This document shows positions 1 to 64,000 of a stretch of 64,000 bases of DNA, one piece after another. The position numbers and the translations under genes were made by a program. The notes beneath the pieces are model-generated. The model did no database searches, was not told the origin of the DNA, and saw only the letters and a list, made by a program, of their open reading frames with translations. Numbering within the stretch: position 1 is the first letter of the stretch; every line of letters starts with the position of its first letter. The stretch lies in the NCBI RefSeq assembly GCF_054482595.1, contig NZ_CM137008.1. One strand, given 5' to 3'.

Positions 1-778
1 GCATATGGCGCAAACTCTCTGCCAGTTGCCCCATCTCATTAGAGCCATCCACCTCAATCGGTTTCACCAGATCGCCGCCTGCAATATGACGGATGCTGTC
101 AATCAGGCGATTCATTGGCGCTACCAGCGAGGCTTTAATACCGAACCAGACGGCGAAGATGACCGCCAGTACGACGATCATCACGCCCACCAGAATCCAC
201 ATCGCCTGGCTGTAGGAGGCATTGTTATCGCTGACGGCGATATCATAGAGCCGATCGTTTTGCTCCATGTAAGCCACATACTGCTTCTCGAAACCGTCTT
301 GATATCCCTGGGTCGGCTGATCAAAGAACTCGTTGATTTTGCCTGCACCTAACAGTTGGATCAGCTCCGCCAGCGCATTGTGATAAATATCGTAATTACG
401 TTTGATCTCTGCCGCTGCGGCGGTGCTCTGACGCGGGTCACGCGGCAACGCTTCGTAATCCGCCCAGTTTTTTTCCGCCTGTTTCAGCGAAATACTGGCA
501 CTCTGCATCAGCTCAGCAACGGTTGAACCGCTACCAATATTATTCTGATCCATCATGTAGCGGATACCCGCGCGGTTGAGGGTGTTACGCGTCTGCAACA
601 ACGCGACCCAGCTGCCATTCAGCGTGGATTGCTGCTGGCGAATGGTTTGTAAAACAGTGAAATTTTCTTTGTCATTCTTTAAGGCATTAAAGAACAGACC
701 GCCTGATGTCAGTTGTAAAAGGCCAAAAACGGCCAAAACCAGCAGTAAGCTGGTCACGATCTTGATACGTTTTAACAT
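1..778 (-). CDS. tsr: Serine chemoreceptor Tsr (methyl-accepting chemotaxis protein I), N-terminal ~259 codons; 3' part lies beyond the window start
   Basis: Minus-strand frame is open from the ATG (complement of 776-778) to the window edge. Translation [27 protein letters not shown] ... [19 protein letters not shown] matches the Tsr sensor/TM/HAMP region. Not in the supplied ORF track because no stop falls inside the window. Confidence 0.85.
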
Positions 779-1005
779 GGTTTCTCTTTCCTGTGGACCG
801 ATGCAAGATTTTCGGCCTGAAATGAGAAAACTTTATAGGTAGCGACTTGAAACTGGTTAATTTTACCTCACTTTTTTAATTTTTGTTCAAAAATACAATA
901 ACCACTTATTGATACATTTTCTTTTCTTATTTTTTTCACACGAATTGTATCTATTTTGAACGAAATATTTTATAGAGTGTGGAATTTTAAGAAAGGACAT
1001 CTGAA

Positions 1006-1395
1006 ATGTTAAACCGTGACTTCGATCATCTCTCAACGCTATTACATCTCTTTTTTGAACGTGAGGATATTTGCCAAAAGCTTAATATTATTGACCAAAA
1101 CAATATCACCGGTTGGGAAGTGTGGTTCCAGGTAGAGTTTGCTAATATGCTCTGCTCAACAGACCATGAATGGTGGCGTGAACAAGCACTTTCCTGTGAT
1201 ATGCGCAAAAAACCTGAGCGCCCGACACTACGCACAGATTTCTTACTACGTAAAAAAGGCTGGGCACAAGATAGCTATATCACGCTTGAAATAAAACAAA
1301 ACAGAGACGCGACCAGTTGTGTTAAAAATATGATCGCAGACTTAGAAAAAAGCGCAAAAATAAAACGTTCCGAACTCGATTTACGCAGTTTCTGA
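1006..1395 (+). CDS. Hypothetical protein (129 aa), AT-rich orphan ORF between tsr and btsT
   Basis: ORF-track ORF with a purine-rich SD-like element (aaagga) about 9 nt upstream of the ATG. Composition is AT-rich unlike the flanking core genes. No family recognised. Confidence 0.3.
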   Translation: MLNRDFDHLSTLLHLFFEREDICQKLNIIDQNNITGWEVWFQVEFANMLCSTDHEWWREQALSCDMRKKPERPTLRTDFLLRKKGWAQDSYITLEIKQNRDATSCVKNMIADLEKSAKIKRSELDLRSF

Positions 1396-1656
1396 ACCTT
1401 GGGTATCACCCCTATGATAGACAGGGAAAGGCTGGACTCTCTCATCGATTGCTATTTAGATGAGAAATTTTATCTTACTAAATCTCGTAAAAAACACGTT
1501 TTACTTAAAGAAATAAATAACACACCATATTGCTATATTGTTATTTAATATTTATAGCATGAATATAATTTTTAAATGAGTTACACAACCGAGGGCTAAA
1601 AATCGCTTCGGTTGTGATCATCATCACATAAATAACCTTCATAAACCTTGCTCAAA

Positions 1657-1705
1657 ACCGCTCAACCGCAAAACTGACCGCTTACGTCCCTAAAATAACC
1701 ACTCA
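1657..1705 (+). promoter_or_regulatory. Three direct repeats of ACC(G/A)CT(C/T)A (ACCGCTCA 1657-1664, ACCGCTTA 1677-1684, ACCACTCA 1698-1705), putative BtsR/YehT binding site in the btsT promoter
   Basis: Repeats read directly, with 12-nt and 13-nt spacers, about 140-180 bp upstream of btsT. The motif matches the published YehT direct-repeat consensus as I recall it. Confidence 0.55.
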
Positions 1706-1840
1706 GTTATTTACCTTACTTTACGCGCGCGTAACTCTGGCAGCATCACTGCAGGATAGCGGTCAATTTACCTCCTCAAACGCAACGCAAACCTAGAACG
1801 GCTTCGGCCAACTATTAATCAATACATGCCAGGTTTTACT

Positions 1841-3991
1841 ATGGATACGAAAAAACTATTCAAGCACATACCCTGGGTGATTCTCGGAATCATCGGTGCA
1901 TTCTGCCTCGCGGTAGTTGCATTACGTCGGGGGGAGCACGTCAGTGCCCTGTGGATCGTGGTCGCCTCTGTGTCGGTGTATCTGGTGGCGTATCGCTACT
2001 ACAGTCTGTACATCGCCCAGAAGGTGATGAAACTCGACCCTACGCGCGCGACGCCTGCGGTTATTAACAACGACGGTCTGAACTACGTTCCGACCAACCG
2101 TTACGTGTTGTTTGGTCACCACTTCGCCGCTATCGCCGGTGCCGGTCCGCTGGTCGGTCCGGTTCTCGCCGCACAGATGGGCTACCTGCCTGGCACGCTG
2201 TGGCTGCTGGCGGGGGTAGTACTGGCCGGTGCGGTTCAGGACTTTATGGTGCTGTTTATCTCCTCTCGCCGTAACGGCGCATCTCTCGGTGAGATGATCA
2301 AAGAAGAGATGGGACCAGTACCGGGGACTATCGCGCTGTTTGGCTGTTTCTTAATCATGATCATCATCCTCGCCGTTCTGGCGCTGATTGTGGTTAAAGC
2401 CCTGGCCGAAAGTCCGTGGGGTGTCTTCACCGTTTGCTCAACCGTACCGATTGCGCTGTTTATGGGTATCTACATGCGCTTTATCCGTCCGGGGCGTGTG
2501 GGTGAAGTCTCTGTTATTGGTATCGTGCTGCTGGTTGCCTCTATCTACTTCGGTGGCGTGATTGCTCACGATCCGTACTGGGGTCCGGCACTGACCTTTA
2601 AAGACACCACCATTACCTTCGCGCTGATTGGCTATGCGTTTGTTTCCGCACTGCTGCCGGTGTGGCTGATCCTCGCACCGCGCGACTATCTGGCAACCTT
2701 CCTGAAAATCGGCGTTATCGTCGGCCTGGCGCTGGGTATCGTGGTGCTGAACCCGGAACTGAAAATGCCAGCGATGACCCAGTACATTGACGGTACTGGC
2801 CCGCTGTGGAAAGGCGCTCTGTTCCCGTTCCTGTTCATCACCATCGCCTGTGGTGCGGTATCTGGCTTCCACGCGCTGATCTCTTCCGGTACGACGCCGA
2901 AACTGCTGGCTAACGAAACCGACGCGCGTTTCATTGGCTACGGCGCAATGCTGATGGAGTCCTTCGTGGCGATTATGGCGCTGGTTGCTGCGTCCATCAT
3001 CGAACCGGGTCTTTACTTCGCGATGAACACCCCACCTGCTGGCCTTGGCATCACCATGCCTAACCTGCATGAAATGGGTGGCGAGAATGCGCCGATCATC
3101 ATGGCGCAGCTGAAAGACGTTACCGCACACGCGGCGGCGACCGTCAGCTCCTGGGGCTTCGTGATTTCGCCAGAGCAGATCCTGCAAACCGCGAAAGACA
3201 TTGGAGAGCCTTCTGTCCTGAACCGTGCAGGTGGTGCGCCGACGCTGGCGGTAGGTATCGCTCATGTGTTCCACAAAGTGCTGCCGATGGCTGACATGGG
3301 CTTCTGGTATCACTTCGGTATTCTGTTCGAAGCCCTGTTCATCCTGACCGCGCTGGATGCTGGTACCCGTTCTGGCCGCTTTATGCTGCAAGACCTGCTG
3401 GGTAACTTCATCCCGTTCCTGAAAAAAACCGACTCTCTGGTTGCCGGTATCATCGGTACTGCGGGCTGTGTGGGTCTGTGGGGCTACCTGCTGTATCAGG
3501 GCGTGGTCGATCCGCTGGGCGGCGTTAAGAGCTTGTGGCCGCTGTTCGGTATCTCCAACCAGATGCTGGCAGCCGTGGCGCTGGTACTGGGCACCGTTGT
3601 GCTGATTAAGATGAAGCGCACCCAATACATCTGGGTAACTGTTGTTCCGGCCGTATGGCTGCTTATCTGCACCACCTGGGCGCTGGGCCTGAAACTGTTC
3701 AGCACCAACCCGCAGATGGAAGGCTTCTTCTACATGGCAAGCCAGTACAAAGAGAAGATTGCTAACGGTACTGACCTGACGGCGCAGCAGATTGCCAACA
3801 TGAACCACATCGTTGTGAACAACTACACCAACGCGGGCCTGAGTATTCTGTTCCTGATTGTGGTGTACAGCATCATCTTCTACGGTTTCAAAACCTGGCT
3901 TGCGGTGCGTAACAGCGACAAACGTACTGACAAAGAAACACCGTACGTTCCAATCCCGGAAGGCGGCGTGAAGATCTCTTCGCACCACTAA
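1841..3991 (+). CDS. btsT: Pyruvate/H+ symporter BtsT (CstA family; formerly YjiY), 716 aa
   Basis: ORF-track ORF 1826-3991 gives a CstA-family polytopic membrane protein. The start is taken at the ATG at 1841 (MDTKKLFKHIPWVILG...), which matches K-12 length; the ATG at 1826 lacks an SD. Confidence 0.9.
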   Translation: MDTKKLFKHIPWVILGIIGAFCLAVVALRRGEHVSALWIVVASVSVYLVAYRYYSLYIAQKVMKLDPTRATPAVINNDGLNYVPTNRYVLFGHHFAAIAGAGPLVGPVLAAQMGYLPGTLWLLAGVVLAGAVQDFMVLFISSRRNGASLGEMIKEEMGPVPGTIALFGCFLIMIIILAVLALIVVKALAESPWGVFTVCSTVPIALFMGIYMRFIRPGRVGEVSVIGIVLLVASIYFGGVIAHDPYWGPALTFKDTTITFALIGYAFVSALLPVWLILAPRDYLATFLKIGVIVGLALGIVVLNPELKMPAMTQYIDGTGPLWKGALFPFLFITIACGAVSGFHALISSGTTPKLLANETDARFIGYGAMLMESFVAIMALVAASIIEPGLYFAMNTPPAGLGITMPNLHEMGGENAPIIMAQLKDVTAHAAATVSSWGFVISPEQILQTAKDIGEPSVLNRAGGAPTLAVGIAHVFHKVLPMADMGFWYHFGILFEALFILTALDAGTRSGRFMLQDLLGNFIPFLKKTDSLVAGIIGTAGCVGLWGYLLYQGVVDPLGGVKSLWPLFGISNQMLAAVALVLGTVVLIKMKRTQYIWVTVVPAVWLLICTTWALGLKLFSTNPQMEGFFYMASQYKEKIANGTDLTAQQIANMNHIVVNNYTNAGLSILFLIVVYSIIFYGFKTWLAVRNSDKRTDKETPYVPIPEGGVKISSHH

Positions 3992-4000
3992 CCGTGTTTA

Positions 4001-4027
4001 GCCCCGCTTCGGCGGGGCTTTGTTCTT
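4001..4027 (+). terminator. GC-rich hairpin (gccccgc-ttcg-gcggggc) followed by a T-run, between btsT and yjiX
   Basis: Perfect 7-bp stem with a 4-nt loop followed by tttgttctt, read directly. Confidence 0.6.
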
Positions 4028-4040
4028 ATCAGAGTGAACT

Positions 4041-4244
4041 ATGTTTGGTAACTTAGGACAGGCAAAAAAATATCTCGGCCAGGCGGCGAAGATGTTGATT
4101 GGCATTCCAGACTACGACAACTACGTCGAGCATATGAAGACCAACCATCCCGACAAGCCGTACATGAGCTATGAAGAATTCTTCCGCGAACGCCAGAACG
4201 CGCGCTACGGCGGCGATGGTAAAGGCGGTATGCGCTGTTGTTAA
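4041..4244 (+). CDS. yjiX: YbdD/YjiX-family small protein (DUF466), 67 aa
   Basis: ORF-track ORF immediately downstream of btsT, the conserved CstA-family partner arrangement. Confidence 0.85.
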
Positions 4245-4254
4245 TGGAGAGAGC

Positions 4255-5211
4255 ATGAACCCGATTGCAGTTACCCTACTCACCGGTTTTTTAGGCGCGG
4301 GCAAAACCACCCTGCTGCGCCATATTCTTAATGAACAACACGGCTACAAGATTGCCGTGATTGAAAACGAATTCGGCGAAGTCTCCGTTGATGATCAACT
4401 GATTGGCGACCGCGCCACGCAGATCAAAACGCTGACCAACGGCTGCATCTGCTGTTCGCGCTCCAACGAGCTGGAAGACGCACTACTCGACCTGCTGGAT
4501 AATCTCGACAAGGGCAATATTCAGTTCGACCGTCTGGTCATTGAATGCACCGGCATGGCCGATCCCGGCCCGATTATTCAGACCTTTTTCTCCCATGAGA
4601 TTTTATGCCAGCGTTACCTGCTGGACGGCGTGATTGCGCTGGTGGATGCGGTACATGCCGATGAGCAGATGAACCAGTTCACCATCGCCCAGTCCCAGGT
4701 TGGCTACGCCGACCGTATTCTGCTGACTAAAACCGACGTCGCAGGCGAAGCAGAAAAACTGCGCGAACGCCTGGCGCGCATCAACGCCCGTGCACCGGTC
4801 TACACCGTTACCCACGGCGACATCGACCTGGGCCTGCTGTTCAACACCAACGGTTTTATGCTGGAAGAAAACGTCGTCAGCACCAAACCGCGTTTCCACT
4901 TTATCGCGGATAAACAAAACGATATTTCGTCGATTGTGGTAGAACTGGATTACCCGGTAGATATCAGCGAAGTTTCCCGGGTGATGGAAAACCTGCTGCT
5001 GGAATCGGCGGATAAACTACTGCGTTACAAAGGGATGCTATGGATTGACGGCGAACCTAACCGCCTGCTGTTCCAGGGCGTCCAGCGCCTCTACAGCGCC
5101 GACTGGGACCGCCCGTGGGGCGATGAAAAACCGCATAGCACGATGGTGTTTATCGGGATTCAGCTGCCGGAGGAAGAGATTCGGGCGGCGTTTGCGGGGT
5201 TGAGGAAGTAA
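4255..5211 (+). CDS. yjiA: CobW/COG0523-family P-loop GTPase YjiA, 318 aa
   Basis: ORF 4171-5211 contains a GxxGxGKT P-loop (LLTGFLGAGKTTLL) and a CxCC motif (GCICCS). Start is taken at the ATG at 4255, which is preceded by GGAG and sits just after the yjiX stop. Confidence 0.9.
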   Translation: MNPIAVTLLTGFLGAGKTTLLRHILNEQHGYKIAVIENEFGEVSVDDQLIGDRATQIKTLTNGCICCSRSNELEDALLDLLDNLDKGNIQFDRLVIECTGMADPGPIIQTFFSHEILCQRYLLDGVIALVDAVHADEQMNQFTIAQSQVGYADRILLTKTDVAGEAEKLRERLARINARAPVYTVTHGDIDLGLLFNTNGFMLEENVVSTKPRFHFIADKQNDISSIVVELDYPVDISEVSRVMENLLLESADKLLRYKGMLWIDGEPNRLLFQGVQRLYSADWDRPWGDEKPHSTMVFIGIQLPEEEIRAAFAGLRK

Positions 5212-5534
5212 TCACCTTAACCTACTCATACGAAGCGGACGAGGATAAAATCCTTTCATTTTCCGTTCGCTTCATTATTTTATTTTCTTTCCAATGCCCA
5301 TTCAAATTAAAAATATAATTCTGCCATAATTTCCTGAACACAGATGTAATTACATTGCCACCTCTCATACTTCCATATGACTAGTCGTCCTATTGGGGCG
5401 TGATAGATGTATTAATTTCCAAATATGCAAACATTCTGATACAGTCCCAAAAAGAAAATTATTACCAACCCAGACAATCAGCAAATAAATTAATAACAAT
5501 TGAATTATAATCAACACGAATACAAGAGATTAAC

Positions 5535-7385
5535 ATGGCAACAATAATCCCAACAATCAGTAGCTGCAACGATAAAATTACTGCCGGAGAGAAAAGGCTG
5601 GCAAGAATTCTGGAAAGAGGACTAGGCGAAGAGTGCTGCTGTTGGTATGACATTCCCACGGGTGATAAGCATCTTCACCCAGATTTTATGATACTTTCGC
5701 CAGAAAAAGGCATTATTTTTCTCGAGGTAAAAGATTGGTTTATTACAAAAATAAAAAAAGCCAACAAGTCTAATGTTTTGTATGAGACACAAAATGGCAT
5801 TCAATCTTTAAAGAATCCGATAGAACAAGTTAGGCGATATGCTTTCGAAGCTGTAAACCAGTTAAAAAAAGACCCCCTATTGTGCCAACAGGAAGATCGT
5901 TACAATGGCAATCTTCTTTTCCCCTATGGATATGGCGTCTACTTTAGTAATATTACACGAGAAGCATTAAATAATAAATTTACTCAAGAAGAGCTGCTCG
6001 GGATCTTCCCATCAGATCTTATCATCTGCAAAGACGAACTAAATGAATTCATGTCAAAAGGGGATGTTTCATCCAAAATACATTCGTTGATTAAATATGA
6101 CTTCAAATGTCATGCTACACAAGAACAGTTGAACAGGATTAGATGGCACTTATACCCCGATGTCAGAATAGAAAGGGAAAAGAGAAGTAAAAACTGTGAT
6201 GAATTTAGTGTCGATGCACCAACCATCATTTCTATCCTGGATACTCAACAGGAACAACTTGCCAGAAGTATGAGAGACGGCCACCGAATAATTCATGGTG
6301 TTGCAGGTTCAGGTAAGACATTGATCCTCTATCATCGCTGTCAGGAATTAGCGAAAAAAAATGACAGCGAAAAGCCAATACTTGTCATTTGCTACAATAT
6401 TACTTTAGCCAAAAAACTTCGGTCGATGTTCATCAATCATCCCTTTGAAGAGAAAATAAAGGTTAATAATTTTCATGCTTGGTGTTTCCAACAAATTAAA
6501 AAAAACAAGATCACCATTCCAGAAGGGGATAATATTTTTGAAAATATGGAGCAAGCGTTGACTGATGGTTTCAACACAGGAAAAATAAAACCAGAACAAT
6601 ACAGCGCTGTATTAATTGATGAAGGACATGATTTTAAGCCCGAATGGTTAAAAATCCTGGCAAAAATGACTGACTCTCAGGACGAGAATTTGCTATTTCT
6701 TTATGATGATGCTCAGTCAATTTATCAAAAAAAGAAAGCATTAGACTTTACACTGTCCAGCGTGGATATTAAAGCGACAGGACGCACAACTATTCTTAAT
6801 ATAAATTATAGAAACACACAACAAATTCTACACTTTGCCAGTTGCATTGCATTTAATTATCTTAATAGCCATATCGATAGTTCTTTAACCTATCATAAAC
6901 CTGCTGCGGGAGGAATGAATGGCGATTATCCCAAGCTTGAACATTTCGACACACAGGACGAAGAAATAGCAAGAGCAGTCAAATGGATTACAGAGCAAAA
7001 TGAACAAGGGATTCCGTGGTCTGAAATTGCTATACTTAGTCCTTCAACTCACATCCTTTCTAACTCTCTAAGTTCTGTACTTGAATCGAAAAATATCCCC
7101 TTTAATCTTATTGTAAGCTCTGCAGATAAAAAGTCCTGGACGCCAGAACAAGAGCGTATTTCTGTTATGCCATTACCCAGCAGCAAAGGACTTGAGTTTC
7201 ACTCAGTTGTCATTATTGATGCAGCGAGAACACGGGATAATAGTGATGATTTGAGTGAGGATATAAAGAGACTCTATGTAGGTTTTACCCGAGCACGTTG
7301 CAATCTCTTGGTAACCTTGCACGGTGAAGGTGCGTTAAATGAGCATCTACTAAGAACCTATAAGCAAAGCCCACAATATATGTAA
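5535..7385 (+). CDS. NERD-domain / SF1 (UvrD-like) helicase fusion protein, 616 aa; candidate single-gene nuclease-helicase defence protein
   Basis: N-terminal NERD-like motif (GEKRLARILERGL ... HPDFMILSPEKGIIFLEVKDW). Helicase motifs: Walker A HGVAGSGKT, motif II VLIDEGHDF, KGLEFHSVVI, and C-terminal LYVGFTRAR. The gene is strongly AT-rich. Confidence 0.7.
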   Translation: MATIIPTISSCNDKITAGEKRLARILERGLGEECCCWYDIPTGDKHLHPDFMILSPEKGIIFLEVKDWFITKIKKANKSNVLYETQNGIQSLKNPIEQVRRYAFEAVNQLKKDPLLCQQEDRYNGNLLFPYGYGVYFSNITREALNNKFTQEELLGIFPSDLIICKDELNEFMSKGDVSSKIHSLIKYDFKCHATQEQLNRIRWHLYPDVRIEREKRSKNCDEFSVDAPTIISILDTQQEQLARSMRDGHRIIHGVAGSGKTLILYHRCQELAKKNDSEKPILVICYNITLAKKLRSMFINHPFEEKIKVNNFHAWCFQQIKKNKITIPEGDNIFENMEQALTDGFNTGKIKPEQYSAVLIDEGHDFKPEWLKILAKMTDSQDENLLFLYDDAQSIYQKKKALDFTLSSVDIKATGRTTILNINYRNTQQILHFASCIAFNYLNSHIDSSLTYHKPAAGGMNGDYPKLEHFDTQDEEIARAVKWITEQNEQGIPWSEIAILSPSTHILSNSLSSVLESKNIPFNLIVSSADKKSWTPEQERISVMPLPSSKGLEFHSVVIIDAARTRDNSDDLSEDIKRLYVGFTRARCNLLVTLHGEGALNEHLLRTYKQSPQYM

Positions 7386-7403
7386 AAATGATAAATTATC
7401 TCC

Positions 7404-7437
7404 ATAACGCCCGGTAACGCTGTACCGGGCGTTATGA
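7404..7437 (+). terminator. Perfect 14-bp inverted repeat hairpin downstream of the NERD-helicase gene
   Basis: cataacgcccggta-acgctg-taccgggcgttatg read directly; no strong T-run follows. Confidence 0.4.
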
Positions 7438-7626
7438 ATGCATATCTAAGATATTAGTCACGCATGATAGCCGCCACCAAAAACACCATCATCTCCCTCG
7501 CCTCTTTGCGGTGATAAAAGCGTACCATTTTGCTGTTAAATTCCAGCGTTTTAGCCGCTGGAATTAACAAGATCAAACTTCCGGCAACGAAGATTCAGTT
7601 ATTACAAATAATTACTGGAAAAAGAG

Positions 7627-7824
7627 ATGAAAAGCGTGGTTGACAACACATCGAAATATCCTGACTGGAGTAAACGCGATGATATTAAAGCGAAACTGAA
7701 AGTTGAACTTATTCTGCTTCTACACAAGCATAAGTTCCCGCCAGTAGCGAATGATGATGTTTATATGGGTGTGCTGGCACAGGTAGAGAATTTTAAAGAA
7801 CATCATATGAGTGCTTTAAATTAA
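7627..7824 (+). pseudogene. 65-aa ORF, possible C-terminal remnant of a displaced restriction-system gene (hypothesis only)
   Basis: Short ORF upstream of symE in the position occupied by hsd genes in K-12. The motif KRDDIKAKLKVELILLLHKHKFPPV resembles my recollection of type I HsdR C-terminal tails. Unverified. Confidence 0.25.
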
Positions 7825-7943
7825 TCATGAAGGCTGGATACACTTTGTTATCCGGCCATTGTGAATTAATGTTAATTTTTCTTCCAAATCTTTCCAATAA
7901 CGCTTTTATTATTTTCTATTTTTAGCTGGACTTTCCCTGTATT

Positions 7944-7963
7944 TACTGATGATATATCCAGAT
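7944..7963 (+). promoter_or_regulatory. LexA (SOS) box-like CTG-N10-CAG element upstream of symE
   Basis: TACTGATGATATATCCAGAT read directly about 78 bp upstream of the symE ATG; symE is a known SOS-induced gene. Confidence 0.5.
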
Positions 7964-7984
7964 ATTTAGCGCGGTGCGGATGTG

Positions 7985-8065
7985 CGCCAACACACCCGCA
8001 CCGCTCATCACAATCACTATTTTCAAGGAATAGCAGTTATGACTGACACGCATTCTATTGCACAA
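7985..8065 (-). ncRNA. symR: Expected position of SymR antisense sRNA (type I antitoxin) overlapping the symE 5' end; approximate coordinates
   Basis: Placed from the known symE/SymR arrangement, not from detected promoter or terminator signals. A 9-bp inverted repeat GCGGTGCGG/CCGCACCGC lies at 7971-8004. Confidence 0.3.
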
Positions 8066-8380
8066 CCGTTCGAAGCAGAAGTCTCCCCGGCAAATAACCG
8101 TCAATTAACCGTGAGTTATGCGAGCCGCTACCCGGATTGCAGCCGTATTCCCGCCATCACCCTGAAAGGTCAGTGGCTGGAAGCCGCCGGTTTTGCCACC
8201 GGCACAGCGGTAGATGTCAAAGTGATGGAAGGCTGTATTGTCCTCACAGCCCAACCACCCGCCGCCGAAGAGAGCGAACTGATGCAGTCGCTGCGCCAGG
8301 TGTGCAAGCTGTCGGCGCGTAAACAAAAGCAGATACAGGAATTTATTGGGGTGATTGCGGGTAAACAAAAAGTTGCCTGA
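8039..8380 (+). CDS. symE: SOS-induced toxin SymE (type I toxin-antitoxin), 113 aa
   Basis: Internal ATG at 8039 of ORF 7982-8380 gives [33 protein letters not shown]..., matching SymE. Confidence 0.85.
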
Positions 8381-8388
8381 TACATTGA

Positions 8389-8419
8389 CCCGGTAGCACC
8401 AGTGCTACCGGGTATTATT
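8389..8419 (+). terminator. Hairpin plus T-rich tail between convergent symE and the GmrSD-like gene
   Basis: cccggtagca-ccag-tgctaccggg followed by tattatt, read directly. Confidence 0.5.
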
Positions 8420-8426
8420 CGCCGCG

Positions 8427-10520
8427 TTATACCAACGCGCTCTCCATCTGTTTTTCAAATGCCTGACGAATTAATCCCATAATGTAAGGAAGTTGTGCGA
8501 GGTCGCTGAAACAAATTTCCACATCACCATTGCCCCATCGCCCAACATTTGTCACATCTTTGGCAATACCTTTCGGATCGACCAGTTCATGAAACTGCAT
8601 ATTAAGCGACAATCGCAGTCGGCTTTTTTGCGGCACAACATCAACAAAATTCGTTTCAGCTTTAAACGCAATATATAGCTTCAATACTTCCTGCGTGATC
8701 CCTGCGTCCAGGCGCATAACTTCATCGCGAAGATGATCGAATAACACCCGGCTATGCGAACCATCAGCAAGAAAAGGATAATCACTCAGGCTGTAACTGG
8801 TTTTGTTTTCAGGCTGCCCCCGATAAACAGCTAAAACCTCTTCAGAAAGAGAAGGCGCTTGCCAGACCTGAATCGCGAGATCGGCCAGACGATCGGCTCG
8901 GGCGTGAATGGCGGCTTCATCCCATTTTTCGCACTGTCCAAGACCGATATTCAAATAGAGCGGGCTATGCTTAAAGCCGTCTTCAATATCGCGTTTTTCC
9001 GCGAAAGGTCTGTCACTGTAGCGGGAGTTATAGCGCGTTAATGTGAGATTCCCCAACGTATGCAACAGTTCTTTATGAATGCGTTGCCAGTCACTTCCCA
9101 GCTCTTCACGCCATTTAGCCGACAAATTTTCGTTCTGCGGCATAATATGCTCAATCGTAAACTCTTCCACGCGCTCTCTGCGTTTATCGTTTTCCAGTCG
9201 TCGTAACCAGTAGCTGCGACTACGGAAGTTATAGAGATCGCGAACTTTTAATTCCCGTTTAAATTCATCATCGTTGGGGAAACGACGATATGAAGGTAGA
9301 TTCAAAAAATGTACCTGAATACTTTCCAGATAATTTTCTTTATTAATAACTTTATAAAAAGTGGCAAATGTCTTGTTCAAAGAATTTGTCGGAATTGCAC
9401 ATACTGCACGGCGGAAAACATAAGATTCAATTAAACGAATTATGCTCAGAAAATCTTCGTGAGACAAAACGCCATTTTTATAGTCATGATAAAGCGCCAG
9501 TAAGAAAGGATACGCCACATCGACCTTTAACTCGCGCAAATCCTGAAAAGCCGTAGCAAGCGATTTGTCACTTTCTTTTCCCAATGCCATTGCACAGTAA
9601 TACTCCGCGTAGATATGAATATCTTCAACCAGCCGATCTACGCCTTTTTCAGCAACACTCTGGCTGCGGGCATGGAGTTTAAATGCCTCATAGACTTCAT
9701 CTGTCCGAGGGATCTCCCCCGTTTTTACCGTCAGATAATGACGCATAAAACTGTCAAAATATTCGCTGTAACCTTGCTGACCAAAGGCGACTTCCATTGG
9801 ACGCCAGTGATCTTCATACAATCGGGTTTGATGCTCTGGTTCGAGGCCCATCAGAATAAAATTGCGCACCAGATCGGCCTGACTTAACGCCTTACCGGTG
9901 GAGTTCATACTTTCAAAAATCAGTTGCGGATTATCCTGACCACGATTAAGCGCCACATCGACAATTAATAACTTTGCTAACCCACGACATAAGGGGATCA
10001 AGTCATCACCGAGTTTGGCAATTTGTTCATCAAAGAAAGTAAAGTTTTCCATTATTCGATGGGAATAGTTTTCTGGCATTGGTCTTTGTTTTATTAACGC
10101 CAGTAAACTGTCTTTATCAGTCTCGGTCAGCAGTAATTTAAAACCTTTCTCGCCGGACTCATAAGGATTGAGCAAATAATAATTACGCAATTTCATTGCC
10201 GAAAAGCCATCAAAAACTTCGTCTTCGCCAAGATGGCGCGATAAAGCCTCAATCAGCAACATTGCGGTCGTCAGCCGCTGCTGACCATCAATGACCAGCA
10301 ACGGAGAAATACCAGAAACCTGATACAATCCCTGCTCTATATAAACAACCGAACCGATAAAATGCGCTGATATATCGTCACGCTTTCCTGCACGAATGAT
10401 GTCGTCCCAAAGTTGCCGACATTGTTGTTCTGTCCATGAATAAGTCCGTTGATAAATGGGAATAACAAACTGCTGCGAACGTTTTAAAAAATCGAGTAAG
10501 CGAGCTTCTGTAGCTTTCAT
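8427..10520 (-). CDS. DUF262 + DUF1524 (GmrSD-family) putative Type IV modification-dependent restriction endonuclease, 697 aa
   Basis: N-terminal DUF262/ParB-like motifs IPIYQRTYSW and VIDGQQRLTT. C-terminal His-Me finger/DUF1524-like motifs FTIEHIMPQ, GNLTL and YNS. Confidence 0.7.
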   Translation of the reverse strand: MKATEARLLDFLKRSQQFVIPIYQRTYSWTEQQCRQLWDDIIRAGKRDDISAHFIGSVVYIEQGLYQVSGISPLLVIDGQQRLTTAMLLIEALSRHLGEDEVFDGFSAMKLRNYYLLNPYESGEKGFKLLLTETDKDSLLALIKQRPMPENYSHRIMENFTFFDEQIAKLGDDLIPLCRGLAKLLIVDVALNRGQDNPQLIFESMNSTGKALSQADLVRNFILMGLEPEHQTRLYEDHWRPMEVAFGQQGYSEYFDSFMRHYLTVKTGEIPRTDEVYEAFKLHARSQSVAEKGVDRLVEDIHIYAEYYCAMALGKESDKSLATAFQDLRELKVDVAYPFLLALYHDYKNGVLSHEDFLSIIRLIESYVFRRAVCAIPTNSLNKTFATFYKVINKENYLESIQVHFLNLPSYRRFPNDDEFKRELKVRDLYNFRSRSYWLRRLENDKRRERVEEFTIEHIMPQNENLSAKWREELGSDWQRIHKELLHTLGNLTLTRYNSRYSDRPFAEKRDIEDGFKHSPLYLNIGLGQCEKWDEAAIHARADRLADLAIQVWQAPSLSEEVLAVYRGQPENKTSYSLSDYPFLADGSHSRVLFDHLRDEVMRLDAGITQEVLKLYIAFKAETNFVDVVPQKSRLRLSLNMQFHELVDPKGIAKDVTNVGRWGNGDVEICFSDLAQLPYIMGLIRQAFEKQMESALV

Positions 10521-10616
10521 TCTGACGTCTTTCCGTGAAACGATGATTTCGCAATAATAACCACTTCCTTGTGGAGGTTATAGAGAAATCCTGTTTATCC
10601 GCGACGAACATACCCC

Positions 10617-10781
10617 TCACTCCACATCCTCCCTGCGTAACCCAATATCCCTCAACCGCTCATCACTCATCTGCTGTAACACTCGTCGGGTCTGCATTTG
10701 CCGCCGCCAACGCCTCACCGCCTGCCAGAGTTGCACAAGTCTGATAAACGGCGTTTTGGCTTTGTTTTCGTGAAATTCCAT
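10617..10781 (-). CDS. yjiS: DUF1127 small protein YjiS (54 aa), missed by the ORF track (below size cutoff)
   Basis: Minus-strand translation MEFHENKAKTPFIRLVQLWQAVRRWRRQMQTRRVLQQMSDERLRDIGLRREDVE, with GAGGAGG SD 5 nt upstream of the ATG at 10781. Confidence 0.7.
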   Translation of the reverse strand: MEFHENKAKTPFIRLVQLWQAVRRWRRQMQTRRVLQQMSDERLRDIGLRREDVE

Positions 10782-10957
10782 CTGCTGCCTCCTCATCTTT
10801 CAGAGGCTTCATCATCCGTCTTCTGGCAGTTCACAATACAGATGCAAATATTAGTTTTATTTAACATACAGACAGGTTAAAACAGCATCTGCATCCGGTT
10901 TTTTAGCCTCATCTGTACCGGTTTTTCTTTCTGTATGGTCCAAATAAGGAATACAGC

Positions 10958-12370
10958 ATGACGCGTTATCAACATCTGGCAACTCTGCTTGCCGAGCGGA
11001 TTGAGCAAGGGCTGTATCGTCACGGGGAGAAATTGCCGTCGGTGCGCAGCTTAAGTCAGGAGCACGGCGTCAGCATCAGCACCGTGCAGCAGGCGTATCA
11101 GACGCTGGAGACGATGAAGCTCATCACTCCGCAGCCGCGTTCGGGGTATTTTGTCGCACAACGTAAAGCCCAGCCGCCAGTGCCGCCGATGACGCGTCCG
11201 GTGCAGCGCCCGGTGGAAATTACCCAGTGGGATCAGGTACTGGATATGCTGGAGGCGCATAGCGACAGTTCCATTGTTCCGTTAAGCAAAAGCACGCCGG
11301 ATGTCGAAACGCCCAGCCTGAAACCGCTGTGGCGTGAGCTAAGCCGGGTGGTGCAGCATAATCTGCAAACCGTTCTCGGTTATGACTTGTTAGCCGGTCA
11401 GCGGGTATTGCGAGAGCAGATTGCCCGCCTGATGCTCGACAGCGGCTCGGTGGTCACCGCCGATGACATCATCATCACCAGCGGCTGCCATAACTCGATG
11501 TCGCTGGCGTTAATGGCGGTGTGTAAACCGGGCGATATTGTCGCGGTCGAATCTCCCTGTTATTACGGTTCGATGCAGATGCTGCGCGGCATGGGCGTGA
11601 AAGTGATTGAAATCCCAACCGATCCAGAAACTGGCATCAGCGTTGAAGCGCTGGAACTGGCGCTGGAACAGTGGCCGATTAAAGGCATCATTCTGGTGCC
11701 AAACTGTAATAATCCGCTGGGATTTATTATGCCGGACGCGCGCAAACGGGCCGTTCTCTCTCTCGCTCAGCGTCATGATATTGTGATTTTTGAAGATGAT
11801 GTCTACGGCGAACTGGCAACGGAGTATCCGCGCCCGCGGACCATTCATTCCTGGGATATCGACGGGCGAGTGCTGTTGTGCAGCTCGTTCAGTAAAAGTA
11901 TTGCTCCAGGCCTGCGCGTGGGTTGGGTCGCACCGGGGCGTTATCACGATAAACTGCTGCATATGAAATACGCCATCAGCAGCTTTAATGTGCCGTCCAC
12001 GCAAATGGCGGCGGCAACGTTTGTGCTGGAAGGTCACTATCATCGCCATATCCGGCGGATGCGGCAGATCTATCAGCGCAATTTGGCGCTTTATACCTGC
12101 TGGATACGGGAATATTTTCCCTGCGAAATCTGTATTACGCGCCCGAAAGGCGGATTTTTACTGTGGATAGAATTGCCTGAACAGGTCGATATGGTCTGCG
12201 TCGCGCGGCAGCTGTACCGCATGAAAATCCAGGTGGCGGCAGGCTCGATTTTCTCGGCTTCCGGCAAATACCGTAATTGTCTGCGCATCAACTGCGCTTT
12301 GCCGCTCAGCGAAACCTATCGCGAAGCACTGAAGCAAATTGGCGAGGCCGTGTATCGGGCAATAGAATAA
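10958..12370 (+). CDS. yjiR: MocR/GntR-family transcriptional regulator with PLP-dependent aminotransferase-like domain, 470 aa
   Basis: N-terminal GntR-type winged HTH (LPSVRSLSQEHGVSISTVQQAYQTLE) followed by an aminotransferase class I/II-like domain. Confidence 0.85.
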   Translation: MTRYQHLATLLAERIEQGLYRHGEKLPSVRSLSQEHGVSISTVQQAYQTLETMKLITPQPRSGYFVAQRKAQPPVPPMTRPVQRPVEITQWDQVLDMLEAHSDSSIVPLSKSTPDVETPSLKPLWRELSRVVQHNLQTVLGYDLLAGQRVLREQIARLMLDSGSVVTADDIIITSGCHNSMSLALMAVCKPGDIVAVESPCYYGSMQMLRGMGVKVIEIPTDPETGISVEALELALEQWPIKGIILVPNCNNPLGFIMPDARKRAVLSLAQRHDIVIFEDDVYGELATEYPRPRTIHSWDIDGRVLLCSSFSKSIAPGLRVGWVAPGRYHDKLLHMKYAISSFNVPSTQMAAATFVLEGHYHRHIRRMRQIYQRNLALYTCWIREYFPCEICITRPKGGFLLWIELPEQVDMVCVARQLYRMKIQVAAGSIFSASGKYRNCLRINCALPLSETYREALKQIGEAVYRAIE

Positions 12371-12487
12371 TTTCGAATTAGTGGCGAGGCCCCTGATTTC
12401 CTCTCACGAATCGCCTGTGACTCGTTTTATCTTTGCAGGGGCATCGCCACGTTCCAGCATGGCTTAGGCAAAGTGTGCTTTGTTCAT

Positions 12488-12518
12488 ACCGGATGCGGCG
12501 TGAACGCCTTATCCGGCT
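12488..12518. repeat. REP element (ccggatgcggcgtgaacgccttatccgg)
   Basis: Imperfect palindrome of the canonical E. coli REP type; a near-identical copy is at 36431-36465. Confidence 0.6.
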
Positions 12519-12554
12519 TACAAATCGCGCAAATTCAATAGATTGCAGAGGTAA

Positions 12555-12585
12555 TGTAGGTCTGATAAGCGTAGCACATCAGGCA
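12555..12585. repeat. REP element (tgtaggtctgataagcgtagcacatcaggca), second member of a BIME-like pair
   Basis: REP-type palindrome adjacent to the previous one between convergent yjiR and rpnD. Confidence 0.5.
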
Positions 12586-12611
12586 GCTTTGCGTTTGTCA
12601 TCAGTCTCTGA

Positions 12612-13556
12612 TTAGTACTCGATCCATGGATCGCGCTTGCTTTCAGGCAAGGGTTGCTCTAATGCCTGCATTTGCTCTGCCGAAAGTCCAGTATATCGTT
12701 GTATCCATTCAGGATCCGCACCGTTCTGCAAAAGCAATCTAAGGAGGCGTTGTTCCCCTTCTTCTTTCCCCTTTTCCATCCCTAACAGCCATCCATCATT
12801 ATGAATTCGCTCTGCAATCGTCATTATTCGCTCCCTGTGTTGTGGCATTCGACGGGTAAGTTCACTGATAAACTCATTAAAACGCGCTTCATCGCCAGTC
12901 AGTAAAATGTAATTTAACAGCGCGGTTATCTGGCTGTCATTAGCGCACCCTGTAACCAGTAATATTACCAGTTGATCAATAAGCCCCATTAGATCGCGCT
13001 GGCGAATATGCTTTTGGATCAACTCCAACAGGGCGACTCTGCGGTGCTGCACAATCTCGTCGTCTGGCACGACAGTGACATCCACCAGCGGGAACGCTGC
13101 AGTATAAACTTTCCGTGCAGTAGTCGGGTCGGCAAATTCGTCCAGCCAGCACAGGGACCAGGGATAAGGACTACGGCTACCGTGATAAAACAGCATCGGG
13201 ATGACCAGCGGTAGCAACCGGCGTTTATCATGCTCTATATGGCGCTGCATCACTGCCATGGTATAGCGCATCAGGCGAAAGGCCATATGAATATCCTCAC
13301 GGCTCTGATGTTCAATCACCACATAGATATAGCCATCGCCTTCCCGGGTCTTTACCGACCACAGAATATCGGAGTGTAGCGCCCGCAATTTTTCATCGAC
13401 AAAGCTGGCGGATTCCAGTTTTAAGCTGTCGAGATCGCACAGTTCACGTAAATCTTTGGGTAAGTGGATCTCCATAAAATCCCGCGCGGTGTCAGGGTGC
13501 ATGAGAAAAGATTTAAATAATGCGTCATGCGGCGTGCTGGTCGTGAAGTTTGTCAT
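12612..13556 (-). CDS. rpnD: Rpn-family recombination-promoting nuclease (YhgA-like PD-(D/E)XK), 314 aa, apparently intact
   Basis: [36 protein letters not shown]... is typical of the Rpn/YhgA family; single uninterrupted ORF. Confidence 0.75.
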
Positions 13557-14022
13557 GGCGATCCGTCACCTGTTGATAAGATGGCCCGACTTTAGCGACT
13601 AACAAAACCATTCTCACCCGGCAATTTCCCGTTCCCCGAGGCGCTTTCCAGGCTATTTTTGTTCGTCTGCAAACGATACATTTTTCCGGAAACAGGCTCG
13701 CGTTTTACATTTCCTGTACCCGGCAGATATTCCCCTTTCCACCGCGCTCTTTTGATTAACCGCAAATTTTAATTACACTTAAGGTGTATATTTTCTATGC
13801 AACCCATCAATTCAAGAGGTGTAATGTACTGATGACTATTTGTAATCGTTATACATTCTGACCCGAAGTCAGAAGGTATTTCTCTGTCTGTGTGTTCACA
13901 GGCAGTGTGGTTGATTACATGAAATTCAGTACATTTGTCCTTCTCGCCTGCCTTTCGTCATTACCGACGGTATTGAATTTCGTTTTCCCCGTTGGGGTTC
14001 TCCGGACAAGGAGTTGTTTGTT

Positions 14023-15255
14023 ATGCCACGTTTTTTTGCCCGCCATGCCGCCACGCTGTTTTTCCCGATGGCGTTGATTTTGTATGACTTTGCCGCCTAT
14101 CTTTCGACGGACCTGATCCAGCCAGGGATCATTAATGTGGTCCGTGATTTTAATGCCGATGTCAGTCTGGCCCCGGCTGCCGTCAGTCTCTATCTCGCTG
14201 GAGGCATGGCATTGCAGTGGCTGCTGGGGCCGCTTTCCGACAGGATTGGCCGCAGGCCAGTGCTGATTACCGGGGCGCTCATTTTTACCCTTGCCTGCGC
14301 CGCGACAATGTTCACAACGTCTATGACACAGTTTCTTATCGCGCGTGCAATTCAGGGCACCAGTATCTGTTTTATTGCTACCGTTGGTTATGTCACGGTG
14401 CAGGAGGCGTTCGGACAGACAAAAGGGATCAAGTTGATGGCGATTATCACCTCCATCGTACTGATTGCGCCGATTATTGGCCCGCTTTCCGGCGCAGCTC
14501 TGATGCACTTTGTGCACTGGAAAGTCCTTTTTGCCATCATTGCGGTTATGGGTTTTATCTCATTTGTTGGCTTACTGCTGGCGATGCCAGAGACGGTGAA
14601 GCGCGGCGCGGTTCCATTTAGCGCCAAAAGCGTCTTGCGCGATTTTCGTAATGTCTTTTGCAATCGGCTGTTCCTCTTTGGCGCAGCAACCATCTCTTTA
14701 AGCTATATCCCAATGATGAGTTGGGTGGCTGTCTCGCCGGTGATCCTGATTGACGCAGGCGGCTTAACGACCTCGCAGTTCGCCTGGACACAGGTTCCGG
14801 TGTTCGGCGCGGTGATTGTCGCGAATGCCATCGTGGCGCGTTTCGTTAAAGATCCGACCGAACCGCGCTTTATCTGGCGTGCCGTACCCATTCAACTGGT
14901 TGGCCTCGCGCTGTTGATTATCGGCAATCTGCTGTCACCGCACGTCTGGCTGTGGTCGGTGCTGGGCACCAGTTTGTATGCTTTCGGGATTGGTTTGATC
15001 TTCCCGACCTTATTCCGCTTTACGCTTTTTTCCAATAACTTACCGAAAGGGACCGTCTCCGCATCGCTGAATATGGTGATCCTGATGGTGATGTCTGTCT
15101 CGGTCGAAATCGGCCGCTGGCTGTGGTTTAACGGCGGTCGCTTGCCGTTTCATCTGTTAGCCGTCGTGGCGGGCGTTATCGTCGTTTTCACCCTGGCAGG
15201 ATTGCTCAATCGCGTGCGCCAACATCAGGCTGCCGAGCTGGCGGAGGAGCGGTGA
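14023..15255 (+). CDS. mdtM: MFS multidrug efflux transporter MdtM, 410 aa
   Basis: 12-TM MFS-like protein. Start is taken at the ATG at 14023, preceded by GGAG; the ORF track used an upstream TTG. Confidence 0.9.
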
Positions 15256-15295
15256 TTTTTGCGCGATCTTGCCGTCAGGCTCTATTCTTAACGTT

Positions 15296-16576
15296 ATGAA
15301 TAAACTCATTGAACTCAGACGCGCCAAAATGTTGGCGCTCTCTTTACTGCTTATCGCCGCTGCTACCTTTGTCGTTACGCTGTTTTTGCCGCCCAATTTT
15401 TGGGTGAGCGGTGTGAAGGCGATTGCCGAAGCAGCGATGGTCGGCGCGCTGGCGGACTGGTTTGCGGTGGTGGCGCTGTTTCGCCGCGTGCCGATTCCGA
15501 TCATTTCTCGTCATACAGCGATTATCCCGCGTAATAAAGACCGGATTGGCGAAAATCTCGGCCAGTTCGTGCAGGAAAAATTTCTTGATACTCAATCCCT
15601 GGTGGCATTGATTCGACGCCACGAACCGGCGTTGTTGATTGGCAACTGGTTTAGTCAGCCAGAAAACGCCCGCCGCGTTGGTCAGCATCTGTTGCAGATC
15701 ATGAGCGGTTTTCTCGAATTAACTGATGATGCGCGTATTCAGCGCCTGCTTAAGCGCGCGGTCCATCGGGCGATTGATAAGGTCGATCTTTCCGGCACCA
15801 GTGCGTTGATGCTGGAGAGTATGACCAAAAACGATCGTCATCAGGTGCTGCTGGATACGCTGATCGCACAGTTGATCGCCCTTCTCCAGCGCGATAAATC
15901 GCGCAAGTTTATCGCCCAGCAAATTGTTCGCTGGCTGGAGAGTGAGCATCCACTGAAAGCCAAAATTCTCCCCACCGAATGGCTGGGCGAACATAGCGCG
16001 GAGTTGGTTTCTGACGCGGTGAATTCTTTGCTTGATGATATCAGCCGCGATCGTGCGCATCAGATCCGCCATGCGTTTGATCGCGCCACTTTTGCCCTGA
16101 TCGACAAGCTGAAAAACGATCCGGAAATGGCAGCGCGAGCCGATGCCGTAAAAAGTTATCTGAAAGAAGATGAAGCTTTTAACCGCTATCTCAGTGAATT
16201 GTGGGGGGATTTACGGGAATGGCTGAAAGCGGATATCGACAGTGAAGATTCTCGTGTGAAAGAACGTATCGCGCGGGCGGGTCAATGGTTTGGCGAAACG
16301 TTAATTGCCGATGATGCCTTGCGGGCGTCGTTAAATGGTCATCTGGAACAAGCCGCGCACCGCGTCGCGCCTGAGTTTTCCGCATTCCTGACGCGCCACA
16401 TCAGCGATACGGTAAAAAGCTGGGATGCCCGGGATATGTCGCGGCAAATAGAGTTAAATATCGGCAAAGATCTGCAGTTTATTCGTGTCAACGGTACGCT
16501 GGTTGGCGGTTGTATTGGGCTAATTTTATATTTGCTGTCGCAGCTCCCGGCCTTGTTCCCCCTCGGCAATTTTTAG
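15296..16576 (+). CDS. yjiN: DUF445 inner membrane protein YjiN, 426 aa
   Basis: ORF 15269-16576; start taken at the internal ATG giving [22 protein letters not shown]... Confidence 0.8.
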
Positions 16577-16691
16577 AAATCCATGAAAAACTAAGTGGCT
16601 AACCGCGAGAGAGATCAAATAAACCATACTAAAAGAATGGTAATAATGTGGCCTCTTTTCATTATCTCCCGTGGTACGGGGAAGGAAAATC

Positions 16692-18616
<1,925 letters not shown>

Positions 18617-18620
<4 letters not shown>

Positions 18621-18883
18621 AAGAGTTTTTATTTTTATTTCACTCCACGGTCGGCGTCATACAAACCCGCAAGGCATTGCAGGCAGCGGGCATGACTTTT
18701 CGCGTCAGCGATATTCCCCGTGATTTACGCGGCGGCTGCGGGTTATGCATTTGGCTGACCTGTCCCCCCGGCGAGGAAATACAATGGGTGATCCCTGGGC
18801 AAACCGAAGCGATATATTGCCAGCAGGGCAGCGACTGGCAGTGCGTGGTGCATTACGATGCAGAAGCGTCAACCAGGCAATAG
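18617..18883 (+). CDS. Small conserved hypothetical protein (88 aa), translationally coupled to yjiL
   Basis: ATG overlaps the yjiL stop (ATGA), suggesting an operon. The DUF3343-like assignment is tentative. Confidence 0.5.
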
Positions 18884-19195
18884 GATCTTTAAATATACCA
18901 ACCGGATAATTGGCTGCGCATAATCCTGCATGAAGGAAGTTGTATTAAATATCTCACCTGCCATGAAATATTTCCCATCCACAAAATGAGCGATTTTTGA
19001 TAGCACCTTACTATTTTACGTCTAAAATACAAAATACATTTTATTATACTTAAACCCATAATTATGCATAGAGAAATAAAATGATTACCGGGTGAGATAA
19101 TGATAAAAGATAAGTTTCTGTGCGAAGCTTATCTTTACCCATCCCCCTGATTATTTTAGATTTAGAAGAACATTTCACAATTCAAGGATAGAAAT

Positions 19196-30288: not shown

Positions 30289-30972
30289 ATGACACAACAA
30301 GGGGATGCTGTAGCCGGGGAGCTGGCGACAGAAAAAGTGGGCATTAAAGGGTATCTGGCTTTTTTTCTCACCATAATCTTTTTTTCCGGTGTTTTTTCCG
30401 GAACAGACAGCTGGTGGCGCGTTTTTGATTTTTCCGTTCTGAACGGATCGTTTGGGCAACTGCCTGGTGCGAACGGAGCCACCACCTCATTTCGCGGCGC
30501 GGGTGGTGCGGGGGCTAAAGATGGCTTTCTCTTTGCGCTGGAGCTGGCACCGTCAGTCATTCTCTCTCTGGGGATTATTTCAATTACCGATGGTCTTGGT
30601 GGATTACGCGCCGCGCAGCAGTTAATGACACCTGTGCTAAAACCGTTGTTGGGTATTCCAGGGATCTGTTCGCTGGCGCTGATCGCTAACTTGCAAAACA
30701 CTGATGCCGCCGCCGGTATGACCAAAGAGCTGGCGCAGGAAGGTGAAATTACCGAACGCGATAAAGTGATTTTCGCCGCATATCAAACCAGCGGTAGCGC
30801 CATCATCACCAACTACTTCTCTTCCGGCGTCGCGGTGTTCGCCTTTCTGGGTACGTCCGTAATCGTACCTTTAGCCGTCATCCTGGTGTTTAAATTTGTC
30901 GGAGCCAACATTTTGCGCGTCTGGCTTAACTTCGAAGAACGTCGCAACCCAACGCAAGGAGCGCAAGCATGA
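30289..30972 (+). CDS. yjiH: Inner membrane protein YjiH (nucleoside-recognition-domain family), ~227 aa
   Basis: ORF 30277-30972; start probably at the ATG at 30289 (MTQQGDAV...), preceded by GGGGA. Confidence 0.8.
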   Translation: MTQQGDAVAGELATEKVGIKGYLAFFLTIIFFSGVFSGTDSWWRVFDFSVLNGSFGQLPGANGATTSFRGAGGAGAKDGFLFALELAPSVILSLGIISITDGLGGLRAAQQLMTPVLKPLLGIPGICSLALIANLQNTDAAAGMTKELAQEGEITERDKVIFAAYQTSGSAIITNYFSSGVAVFAFLGTSVIVPLAVILVFKFVGANILRVWLNFEERRNPTQGAQA

Positions 30973-31430
30973 CAACTCAGGTCCGCAAAAACGTCATGGA
31001 TATGTTTATCGATGGCGCGCGCCGTGGCTTTACTATCGCCACGACCAACCTGCTGCCAAACGTGGTGATGGCGTTTGTCATCATTCAGGCGCTGAAAATA
31101 ACCGGCCTGCTCGACTGGGTGGGGCATATCTGTGAACCCGTAATGGCGCTGTGGGGATTACCCGGTGAAGCGGCAACCGTCCTTTTAGCCGCATTAATGA
31201 GTATGGGCGGCGCAGTCGGTGTTGCCGCCAGTCTGGCAACCGCTGGCGCATTAACCGGTCACGATGTCACCGTTTTACTGCCCGCGATGTATTTAATGGG
31301 CAACCCGGTGCAAAATGTCGGTCGCTGCCTGGGGACAGCCGAAGTGAATGCCAAATATTACCCGCATATCATTACGGTCTGCGTGATTAACGCATTGCTG
31401 TCGATCTGGGTTATGCAGCTTATTGTTTAA
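30969..31430 (+). CDS. yjiG: Inner membrane protein YjiG (SpmB-like), 153 aa
   Basis: Overlaps the yjiH stop by 4 bp (ATGA), indicating translational coupling. Confidence 0.8.
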   Translation: MTTQVRKNVMDMFIDGARRGFTIATTNLLPNVVMAFVIIQALKITGLLDWVGHICEPVMALWGLPGEAATVLLAALMSMGGAVGVAASLATAGALTGHDVTVLLPAMYLMGNPVQNVGRCLGTAEVNAKYYPHIITVCVINALLSIWVMQLIV

Positions 31431-31442
31431 CAAGGAGTTACC

Positions 31443-32615
31443 ATGATTGATTATACCGCAGCCGGTTTTACCCTGCTGCAGGGAGCGCATTTGTATGCGC
31501 CGGAAGATCGGGGAATTTGCGATGTCCTCGTCGCTAACGGCAAAATTATCGCCGTTGCCAGCAATATCCCTTCTGACATTGTACCGGACTGCACGGTTGT
31601 CGATCTCAGCGGGCAGATCCTCTGCCCAGGTTTTATTGATCAACACGTCCATTTGATTGGCGGTGGCGGCGAAGCAGGTCCCACGACGCGCACGCCGGAA
31701 GTGGCGCTAAGTCGCCTGACGGAAGCGGGCGTCACGTCAGTGGTTGGTCTGCTGGGCACCGACTCTATCTCTCGCCACCCGGAATCCCTGCTCGCCAAGA
31801 CCCGTGCGCTCAATGAAGAAGGCATCAGCGCCTGGATGCTGACCGGCGCTTATCATGTCCCTTCCCGCACTATTACGGGTTCCGTGGAAAAAGACGTGGC
31901 GATTATCGATCGTGTGATTGGTGTGAAATGCGCCATCTCTGATCACCGTTCTGCCGCACCGGACGTTTATCACCTGGCTAATATGGCGGCAGAATCCCGC
32001 GTTGGCGGTTTGCTCGGCAGTAAACCTGGCGTCACCGTGTTCCACATGGGCGACAGTAAAAAGGCGTTACAGCCTATCTATGACCTGCTGGAAAACTGCG
32101 ATGTGCCGATCAGCAAGCTGCTGCCGACCCACGTTAACCGCAACGTACCGTTGTTTGAGCAGGCGCTGGAGTTCGCGCGCAAAGGCGGCACCATCGATAT
32201 CACCAGCAGCATTGACGAACCGGTCGCCCCTGCCGAAGGTATTGCCCGCGCCGTTCAGGCGGGTATTCCGCTGGCACGCGTCACCCTCAGCTCCGACGGC
32301 AACGGTAGCCAGCCGTTCTTCGATGATGAAGGGAATTTAACCCATATCGGCGTTGCAGGTTTTGAAACGTTGCTGGAAACCGTGCAGGTGCTGGTTAAAG
32401 ACTATGATTTCAGTATCAGCGATGCCCTGCGCCCGCTCACCAGTAGCGTAGCCGGTTTCCTTAACCTGAGCGGGAAAGGCGAAATTCTGCCAGGCAATGA
32501 CGCAGACTTACTGGTCATGACGCCAGAATTGCGCATTGAGCAGGTATACGCTCGCGGCAAACTGATGGTCAAAGACGGCAAAGCCTGCGTGAAAGGAACG
32601 TTTGAAACGGCATAA
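31443..32615 (+). CDS. iadA: Isoaspartyl dipeptidase IadA, 390 aa
   Basis: Amidohydrolase-superfamily metal-binding HxH motif (FIDQHVHLIGGGGEAG); sequence recognised as IadA. Confidence 0.9.
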   Translation: MIDYTAAGFTLLQGAHLYAPEDRGICDVLVANGKIIAVASNIPSDIVPDCTVVDLSGQILCPGFIDQHVHLIGGGGEAGPTTRTPEVALSRLTEAGVTSVVGLLGTDSISRHPESLLAKTRALNEEGISAWMLTGAYHVPSRTITGSVEKDVAIIDRVIGVKCAISDHRSAAPDVYHLANMAAESRVGGLLGSKPGVTVFHMGDSKKALQPIYDLLENCDVPISKLLPTHVNRNVPLFEQALEFARKGGTIDITSSIDEPVAPAEGIARAVQAGIPLARVTLSSDGNGSQPFFDDEGNLTHIGVAGFETLLETVQVLVKDYDFSISDALRPLTSSVAGFLNLSGKGEILPGNDADLLVMTPELRIEQVYARGKLMVKDGKACVKGTFETA

Positions 32616-32620
32616 ACGGT

Positions 32621-32667
32621 TGTCAGCCGCCCTAATGGACGTAGAATGCCCGCAAGGGCGGCTGACA
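32621..32667. other. 13-bp perfect inverted repeat (tgtcagccgccct ... agggcggctgaca) between iadA and hypT; possible terminator
   Basis: Read directly; the 21-nt loop is larger than in a typical intrinsic terminator. Confidence 0.4.
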
Positions 32668-32679
32668 GAGTAAAACGTA

Positions 32680-33591
32680 ATGGATGACTGTGGTGCGGTT
32701 TTGCATAATATTGAAACTAAATGGCTTTATGATTTTCTGACCCTGGAAAAATGCCGCAATTTTTCCCAGGCGGCAGTTAGTCGCAACGTCTCGCAACCGG
32801 CATTCAGCCGCCGCATCCGTGCACTGGAACAGGCGATTGGCGTTGAATTGTTTAACCGCCAGGTGACGCCGCTGCAACTCTCAGAACAAGGGAAAATCTT
32901 CCATTCGCAGATCCGCCATCTGTTGCAACAGTTAGAAAGTAACCTTGCAGAGCTGCGTGGCGGCAGCGATTACGCGCAACGTAAAATCAAGATAGCCGCT
33001 GCACACTCTCTTTCCCTCGGTCTGTTACCGTCCATTATCAGCCAGATGCCGCCGCTCTTTACCTGGGCGATTGAAGCTATTGATGTCGATGAAGCAGTCG
33101 ATAAACTGCGCGAAGGGCAAAGTGACTGTATTTTTTCCTTTCACGACGAAGATTTGCTGGAAGCGCCGTTTGACCACATTCGCTTATTTGAATCTCAATT
33201 GTTCCCCGTTTGCGCCAGTGACGAACACGGAGAAGCACTTTTTAACCTCGCGCAGCCACACTTTCCGTTACTGAATTACAGCCGCAACTCCTACATGGGG
33301 CGATTGATTAATCGCACCCTGACGCGCCACAGTGAGTTAAGTTTCAGCACCTTTTTTGTCTCTTCGATGAGCGAGCTTTTAAAGCAGGTTGCCCTCGACG
33401 GCTGTGGGATTGCCTGGCTGCCGGAATACGCCATCCAACAAGAAATTCGCAGCGGGCAGCTCGTTGTACTGAATCGGGACGAACTGGTGATCCCGATTCA
33501 GGCCTATGCATACCGGATGAATACCCGCATGAATCCCGTTGCCGAACGCTTCTGGCGTGAACTGCGCGAGCTGGAGATTGTGCTTAGCTGA
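32680..33591 (+). CDS. hypT: LysR-family transcriptional regulator HypT (YjiE), 303 aa
   Basis: N-terminal LysR-type HTH ([29 protein letters not shown]); sequence recognised. Confidence 0.85.
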
Positions 33592-33976
33592 CATTCTCAA
33601 GCGTCGCACTGCGCCAACCGCCATTATCCCAGACCAGATCAAACGTTAGCGGTTCATCGTCGTGGTACAGCATTATCTCAAGGCTGATCGCCAGCGTGTG
33701 GCAGTACGCTTCTTTCAAATTAACCTGCAACGCCGCAATCCGTGGCTCATGAAATAACAGTGCAGAACGCAGCTGACGGCAATACCAGCTCTGGAGATGT
33801 TTGTCGCTCTGGTTATGCAGTTGCCACTCGGGCATGCCTGAAACAAGTAATGACGGTAATGCCGAATGAGGAGAATTAAAAAGTGTGAGGAGATCGCTGC
33901 ATACCGATTTACGCAGCGATGACGTTTTATTGCCTGAAATTTCAGGTAAAACAGCCTGAAGTGATTGGCGCATCAT
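33584..33976 (-). CDS. iraD: Anti-adaptor protein IraD (RssB inhibitor), 130 aa
   Basis: Translation from the internal ATG: [23 protein letters not shown]...; its 3' end overlaps the hypT 3' end by 8 bp (convergent). Confidence 0.8.
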
Positions 33977-34648
33977 TTTGCGCACTCCTGACGTTTAGCA
34001 ACATATGCGGCTTGCCCTGAACACCGGGCACCACTGTATTGATGCTCATTTTCCATAGCCATTCCCTTTTGTTCATTACATCCATGTCAGTCTGAGACAG
34101 GCCTGAATCCTGTCAGCAAAGTATAAAACCTTACTTGCCTATGAATATCTACTGACTTTTCAGGAAAAAAGTCATGATTTGATAAAAATCATCAAACTCA
34201 AAAAAAAACCGCTAGTATATTCTGAATATTCCGAATAGTTACGTAGATGAAAATACTTGTCACCGCTGCTACTTAATTCCGGTGGGAAATTATTTATTTC
34301 CGCATAATCATCTATGTATTATTTGAAACAATTAGTTTGTAAATAATATAAATTAATAACATATCAAATACATCAAAAATACCATTCACAGGCATTATTA
34401 ATATAGACCTCAACATAGCAACATCAAATTCCAATTAGTAATAAGATATGCTTTTAAATTGCATGCAAATAATTTTAAATGAGCGTTTTTTGATACTTTA
34501 GAGTGTTTCCCACCCTTTAATATCACTGTGTAGAGTTGATATCACTACAACAGAAACATGCATGTCATTTGTTTACTTCTCTTTTTACTACAGAAAAATT
34601 TATCTATTTTTCTAAACATCAGTGAAATACTCATAAAAGGTAACTATT

Positions 34649-35479
34649 ATGTCTATGCCATTAAGCAATACCCTTCAGAGTCAAATTATTACAGATAATC
34701 ACTTCCTTCATCACCCAAAAGTCGACAATGAGTTAACACGTCGATATGAATATGCACGCCTGGATACGGAAAATATCTATCTTCTGCCTCTTGCTCGTGG
34801 CAATAACCATAATTACGATGGAAAAAGCGTTGTCGAAATTAGAAAACTTAATATTGGCAAACAGTCCTGGCCATTTAATTATGTGACAGATACATGCAGA
34901 GAATTCAATGGTATTACAACAACAGGACGTATGCTCTATCGAAACTTGAAAATCACCTCAGCTTTAGACGAAATATATGGTGGTATATGTAAAAAGGCGC
35001 ATGCTGCTACAGAGTTAGCAGAAGGTTTACGGCTAAATTTATTTATGAAGAGCCCTTTCGATCCTGTTGAGGACTATACAGTTCATGAAATAACATTAGG
35101 CCCTGGTTGCAATGTTCCTGGTTACGCCGGAACCACGATAGGATATATTTCAACCCTTCCAGTTTCTCAGGCAAAAAGATGGACCAATGAGCAGCCAAGA
35201 ATTGATATCTATATTGATCAGATAATAACTGTCTCAGGGGTAGCAAATTCTTCCGGATTCGCCCTTGCCGCATTACTTAATGCTAATATTGAGATGGGAA
35301 ATGACCCAATCATTGGTATAGAAGCCTATCCTGGTACCGCGGAGATCCATGCAAAAATGGGATATAAAGTTATCCCCGGTGATGAAGATGCGCCACTCAA
35401 ACGCATGACTCTGCAACCGTCATCTCTTCCAGAACTGTTTGAATTAAAAAATGGTGAATGGAATTATATTGGTAAATAG
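34649..35479 (+). CDS. yjiC: Uncharacterised protein YjiC, 276 aa
   Basis: ORF-track ORF downstream of a ~660-bp AT-rich intergenic region. Confidence 0.65.
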   Translation: MSMPLSNTLQSQIITDNHFLHHPKVDNELTRRYEYARLDTENIYLLPLARGNNHNYDGKSVVEIRKLNIGKQSWPFNYVTDTCREFNGITTTGRMLYRNLKITSALDEIYGGICKKAHAATELAEGLRLNLFMKSPFDPVEDYTVHEITLGPGCNVPGYAGTTIGYISTLPVSQAKRWTNEQPRIDIYIDQIITVSGVANSSGFALAALLNANIEMGNDPIIGIEAYPGTAEIHAKMGYKVIPGDEDAPLKRMTLQPSSLPELFELKNGEWNYIGK

Positions 35480-35580
35480 CCACTGAGAAGAATGAGTACT
35501 AATATTCAGGTTATATAGATATTTAAACAATACCCTGCAATTTACAAAGTAATACTCATTGCGACTTCTTAATTTAAGAA

Positions 35581-35607
35581 AGCGCAAGGAACGTTTACCC
35601 TTGCGCT
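35581..35607. terminator. Hairpin (agcgcaagg-aacgtttac-ccttgcgct) between convergent yjiC and uxuR
   Basis: Read directly. Confidence 0.5.
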
Positions 35608-35619
35608 TATTATAATAAG

Positions 35620-36393
35620 TCAGGCGTCGACTTTATCCAGCGGCCATGAATCAAACAGATAGCCGTCAAAATAAATATCGTCAACGTTCGAGAATTCCAG
35701 CAGACGTTGCTTAACGTTTTCCAGATGCTGCCACATTGCCAGCTTCGCCGCTCGGGCATCTTTTTTGATTAACGCGGCGAGGATCTGTTTGTGATCGCCC
35801 AACCACTCTTTGCGATACAGGCTGTCATCCAGATGGCTGTGCAACTGGATCCACATTGGATTGTTTTCCCGCCACTGCCAGGACTGACGGAATAACTCCA
35901 CCAGCATGCTGTTATGCGTTGCTTCGGCAATGGCGAGATGGAACTGCATATCACCGCTTTCGCTGCTACCCGGCGCGCTGGAAGCCAGTTCACGCTCTTC
36001 CAGTTGCAATGCCTGACGCATTTTGACGATATCTTCGCGGGTAGCCTGCAGGGCGGCAAACTCGGCGATGTTACTTTCCAGTAACTGACGCGCCTGTAAC
36101 AGCTCAAAAGGACCCGCATCATTGCAGACGTTGGCATCCGGACTGTCTGTGTTGTGGCTGCCTGAGCTATCAAGAACATAGATACCGGCACCCCGGCGCA
36201 CTTCCACCAGCCCTTTGATCTCCAGCATGATCAGCGCTTCACGTACCACCGTCCGCGTGACATCAAGCATTTCTGCAATTTCACGCTCCGGCGGCAGCCG
36301 TTCGCCAGGATTGTACGGCGTCTTTATGATCAGATCGCGGATCATCGCCCCGACTTCCTGGTAAGGTCTTTGCGCAGAGGTGGCAGATTTCAT
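35620..36393 (-). CDS. uxuR: GntR/FadR-family repressor UxuR, 257 aa
   Basis: Sequence recognised; N-terminal winged-helix motif. Confidence 0.9.
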   Translation of the reverse strand: MKSATSAQRPYQEVGAMIRDLIIKTPYNPGERLPPEREIAEMLDVTRTVVREALIMLEIKGLVEVRRGAGIYVLDSSGSHNTDSPDANVCNDAGPFELLQARQLLESNIAEFAALQATREDIVKMRQALQLEERELASSAPGSSESGDMQFHLAIAEATHNSMLVELFRQSWQWRENNPMWIQLHSHLDDSLYRKEWLGDHKQILAALIKKDARAAKLAMWQHLENVKQRLLEFSNVDDIYFDGYLFDSWPLDKVDA

Positions 36394-36430
36394 GGTGTTG
36401 TGTCCGTTAGGTGCGGTTAATCAAATTTTT

Positions 36431-36465
36431 GCCGGATGCGGCGTGAACGCCTTATCCGGCCTACA
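36431..36465. repeat. REP element in the uxuB-uxuR intergenic region
   Basis: gccggatgcggcgtgaacgccttatccggcctaca, near-identical to the copy at 12488. Confidence 0.6.
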
Positions 36466-36607
36466 ACGGGCAATTTTACGGCCCCCATTAATCTCAAACT
36501 ATACCATTAGCACTGGAAGTTGGCACGTACAGGTGGGCAAAAAAACGAAAACTGGTCAACCAAATATCAGTTTGATTGACCAGTAAGTCTGTAGGGTAAT
36601 CAGTTAG

Positions 36608-38068
36608 TTACAGCGCAGCCACACACTCGCGCGCACCGCGTTCGCACAGCTGCTGATATGCCGCAGTCACCGCGCCAACAAAGTCGGCATTCTGCGGCAG
36701 ATCATCGGCAAAAATACCGCTCAGGCCCAGCAGCGCTTTCACGCGGTCTGCGCCCTGATACTGCGCGTTAATCTTCTGGAACTCGGCCAGCATCGGGTCG
36801 ACCACGTCAATGGCATTACCCTGCTCATCCACGCCCTGGGTGTAACGCATCCAGCCAGCCACGCCCAGCGCCAGGTGACGCCAGCTGCCGCCGTTTTGCA
36901 GGTGCAGACGCACCGGATCCAACAGACGCTGCGGTAACTTCTGGCTGCCGTCCATCGCAATCTGCCAGGTACGGTGACGCAGAGACGGGTTGCTGAAACG
37001 CTCGATCAGCAGCGTCGCATAGGCGTTCAGGTCCGTACCTTCCGGCATCGACAGCGTTGGCGCTTGTTCCTGCATCATCAGGGCAAAGGCCGCTTTGCGA
37101 TAATCCGGGTTAGTCATGGTGTCGGCAATAGTTTCATAGCCGCCGAGGTAACCGAGGTATGCCAGGAAAGAGTGGCTGCCGTTCAGCATACGCAGTTTCA
37201 TCATTTCGAACGGCACAACGTCTGCAACGAACTGTGCGCCCACTTTATCCCAGTCCGGACGACCATTAACGAAGTTATCTTCAATCACCCACTGACGGAA
37301 CGGTTCGCAGGCAATGGCGCACGGGTCGTAAACACCCAGCTGGTCAGCAATTTCCTGTAAGGTTTCTGGCGTCGCCGCCGGAACGATGCGGTCAACCATG
37401 GTGCACGGGAAGGTGACGTTCTCTTCAATCCATGCCGCCAGCTGCGGATCACGCGCCTGAGCCAGCCCCAGAACCGCGACCTTTGCCACATGACCGTTCT
37501 CACGCACGTTGTCGCAGGACATGACAGTAAACGCTTTCAGCCCTTTTTCACGACGCAGACGCAAGGCTTCGACGATGTAACCAATCGCGGACTTCGGCGC
37601 AGTCGGGTTTTCCAGATCGTGCTTGATCAGCGGGTTATTGAGATCCAGTTGACCGCTTGCCGCATCAGCGCAGTAGCCTTTTTCCGTGACCGTTAGAGAG
37701 ACAATCGCCGTTTGCGGACGCGCCATCGCGTTGAGAATACCTTCGCAGCCGTCGATTTCCGGATGCAGCGCTTCTTTCATCGAACCGATAATTTTCAGCT
37801 CGGTGCTTTCCGCGCCTTTTTCCGCCACGGTGTACAGCAGTTGCTGTTTTTTCAGGTTTTCGATCAGCACGCGGTCGTTGCCTGGCATCAGGTTAACTTC
37901 GCAGATGCCCCAGTCGCTGTCGGTGCTTTCCAGCAGATGATGGGTATACAGCGCCTGGTGCGCGCGGTGAAACGCCCCGCAACCGAGATGCACAATGCGT
38001 GATTCCAGACGAGAATGATCCCATGACGGGCGGGCAACCGGCAGATTGCTGTCAACAATAGTAGTCAT
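36608..38068 (-). CDS. uxuB: D-mannonate oxidoreductase UxuB, 486 aa
   Basis: Sequence recognised; Rossmann-type N-terminus (VHLGCGAFHRAHQ). Confidence 0.9.
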   Translation of the reverse strand: MTTIVDSNLPVARPSWDHSRLESRIVHLGCGAFHRAHQALYTHHLLESTDSDWGICEVNLMPGNDRVLIENLKKQQLLYTVAEKGAESTELKIIGSMKEALHPEIDGCEGILNAMARPQTAIVSLTVTEKGYCADAASGQLDLNNPLIKHDLENPTAPKSAIGYIVEALRLRREKGLKAFTVMSCDNVRENGHVAKVAVLGLAQARDPQLAAWIEENVTFPCTMVDRIVPAATPETLQEIADQLGVYDPCAIACEPFRQWVIEDNFVNGRPDWDKVGAQFVADVVPFEMMKLRMLNGSHSFLAYLGYLGGYETIADTMTNPDYRKAAFALMMQEQAPTLSMPEGTDLNAYATLLIERFSNPSLRHRTWQIAMDGSQKLPQRLLDPVRLHLQNGGSWRHLALGVAGWMRYTQGVDEQGNAIDVVDPMLAEFQKINAQYQGADRVKALLGLSGIFADDLPQNADFVGAVTAAYQQLCERGARECVAAL

Positions 38069-38148
38069 CGTAAACTCCAGAATCCGTCTTCAGAGAGTGA
38101 CGGCAAGGAAGAAGGAACCGGCACGGCGCGCAGCCATGCCGGTGGGTA

Positions 38149-39333
38149 TTAACGGCTAAAGAAAGCGCGCTGGATCGCCAGTTCGACACCGCGAACTTCG
38201 GCCAGGCCTTTCAGACGACCAATTGCGGAGTAACCAGGGTTGGTTTTCTTCTTCAGGTCGTCCAGCATCTGATGACCGTGGTCCGGACGCATCGGGATCA
38301 GGTCTTCTTTGCCTTCCGCTTTACGACGGTGTTCTTCTTCAACAATCGCTTTCACCACTTCGTACATATCAACGTCACCGTTCAGGTGCGCCGCTTCGTG
38401 GAAGGTTTTCGGGTTATCTTCACGCATGGTGGAGCGCAGATGGGTGAAATAAATACGCGGACCGAACTGCTTGATCATATCAACCAGATCGTTGTCAGCA
38501 CGCACGCCGTAGGAACCGGTGCACATGGTGAAACCGTTCGCCATGCTGTTTACGGTATCAACCATCCACTGCATATCTTCAATGGTGGAAACAATGCGCG
38601 GCAGGCCGAGGATCGGGCGCGGCGGATCGTCCGGGTGAACCGCCATACGCACGCCAACTTCTTCAGCAACTGGAATAATCGCTTTCAGGAAGACAGCAAA
38701 GTTTTCGCGCAGTTTGGCTTTGTCGATATCTTTGTACAGCTCCAGGTGCTTACGGAACTGGTCGAGGGTATACCCTTCTTCCGCGCCCGGCAGACCGGCA
38801 ATGATGTTACGCGTCAGACGCGCTTTGTCTTCGTCGCTCATAGTGGCGAAGCGTTCAGCTGCCTGAGCAATTTCTTCTTCGGTGTAATCCGCTTCCGCGC
38901 CTGGACGTTTCAGGATATGCATTTCGAATGCAGCGAATTCGATCTGGTCGAAGCGCAGAGCTTTGGAGCCGTCTGGCAGCACGTATTCGAGGTCAGTACG
39001 GGTCCAGTCGAGCACCGGCATGAAGTTGTAGCACACGGTGCGAATGCCGCACTGCGCCAGGTTGCGCAGAGTCTGCTGATAGTTAGCGATCCACTGCTCA
39101 TAGTTGCCAGTGTGGGTTTTGATATCTTCGTGAATTGGTACGCTTTCTACGACAGACCACACCAGGCCTGCGTCTTCAACGATCGCCTTGCGTTTGAGGA
39201 TCTCTTCTACGGACCATACTTCGCCGTTCGGGATATGGTGCAGCGCGGTAACCACGCCAGTTGCGCCCGCCTGACGGACATCAGCTAAAGAAACCGGATC
39301 GTTTGGGCCGTACCAGCGCCAGGTCTGTTCCAT
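38149..39333 (-). CDS. uxuA: Mannonate dehydratase UxuA, 394 aa
   Basis: Translation from the internal ATG ([23 protein letters not shown]...) with AGAGGA SD. The ORF-track extension to 39369 is rejected. Confidence 0.9.
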
Positions 39334-39495
39334 GATTTTTCCTCTTTCACATAGTGGGTTCCACAGCAAAGAGACGCGGAACCCTGGAGTTGTTTAGGTA
39401 TCCGGATGAACAACCAGACCGCAGCCGTGGCGTTGCATCGGATGAGATGGCGTATAAGTTCTACCTTTTGGTAAGACATGTCAACCCGAATTCTA

Positions 39496-39509
39496 AAATT
39501 GGTTAACCA
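39496..39509. promoter_or_regulatory. Palindromic TGGT-N-ACCA operator-like site (AAATTGGTTAACCA) in the uxuA-gntP divergent control region
   Basis: Matches the FadR-subfamily GntR operator pattern used by UxuR/ExuR; read directly. Confidence 0.45.
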
Positions 39510-39603
39510 CATCACAAGAATTTCACTCTCATGGTTGTTGCTGCAAATTGCAGCAAAGGGTAATCGATGGTTATTGATCAGAGGATGTGACATTCATCGC
39601 AAC

Positions 39604-39619
39604 AATGGTTGACCAATTT
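39604..39619. promoter_or_regulatory. Second operator-like palindrome (AATGGTTGACCAATTT) upstream of gntP
   Basis: Same half-site pattern; read directly. Confidence 0.45.
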
Positions 39620-39672
39620 ACATAACATGTCGCCCAAAATAACAACGGTTCAACCAGGTAAGGTAAAACGTT

Positions 39673-41016
39673 ATGCATGTGCTTAACATTCTCTGGGTGG
39701 TATTCGGCATTGGTCTGATGCTGGTACTGAATTTGAAGTTCAAAATCAATTCAATGGTGGCTTTGTTGGTGGCGGCGCTGTCCGTCGGGATGCTGGCGGG
39801 CATGGATTTGATGTCGCTGCTGCACACCATGAAAGCGGGCTTCGGCAACACGCTGGGGGAACTGGCTATCATCGTGGTGTTCGGTGCGGTCATCGGTAAA
39901 TTGATGGTCGACTCCGGCGCGGCTCACCAGATAGCGCATACGCTGCTGGCGCGTCTCGGTCTGCGCTATGTACAGCTGTCAGTGATTATCATCGGCCTGA
40001 TTTTTGGTCTGGCGATGTTCTATGAAGTGGCCTTTATCATGTTAGCGCCGCTGGTTATTGTCATTGCCGCCGAAGCTAAAATTCCGTTCCTGAAACTGGC
40101 GATCCCGGCAGTAGCAGCTGCCACTACCGCACATTCACTGTTCCCACCGCAGCCGGGTCCGGTGGCGCTGGTGAATGCTTATGGCGCAGATATGGGGATG
40201 GTTTATATCTATGGCGTACTGGTGACGATCCCAAGTGTAATCTGCGCAGGTCTGATCCTGCCGAAGTTCCTCGGCAATCTTGAGCGCCCAACGCCATCAT
40301 TCCTGAAAGCAGATCAACCGGTAGATATGAACAATCTGCCCTCTTTCGGCGTTTCGATTCTGGTGCCGCTGATCCCGGCGATCATTATGATCTCTACCAC
40401 CATCGCCAATATCTGGCTGGTAAAAGATACCCCTGCCTGGGAAGTGGTTAACTTTATTGGTTCCTCGCCGATTGCGATGTTTATTGCGATGGTGGTTGCA
40501 TTCGTACTCTTTGGCACCGCACGTGGTCATGACATGCAGTGGGTGATGAACGCTTTTGAAAGTGCGGTGAAAAGCATTGCAATGGTGATTCTGATCATCG
40601 GTGCGGGTGGCGTGCTGAAGCAAACTATCATCGACACCGGCATTGGCGACACCATCGGCATGTTGATGTCCCACGGCAATATCTCGCCCTACATTATGGC
40701 ATGGCTGATCACTGTGCTAATTCGTCTGGCGACGGGTCAGGGTGTCGTTTCGGCGATGACCGCCGCCGGGATTATCAGTGCTGCAATCCTTGATCCAGCA
40801 ACTGGTCAGCTGGTTGGCGTGAATCCGGCGTTGCTGGTGCTGGCGACGGCTGCGGGTTCCAACACCCTCACGCACATTAACGATGCATCTTTCTGGTTGT
40901 TCAAAGGTTACTTTGACCTGTCGGTAAAAGACACGTTGAAAACCTGGGGACTGCTGGAGCTGGTCAACTCCGTGGTTGGGCTGATTATTGTGTTGATTAT
41001 TAGCATGGTAGCGTAA
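39673..41016 (+). CDS. gntP: Fructuronate/gluconate transporter GntP, 447 aa
   Basis: Sequence recognised; GntP-family permease. Confidence 0.9.
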
Positions 41017-41025
41017 AAGAACACC

Positions 41026-41051
41026 AGAGCCTGCCAATGGCAGGCTCTGTT
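41026..41051. terminator. Bidirectional hairpin terminator between convergent gntP and fimH
   Basis: cagagcctgcc-aatg-ggcaggctctg read directly. Confidence 0.6.
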
Positions 41052-41079
41052 CGGATTGTCGGCAAAGTGCGCTTTGTTT

Positions 41080-41122
41080 ATGCCAGATGCGACGCTGACG
41101 CGTCTTATCTGGCCTACAAAGG
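41080..41122. repeat. REP-like palindrome (atgccagatgcgacgctgacgcgtcttatctggcctacaaagg)
   Basis: Read directly. Confidence 0.5.
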
Positions 41123-41190
41123 GCTAACGTGCAGGTTTTTAGCTTCAGGTAATATTTGCGTACCTGCATTAGCAATGCCCTGTGATTTCT

Positions 41191-42093
41191 TTATTGATAA
41201 ACAAAAGTCACGCCAATAATCGATTGCACATTCCCTGCAGTCACCTGCCCTCCGGTACGTGCGTAATTTGCCGTTAATCCCAGACTTACCGCCGAAGTTC
41301 CTACTGCTCCTAACGATACCGTGTTATTCGCTGGAATAATCGTACCGTTGCGCGTCAACTGTACGCCGACGCCCTGCGCTGGTGAAAACGACGCTGTATT
41401 GGTGAAAATCGAGTTGCCCGCATCTGCGGTTGTGCCGGAGAGGTAATACCCCAGGTTTTGGCTTTTCGCACAATAAACGGTAAGAGGAATTGGCACTGAA
41501 CCAGGGTAGTCCGGCAGAGTAACGGTGACATCACGGGCAGAAACATCGCAGCCGCCAGTAGGCACCACCACATCATTATTGGCGTAAATATTCCACACAA
41601 ACTGGAAATCATCGCTGTTATAGTTGTTGGTCTGTCGCAAAATAAGCACGGCAATTAATGAGCCAGCTTTAATCGCCACCCCGCCCGCACTGCTCACAGG
41701 CGTCAAATAAAGCGCCACCGGCCACGGCTTATCCGTTCTCGAATTATAAACAACCCGCGGCGTTTCGCTGGTGGTCGGAAATGGATAGCTACTGCCACTA
41801 TATTTTACGGTCCCGGAAAAATTAGATAACACGCCGCCATAAGCCGAGCCTCGTTGCAGTGTGACATAGTCTGTAATGGTTTCCGGATAATCGTTATGGC
41901 AAAAGATTTGCGTCGAAAGATCTACGACCAGGTTTTGCCCCACATTCACGGCAGGCGCAAGGTTTACATAAACATTAGCGCTGCCACCGCCAATAGGGAT
42001 AGCGGTACCATTGGCGGTTTTACAGGCGAATGACCAGGCATTTACCGACCAGCCCATCAGCAGTACAGCAAACAGGGTAATAACTCGTTTCAT
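41191..42093 (-). CDS. fimH: Type 1 fimbrial tip adhesin FimH (mannose-binding), 300 aa
   Basis: MKRVITLFAVLLMGWSVNAWSFACKTANGTAIPIGGGSANVYVNLAP... from the internal ATG. Confidence 0.9.
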   Translation of the reverse strand: MKRVITLFAVLLMGWSVNAWSFACKTANGTAIPIGGGSANVYVNLAPAVNVGQNLVVDLSTQIFCHNDYPETITDYVTLQRGSAYGGVLSNFSGTVKYSGSSYPFPTTSETPRVVYNSRTDKPWPVALYLTPVSSAGGVAIKAGSLIAVLILRQTNNYNSDDFQFVWNIYANNDVVVPTGGCDVSARDVTVTLPDYPGSVPIPLTVYCAKSQNLGYYLSGTTADAGNSIFTNTASFSPAQGVGVQLTRNGTIIPANNTVSLGAVGTSAVSLGLTANYARTGGQVTAGNVQSIIGVTFVYQ

Positions 42094-42112
42094 TACAATC
42101 ATCTCTTCGGGT

Positions 42113-42616
42113 TCAGCTGTAGGTATAGGTGATGCTAATCACTGCCTGAATGGTTCCCTGAGTGGCTCCGCCATTTACCGTCAATGCTCTGACCTGTAAC
42201 GGGAAGTGCGCTGATTGTGAGGAATCATCCACCTGAACTGTTTTGGTTGCGCCAGTATTCAATGTGTTGCCACTGTCATCCTGTAGCTCTAACTGGATGT
42301 TTTGCGCGGTCCCCTGGTTTTTATAATATCCGGTACTGTCGGCTGCCCCGCTGAAGCTGGCAGTGACCCTCGACGTTCCCACCGGACAATTAGTCAACTC
42401 AAGCGCAACATCATGCCAGGCCGATGCCGCCCCGGCAGACATCAGACTGAAAGAATAAAGATCGCCGAGATCAACCGTGGCATTGGTGGTGGAAACTGTG
42501 CACGGTTTGGCGACGACCTTACCGTTCACCGTGATGGTGACATCGGCTGCCTGTATCGTCGCACTTGCGAGCGCCAATATTGCCGCCAATAAATACCCAC
42601 GTTTGCGCCATTTCAT
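42113..42616 (-). CDS. fimG: Type 1 fimbrial minor subunit FimG
   Basis: Sequence recognised; internal ATG start. Confidence 0.9.
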   Translation of the reverse strand: MKWRKRGYLLAAILALASATIQAADVTITVNGKVVAKPCTVSTTNATVDLGDLYSFSLMSAGAASAWHDVALELTNCPVGTSRVTASFSGAADSTGYYKNQGTAQNIQLELQDDSGNTLNTGATKTVQVDDSSQSAHFPLQVRALTVNGGATQGTIQAVISITYTYS

Positions 42617-42628
42617 GAGCATCTCCAG

Positions 42629-43159
42629 TTACTGATATTCAAGAGTGAAGGTAGCCGTGGCATTGATATGCCCCGCAGTGACAGGCACCTGTGTCGCCAT
42701 TAGCCGGGCGTAAAAATTCAACGTATTTGGTTTACCCGGCGTCAGGGTCGTCCACGAAATCGCGGACGATGGAGCATTAAGGGGTATTTGATTTTGCTGC
42801 TCATTCAGAAGCTGTATTCCCAATCCCGAAGCCGCTGACACCGTATTTTCAAGTGCAAGCAGGTTGGTATTGTGGCTATCTGCAACGCCGGTAAACCCAA
42901 CCTTTACGGCAGAAACGGCGTTACCACAGGGTGACAGCAAAATACGAAATGGAACGACAGGAGTCGTCGCGCCAATGTTGTTAAATTGCTTCGCCGCGTT
43001 TTCCATCAAATCAACAGTAAAATTGGTTGATTCAGCGGCCACACTACAGCCGTTATCTCTGACATAGCCGCGGATAGTAATCGTGCTATCCGCAGCCAAA
43101 GCGTGACTCACCGCCAGCCACAAAAAAGCGCACAGAAGATAAAAAGGTTTGTTTCTCAT
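42629..43159 (-). CDS. fimF: Type 1 fimbrial minor subunit FimF
   Basis: Sequence recognised. Confidence 0.9.
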
Positions 43160-43168
43160 CACGCCCCC

Positions 43169-45805
43169 TTAACGACATTCAGCTGATAGCTGGGTTAATA
43201 ACTGCTGCTGACTCTCTGGTGGCAGTTGATAATTGGCGACACAGTGAGCATTTTCCTCTTCTCCCCATTTCACCTGAACTTTTCCCGCTAGAGGCATTCC
43301 GCTGAGGTAAACCTGACCATTATCCGCAACAATGCCGCTACTCTGGCTACTCTCTGATGTCACCATCGCCCCAAACGGCAGCGGCTTATTATTGTGGGTT
43401 AGCGTCATGAGCAGTTTTATCCCAACGCGCGCTTTAAACTCTGCTCGCACGATCGCCCCACGAGTGGGAACAACGTTAGCGACCGCGTTATCTAAATCGA
43501 CGTTATCAGCCAGGGTATTGGTATCCAGCGCCACTCTGTTTTCCCGATATTCAGTGGCATAAGGCAGCACGGCATAACCACGCCAGTCGGTACGCACCCC
43601 CGTCTGGTTTTCGACTTTTGCATCTTTTGCGCCAGGCGCTTTAACAAGCACCACCGTATCGTTTAACGGCTGCCCCAGCGTTACGCCATTGGCATGAGCC
43701 AGTACCCCACCGCTGACTCCGTAATAGAGCTGCTTAATATCATCGCTATGGCTGTAACCGATATTGGCATTGCCGTAACCACCGCGATAATTCAGCGTGG
43801 CGTAGCCTGTGCTTCCGCTATTACCATCGCCTCCCCCGGCATAGCCGGTTTGCACGCTATAACTGAGGTTGTTGTCTTCTAGCAACGTACCGTATACACC
43901 AGCCAGATTGGTCATCCGACCGTTGAGATCGTGTGACATGCTGTAGCTGGCACTGGCATGTCGCCACTGAGATTTACTGTCAGAACGCAGCCAGTGGCTG
44001 AAAGGAATATTGACGTTAAGCGCTAACATCTGATCCCGTCCTTTTTGCCAGGCGTTTTTCGTCAGGCTATAGCTGAGCGTCCAGTTGATATCTTCGAACG
44101 CAGTATTTAATCCAGCCTGGAATTGCTCATCGACATTACTCGTTCCCCAATAAGTTTGATGGCTACCACTCAAATACAGTGTTGATGTGCGCCCGAGTTG
44201 CTGAGTAACGGTGAGCTGTAATTTCCCGCGTTTGTTATAAGCGAGGTTGTAATAGTCGGTGAATTTCGGCTTAACCTGAATAACTCCATCCTGTGTTTCG
44301 ATGTTGTAGCCATTCATTCGACTGTATGTTGTATCAGCGAAATTAAAATATCCGCTGGTCGAATAACGGTAACCCACTAACTGAATATTCGTGCCTGACT
44401 CATTGAGCGATTTGTTATAGAGAAAACGCACCGATTGTCCGTCATGCTGACTGTCATCGGGAAGTGTGGAATTAGCCTGAGTCATATCCACAGACAGAGC
44501 GCCTAGTGCCCCCATATTTTTCCCGATACCAAAATTAAAAGCACGATAACGATCTGCCAGTTGCGTTCCACCATATATTGTCCAGCCAGCCGGAAGGCCG
44601 TGGAGTAATGTACTCTGGAAAAAGCGGGGTTTTTCCTGTTGCGCATTTCCACTACGGTATTCTCCTGCCGTAATGGAATAACGAGTATGCCCTTCACGTT
44701 GCAAAAGCGGGACTGACGAATAGGGTACGGTAAAAATCTGCGTGCTGCCGTCAGCCTCTTTAATCGTTACCTGCAAGTCACCACTATTACCTGCGGCATA
44801 GATATCGTTGATGGTAAAAGGCCCCGGTGGCACCGTACTATTATAAATGTCATACCCATTTTGTTTAATAGTGACCTGTGCAGTACCACGAGCAATACCG
44901 TGGATCACCGGGGCAAATCCTCTTTGGCTATCGGGTAACATATTGTCATCTGAGGCCAATTGTGCGCCGCGAAAGTTAATACCATCGAAAATATCGCCCT
45001 GAGTATAACCATCACCCAGCGTCAGCCGGGAACGTAACGGTATTATGTCTCGCTCAAGCCAGGTATTGATATGCTGCCATTTATTTTTGCTACCTGATGA
45101 ACTGTCGCTACTGTTATAACTCCAGGTGGTATTGTCGCGTAAACGCCACGCACCAATATTTAACCCACTCTGTAGGTTTAAATATGCATAATGGCTGTTA
45201 CCCCCAATCCGATTCTGTACACTATTTCCGCTGAAATTATAATTGAGCAATCCGGCATTAATACCGGGATCCCATAGCTCAGGAGGAATATAACCACGCG
45301 CGCGATTACTCATAAATGCCTGAGGGATCGTCAGGTTCAGTCGCTGCTGACCAACATCCAGATGCGCAGTAGCGTCATGGATCATTGAGGTTAATGGCAC
45401 GCAGGCATCATCTGCCAGCAGATTCATACCGGAGACAGAAGCCGCATTCAGCCCCATACTGGCAAGTTGCGCGCGTGTCAGGCAGGGAACAATCCCTTGT
45501 TCGCTGTCGCCCGTATTAAATGTGACATCACGCGTTGCCATATAACCATTATTCAAATAGATATCGACGCGATACGTCCCTGGCGGTAATTCTTGCCCAT
45601 TTTCAAAACGCGATAAATCGGCCACAGCCTGGGGATCATCCGCTAAAAAGCGCGGATTAAAATAGAGTTCGGCAGATGACAAAGGTGCCTGTGCGGCAAA
45701 AGCACAGGCGACAACGAGCCGGACAAAAAAACCAGCCAAACGATGCTTACGAATATGCAAGCATTGTGTGTTTCGCTGGTAAAGTCTTAAATTCAGATAT
45801 GACAT
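43169..45805 (-). CDS. fimD: Outer membrane usher FimD, 878 aa
   Basis: Sequence recognised. Confidence 0.9.
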   Translation of the reverse strand: MSYLNLRLYQRNTQCLHIRKHRLAGFFVRLVVACAFAAQAPLSSAELYFNPRFLADDPQAVADLSRFENGQELPPGTYRVDIYLNNGYMATRDVTFNTGDSEQGIVPCLTRAQLASMGLNAASVSGMNLLADDACVPLTSMIHDATAHLDVGQQRLNLTIPQAFMSNRARGYIPPELWDPGINAGLLNYNFSGNSVQNRIGGNSHYAYLNLQSGLNIGAWRLRDNTTWSYNSSDSSSGSKNKWQHINTWLERDIIPLRSRLTLGDGYTQGDIFDGINFRGAQLASDDNMLPDSQRGFAPVIHGIARGTAQVTIKQNGYDIYNSTVPPGPFTINDIYAAGNSGDLQVTIKEADGSTQIFTVPYSSVPLLQREGHTRYSITAGEYRSGNAQQEKPRFFQSTLLHGLPAGWTIYGGTQLADRYRAFNFGIGKNMGALGALSVDMTQANSTLPDDSQHDGQSVRFLYNKSLNESGTNIQLVGYRYSTSGYFNFADTTYSRMNGYNIETQDGVIQVKPKFTDYYNLAYNKRGKLQLTVTQQLGRTSTLYLSGSHQTYWGTSNVDEQFQAGLNTAFEDINWTLSYSLTKNAWQKGRDQMLALNVNIPFSHWLRSDSKSQWRHASASYSMSHDLNGRMTNLAGVYGTLLEDNNLSYSVQTGYAGGGDGNSGSTGYATLNYRGGYGNANIGYSHSDDIKQLYYGVSGGVLAHANGVTLGQPLNDTVVLVKAPGAKDAKVENQTGVRTDWRGYAVLPYATEYRENRVALDTNTLADNVDLDNAVANVVPTRGAIVRAEFKARVGIKLLMTLTHNNKPLPFGAMVTSESSQSSGIVADNGQVYLSGMPLAGKVQVKWGEEENAHCVANYQLPPESQQQLLTQLSAECR

Positions 45806-45871
45806 TATTCCTCCGGTTTAAAATCACCCGGCAGTCAATTCTTTTTATTCAGGCGAAAAATTCCCCCTGCG

Positions 45872-46597
45872 TTATTCCATTACGCCCGTCATTTTTGGGG
45901 TAAGTGCACCATAATCATTTATTGTTCGGTAAGTAATATTGCTTCCTGCATCAGAAGGCAATTTAACCGTGCTTTCGCCCATTGGAGGCACCAATGCATT
46001 TTCAAGAACCCGGGTTCCGGCATTCAACTCTGTTACCGTCAGGTAATAGGGTGTCGGGTTAATCAGCGTCAGAGAATTCGCGCTACGACGAAATCTTAAT
46101 TTTTCTGCGGCCTGATCGGGTGGCAACGCTAATTTAGCCGGACGATAGTACAGTTTAATGCGGCTGATAATTGCGAGCTGTAGCGTATTCTCAGTCAATT
46201 TTGATTTATCCATTGACGGAATCGCTTTAACGTTCATCCAGAATAAACTTTCCCGGTCCTGTGGCAAGTGGTTATTTGTTGCATCAAGAATACGTAAGGT
46301 ATTCTCTTTTTTTCCCTTCATCGCAAACAGAGGAGGCGTCACGATAAAACGACCATCCTTTACACCATCGGCATTTTCCACCCATGATTGAATTAAATAG
46401 GTACTATTTTCATCATTATTTGTCACGGCAAGTTGCACTTGTTTTTGCCCTGCCGGATAAATTACGCGAGTCGCACCTAAGGCCACTCCCGCTTCAGCGC
46501 GTCCGGCAACCATCATTGCCATGAACATCAGGATACCTGCCAGCAAGCAGAATGTTATTTCCTGCGATTTCCTTACATTGACGTTTTTATTACTCAC
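45872..46597 (-). CDS. fimC: Periplasmic chaperone FimC, 241 aa
   Basis: Sequence recognised. Confidence 0.9.
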   Translation of the reverse strand: MSNKNVNVRKSQEITFCLLAGILMFMAMMVAGRAEAGVALGATRVIYPAGQKQVQLAVTNNDENSTYLIQSWVENADGVKDGRFIVTPPLFAMKGKKENTLRILDATNNHLPQDRESLFWMNVKAIPSMDKSKLTENTLQLAIISRIKLYYRPAKLALPPDQAAEKLRFRRSANSLTLINPTPYYLTVTELNAGTRVLENALVPPMGESTVKLPSDAGSNITYRTINDYGALTPKMTGVME

Positions 46598-46633
46598 TGT
46601 CCTGTTCCTGTTATCACATTATCTGCTGAACAA

Positions 46634-47173
46634 TTACTGATAGGTTAAAGAGAACCAGGCCTGTGCATTGGCGATGCCGCCAGTAACCCGACGCCCGGTA
46701 GCACGATATTTGGCGATGAAATGTAGCGAAGTAGAGCCTGAGTAAAGCCGTTTCCAGTTTACTGGAGGACGATTAATCGGTACGAGGTTTCCTTCATCAT
46801 CAAACAACGCTACGCCAATATTGGTGGCTATCCCTGGCCCCTCTCCCACGGAAAGCACATCCGGATTTTTACCATCCGCGACACCGTGAAACGCCACACC
46901 TACACGTTCACTCACCACCGTGCTACATTCCCGTAAATGAATAACAAAAGGCACCGGTGCGCTATCTTCCCCTACCGCATGAAACCGGTTACTGCTGATT
47001 TGCCCCATATTGACCGTCATTTGTTTATCACCGGCTTCAATCCGGCAAGTTTCCGCAATAATGACGCCCTGAAATTGCATATTTCCGCCGGGCAACGTGG
47101 TATTCCATTTATTTCCGGCCAGAGCAAACATTGGCAGCAACGACGCTAATAGAAATAATCTCTTCCTTTTCAT
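46634..47173 (-). CDS. fimI: Fimbrin-like protein FimI, 179 aa from the ATG at 47173; start position uncertain
   Basis: [30 protein letters not shown]...; the ORF track's longer 5' extension overlaps fimA. Confidence 0.8.
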
Positions 47174-47237
47174 CGTTATTTTTATCGCACAAGGGTGGGC
47201 ATCCCTGCCCGTAATAACGTCCCTGAACCTGGGTAGG

Positions 47238-47786
47238 TTATTGATACTGAACCTTGAAGGTCGCATCCGCATTAGCTGCGCCAGGGGTTGCGACACCGGT
47301 TGCATAATAACGCGCCTGGAACGGAATGGTGTTAGTACCGTTATTCAGGGTTGTTTGCTCACTGAATGTCGCACCATCCAGCGTCAGCGCAGCACCCGTT
47401 CTGTCCAGGATCTGCACACCAACGTTTGTTGCGCTACCCGCAGCTGAACTCTGCAGAGCCAGAACGTTGGTATGACCCGCATCAATCGCCGTACCTAAAA
47501 AGGCAACAGCGGCTTTAGATGCAACATTGGTATCGCAATCATTCAGCTGAATGTTAAAACCGACAGCAGAACTGGTTGCTCCTTCCTGTGCCAGCGATGC
47601 GGTACGAACCTGTCCTAACTGAACGGTTTGATCAACAGAGCCTGCATCAACTGCGCAAGCGGCGTTAACAACTTCCCCTTTAAAGTGAACGGTCCCACCA
47701 TTAACCGTCGTGGCAGCGGCCAGAGCCGCTGTAGAACTGAGGGACAGAGCCGACAGAACAACGATTGCCAGAGTTTTAATTTTCAT
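47238..47786 (-). CDS. fimA: Major type 1 fimbrial subunit FimA, 182 aa
   Basis: Sequence recognised. Confidence 0.9.
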
Positions 47787-47905
47787 GCTGCTTTCCTTTC
47801 AAAAAACTATTTCTAAATCGACATGGGCAGTCGTTCTGTACACTTTGTTTTGTCAACGAGTTTGACTGCCAACACTGCACAGTTTTCCCCCAAAAGATGA
47901 AACAT

Positions 47906-48219
47906 TTGGGGCCATTTTGACTCATAGAGGAAAGCATCGCGCACAAACTTTTTCAGTTTATTTGTTGGCTTAATATTCTATTGTTATCTTTATTTATAGA
48001 TTTTTATATTGCATGAGGTGGTTTTTGGAGAGAAGAATGAGGACGATGCGTCGAGTCACAGAAACGTTAGCTTTACATATAGTGGAGGTGATGTGAAATT
48101 AATTTACAAGAGAAATAATTTACATATCAAACAGTTAGGTGCTTTTTGTCGTTTTTTAATATTTTTATGCTTGAGAAAAAATACGTAACTTATTTATGAT
48201 ATGGACAGTTTGGCCCCAA
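47906..48219. promoter_or_regulatory. fimS: fim switch (fimS): 314-bp invertible element bounded by 9-bp inverted repeats TTGGGGCCA (47906-47914) and TGGCCCCAA (48211-48219); appears phase-OFF
   Basis: Both inverted repeats read directly and the length is exactly 314 bp. The best promoter inside the element points away from fimA. Confidence 0.8.
48171..48201 (+). promoter_or_regulatory. Sigma70-like promoter inside fimS (TTGAGA-18 bp-TATGATA) reading rightward toward fimE, away from fimA
   Basis: Hexamers read directly on the + strand next to the fimE-proximal inverted repeat. Confidence 0.5.
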
Positions 48220-48266
48220 TTGTCTTGTATTTATTTATTTTTTAACTTTATTATCAATAAGTTAAA

Positions 48267-48863
48267 TCAAACCTCTTCTCTTTTTAATTTTTCGTTTATG
48301 AGATTATTTCTTTCCCATAATCCGGCAAAACGAGCAGCATTACTGGCGGTATAACGCACAGTATGGCGAATATTTCGATGCCCGAGATAATCCTGAATTA
48401 AACGGGTATCTGCACCACGCTCCGCCAGTTCATAACCGCAAGCATGCCTTAACATATGAGGATGAGTCTGCGTTACGGTTCCAGCTTCAATACCGGCATC
48501 GCGAATAATGCGATAGGCCTGCTGGCGAGAAAGCCGACTCCCGCGGCGAGAAATAAATATAGCGTCGGTCCGGTCAGCGCCTTTCCAGTTAGCACGTTCC
48601 TGGGTCCAGCGTTCCACAGCTTCACGCTCATCAAAACGTAACGGGTGAACGGTAGAAAATCCGTTCTTCAGTCGGCGAATATTTATTCGACCTTCATTAA
48701 GGTCAAGATCCTGATAATGCAGATCAAGCAGTTCACTAATACGCATCCCATGCCGATATGCCAACAGAATAAGACAATAATCTCTGGCTCCCGTTGCCCC
48801 GTAACAAACCGCCTGCATCATGGCCTGAACTTCTTTACCGGTAAGATAACGACGTTTACTCAC
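48267..48863 (-). CDS. fimE: Tyrosine recombinase FimE (ON-to-OFF switching), 198 aa
   Basis: Sequence recognised; C-terminal R..H..R..Y recombinase motifs (HPHMLRHACGYELA ... LGHRNIRHTVRYT). Confidence 0.9.
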   Translation of the reverse strand: MSKRRYLTGKEVQAMMQAVCYGATGARDYCLILLAYRHGMRISELLDLHYQDLDLNEGRINIRRLKNGFSTVHPLRFDEREAVERWTQERANWKGADRTDAIFISRRGSRLSRQQAYRIIRDAGIEAGTVTQTHPHMLRHACGYELAERGADTRLIQDYLGHRNIRHTVRYTASNAARFAGLWERNNLINEKLKREEV

Positions 48864-49340
48864 AATAGTACTACTCCTAACTGAGATATATTTGAATGAA
48901 TACCTATAGGAAACCTCAATCGGTCAAAATTAGCCCAATAGATAAAAAGATAACCACACACGAAGTGATGTGGCTATCAGTCAATTACATTAAATATCAT
49001 ACAAAAATAAAATATCACTGACGTGACAACATCTATTTTCATTGATTTGATTCAATATAACAATAGATTGCAGTGGATTAACTTCCAGTTGCTTAAAAAA
49101 TAAAGAAAAAAGTGCGAAAACAGGAGAATTTAAGTGATGTGTAAATTTATGAATGATTTTGTTTATTTATTTTGAAGAACATAAACCATTGTATTTTGTA
49201 TGGATATGGTTAACTTAATGTTTATTATAATAATTAAGAATTATACTTACAATAACATCAATTAATAAATGGTTAATCATTTTTGATATATCGTAAGAAT
49301 AATGTAGTTTTTAACACCATCCCTGGTATCTCAACTATCT

Positions 49341-49943
49341 CTATAAAACAGCGTGACGCTGTCGTCCTCTGGCTCTATCCCAGATGCCGTAAAAACGCCC
49401 TGCATTGCTGGCGGTATACCAGACAGTATGACGAATATTGCGATGCCCAAGATAATCCTGGATAAGTCGCGTATCTATTCCCATATTCGCCAAAGCAAAA
49501 CCACACGAATGGCGTAACATGTGCGGATGAATCTCCAGTGACAACCCAGCATTACCACCGGAAGTCGAGATAATATGGTAAAATTGTTGCCGAGAAAGCG
49601 GATTCCCCTTACGCGACAAAAATACCCACTCGCTCTCAGCATGCGGATAAGAAGTACGGATACTCAACCAGTTTTTTAAAGCCTGAACTTCTTTGTTCAA
49701 TAGCGGGTGCGTTGTTGAAAAGCCTTTTTTTAATCGATGGATATATATACACTTTGCCTTAAGATCAATATCCGAAATCCTCAATCGACAAATTTCACTC
49801 GCCCGGAAACCATGAATAAAACAAAGCAAAGTCAGACAATAATTACGTGCTGCATGAGGCCCGGTATTTGCTGCTTTAAGGAGTGATTCGATTTCACTAT
49901 GGGTCAGGAAGTTCCTTTTTTTGTTATCAGCCTTATTCTTCAT
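49341..49943 (-). CDS. fimB: Tyrosine recombinase FimB, 200 aa
   Basis: Translation from the internal ATG: MKNKADNKKRNFLTHSEIESLLKAANTGPHAARNY... Confidence 0.9.
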   Translation of the reverse strand: MKNKADNKKRNFLTHSEIESLLKAANTGPHAARNYCLTLLCFIHGFRASEICRLRISDIDLKAKCIYIHRLKKGFSTTHPLLNKEVQALKNWLSIRTSYPHAESEWVFLSRKGNPLSRQQFYHIISTSGGNAGLSLEIHPHMLRHSCGFALANMGIDTRLIQDYLGHRNIRHTVWYTASNAGRFYGIWDRARGRQRHAVL

Positions 49944-50632
49944 CGTTTTTCCCTTATAATTACAGACGCGCACTAGCTGTGCTGGGTTAGTAATAATCCA
50001 ACATTTTTATCCTGATTATGTTTATAAAAGCGAACGTTTGCTTAATAACTAACGTAAGTGGACCAGTTCTTCTAAGTGAACTTAAATGGAGTAGCAACAG
50101 TTAATTATAATAACGTTGCCATACAAACGCTATGCTCTTGCATGCTATGTACCTTTATATATTTATCAATCGGATACGAATCTAATAATAACCCTCATCA
50201 TTAATGCAACTAATCTTATCTATATATCATGTGATATGTTCTGTAACAAGTAAAATCAACATAAAAAATTCAGCAAAATTTAATATTCGTTCAACTAGCC
50301 GTCTCACATATGACATTATTAGTCAACTCCATTTGCCACAAAATGGCTATTTCATGGAGCGCAGTAATTTCTTAGTGGCTATTATCATGCTAATTCTTAG
50401 GTCCCTAGCGATTATTCCTGGCTGGTTCGTCAGCTTACGCCATGAGATTGTTACATTCCTTTTTATCCTGGAGATATGGGGGAACGCAGGAGATGATTTT
50501 TTCATCTACATTCGTTGGTAAATATAGCTTTGGTCACTACGTAGACTGGCCCCCTGAATCTCCAGACAACCAATATCACTTATTTAAGTGATAGTCTTAA
50601 TACTAGTTTTTAGACTAGTCATTGGAGAGCAG

Positions 50633-50998
50633 ATGATTGATGTCTTAGGACCGGAGAAACGCAGACGGCGTACTACACAGGAAAAGATCGCTATTGTTCA
50701 GCAGAGTTTTGAACCGGGAATGACAGTCTCCCTTGTTGCCCGGCAACACGGTGTGGCAGCCAGCCAGTTATTTCTCTGGCGCAAGCAATACCAGGAGGGA
50801 AGTCTTACTGCTGTGGCCGCAGGAGAACAGGTCGTTCCTGCCTCTGAACTTGCTGCCGCCATGAAGCAGATTAAAGAACTCCAGCGCCTGCTCGGCAAAA
50901 AAACGATGGAAAATGAACTCCTTAAAGAAGCCGTTGAATACGGGCGTGCAAAAAAGTGGATAGCGCACGCGCCCTTATTGCCCGGGGATGGGGAGTAA
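50633..50998 (+). CDS. insC: IS2 transposase OrfA (InsC), 121 aa
   Basis: [29 protein letters not shown]...; A-AAA-AAG slippery heptamer at 50950-50956 for programmed -1 frameshifting into orfB. Confidence 0.85.
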
Positions 50999-51861
50999 GC
51001 TTAGTCAGCCGTTGTCTCCGGGTGTCGCGTGCGCAGTTGCACGTCATTCTCAGACGAACCGATGACTGGAAAGATGGTCGCCGCAGCCGTCACTCAGATG
51101 ATACGGATGTGCTTCTCCGTATACACCATGTTATCGGAGAGCTGCCCACATATGGTTATCGTCGGGTATGGGCGCTGCTTCGCAGACAGGCCGAACTTGA
51201 TGGTATGCCTGCGATCAATGCCAAACGTATTTACCGGATCATGCGCCAGAATGCGCTGTTGCTTGAGCGAAAACCCGCTGTACCGCCATCGAAACGGGCA
51301 CATACCGGCAGAGTGGCTGTGAAAGAAAGTAATCAGCGATGGTGCTCTGACGGGTTCGAGTTCCGCTGTGATAACGGAGAAAAACTGCGAGTCACGTTCG
51401 CGCTGGACTGCTGTGACCGTGAGGCACTGCACTGGGCGGTCACTACGGGCGGCTTCAACAGTGAAACAGTACAGGACGTCATGCTGGGAGCGGTGGAACG
51501 CCGTTTCGGCAACGAGCTTCCGGCGTCTCCAGTAGAGTGGCTGACGGATAATGGTTCATGCTACCGGGCTAATGAAACACGGCAGTTTGCCCGGATGTTG
51601 GGGCTTGAACCGAAGAACACGGCGGTGCGGAGTCCGGAGAGTAACGGCATAGCAGAGAGCTTCGTGAAAACGATAAAGCGTGACTACATCAGTGTCATGC
51701 CCAAACCAGACGGGTTAACGGCAGCAAAGAACCTTGCAGAGGCATTCGAGCATTATAACGAATGGCATCCGCATAGTGCACTGGGTTATCGCTCGCCACG
51801 GGAATATCTACGGCAGCAAGCCAGTAATGGGTTAAGTGATAACAGGTGTCTGGAAATATAG
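50956..51861 (+). CDS. insD: IS2 transposase OrfB (InsD), DDE catalytic domain, 301 aa
   Basis: ORF-track ORF overlapping insC in the -1 frame; sequence recognised. Confidence 0.85.
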
Positions 51862-52294
51862 GGGCAAATCCACTACGACTTAAACCTTCCTCAATCACAG
51901 CCATTCGCCGGGCGATACGGCAAACAAACTAAGTGAAACATCATCCTGAAAACACCAACATCAACAAGCCTCTCCAGATCGACTTCAGAAGTGACCAGTT
52001 ACAAGCCACAAACCAGGAAACATATTTCATGATGAGAATTATGCTCAGCCTGATGGCGGGTAAACACTGATTTTCACCAAGCTCACTGAGTTAGCTTGCA
52101 AAGCTTCCCTTGTTTAGACTCTAAATAAATTATTTATAAAACAAATAGTTAAACAAAAATCTTTAGTTTTTGAAGACCACTGCAAGTGTTCGTCTGGCTT
52201 CACATGGCATCTTCCTCTTAGAAAAAGATCGACATATTTTGTGACACGAATTGCAAATCTGGTTTTGTTGTATGGATTGCGTGATTTTTGATCT

Positions 52295-52317
52295 GGTATA
52301 ACAGGTATAAAGGTGCA
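52295..52317. promoter_or_regulatory. NanR operator-like GGTATA repeats (GGTATAACAGGTATAAAGGTGCA) upstream of nanC
   Basis: Two perfect and one degenerate GGTATA hexamers read directly, about 420 bp upstream of the nanC start. Confidence 0.5.
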
Positions 52318-52734
52318 CCAAGATAGTCAATGAGACAGGGCATCTCGCAATCTATGGCAAACATCACTTCAGTTCTTTCTCATCGGGTGATGAAAACGCA
52401 CTTCAGTCTGAAAGGAATATGAAAATGAGATCAACAGACACTCTATTTTATGACTCTGGGTAAAATGGATTGAGTAAGTGATATAGCTTACGAAAATTCA
52501 AATCAATTAAACATCAGCAGAGATTTTATACTCAGGTATTTAATCTGGCTCTCTGTTTATTTAAATAATGTGAAAAGAGATTTTTCACAGGAGACCTTAT
52601 ACAAAAAATATAAAATACAGCTACCGGTTGCCAAAGACACTATAAGCCTGGCAAAAAAATATTACACAACATAAATGCTAATTGTTTATGCGGGCTTTGT
52701 ATTGCTTTCTGTATCCTACAAATGAGTGAAATTT

Positions 52735-53451
52735 ATGAAAAAGGCTAAAATACTTTCTGGCGTATTATTACTGTGCTTTTCGTCACCATTAATTTCTCAG
52801 GCTGCGACACTTGACGTGCGTGGTGGATATCGTAGTGGAAGCCACGCCTATGAGACTCGACTCAAAGTCAGTGAGGGATGGCAAAATGGATGGTGGGCAA
52901 GTATGGAAAGTAATACCTGGAATACCATTCATGATAATAAAAAGGAAAATGCCGCACTCAATGATGTTCAGGTTGAAGTTAATTACGCGATTAAACTTGA
53001 TGATCAATGGACGGTGCGCCCGGGAATGTTAACGCATTTTAGCAGCAACGGCACACGCTACGGACCCTACGTAAAACTGTCCTGGGACGCGACAAAAGAT
53101 CTTAATTTTGGCATTCGCTATCGTTACGACTGGAAAGCTTACCGACAACAAGACTTATCCGGTGATATGTCTCGTGATAACGTTCATCGTTGGGATGGAT
53201 ATGTCACTTACCATATTAATAGTGATTTCACCTTCGCATGGCAAACGACGCTATACAGCAAACAGAACGATTATCGCTATGCAAACCATAAGAAATGGGC
53301 TACGGAAAATGCATTTGTTCTACAATACCATATGACGCCCGATATTACGCCATACATAGAATATGACTACCTGGACCGTCAGGGTGTTTACAACGGCAGA
53401 GATAATTTATCGGAAAACAGTTATCGCATTGGTGTGTCATTTAAACTGTAG
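52735..53451 (+). CDS. nanC: N-acetylneuraminic acid outer membrane channel NanC (KdgM family), 238 aa
   Basis: MKKAKILSGVLLLCFSSPLISQAATLDVRGGYR...; beta-barrel porin pattern. Confidence 0.85.
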   Translation: MKKAKILSGVLLLCFSSPLISQAATLDVRGGYRSGSHAYETRLKVSEGWQNGWWASMESNTWNTIHDNKKENAALNDVQVEVNYAIKLDDQWTVRPGMLTHFSSNGTRYGPYVKLSWDATKDLNFGIRYRYDWKAYRQQDLSGDMSRDNVHRWDGYVTYHINSDFTFAWQTTLYSKQNDYRYANHKKWATENAFVLQYHMTPDITPYIEYDYLDRQGVYNGRDNLSENSYRIGVSFKL

Positions 53452-53470
53452 TAGACAGGAGACAGTCACA

Positions 53471-54577
53471 ATGAATAAAACAATAACGGCGCTTGCTATC
53501 ATGATGGCTTCATTTGCCGCAAACGCGTCTGTATTACCGGAAACTCCTGTGCCATTTAAAAGTGGTACCGGAGCAATTGATAACGACACTGTCTACATTG
53601 GTTTAGGTAGCGCAGGTACGGCATGGTACAAGCTGGATACACAGGCCAAAGATAAAAAATGGACAGCGTTAGCTGCATTCCCTGGTGGACCAAGAGATCA
53701 AGCAACCTCTGCATTTATTGATGGCAATCTGTATGTGTTTGGCGGCATTGGCAAAAACAGCGAGGGCTTGACTCAGGTATTTAATGACGTACACAAATAC
53801 AACCCCAAAACCAATAGCTGGGTTAAATTGATGTCGCACGCGCCGATGGGCATGGCGGGCCATGTGACTTTTGTACACAACGGCAAGGCTTATGTTACTG
53901 GCGGTGTTAACCAGAATATCTTCAATGGCTATTTTGAAGATCTCAACGAAACTGGAAAAGATTCAACCGCTATAGATAAAATCAATGCCTACTATTTTGA
54001 CAAAAAAGCAGAAGATTATTTCTTCAATAAGTTTCTGTTGTCTTTTGATCCCTCAACACAGCAATGGAGTTACGCTGGCGAATCGCCCTGGTACGGAACG
54101 GCTGGTGCGGCGGTTGTGAATAAAGGTGATAAAACCTGGCTTATTAATGGCGAAGCCAAACCCGGATTGCGAACGGATGCCGTATTTGAACTTGATTTCA
54201 CCGGTAATAATTTAAAATGGAATAAGCTTGCTCCCGTCTCATCACCAGATGGCGTCGCTGGCGGTTTTGCGGGGATAAGCAATGATTCTCTTATATTTGC
54301 CGGAGGGGCCGGATTCAAAGGTTCACGAGAAAATTACCAGAACGGTAAGAACTATGCGCATGAAGGCCTGAAAAAATCATATAGCACTGATATTCATCTT
54401 TGGCATAACGGGAAATGGGATAAATCTGGTGAATTATCGCAAGGTCGGGCCTACGGAGTATCATTGCCCTGGAATAATAGTCTATTGATTATTGGCGGTG
54501 AATCTGCAGGCGGCAAAGCGGTGACGGATTCAGTTTTGATCTCTGTGAAGGATAATAAAGTTACAGTACAAAACTAA
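53471..54577 (+). CDS. nanM: N-acetylneuraminate mutarotase NanM (Kelch-repeat beta-propeller), 368 aa
   Basis: Translation from the internal ATG at 53471 (AGGAGA SD): MNKTITALAIMMASFAANASV... Confidence 0.85.
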   Translation: MNKTITALAIMMASFAANASVLPETPVPFKSGTGAIDNDTVYIGLGSAGTAWYKLDTQAKDKKWTALAAFPGGPRDQATSAFIDGNLYVFGGIGKNSEGLTQVFNDVHKYNPKTNSWVKLMSHAPMGMAGHVTFVHNGKAYVTGGVNQNIFNGYFEDLNETGKDSTAIDKINAYYFDKKAEDYFFNKFLLSFDPSTQQWSYAGESPWYGTAGAAVVNKGDKTWLINGEAKPGLRTDAVFELDFTGNNLKWNKLAPVSSPDGVAGGFAGISNDSLIFAGGAGFKGSRENYQNGKNYAHEGLKKSYSTDIHLWHNGKWDKSGELSQGRAYGVSLPWNNSLLIIGGESAGGKAVTDSVLISVKDNKVTVQN

Positions 54578-54640
54578 CGCTTCAGGGCCCCAGTAAAGGG
54601 CCCTGCTATCAATTTATCATTTCAATTACGCGAAAATTAT

Positions 54641-55621
54641 ATGGACGCAATAATATCGCCCGATTATTACTATGTTCTTACCGTTGCTGGTCAGTCTAAT
54701 GCCATGGCGTATGGCGAAGGACTGCCATTACCGGACAGGGAAGATGCGCCTCATCCCAGAATTAAACAATTAGCGAGATTTGCGCATACGCATCCCGGAG
54801 GCCCGTCATGTCACTTTAACGACATTATTCCACTGACTCACTGCCCACACGATGTTCAGGATATGCAGGGTTATCACCATCCTCTGGCAACGAATCATCA
54901 AACACAGTACGGCACCATTGGCCAGGCACTGCATATTGCACGGAAATTACTGCCCTTTATTCCTGATAACGCAGGGGTTCTCATCGTTCCATGTTGCCGT
55001 GGCGGATCGGCTTTTACCGCGGGCAGCGAGGGGACATATTCAGAACGGCACGGAGCCAGCCATGATGCTTGTCGTTGGGGAACGGATACTCCGCTATACC
55101 AGGATTTAGTCAGCAGAACGCGAGCCGCATTGGCAAAAAATCCGCAGAACAAATTCCTCGGCGTATGCTGGATGCAAGGCGAATTTGACTTAATGACCAG
55201 TGACTACGCGTCACACCCTCAACACTTTAATCATATGGTTGAAGCCTTTCGTAGGGATCTAAAACAATACCATTCTCAGCTTAATAATATTACTGATGCG
55301 CCCTGGTTCTGCGGCGATACCACCTGGTACTGGAAAGAAAATTTCCCTCATGCGTATGAAGCTATTTATGGCAATTATCAAAATAATATTTTAGCTAATA
55401 TTATTTTCGTCGACTTCCAGCAACAAGGTGCAAGAGGACTGACGAACGCGCCTGATGAAGATCCGGACGATTTAAGCACGGGATATTACGGTTCAGCGTA
55501 CCGGTCACCGGAGAACTGGACGACGGCACTGCGAAGCAGTCATTTCAGCGCGGCAGCCCGTCGGGGGATTATTTCTGACAAGTTTGTAGAAGCAATTTTG
55601 CAGTTTTGGCGCGAAAGGTGA
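54641..55621 (+). CDS. nanS: 9-O-acetyl-N-acetylneuraminate esterase NanS, 326 aa
   Basis: Sequence recognised (YjhS/NanS). Confidence 0.8.
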   Translation: MDAIISPDYYYVLTVAGQSNAMAYGEGLPLPDREDAPHPRIKQLARFAHTHPGGPSCHFNDIIPLTHCPHDVQDMQGYHHPLATNHQTQYGTIGQALHIARKLLPFIPDNAGVLIVPCCRGGSAFTAGSEGTYSERHGASHDACRWGTDTPLYQDLVSRTRAALAKNPQNKFLGVCWMQGEFDLMTSDYASHPQHFNHMVEAFRRDLKQYHSQLNNITDAPWFCGDTTWYWKENFPHAYEAIYGNYQNNILANIIFVDFQQQGARGLTNAPDEDPDDLSTGYYGSAYRSPENWTTALRSSHFSAAARRGIISDKFVEAILQFWRER

Positions 55622-55775
55622 GCGTTCATTAATTTGATTTATTCGCATCCATCAGCGCTTTTAACTCCTCCGGCGTAAACGGTGGTTTGCGTAGGTGCAA
55701 CATCGCATGGCAATTAGGGCACACAGGCAGCAAAAAAACAAATGAGATCAAAGTAATATATCTTCACTTGCAGGC

Positions 55776-56705
55776 TTGAACAGCAGAAAATTTGCGAGCA
55801 TGATCGCAATTATTTCACTGCCAGGGATATCAATGGCTTCCAGTAAATCGCTACAGCAGGCAATTGCCAATATAAAAATCTGGCATAAGGGTGAACAGCG
55901 CGCACCGCATAAACCATTGTTATTGCTATACGTATTAGCGGGATACCTGAATGGACATCCACGCCTTTTCGATTATGGATCGGAAATCTACGAACCTCTG
56001 CACAGTTTACTGGAACGTTTTGGGCCACAGCGTTCACAGTACCGACCTGATATGCCGTTCTGGCGATTACAAGGCGACGGATTCTGGCAATTACACAATG
56101 CCGAGCTTTGCTCAACAGCAGGGAGCAGCCGACAACCGCCAGTGAAGGAACTGAACGAATACCACGTTGCAGGCGGTTTCGATGAACAGCACTACGCCTT
56201 GGTAACCGGCAATAAAAAACTCATCAATACTCTGGCGCAACAGATACTCGAAGCGCACTTCACCGAGAGTATTCAGGAAGAAATTGCTGACGAGCTGGGT
56301 TTTGATCTCCAGCAAATCCGTAAACAGTGCGACCCGTTATTTCGCAAAAATGTATTACGCGCTTATAAATACCAGTGCGCGATATGTGGCTTTAATATGC
56401 GCCACGACGACACCACCGTCGCGCTGGAAGCGGCGCATATAAAATGGAAACAGCACGGCGGTCCTTGTGAAATTCCTAATGGCCTGGCGCTTTGCGCAAT
56501 TCACCATAAAGCCTTTGATAAAGGATCGATTGGCCTGGACGAAAATATGCGGGTACTGGTATCAGATGCGGTAAACGGCGGAGGGATCGTTGAGAGATTA
56601 TTCTGGGATTTTGACGGGAAAACTATTGCGTTGCCGCAGGTGCGTAAAAATTACCCTTATGAGGTGTTTGTAGAGTGGCATCGGAAAGAGGTTTTTAGGG
56701 GGTGA
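55776..56705 (+). CDS. HNH endonuclease with an N-terminal putative modified-DNA reader domain; candidate Type IV restriction enzyme, 309 aa
   Basis: C-terminal HNH motif CAICGF ... LEAAHIKWKQHGGPCEIPNGLALCAIHHKAFDKG. The N-terminal domain (APHKPLLLLYVL ... MPFWRLQGDGFWQL) has no catalytic motif recognised. An alternative start is the ATG at 55833. Confidence 0.6.
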   Translation: MNSRKFASMIAIISLPGISMASSKSLQQAIANIKIWHKGEQRAPHKPLLLLYVLAGYLNGHPRLFDYGSEIYEPLHSLLERFGPQRSQYRPDMPFWRLQGDGFWQLHNAELCSTAGSSRQPPVKELNEYHVAGGFDEQHYALVTGNKKLINTLAQQILEAHFTESIQEEIADELGFDLQQIRKQCDPLFRKNVLRAYKYQCAICGFNMRHDDTTVALEAAHIKWKQHGGPCEIPNGLALCAIHHKAFDKGSIGLDENMRVLVSDAVNGGGIVERLFWDFDGKTIALPQVRKNYPYEVFVEWHRKEVFRG

Positions 56706-57017
56706 GGTAGCCATTATATATCTTTCACCTAGGATTTTAAATGTAATAGATAAAGTATTTTCTGACACCGAAAGTAGTATTTATGAGTACATAGCCACAA
56801 ATCAATTTTAAAATCTCAATATAAAATACGTTTACAAATATTCTAGTCAGAGTAAATATATATTCATTATAAGAGAATCCAATTATTAACCAATCGAAAT
56901 TACAAATTAAAAAACAATTGGCATGTTGAATTGTACACTAATTTATATACATAGTAAATTTACATCTATTCATGATATAATTATCGTGATATCAATTCAT
57001 TAATCAGGAAAATCATA

Positions 57018-57320
57018 ATGGAATTGTTAAATACTTATGATGATAAAGAAACAGCTGAAATATTTTTTGAAAAAATAGACGGAGAGAAAAGATTAGCAAG
57101 TGAGAGAGATGCTACAGAAACAGTCTATAACCTCTTCGGGCAACCAACATGGAAAAACTTTTATCTTCTTGATATGTTTAACCTAAAAGAGTTACAAGGG
57201 ATTATAGAGTGTAGAAAAAATGGACAGCCGTTCGACCAGGAACGACACAGGGAAATAATAAAAATGCTTGAATATGCAGCAAAATCGTTTGACCTAATTA
57301 TTCCTGCACATTGGCGATAA
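57018..57320 (+). CDS. Hypothetical protein, 100 aa, AT-rich, convergent with the Res-like gene
   Basis: ORF-track ORF preceded by aggaaaatcata; no family recognised. Confidence 0.35.
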   Translation: MELLNTYDDKETAEIFFEKIDGEKRLASERDATETVYNLFGQPTWKNFYLLDMFNLKELQGIIECRKNGQPFDQERHREIIKMLEYAAKSFDLIIPAHWR

Positions 57321-57322
57321 TA

Positions 57323-57355
57323 TCTGTTCCATATCTCACAGAGATATGGAACAGA
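57323..57355. terminator. Bidirectional hairpin between the 100-aa ORF and the Res-like gene
   Basis: tctgttccatatctc-acag-agatatggaacaga read directly. Confidence 0.55.
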
Positions 57356-57366
57356 ATCATAATTAT

Positions 57367-60300
57367 TTACTCGCTAACCATCTTACTGAATAACTTCTCC
57401 AGATAAACGGGGCCTGTATCCTCAATAAAAAGCACATTTCTGGCTTCCAGATTTTCTTTTGAGTCAGGTACGTTTACTAAGTCAACATAACAAGTTTCAG
57501 AAACAATAAATGCACTTAATGATAAGTTATCATCCGATAATTTATGTTCAAGATTCTTAATTTCTTTATATAATCCGAACTTCGGATCATCAAGATTAAG
57601 ATTGCGAATGCCTTTTGGATCAATAAGACTTAGCCATTGTTTACCACTTTTATCATCGACTAACCACAATAAGAAATCCGGATAAAAATTACCCGCAGTA
57701 GCAAAGCCCAGGCCTTTATTTTTAGAATCCGCATTTCTTAGCAGATATAAACTTTTATCACCAATAATTTTCTGCCCTTTTGTCGAATCAACAAAAGACT
57801 GAAGATCCTGAACAAAAGTAATCTCGCTTGGCGCACCAAGTGCTGCCGGTCGCATTTTTAGCGGTATATTGGCATTTTTTTCAATCGAAAGAAGCGGGTA
57901 ATAGAGATGTTTATCAAAGGTAATAGCAACCATCCCGGATGCACTCCAGGATTTTGCTTTACCGATTTCGCCGTCGATGACCAATTGTTGTAATTGTTCC
58001 AGCCGACTGGCATAAGCCAACCCATCATCAGTTTCTTCGATCTCGAAATGGTACATTTTGATCATACCAGGATCATCTTCTTTCACCTGCGTGACTTCAT
58101 AAAACTGACCTTCATAAGCATTTTTCAAGGTGTTGTAAAAGCGATCAGTATAATCAGTCAGCAGACGAAGCATAATATCTTCCTGCTTAGCAATATCTGC
58201 ATATTGCTTAATCTCAAGCTCTGAAGCTGGAATCAAAAGGGTATACCAACTATTTCCGATCTTTGTCTTACCGGTACAAAAGTCGATCAAACGTTGTTTA
58301 TCCACACGTAAATTTGACCAGCCGCGTTGTAGTTTATAATTCTGAATGGCGAGATAAAGCCGATCAAAATCAAATGCACTAATGATTTTATAATCTAACT
58401 TCGCTTCATTGCGCACGTTAACCGGAGTATTGTCCCCTTTTCTGCTGGTATCAATCGACTCAAGTTTCGGGTATAAGTCCAGCTTAATATGCGGCTGCTT
58501 AATTTTCCCCTGAAAATCAGCAGGAACTTCATACAATTCAGGAAAATAGACACGTTTAAAGCCGAGTCTTTGATTATCTTTATAACCATCTTTAAGCTTA
58601 AGTGTTTTAAGCCTGGTTGCTGGCATATTTGGCCGAGTTTCAAAATTCAGCTCAAGGATCTCGTCACTTGGCGTAATCCCTTCATCTTCCAGGTATTGTT
58701 TAAAGGTTGCCATGTAATCGGCACGTACACCGAATACATTCAGTGTCTCTAATTTTTCCAGATGCAACCCTTTCGGACGCTCACCGGGTGTACTGCGTTT
58801 CAAAGAATAATTGCGACCTTTAAGGCGTACGCCACGACCAAATAACTGAATGATCTGTGAACCTTCTCCACGGCCCATATTGAGCAATCCCATCGTTGAG
58901 ACGCGCCAACTGCTCCAGCCTTCAGTAAATTTTCGCGAGCCGATCAAAATATGTAGTCGCGAGTCTTTGTCATTTAACGTATGAAAGAGTGACTTTGCAA
59001 AATCATCTCTCTGATAATCAAATGTCGTATCCTCTTCACACATTTTGTAAAGAGACGGTGCATCACCAATATTGATAAGGCCAAACGGTTCGGCCTCACC
59101 AACCTGTAATGCCAGTTCACCTTTACTGCCTATTAAATTCAGAACTCGCAGTCGCTGACCAGAGTGAGTGGTGTTAAACAAGCGAGAAAGAATATCTGCG
59201 TAGATATCTTCCGGAGCGTTCATTAGTGCAGTAAAGCGATTTTCAAAAATGTTACGCTCTTTGGTATCGAGGATTCGCGCTTTATTTTTAATGAGATCGT
59301 TAATCCACGCTTTTGCCTGCGTTTCGTGGTTTAAAAACCATGCTAAAAAACGCAATACTGCGTGAATGTCTGAATCTTCACCACTTACCGTATTACCGAC
59401 AAAAACCCACAGCGGTTTTTCGATATTAAATTCACTTAATTTTTCTTTATTCTTATTGAATAAATATTGTTGCTGATAAAAGCTGAGCAAACACGCGGTA
59501 AAATACTCATACCGACGCTCATCTTTTTTATCCTCTTCAGGATTAAGGTTAAGAATCAGTGATTCTTTACCATAACCATCCTCATAGAAGAATTTATAGG
59601 AGTAATCGAACAGAATCGATTTTCCATAGACCTCTCGCGTCGCCTGAATACGCGCATCTCGTTTTTCTTCGCTGGTTAATGCTATTTGCGCTAACTCTTC
59701 TTCGTTCAGTTTACCTAAGGCCGTTGTTTCAAAAAGCAGCTTTGCTTTTTTCTTCTGAATTTCTGTTTCAACTGCCTCAACATTATTGCCACCGGCTACT
59801 GCCTGGCCAAAAGTTGCTGAATATTCAAACGCAAATCCGTCACGTGTTAATTTGTCACGACGGCGCATCCAGGCACCAGCAGCACTTCCGGTGCCTTTAT
59901 GCCCTTCATCAATCAGAACCAGATTGTTGCCTTCAAATGCCTCAACGGCAACAGTTTTGTCACCCATTTCATCGGCAAGTTTATTGATATCAATAACTTC
60001 AATCGTGCCTTTGAAGGGCGCAGATTTACTCTTATCGAATAACTGGTATTGGGTAAATCCTGAGTTTTCCAGCTCATCTAAATGTTGCTTCGACAGGCGT
60101 TCATCCGGAGTAAGCAGGATGATTTTGTCGGGGTAATGGTGGGTATTACCGTTCTGGAAATAATGTAAGTATTGCAAAATATTGACATGCAATAGCAGTG
60201 TCTTACCAGAACCAGTAGCATTCCAGTATGCCAGTTTATTCAAATCATCCAGAATATATGATTTGAACTGATTAGCCCGGTCTTTTGCTGTTTTATCATT

Positions 60301-60747
60301 TTCAGCATTGTATGCTGCCAGCTCGTTATTTAGCCCATCGAGTAATTGCTGTTTACGATTGAAGTACCAGTCCAGGTAGATCTCGGTAAACAAAAGCGAC
60401 AAGTACTGAAAATATTTCATGTTCAGCACAGTGTCTTCTTTGCGATTACGGTGCTCAGTTATCTGCTGCCAGTGCTGCACGATATTGAGATCGTAACGAC
60501 GCAGTTCATCGAGATCGATAAGATCGACCTCGAATAAATAGTTACTCAGCTCATGGAAGAACAAACTTTGGCCATCCTCATGGATGCCTTCAAAGCGATC
60601 TTCACCTAACCGATTCTTCAGACCTTGCAATGTGCCATCTTTAAAAAAATGGAACATAAAGCGGTTCAAAACCAGTTGCTTATGAAAGCTCAGTTTGCTG
60701 TTTGTCTCTTTTTTAACAGCTTTACCGGTGGTCGGTTTTTTAGCCAT
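57367..60747 (-). CDS. Type III restriction Res-like subunit: SF2 helicase core with C-terminal PD-(D/E)XK nuclease motif, 1126 aa
   Basis: Motif I WNATGSGKT, motif II VLIDEGHKG, motif III SATFG, motif VI QLFGRGVRL; C-terminal YPDFLLWLVDD ... LIDPKG (PD ... DxK). Strong GGAGGAGG SD; start lies 2 nt after the Mod-like stop. Confidence 0.75.
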   Translation of the reverse strand: MAKKPTTGKAVKKETNSKLSFHKQLVLNRFMFHFFKDGTLQGLKNRLGEDRFEGIHEDGQSLFFHELSNYLFEVDLIDLDELRRYDLNIVQHWQQITEHRNRKEDTVLNMKYFQYLSLLFTEIYLDWYFNRKQQLLDGLNNELAAYNAENDKTAKDRANQFKSYILDDLNKLAYWNATGSGKTLLLHVNILQYLHYFQNGNTHHYPDKIILLTPDERLSKQHLDELENSGFTQYQLFDKSKSAPFKGTIEVIDINKLADEMGDKTVAVEAFEGNNLVLIDEGHKGTGSAAGAWMRRRDKLTRDGFAFEYSATFGQAVAGGNNVEAVETEIQKKKAKLLFETTALGKLNEEELAQIALTSEEKRDARIQATREVYGKSILFDYSYKFFYEDGYGKESLILNLNPEEDKKDERRYEYFTACLLSFYQQQYLFNKNKEKLSEFNIEKPLWVFVGNTVSGEDSDIHAVLRFLAWFLNHETQAKAWINDLIKNKARILDTKERNIFENRFTALMNAPEDIYADILSRLFNTTHSGQRLRVLNLIGSKGELALQVGEAEPFGLINIGDAPSLYKMCEEDTTFDYQRDDFAKSLFHTLNDKDSRLHILIGSRKFTEGWSSWRVSTMGLLNMGRGEGSQIIQLFGRGVRLKGRNYSLKRSTPGERPKGLHLEKLETLNVFGVRADYMATFKQYLEDEGITPSDEILELNFETRPNMPATRLKTLKLKDGYKDNQRLGFKRVYFPELYEVPADFQGKIKQPHIKLDLYPKLESIDTSRKGDNTPVNVRNEAKLDYKIISAFDFDRLYLAIQNYKLQRGWSNLRVDKQRLIDFCTGKTKIGNSWYTLLIPASELEIKQYADIAKQEDIMLRLLTDYTDRFYNTLKNAYEGQFYEVTQVKEDDPGMIKMYHFEIEETDDGLAYASRLEQLQQLVIDGEIGKAKSWSASGMVAITFDKHLYYPLLSIEKNANIPLKMRPAALGAPSEITFVQDLQSFVDSTKGQKIIGDKSLYLLRNADSKNKGLGFATAGNFYPDFLLWLVDDKSGKQWLSLIDPKGIRNLNLDDPKFGLYKEIKNLEHKLSDDNLSLSAFIVSETCYVDLVNVPDSKENLEARNVLFIEDTGPVYLEKLFSKMVSE

Positions 60748-60749
60748 TC

Positions 60750-63700
60750 TTAAACCTCCTCCGCAAACATCAGGTTCAAGAATTCAGGTTCGATCTGGCG
60801 GATTTTCAGGCTACGAACAATCTCGCCGTCTTCTTCATCAACGGTAAAGGCGGTAGGCAAGTTATGATCGCCATTGATATAGATAACGTCATACGTGTTT
60901 TCTTTTGCATACAAATCAAATCGGTTAGCATATTTATTCAATTCTTCATAACCGATCTTGTCGCAATCGCGCCACAGAATAAGGGTACGCTCGCCTGTTG
61001 GCAGCGTACCTTCAACACGCACATAGCCACGTTCGATATTGGATTCGATGGATTTCACATGTAATCCAATGAGATAGTTGAAAGTTTCAACTAAATCGAT
61101 GTTTTTACGCTCAGTGGCACCGGCGGAATCCGTCGCAATATCCATTTCGTAGTTAAATGGTTTTTTGAAATTATCGATTCCGAGAAAAGAATCTTTACTC
61201 TCATTTTTAATGAGATAATTTAATAGATAATCATTCCTCACATCTGAAGGCAATGTTTCGAAAAGATCTATGGGAGATTTTTTCAGTACTATATTATTTA
61301 AGCAATCTTCATAGCTTTCTAGTTTAATTGTTTTAAGAATATGTGATATACCGTTTTTATCCTGTGGATAACCTTTATTCCACTTATCGCTATAAACGGC
61401 TTTTACAATTCTAGCTTTTATAACTGAATCAGAATGTTCTCCCATTTCAACTAATATATATTTATGATCTTCAGATTTTTCTCTATTTCTATTAATAACA
61501 GCATGTGCGGTGGTTCCACTGCCGCCAAAAAGATCGACTATGGTTTCATTATTAGCACTATGCCATACTGAATCAATAACGCGTTCCATAGTACCTAAGG
61601 ATTTTGGATAAGAAAACAAACCTGCAGAGCCAAACATGGACGTTAATAAATTTGTGCCACCTATGGTAGCATTATATTGTGATCCTTGCCAAATACTAGG
61701 AAGCAGTAACCTTCTTGCGCTATCATGATATAATCTGTTTATGACAAATTTGTTTGAACTTACCAATTCACCTACTTCAATTGCTTTTTTAGCCCCTTCA
61801 TAAGAAAGCGACCAAACTCTTTCTTCCCCATTCTCACCAATGGGATAGACTCTTTTTAAACCTTCTTTGGTTTCACCTACCGGATAATTACCTTTTTCTA
61901 AAGGAACAGGTGGTGGTTCGACTCCTTTAACTTCAAATGTATCAGGGTCAACCAAAACTGCAAAAAAGCTTTCTGGACGACCAGGATTACCAATCCTAAA
62001 ATTATTATCTCCGGTACCAGCTCTTCTAAAACCTCTAGTTCGAATTCCATCCTCCACACTATCCCCTTTGAGAATATCCATTCCTTCTGGTATAGAAAAC
62101 AGACAATATTCATGTGTTCTCGAAACATTTGTTCTACCTGTCCCAGACCCAGGATAGTGCTCAACGATACATTGTAAAACCTCTCTTTCTGGATTGATAC
62201 TTTTTTCCAATTCTTTTAAAAGAGACATTTCTGTATCATCAATAGCATAACAAAAAACACCGTTATTATTTAATAGTTTTTTAGATAAAATGATTCTATC
62301 AGCCATTAATGTAGCCCATGAAGAATCCTTATATCCATTTTTATATAAGATAGGAGTTGCATCAGTATTATATGGTGGATCAAGATATATTATGCTTGTA
62401 CTTTTATCAAACTTAGTCTCAAGGATTTTTAGGGCTTGATAATTTTCAGAGTTGACCAATAGCCCATTAATCTCATTATCAATATTATCAATTGATCGAA
62501 TCAGTTCACATTTAAATTTAGAATCAAAAAAAGTAGTATCAACCATCAGATATGGTGAACTCTTGAGAAATTTCATATCCCGAGAGTTATGCTGTTGAAA
62601 TAGACCTAGCGTACTCCAATGTTTAAATTGTTTATCATTTACTAATATAGTTTGATAAAGAGCATCTGGAATTCTATCTAAAGTAATACAGTATTCCGTA
62701 GAAACAACAAACTTCTTCTTAGTCCAAAGTTTTTTCTGGAAATTCTCAATTTGTGCCAAAAATGTAATGAGTTCCAGTGCAACAGTACGCAAACATTGAA
62801 TCATGCGCAATTGTTTCTCAATATTGGCAAACACTTCTGCATTTTGCACATTATCGAGATTCATTACTTCATTTTTAATATAAAAATCCAGTTCGTTCGT
62901 TAAAAAACCACCGAGATCTTTATGGATAAAGTAGTCTGCTGTATTACGCTGGGTATAAGTTGTAAGGTGACGCTCCAACTCTGTACGTGACGGATTTTTT
63001 TCTGTTGGCGCACGTTTAGCAAGATCAACCCAATGCTGTTGAACTGTTTTATCTGCCAGAATTGTTGAAATAGCGGACTGTACTAAAGCATCCTGCTTAG
63101 TGCCCTTTTTCATTGCCTTATATTCGAAGTGAATAACTAACTCTTCTGTTTCAACGAGTTTACCGTCCACCACAGATGAGTTTTTCACCACTTCTACTGG
63201 CTTATATTCTTGTTCATACTCATCACCTTCTTCATCAATTTTGGTACGAACATGTGGCTCAATAAGTACAAAGCAGCGATCTAATTCATTATCCTTACGG
63301 TTATCTTTTGCTGTGTCCGCTGCGAGCAATTTAAAGCTAACTTTACGACCATCATCTAATTTAAATGAATAATTAGCAAAGTTTTCGCCACTTTTAATGT
63401 AGTACTGGTCCTTATTTGCCCAGTGCAACATCACTTCTTCGCCAGAATAAGGGATGGCGTAGGTATTACCTTTATAACGGCGTTTGCTGATAAAATCGCC
63501 GTTGTCATAATAACGAGAAAAGAAAGTGAGCAGATGGGAAAATACTGCATTTTCATGCTCATTTGCTCCGGATGCCATAGCCGCCAGTTGCTTTTTAAGC
63601 TCCTGTACTTTCGGGCTATCAGCAGGGTCCACACCCGCATCAGTTGCCGCTTTTATTGTCAGTTGCAACTGATGTTCTAATTCTGATTTATTGGCATTTC

Positions 63701-64000: not shown

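What the first reader, a model, noticed from the sequence alone, without database searches (positions are those of the whole stretch)
55776..56705. HNH endonuclease with an uncharacterised N-terminal domain next to the R-M-like operon
The C-terminus has a clear HNH motif of the kind found in McrA/ScoMcrA-like modification-dependent enzymes. The ~200-residue N-terminal domain, rich in conserved aromatics, could be a modified-base or phosphorothioate reader. Together with the adjacent operon this makes the nanS-distal region look like a defence island.
Basis: partly seen in the sequence, partly recalled or inferred. Interest (0 to 1): 0.55.

Follow-up and report, generated by a model that had tools for sequence, protein, structure and literature searches.

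The report
Known phosphorothioate-dependent restriction enzyme (EcoWI type)

Summary
The ORF is real, but the likely start is the ATG at 55833 (290 aa), not the TTG at 55776. The C-terminus is an intact HNH nuclease with a CxxC/CxxH zinc site. The N-terminal about 155 residues are the sulfur-binding domain (SBD) of phosphorothioate (PT)-dependent restriction enzymes. Evidence: NCBIfam NF045808 at 433 bits (cut-off 180), sequence and fold matches to SBD–PT-DNA crystal structures of ScoMcrA, SprMcrA and Hga, and conserved pocket residues. RefSeq already names this exact gene 'phosphorothioated DNA-binding restriction endonuclease'. It is 286/290 identical to the E. coli W orthologue, with an identical SBD. 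E. coli W is the probable source of EcoWI, which cuts GpsAAC/GpsTTC at N7/N6, needs Mg2+, is a dimer and restricts dnd+ plasmids (PMC7461809). About 1,700 of 5,426 complete E. coli genomes carry a near full-length copy; K-12-type genomes keep a frameshifted remnant. The 'defence island' reading holds: the gene borders a cassette-swapping slot next to tRNA-Leu (leuX), here filled by a type III R-M system. The two are not one operon, because homology between strains ends 3 nt after the stop codon. One caveat: this allele has R166C and N179K at positions invariant in 30 relatives. Low interest.

The parts
55833..56705 (+). Coding sequence of the PT-dependent restriction endonuclease (SBD-HNH, EcoWI type), 290 aa plus stop
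   Evidence: ORF. RefSeq CDS WP_021557484.1 on 100% identical DNA. NF045808 at 433 bits against a cut-off of 180. 286/290 identical to the E. coli W orthologue.
55833..56297 (+). Sulfur-binding domain (SBD), residues 1-155. Pocket residues are H26, K27, M74, P75 and R78, equivalent to ScoMcrA H116, R117, Y164, P165 and A168.
   Evidence: phmmer hit to 5zmo/5zmn/5zmm at E = 5e-8 to 3e-7. AF2 pLDDT 70-96 over this part. Foldseek TM 0.67-0.78 to SBD-PT-DNA structures. H26, K27, P28 and P75-L79 are invariant in 31 sequences.
56298..56375 (+). Linker and N-terminal lead-in of the nuclease domain (residues 156-181). It holds the two allele-specific substitutions C166 and K179.
   Evidence: Alignment A1: R166 and N179 in 30 of 30 other sequences. 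The exact 78-nt segment occurs in 17 of about 1,595 E. coli genomes.
56376..56540 (+). HNH nuclease core (residues 182-236). Zinc site C182, C185, C221, H224; catalytic H202, N216, H225.
   Evidence: Pfam HNH_2 E = 1.3e-9. Match to the TagI HNH domain, 6ghs. All seven residues invariant. Motif assignment follows PMC7461809.
56706..56709 (.). Junction where similarity between strains stops. Conserved flank to the left, exchangeable defence cargo to the right.
   Evidence: blastn of E. coli W, FDAARGOS_1286 and TW10598 against the window ends at 56708 in all three. Sequences printed side by side. GC falls to 0.34.
55629..55733 (-). C-terminal remnant (34 codons) of a second, divergently oriented HNH endonuclease gene
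   Evidence: RefSeq pseudogene annotation. Translation ends ...CPNCHAMLH.... Intact 216-aa gene at this place in FDAARGOS_1286.
57018..57320 (+). 100-aa ORF of unknown function in the variable cargo
   Evidence: ORF. RefSeq hypothetical protein WP_000421875.1. No hit in NCBIfam, PADLOC or PHROGs.
57367..60747 (-). Type III restriction subunit (Res), 1126 aa. Neighbour, not part of the enzyme.
   Evidence: PADLOC REase_III PDLC03654, 2326 bits, nearly full length. Pfam ResIII/DEAD at residues 167-313.
60750..63869 (-). Type III methyltransferase (Mod), 1039 aa. Neighbour, not part of the enzyme.
   Evidence: PADLOC MTase_III PDLC03646, 1652 bits, full length. Pfam N6_N4_Mtase at residues 493-812. 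RefSeq start.

Best explanation
The gene encodes a stand-alone phosphorothioate-dependent restriction endonuclease of the SBD-HNH (EcoWI) type. The steps below are inferred from characterised relatives. The N-terminal SBD docks on DNA whose backbone carries an Rp phosphorothioate. The sulfur sits in a non-polar pocket floored by P75 and walled by H26, K27 and M74, and K27 makes the salt bridge. Neighbouring loops read the GpsAAC/GpsTTC context. The protein works as a dimer. Its C-terminal zinc-stabilised HNH domain (H202, N216, H225) cuts both strands a fixed few bases 3' of the site with Mg2+; EcoWI cuts at N7/N6 and leaves a 1-nt 3' overhang. The host does not itself make PT-DNA, so only incoming DNA made in Dnd+ bacteria (plasmids, phages) is destroyed. 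The domain architecture, fold, residues and near-identity to the E. coli W protein are shown here. Activity, specificity and cut position are inferred from EcoWI and were not tested on this allele.
For: - NF045808 'phosphorothioated DNA-binding restriction endonuclease' scores 433 bits against a cut-off of 180, end to end.
- Pfam HNH_2 matches the C-terminus.
- phmmer finds the ScoMcrA SBD (5zmo, E = 5e-8) and the SprMcrA SBD, with HR->HK and YP->MP aligned.
- In the AF2 model the SBD part is confident. The top 16 Foldseek PDB hits are all SBD-PT-DNA structures.
- Pocket, zinc and catalytic residues are invariant in 31 sequences.
- The KPzzLL..PF..L..W motif of PMC7461809 is visible in the sequence.
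- The protein is 286/290 identical to the E. coli W orthologue at the same locus, and residues 1-155 are identical.
- PGAP gives this name to the identical gene.
- EcoWI biochemistry and in vivo restriction of dnd+ plasmids are in PMC7461809 and PMC9521924.
- No dnd or ssp genes are annotated over the window's extent.
Against: - This allele carries C166 and K179, where 30 of 30 other representatives (72-98% identical, several genera) have R and N. Only 17 of about 1,595 E. coli genomes share the segment. Activity could therefore be reduced or altered.
- The gene family decays often in E. coli. 4,549 genomes have a match but only 1,706 have at least 80% of the gene, and K-12-type genomes have a frameshifted stub.
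- The nuclease half of the AF2 model has low confidence (pLDDT < 50), so its fold rests on sequence alone.
- The papers read do not state that EcoWI comes from E. coli W. That is inferred from the REBASE naming rule, the same length, and a mass of 33.3 kDa against the reported 33.4 kDa.
- No promoter was found above chance.
- Whether the rest of this genome lacks a dnd cluster could not be checked.
Confidence: 0.85

Rival explanations
1. The gene belongs to the EcoWI family but this allele is weakened or on its way to becoming a pseudogene. The substitutions R166C and N179K, at otherwise invariant positions just before the zinc finger, would impair DNA cleavage and leave a PT-DNA binder with little restriction activity.
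For: C166 and K179 are unique among 31 aligned sequences. The allele is rare, 17 of about 1,595 genomes. Decay of this gene is common in E. coli.
Against: The reading frame is intact, and all pocket, zinc and catalytic residues are kept. The identical allele persists in at least 15 genomes from humans, ducks, pigs and chickens. Neither position is a known catalytic residue.
Confidence: 0.12
2. It is a McrA/ScoMcrA-like enzyme that targets methylated or hydroxymethylated cytosine rather than phosphorothioate.
For: It shares the SBD with ScoMcrA, and both carry an HNH nuclease. PADLOC gives a weak match to a type IV methyl-directed enzyme model, over the SBD part only.
Against: There is no SRA domain. 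Only 290 aa are present, the SBD runs straight into the HNH domain through a short linker, and Pfam finds only HNH_2. In ScoMcrA the cytosine-modification dependence belongs to the SBD-SRA-HNH architecture (PMC7461809). EcoWI cut Dcm+ pBR322 only non-specifically (PMC7461809).
Confidence: 0.02
3. It is a homing or phage-type HNH endonuclease belonging to a mobile element.
For: PHROGs gives weak matches of the HNH part to phage HNH families.
Against: These matches cover only residues about 160-245. The gene sits at a fixed chromosomal place between nanS and leuX in many strains, with no intron, intein or phage context. The N-terminal domain is an SBD.
Confidence: 0.01

Closest known systems
EcoWI (SBD-HNH, PT-dependent; Lutz et al. 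2020, PMC7461809; Yang et al. 2022, PMC9521924)
   Same: Same two-domain architecture, length (290 aa) and mass (33.2 kDa here, 33.4 kDa reported). Same KPzzLL..PF..L..W motif and CxxC/CxxH zinc site. 98.6% identical to the E. coli W protein at the same chromosomal place, with an identical SBD.
   Different: Four residues differ from the E. coli W protein: G156R, C166R, K179N and H208Q, written window to W. Two of them, C166 and K179, depart from a family-wide consensus. The link between EcoWI and E. coli W is inferred, not stated in the papers read.
ScoMcrA of Streptomyces coelicolor (SBD-SRA-HNH; PDB 5ZMM/5ZMN/5ZMO; PMC6224610)
   Same: Homologous SBD with the same fold (TM 0.78 to 5zmo, about 22% identity). 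Equivalent pocket residues: H, K in place of R, and P. HNH nuclease at the C-terminus.
   Different: No head domain and no SRA domain. M74 stands in place of the Y164 'lid' and R78 in place of A168. The expected core sequence is GpsAAC/GpsTTC rather than GpsGCC. EcoWI-type enzymes use Mg2+ and cut at a fixed distance; ScoMcrA uses Mn2+ and cuts at variable distance.
SprMcrA (SBD-HNH, Streptomyces pristinaespiralis; PDB 7CC9/7CCD/7CCJ; PMC7470945)
   Same: Same SBD-HNH architecture. The SBD matches by sequence (E about 6e-3) and by fold.
   Different: About 19-20% identity. SprMcrA has an H-N-R nuclease motif, needs Mn2+ and cuts at a wobbling distance (PMC7461809). Here the motif is H-N-H.

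Membership tests
SBD-HNH PT-dependent restriction endonucleases (NCBIfam NF045808; EcoWI-like) | Full-length match to the curated family model above its cut-off | tested here: met
   433.1 bits against a cut-off of 180; profile positions 2-284 of 284.
SBD-HNH PT-dependent restriction endonucleases (NCBIfam NF045808; EcoWI-like) | N-terminal domain with the sulfur-binding-domain fold | tested here: met
   phmmer to 5zmo at E = 5e-8. AF2 pLDDT 70-96 for residues 1-160. The top 16 Foldseek PDB hits are all SBDs, TM 0.67-0.78.
SBD-HNH PT-dependent restriction endonucleases (NCBIfam NF045808; EcoWI-like) | Sulfur-pocket residues: His, then Arg or Lys, then the Pro of the (Y/x)P motif | tested here: met
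   H26-K27 and M74-P75 align to ScoMcrA H116-R117 and Y164-P165. H26, K27 and P75 are invariant in 31 sequences. Lys at the Arg position and a variable residue at the Tyr position are normal for the family (PMC6224610).
SBD-HNH PT-dependent restriction endonucleases (NCBIfam NF045808; EcoWI-like) | C-terminal HNH nuclease with H-N-H residues and a CxxC/CxxH zinc site | tested here: met
   Pfam HNH_2 E = 1.3e-9. C182, C185, H202, N216, C221, H224 and H225 are invariant.
SBD-HNH PT-dependent restriction endonucleases (NCBIfam NF045808; EcoWI-like) | Cleavage stimulated by Rp-phosphorothioate in DNA; restriction of dnd+ DNA in vivo | not testable with these tools
   Shown for EcoWI and four homologues (PMC7461809). 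Not shown for this allele.
SBD-HNH PT-dependent restriction endonucleases (NCBIfam NF045808; EcoWI-like) | No dnd modification cluster of the same specificity in the same host | tested here: inconclusive
   No dnd or ssp genes are annotated across the window's extent or up to leuX in the identical strain XH990. The rest of the genome could not be searched.
McrA/ScoMcrA-type cytosine-modification-dependent enzymes (SBD-SRA-HNH) | SRA (or other modified-cytosine-binding) domain between the SBD and the HNH domain | tested here: not met
   Pfam finds only HNH_2. The ScoMcrA match stops at the SBD. Only about 25 residues separate the SBD from the zinc finger.
Homing / phage HNH endonucleases | Location inside an intron, intein or phage genome; no modification-reader domain | tested here: not met
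   Fixed chromosomal site between nanS and leuX in all six strains examined. SBD present.
Type III restriction-modification (the neighbouring operon) | Mod with an N6/N4 methylase domain next to Res with a ResIII/DEAD helicase domain, co-oriented | tested here: met
   PADLOC MTase_III at 1652 bits and REase_III at 2326 bits. Pfam N6_N4_Mtase and ResIII. The nuclease motif of Res was not examined.

The most novel reading that the evidence does not exclude
The intact gene serves as the fixed recombination anchor of a defence-cassette exchange slot between it and tRNA-Leu (leuX). In four strains the sequences diverge within 3-9 nt of its stop codon and carry four different cargoes. In addition, the rare R166C/N179K allele linked to the type III cassette may be a tuned (attenuated or re-specified) version of the nuclease rather than neutral drift.
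Probability: 0.1. Interest if true: 0.3.

Novelty: already known. Interest (0 to 1): 0.1.

Why it matters
It matters little beyond correct annotation. The enzyme class is characterised structurally and biochemically, is used as a sequencing reagent (EcoWI-seq), and NCBI's pipeline names it automatically. The practical points are these:
- This strain is predicted to refuse PT-modified DNA, which is relevant when moving dnd+ plasmids or phages into such strains.
- The nanS–leuX interval is a defence hotspot whose content differs from strain to strain.
- The type III system next door should be judged on its own, not as a partner of this nuclease.

Tried and rejected
- **Pfam scan of the protein.** The library available here found only HNH_2 and nothing for the N-terminus. 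That is a gap in this library version, not evidence of novelty. The precomputed Pfam list for all homologues shows a second family, PF26340, whose name the tools do not give.
- **SRA or other modified-base readers.** No hit; rejected.
- **EcoWI accession or sequence.** Neither the main text nor the supplement of PMC7461809 gives one. The tie to E. coli W stays an inference.
- **Promoter and terminator scan around the gene.** Counts were no higher than in shuffled sequence; uninformative.
- **leuX-derived attachment repeat at the junction after the stop codon.** Only chance 11-13-mers were found, so there is no sign of integrase-mediated insertion at this end. No integrase is annotated between the gene and leuX in XH990.
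- **Is K-12 yjhR a remnant of the window's Res gene?** No nucleotide similarity.
- **AF2 model of the nuclease half.** Low confidence, so no structural statement is made about C166 or K179.
- **100-aa ORF at 57018-57320.** No hit in three libraries.

Full report
**Observation.** The + strand carries an uninterrupted ORF at 55776-56705, 309 aa if read from the first possible start, a TTG. The likely start is the ATG at 55833, giving 290 aa and 33.2 kDa.
- RefSeq/PGAP annotates 100% identical DNA in E. coli XH990 and at least 14 other complete genomes from that ATG.
- The curated family profile begins at its position 2 only five residues after that ATG.
- An AGGGA motif lies 7-8 nt upstream of it.

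The HNH motif at the C-terminus is real: Pfam HNH_2, E = 1.3e-9.

**What the N-terminal domain is.** It is not uncharacterised.
- The whole protein matches NCBIfam NF045808, 'phosphorothioated DNA-binding restriction endonuclease', at 433 bits against a curated cut-off of 180, over the full profile.
- A sequence search of the PDB finds the sulfur-binding domain (SBD) of ScoMcrA (5ZMO, 5ZMN, 5ZMM; E = 5e-8 to 3e-7) and of SprMcrA (7CC9, 7CCD, 7CCJ) over residues 1-140 of the 290-aa form. It finds the HNH domain of TagI over the C-terminus.
- An AlphaFold2 model built on 31 homologues is confident for residues 1-160 (pLDDT 70-96) but not for the nuclease half.
- Foldseek against the PDB returns SBD–PT-DNA structures of ScoMcrA, SprMcrA and Hga as the first 16 hits, with TM 0.67-0.78 normalised to the target. 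Nothing else falls below E = 0.1.

The Pfam library available here has no model that hits this domain. The precomputed Pfam list for every homologue shows a second family, PF26340, beside PF13391.

**Functional residues.** In the HMMER alignment to ScoMcrA, H26-K27 align with H116-R117, M74-P75 with Y164-P165, and R78 with A168.
- Liu et al. [quoted passage not shown]
- They report that R117 is lysine in most homologues and that R117K keeps binding.
- They report that Y164 varies with the PT core sequence and that A168 is poorly conserved.

The pocket here is therefore the normal one for the non-GGCC branch. The motif KPzzLL..PF..L..W that Lutz et al. (PMC7461809) give for EcoWI and its active homologues can be read directly in the sequence (HKPLLLLYVL ... 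MPFWRL ... FW). In an alignment of 31 sequences (72-98% identical; Escherichia, Shigella, Citrobacter, Klebsiella, Enterobacter, Salmonella and others) the following residues are invariant:
- H26, K27, P28 and P75-L79
- the zinc ligands C182, C185, C221 and H224
- the catalytic H202, N216 and H225

**Relation to the characterised enzyme.** Lutz et al. characterised EcoWI as follows (PMC7461809; also PMC9521924):
- It is an SBD-HNH protein of predicted mass 33.4 kDa and a dimer in solution.
- It is Mg2+-dependent.
- It recognises GpsAAC/GpsTTC and cuts at N7/N6 with a 1-nt 3' overhang.
- It abolishes transformation by dnd+ plasmids in vivo.

The paper gives no accession or strain. By REBASE naming the source should be E. 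coli W. E. coli W (NC_017635) has a 290-aa 'phosphorothioated DNA-binding restriction endonuclease' (WP_000168572.1, 33.3 kDa) at the same place next to the nanS remnant. The window protein is 286/290 identical to it, with residues 1-155 identical. The same PT specificity is therefore the reasonable inference. Even the tested homologues that share only 28-31% identity with EcoWI recognise GpsAAC/GpsTTC (PMC7461809).

**A caveat on this allele.** The four differences from the W protein lie in the linker and nuclease half.
- At positions 156 and 208 the window has the family consensus.
- At positions 166 and 179 it has C and K, where all 30 other aligned sequences have R and N.
- The exact 78-nt segment with both changes occurs in only 17 of about 1,595 E. 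coli genomes that hold this part of the gene.

Neither position is a known catalytic or zinc residue, and the frame is intact. The low-confidence nuclease model does not allow a structural judgement. I give about 12% to the view that this allele is functionally weakened.

**Distribution.**
- 4,549 of 5,426 complete E. coli genomes have some match to the gene, and 1,706 have at least 80% of it.
- K-12-type genomes keep only a frameshifted, truncated stub beside yjhR.
- The large protein database holds 4,316 relatives at E <= 1e-5. The best 120 are all from Enterobacteriaceae, and many are already named as this enzyme.

**Context and the 'defence island' claim.** In the window and in XH990 the order is: fim genes; nanC-nanM-nanS; a 105-nt remnant of a second HNH gene (55629-55733, - strand); this gene; a 100-aa ORF; type III Res (57367-60747, -); type III Mod (60750-63869, -). 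Just beyond the window come an SNF2-related gene and tRNA-Leu (leuX). No integrase is present.

Similarity of the window to E. coli W, FDAARGOS_1286 and TW10598 ends at 56708, 3 nt after the stop codon. Those three share six more bases and then diverge from one another. GC falls to 0.34 at that point. The cargo beyond the junction differs by strain:

| Strain | Arrangement around the gene |
|---|---|
| E. coli W | McrBC-family genes, then a type I system and more |
| TW10598 | BREX remnant and a mobile element |
| FDAARGOS_1286 | one hypothetical gene, then leuX |
| O157:H7 SS52 | type II Zorya on the other side of the gene, where the nan genes have been largely lost |

However, the nuclease belongs to the conserved flank, and the type III system is independently exchanged cargo rather than a functional partner. 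No dnd or ssp genes are annotated anywhere across the window's extent. This fits the finding that such enzymes rarely sit near dnd clusters, fewer than 3.6% of cases (PMC7461809). The rest of the genome could not be checked.

**Rivals.**
- A cytosine-modification-dependent McrA-like role is rejected because there is no SRA domain.
- A homing or phage HNH is rejected because of the SBD and the fixed chromosomal site.
- The only rival worth weight is partial loss of function in this allele.

**Verdict.** This is a known enzyme of a known family, correctly named by the standard annotation pipeline and nearly identical to a characterised E. coli enzyme. Interest is low (0.1); novelty is 'already known'.

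Noticed in passing
window 50542-51870: An IS2-like (IS3-family) insertion sequence, orfA 50588-50998 and orfB 50956-51861, sits in the fimB-nanC intergenic region. It is absent from the otherwise identical strain XH990. That intergenic region is known to control fimB expression (my own knowledge), so the insertion might affect the type 1 fimbrial switch.
   Followed up: partly
window 5535-10520: The slot between yjiA and yjiS, the classical hsd/mcr/mrr 'immigration control' position, holds a different set here by XH990 annotation: a 3'-5' exonuclease (5535-7385 +), a type I enzyme fragment, symE (8039-8380 +), a GmrSD-domain type IV restriction enzyme (8427-9590 -) and a DUF262 pseudogene (9915-10520 -).
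   Followed up: no
window 55629-55733 (- strand): A 34-codon C-terminal remnant of a second HNH endonuclease (...CPNCHAMLH...), oriented divergently from the PT-dependent enzyme. The gene is intact (216 aa, WP_001037972.1) in strain FDAARGOS_1286, where about 570 extra bases are present. Its function is unknown.
   Followed up: partly
window 57018-57320 (+ strand): A 100-aa ORF in very AT-rich DNA (GC about 0.34) lies between the nuclease and the type III Res gene. RefSeq annotates it as hypothetical. It has no hit in NCBIfam, PADLOC or PHROGs.
   Followed up: partly
window 57367-63869 (- strand) and beyond the window end: The type III system is atypically large. Mod is 1039 aa with the methylase domain only at residues 493-812. 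Res is 1126 aa with helicase motifs only at residues 167-313. A 963-aa SNF2-related gene follows directly, then tRNA-Leu (leuX). The large unassigned regions and the SNF2 partner were not examined.
   Followed up: no
window 56703-56715; L002, L004 and L005 at the matching place: Four strains share sequence up to 3-9 nt past the stop codon of the nuclease gene and then each diverges into different cargo. No leuX-derived repeat was found at this junction. This points to cassette exchange by recombination in the flanks rather than by site-specific integration.
   Followed up: partly

Follow-up and report, generated by a model that had tools for sequence, protein, structure and literature searches.

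The window analysed here, a stretch of 64,000 bp from an Escherichia coli chromosome (contig NZ_CM137008.1 of assembly GCF_054482595.1), raises the question of whether a small gene that faces the end of a restriction-type cassette is a part of this cassette, acts on it, or only marks the place where it sits. Read towards the small gene, the segment has nanC-nanM-nanS, an HNH gene fragment and the gene of an SBD-HNH endonuclease. On the other side, in opposite direction, Res- and Mod-like genes follow (Table 1). The Res-like gene is the final gene of an SNF2-Mod-Res cassette, the present “cargo” beside the small gene. The SNF2 gene of this cassette, which is of the DrmD/BrxHII/HmaA kind, is located past the end of the window and matches the PADLOC model DrmD with 663 bits in locus L001. 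Farther past SNF2, genes of a CP4-type island are found (DUF957, DUF5983, CbtA, YeeU, and YeeT). The SBD-HNH endonuclease gene, the co-directional upstream neighbor, is a separate defense gene; an HNH gene is also present near the small gene in Klebsiella and Salmonella.

Table 1. Features at and around the small gene (positions refer to the window; a point marks features assigned to neither strand)
Feature	Position	Strand	Description
SBD-HNH endonuclease gene	55833–56705	+	Phosphorothioate-DNA-dependent restriction endonuclease; NCBIfam NF045808, 433 bits; RefSeq annotation
Spacer	56706–57017	+	AT-rich, 312 bp, ∼22% GC, between endonuclease gene and small gene
Promoter-like match	56959–56987	+	TTTACA-17-TATCGT, 9/12
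Shine-Dalgarno-like sequence	57006–57009	+	AGGA, 8 nt 5′ of the ATG of the small gene; read from the sequence
Small gene	57018–57320	+	ATG-started ORF, 100 codons and TAA
End of homology	57140–57141	.	IS66 interruption in ∼183 E. coli genomes
Inverted repeat	57323–57355	.	Perfect, 15 bp, 3-nt loop; arms 57323–57337 and 57341–57355
Res-like gene	57367–60747	–	Helicase-nuclease, 1126 aa; PADLOC REase_III, 2326 bits; Pfam ResIII/DEAD
Mod-like gene	60750–63884	–	N6-adenine DNA methyltransferase, 1044 aa; Pfam N6_N4_Mtase; PADLOC MTase_III, 1652 bits

The ORF is a genuine protein-coding gene, free-standing, with its own ribosome-binding site and an AT-rich 5′ spacer. An identical coding sequence is annotated by RefSeq on E. 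coli chromosomes as hypothetical protein WP_000421875. The small AT-rich reading frame (34.7% GC) pointed out in a preliminary description of this DNA is real. By our estimate, the chance of finding 100 open codons is ∼6 × 10–4 per start, with stops making up ∼7% of random triplets at the composition of the ORF. The spacer presumably holds the promoter of the small gene. Only one promoter-like match is present on its + strand (Table 1), and the promoter scan returned six matches compared with 5.3 expected from shuffled sequences, a count not above the shuffles. Scanning positions 55000–58500 for structured RNAs of the Rfam collection gave one chance match to a snoRNA only.

A search with the single protein sequence against 5.8 billion proteins retrieved 115 clusters, nearly all of exactly 100 amino acids and 50–70% identical, which derive from Aeromonas, Vibrio, Shewanella, Pseudoalteromonas, Klebsiella, Salmonella, Marinomonas, and others. 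The corresponding profile search, aimed at more distant relatives, led back to this family only and yielded 228 clusters, again nearly all of 100 amino acids, from Gammaproteobacteria and a few Betaproteobacteria. The family is compact: when 1.84 billion representatives were searched exhaustively, no more than 65 members (representatives at 50% identity) came up. Apparent “fusions” of greater length, for example P0184 with its RadC Pfam residues, were dismissed as read-through or over-extended gene calls. The alignment of the family is free of internal indels, contains six invariant residues (L39, W45, L51, L56, P96, and W99) and is characterized by the motifs KRLASERD, YNLFGxPTWxNFY, and a C-terminal IPxHW. 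A divergent subfamily (27–29% identity) lacks KRLASERD and is encoded at the 5′ end of an MmeI-like restriction-modification (RM) operon.

The median pairwise dN/dS ratio is 0.115 (116 pairs). Synonymous codon identity changes little from one end of the gene to the other (0.36–0.46), and the GC content of the gene varies from 33% to 66%, following that of the host. This even synonymous variation together with the adjustment to the host GC content indicates constraint on the protein rather than on a site in the DNA. An att or recombination site inside the ORF was rejected on the basis of the flat variation at synonymous sites. The small gene encodes a member of a conserved, so far unnamed family. 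The earlier suggestion that it could be simply an orphan is not compatible with this selection and with a reading frame and a constant length of 100 amino acids that are kept across orders of the Gammaproteobacteria, in ∼115–230 clusters. A literature search found no paper citing the accessions of the family, and the gene is not mentioned in the passages covered from papers on BREX diversity, on Hma and on Pseudomonas hotspots.

The protein has a mass of 12.0 kDa and a pI of 5.0 (family median 5.7, maximum 8.0). For the structure prediction that the preliminary description had called for, AlphaFold2 was provided with the family alignment and gave a confident model (pLDDT 95.5, pTM 0.83): a strand, a helix and two strands (β-α-β-β) are predicted to be followed by three helices and the C-terminal IPxHW tail. 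A known structural relative was not found. Foldseek searches against the PDB and viral models (BFVD) returned no structural neighbor (E > 0.1), and a sequence-profile search of the PDB gave only weak noise from FF domains (E = 0.037). Scans of the protein against Pfam, NCBIfam, PADLOC, and PHROG were without significant match; in the Pfam scan this includes the HTH, WYL, AlpA, Xis, and HTH_17 families. Likewise, sequence and structure searches revealed no similarity to ArdA, KlcA, Ocr, or C-proteins. A DNA mimic would be expected to have a strongly acidic surface; judged from its pI, the small protein is only mildly acidic and unlike a strong DNA mimic, which may count against the reading favored below.

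As the preliminary description had stated, the small gene converges on the Res-like gene: both are encoded on opposite strands, and their stop codons are 46 bp apart. The inverted repeat nearly fills this gap and folds into a hairpin of –26.4 kcal/mol (z = –7.2 relative to shuffles). No T/U tract accompanies the hairpin on either strand, and a terminator scan gave no call. Hence, the hairpin proposed to serve both genes as a bidirectional terminator is indeed present and perfect, and a function as terminator is plausible. Judged from the sequence, the palindrome may be a shared bidirectional terminator or insulator, and between two convergent genes it would act as such for both. Where the corresponding gap of other loci is long enough, it contains hairpins unrelated to this one. 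An attC-like conserved hairpin was rejected, because the equivalent gaps elsewhere contain such unrelated hairpins or consist of only 4–13 bp.

To place the gene in its genomic context, one genome per GTDB species was scanned, which resulted in 78 loci, mostly from Pseudomonas, Vibrionales, Alteromonadales, and Enterobacterales, and one from a metagenome-assembled genome of the Burkholderiales. Genes of these loci were called crudely as the longest non-overlapping ORFs and grouped into BLAST clusters, the representatives of which were labeled by PADLOC and Pfam. Among 70 species-level loci, 60 have a downstream neighbor that converges on the small gene; the gap measures 35 bp in the median and ≤70 bp in 47 loci. 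This neighbor is mostly the terminal gene of a Type III-like, BREX-1, BREX-3, or Hma operon. As the loci share ancestry, these and the following counts are descriptive and do not represent independent trials. According to PADLOC, six types of cassette account for 47 of 74 loci, an assignment that rests on the cluster representatives and on flanks of ≤10 kb, so that the far ends of most cassettes lie outside. These types are BREX type 3 (BrxC, PglXI, BrxHII, PglZ, and BrxA; 12 loci), Type III-like Res, Mod, and SNF2 as in the window (11 loci), Hma with DUF499 and DUF1156 (9 loci), BREX type 1 (PglX, PglZ, and BrxL; 6 loci), a second kind of Type III-like system with SNF2 (6 loci), and PLD-helicase systems (3 loci). 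Smaller numbers of loci have type II RM or McrBC with a methyltransferase beside the small gene, and in two additional loci Hma is located upstream and co-directional. In the 27 untyped loci, models of type II methyltransferases are the commonest PADLOC matches among the first three downstream ORFs.

Look-ups of exact proteins, which are independent of the GTDB scan, provide individual examples. In Aeromonas, the order RadC-CbeA-small gene is followed by a convergent Hma cassette (DUF499, DUF4276, AAA_15, and DUF1156), in Vibrio parahaemolyticus the order int-AlpA-small gene by convergent PglZ, SNF2, and methyltransferase genes (BREX-3), and in Marinomonas the order int-HTH-small gene by convergent S_4TM and SMODS genes and a DUF499 system. 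Co-directional cargo is found in Klebsiella aerogenes, where an HNH gene and the small gene precede a McrBC-like pair with a methyltransferase, and in Salmonella, where the small gene precedes a methyltransferase and a BglI/SfiI-like endonuclease (type II RM). E. coli A29 carries McrBC and a methyltransferase next to the small gene, as in Klebsiella, and on a small MobQ plasmid of P. aeruginosa it adjoins the remnant of a BglII-family endonuclease. Some Hma cassettes have Septu, PsyrTA, or DUF4276/AAA_15 genes embedded in them, an arrangement already described for Halomonas (PMC11232893).

On the other side of the gene, the nearest upstream ORF in 66 loci is a P4-type integrase (9), RadC (5), NERD (5, three of them with a kinase domain), Gp3-like (3), or DUF932 (2), while the remainder are diverse. 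At least seven loci show the order tRNA-Leu, tRNA-Val or tmRNA, integrase, small gene, cargo. In some loci the small gene is the last gene of a DUF932-YqaJ-Gp3like-RadC module, and it also adjoins a TraI_2 relaxase or other defense genes. Phage origin was rejected: the gene is absent from 50,697 phage records (INPHARED), and only two IMG/VR contigs carry it. The small gene is the 3′ edge marker of a slot for methylation-type defense cassettes in mobile islands. Linkage with restriction-type operons, the conservation of which the preliminary description had proposed to check, is found widely and with a broader range of partners than expected there, mostly Type III-like, BREX-1, BREX-3, and Hma; it does not extend to the SNF2-Mod-Res cassettes on plasmids, which are without the gene.

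Within E. coli, the gene or a remnant of it was detected in 375 of 5426 complete genomes, and it is full length in 192. In the ∼183 genomes with the IS66 interruption, the ORF breaks off behind codon ∼41, and the site has no Res/Mod operon; in one strain, IS1 replaces the operon while the small gene is still intact. The 3′ region of Res occurs in 189 E. coli genomes, essentially the same set as those with an intact ORF. An integrase with ∼89% DNA identity to that of strain A29 is present in ∼700 E. coli genomes, but followed by the small gene in only 10 of them. Full-length SNF2-Mod-Res cassettes (63% amino acid identity) reside on at least 13 plasmids of Klebsiella, E. coli, Raoultella, and Citrobacter, none of which is among the seven plasmids that encode the small protein. 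In the E. coli plasmid examined, pEC316_2 (63% identity), and also in Aeromonas media pE31A (62% identity), an IS element directly follows Res.

The preliminary description had held that absence of the ORF from otherwise syntenic islands would speak against it. Such absence does occur in part, in the plasmid cassettes and the IS66-truncated copies, whereas the frame is otherwise conserved. Plasmid cassettes and truncations also indicate that the ORF is not an obligatory part of the Res/Mod operon. A component of a Type III restriction-modification system was rejected because the protein has no Pfam, PADLOC, or NCBIfam match, the plasmid cassettes lack the gene, and the gene persists where the operon is gone. 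The Type III-like restriction enzyme does not have the small protein as a subunit, and its cassette can do without the gene.

As to whether the gene belongs to the island or to the cassette, the evidence is divided. Related loci speak for a resident gene beside which cargo is exchanged. In the protein tree, a Pseudomonas clade is separated from the rest and cassette types are intermixed. Loci L042 and L030 are 92% identical from position –289 to the stop codon of the small gene and then continue into Type III-like and BREX-3 cargo, respectively; for L037 and L043 the identity (87%) is confined to the ORF, next to BREX-3 and a PLD-helicase system. Res of E. coli is 83–85% identical to Res of Shewanella, Arsukibacterium, and Rheinheimera, while their small proteins are only 61% identical, and DNA homology with these loci reaches the stop codon of Res and goes no farther. 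In this comparison, the locus whose small protein is most similar (L027, 67%) has a Res of only 63% identity. Pairwise identities of the small protein and DUF499 are correlated within the Hma class (Spearman 0.66), whereas the correlation with cargo is weak in the Type III-like and BREX-3 classes (0.38–0.40). Linkage to the cassette and not to a backbone is supported by the pair of gene and cassette, which is turned around with respect to the RadC-CbeA module between Aeromonas and E. coli, by the ∼700 E. coli integrases that mostly lack the gene, and by the strong bias of the cargo to methyltransferase-based systems. A tree that follows host clades and close alleles that flank different cargo fit a passive gene at the edge of the slot as well as an active partner. 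Of the features that define the boundary of a hotspot, one was found, as the small gene directly flanks cargo that differs between close alleles (both locus pairs above). The other, one constant island backbone, was not: the upstream genes are diverse, and the ∼700 E. coli integrases are mostly without the gene.

We favor the reading that the gene encodes a free-standing, trans-acting small protein at the 3′ edge of a defense-cassette slot, and assign it a probability of roughly 45%; a role in restriction alleviation or anti-restriction is inferred from its position. The protein would act in trans via its conserved surface, made up of the KRLASERD strand, YNLFGxPTW, and the C-terminal IPxHW. 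Its partner would be independent of the type of cargo and common to all contexts, as weakly suggested by an invariant polar surface that does not change with the cargo. RM-type cassettes on one side of the gene and establishment-type genes on the other (RadC, DUF932, CbeA, relaxases, and integrases) hint at a function in tempering or evading restriction. The small protein would do so while methylation is mismatched, for example when an island with its cassette enters a new host. Although it is our preferred guess, this specific role in restriction alleviation or anti-restriction seems unlikely to us. The same holds for its fuller version, according to which the 12-kDa protein is a type-independent establishment/anti-restriction factor of new fold that accompanies BREX-1, BREX-3, Hma/DUF499, Type III-like systems with SNF2, and other RM cassettes and transiently blunts restriction by the neighboring cassette or by the systems of the recipient until island and cassette are settled in an unmethylated host.

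Much of the same picture would be expected of a passive gene that belongs to the island, has an island-related or unrelated function, and simply marks the point of cargo exchange; the class of cargo would then reflect what circulates among islands. This would explain why near-identical alleles, homologous as far as the stop codon, stand beside different cassettes, why the protein tree tracks host clades, and why the gene comes first after the integrase at tRNA/tmRNA sites or last in the DUF932-YqaJ-Gp3like-RadC module. It would also agree with the boundary-defined island hotspots published for Pseudomonas, one of which, bounded by a Ser/Thr kinase and a YqaJ recombinase, carries Hma and resembles our loci L077 and L081 (PMC12629846). 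However, a passive boundary does not readily account for an upstream context far more variable than the downstream one, for the many related integrases without the gene, or for the pair of gene and cassette in both orientations relative to RadC-CbeA. Furthermore, there is a heavy bias of the cargo to methyltransferase-based systems, in contrast to the mixed cargo of published hotspots, and a strongly selected protein would be left without a role. Taken together, we consider a passive gene somewhat unlikely.

An active role could also be tied more narrowly to the cassettes, with the small protein as a dedicated accessory (regulator, sensor, or safety factor) of BREX-related and other systems combining SNF2 and a methyltransferase, the 3′ counterpart of the BrxR/WYL regulators encoded at the 5′ end. 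SNF2 helicases of a single BLAST cluster, the representative of which matches the PADLOC models BrxHI/BrxHII, HmaA, and DrmD, are indeed encoded downstream in 29 loci across the Type III-like, BREX-3, and Hma classes, and several cassettes have WYL-domain genes at their far end. BREX-3 and DUF499/Hma systems have the ancestry of their helicase and methyltransferase in common (PMC12839542), and the correlation with DUF499 within the Hma class points in the same direction. Yet the gene also adjoins BREX-1, type II RM, and McrBC systems without SNF2 helicase, the plasmid cassettes do without it, and no DNA-binding domain is detectable. The weak correlations in the other two classes and the divergence of small proteins next to closely related Res proteins are also contrary to a dedicated accessory, which we regard as quite doubtful. 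Finally, a spurious ORF, a decaying remnant, or a small gene of the toxin/antitoxin or excisionase type is highly improbable, even though the gene comes after a CbeA-family antitoxin gene in Aeromonas and after integrases in several loci, and is dispensable in many E. coli strains. Purifying selection and the conserved length contradict a spurious or decaying gene. A relationship to CbtA-like toxins or DUF5983 was rejected by hhalign probabilities of ≤0.4% (CbtA 0.1%) and the lack of a match to the Pfam family CbtA_toxin, and CbeA does not adjoin the small gene in most loci. An excisionase or recombination directionality factor was rejected as well: the pI is acidic, no AlpA, Xis, or HTH (HTH_17) match was found, and no more than 9 of 66 loci have an integrase next to the gene. 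In Vibrio, a separate AlpA gene is already located beside the small gene.

If the association with the cassettes is functional, the family would represent new accessory/anti-restriction proteins that work with BREX, Hma/BREX-related, and SNF2-linked Type III-like RM systems, which are among the least understood defense systems, and would bear on how mobile islands introduce restriction systems to naive hosts and yet do not kill these. Should the gene be no more than a marker of the slot edge, it still provides a highly recognizable signature of 100 amino acids to find and delimit defense cassettes in gammaproteobacterial islands and to follow their exchange. With either reading, the family merits a name to replace the label “hypothetical protein” in thousands of cases. 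We regard it as a worthwhile, if unproven, lead of modest interest.

Several known groups of proteins invite comparison. Controller (C) proteins are HTH dimers whose genes lie upstream of the endonuclease gene and are transcribed together with it. They are likewise small, encoded beside RM genes and could time restriction after transfer, but the small protein has no HTH, and its gene converges on the 3′ end and is combined with many types of systems. A C-protein was rejected since neither an HTH match nor an HTH protein as structural neighbor was found and the gene converges on the 3′ end of the operon here and in 60 of 70 loci. ArdA, ArdB/KlcA, Ocr, and Ral/Lar are small anti-restriction or restriction-alleviation proteins of mobile elements. 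Similar size, location on mobile elements, and association with restriction systems connect them to the small protein, whose gene has neighbors of the establishment type (RadC, DUF932, CbeA, and relaxase). In contrast to them, it shows no similarity in Pfam, PDB, or BFVD, is only mildly acidic, and is absent from phages.

BrxR/WYL-domain regulators associate with diverse defense systems. Like the small gene, they are conserved stand-alone accessory genes beside many unrelated defense operons (BREX and RM-like). The small protein differs from them in having no HTH or WYL domain and no similarity in sequence or fold, and in being encoded convergently at the 3′ end instead of upstream; in some of these cassettes, WYL proteins are encoded by distinct genes at the opposite (5′) end. 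These regulators are cited as reference 16 in PMC12839542. The boundary genes of the Pseudomonas GI-Hotspots (PMC12629846) are likewise conserved, flank a slot with differing defense cargo in similar islands, and overlap with our loci in hosts (Pseudomonas and Aeromonas) and cargo (Hma and RM). The boundaries named there are kinase, YqaJ, and tra genes, the small gene not being among them. Unlike these boundary genes, the small gene is found on several unrelated backbones and next to cargo strongly biased to methyltransferases. The genomic habit of this unannotated family is distinctive and, as it appears, undescribed.

The small gene (main family) lies convergent with the cassette formed by the SNF2, Mod and Res genes. 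This 'Type III' system is unusual in that both Mod (1044 aa) and Res (1126 aa) are oversized and an additional SNF2 helicase is encoded upstream. In a PADLOC comparison, the helicase matched DrmD of DISARM best (663 bits), followed by BrxHI/BrxHII and then HmaA. A four-gene relative of the cassette with 63% amino acid identity, consisting of a small HTH gene, SNF2, methyltransferase and Res, is found on plasmids of Klebsiella, E. coli, Raoultella and Citrobacter. Among these, pEC316_2, the plasmid inspected from E. coli, is IncFIB/IncFII. In the cassette on pE31A of Aeromonas media (62% identity), the methyltransferase and Res genes are separated by an inserted AAA+DUF4276 pair.

Comparing the window (57018-60747) with loci of Shewanella, Arsukibacterium or Rheinheimera (L029, L034, L042, L055), we found Res proteins 83-85% identical to that of E. 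coli, whereas the small proteins encoded beside them share just 61% identity. This leaves two explanations: an evolutionary rate of the small protein that is several times higher, or separate histories of the small gene and the cassette.

An IS66 insertion splits the small-gene ORF at one identical point (window ∼57140) in ∼183 complete genomes of E. coli, and the Res/Mod operon is absent from the site in these genomes. The interruption looks like one ancestral event followed by clonal spread. The remaining 55-aa ORF is annotated as 'hypothetical protein' (WP_000421877). A copy 100% identical to the E. coli small gene was also found on a contig labelled 'uncultured Streptococcus sp.' (L026, MAG UMGS1794), most likely due to E. 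coli contamination of the bin.

The leuX island of E. coli A29 places the small gene directly after the integrase gene. About 700 other E. coli genomes carry an integrase ∼89% identical in DNA to that of this island, and in these the homology stops within the last ∼50 bp of int.

The immediate upstream neighbour of the small gene in the window is an intact SBD-HNH endonuclease gene, and HNH or SBD-HNH genes are likewise located near it in Klebsiella aerogenes and Salmonella (L010, L016-L018). At roughly the position of the IS3-family element, the reference strains examined harbor IS1 and a truncated fim operon.

Features in the window and at comparison loci (L-numbers)
Feature	Location	Strand	Details
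IS3-family element	window 50588-51861		upstream of nanC; two overlapping transposase ORFs (136 + 301 aa)
HNH gene, C-terminal fragment	window 55629-55751	-	distinct from the intact gene; adjoins nanS
Phosphorothioate-DNA-dependent SBD-HNH restriction endonuclease	window 55833-56705	+	intact; NF045808, 433 bits
Type III-like system	window 57367-63884		continues past window end as L001 16051-22085
IS66-cut ORF remnant	L002 8319-8486
Divergent subfamily	L022 7655-8026
Divergent subfamily	L024 1858-2172
leuX island, E. coli A29	L106 13390-24528		tRNA-Leu, int, small gene, McrBC-like pair, MTase, Gabija (GajA/GajB)

The proteins of one divergent subfamily, at 27-29% identity, lack the KRLASERD motif and have a C-terminal PxEW. 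Their genes adjoin the 5′ end of an MmeI/Eco57I-like RM operon in divergent orientation, a placement expected for a regulator; a T5orf172+ResIII protein is among the products of this operon. Main-family genes, in contrast, are convergent and located at the 3′ end.

Hma cassettes adjoining the small gene (L032, L046, L049, L052, L054, L056, L038) contain further defence genes nested inside or alongside, namely Septu PtuA/PtuB, PsyrTA and SMODS+S_4TM. The nested genes in these small-gene-linked cassettes agree with the published 'insertion hotspot inside hma' (PMC11232893).
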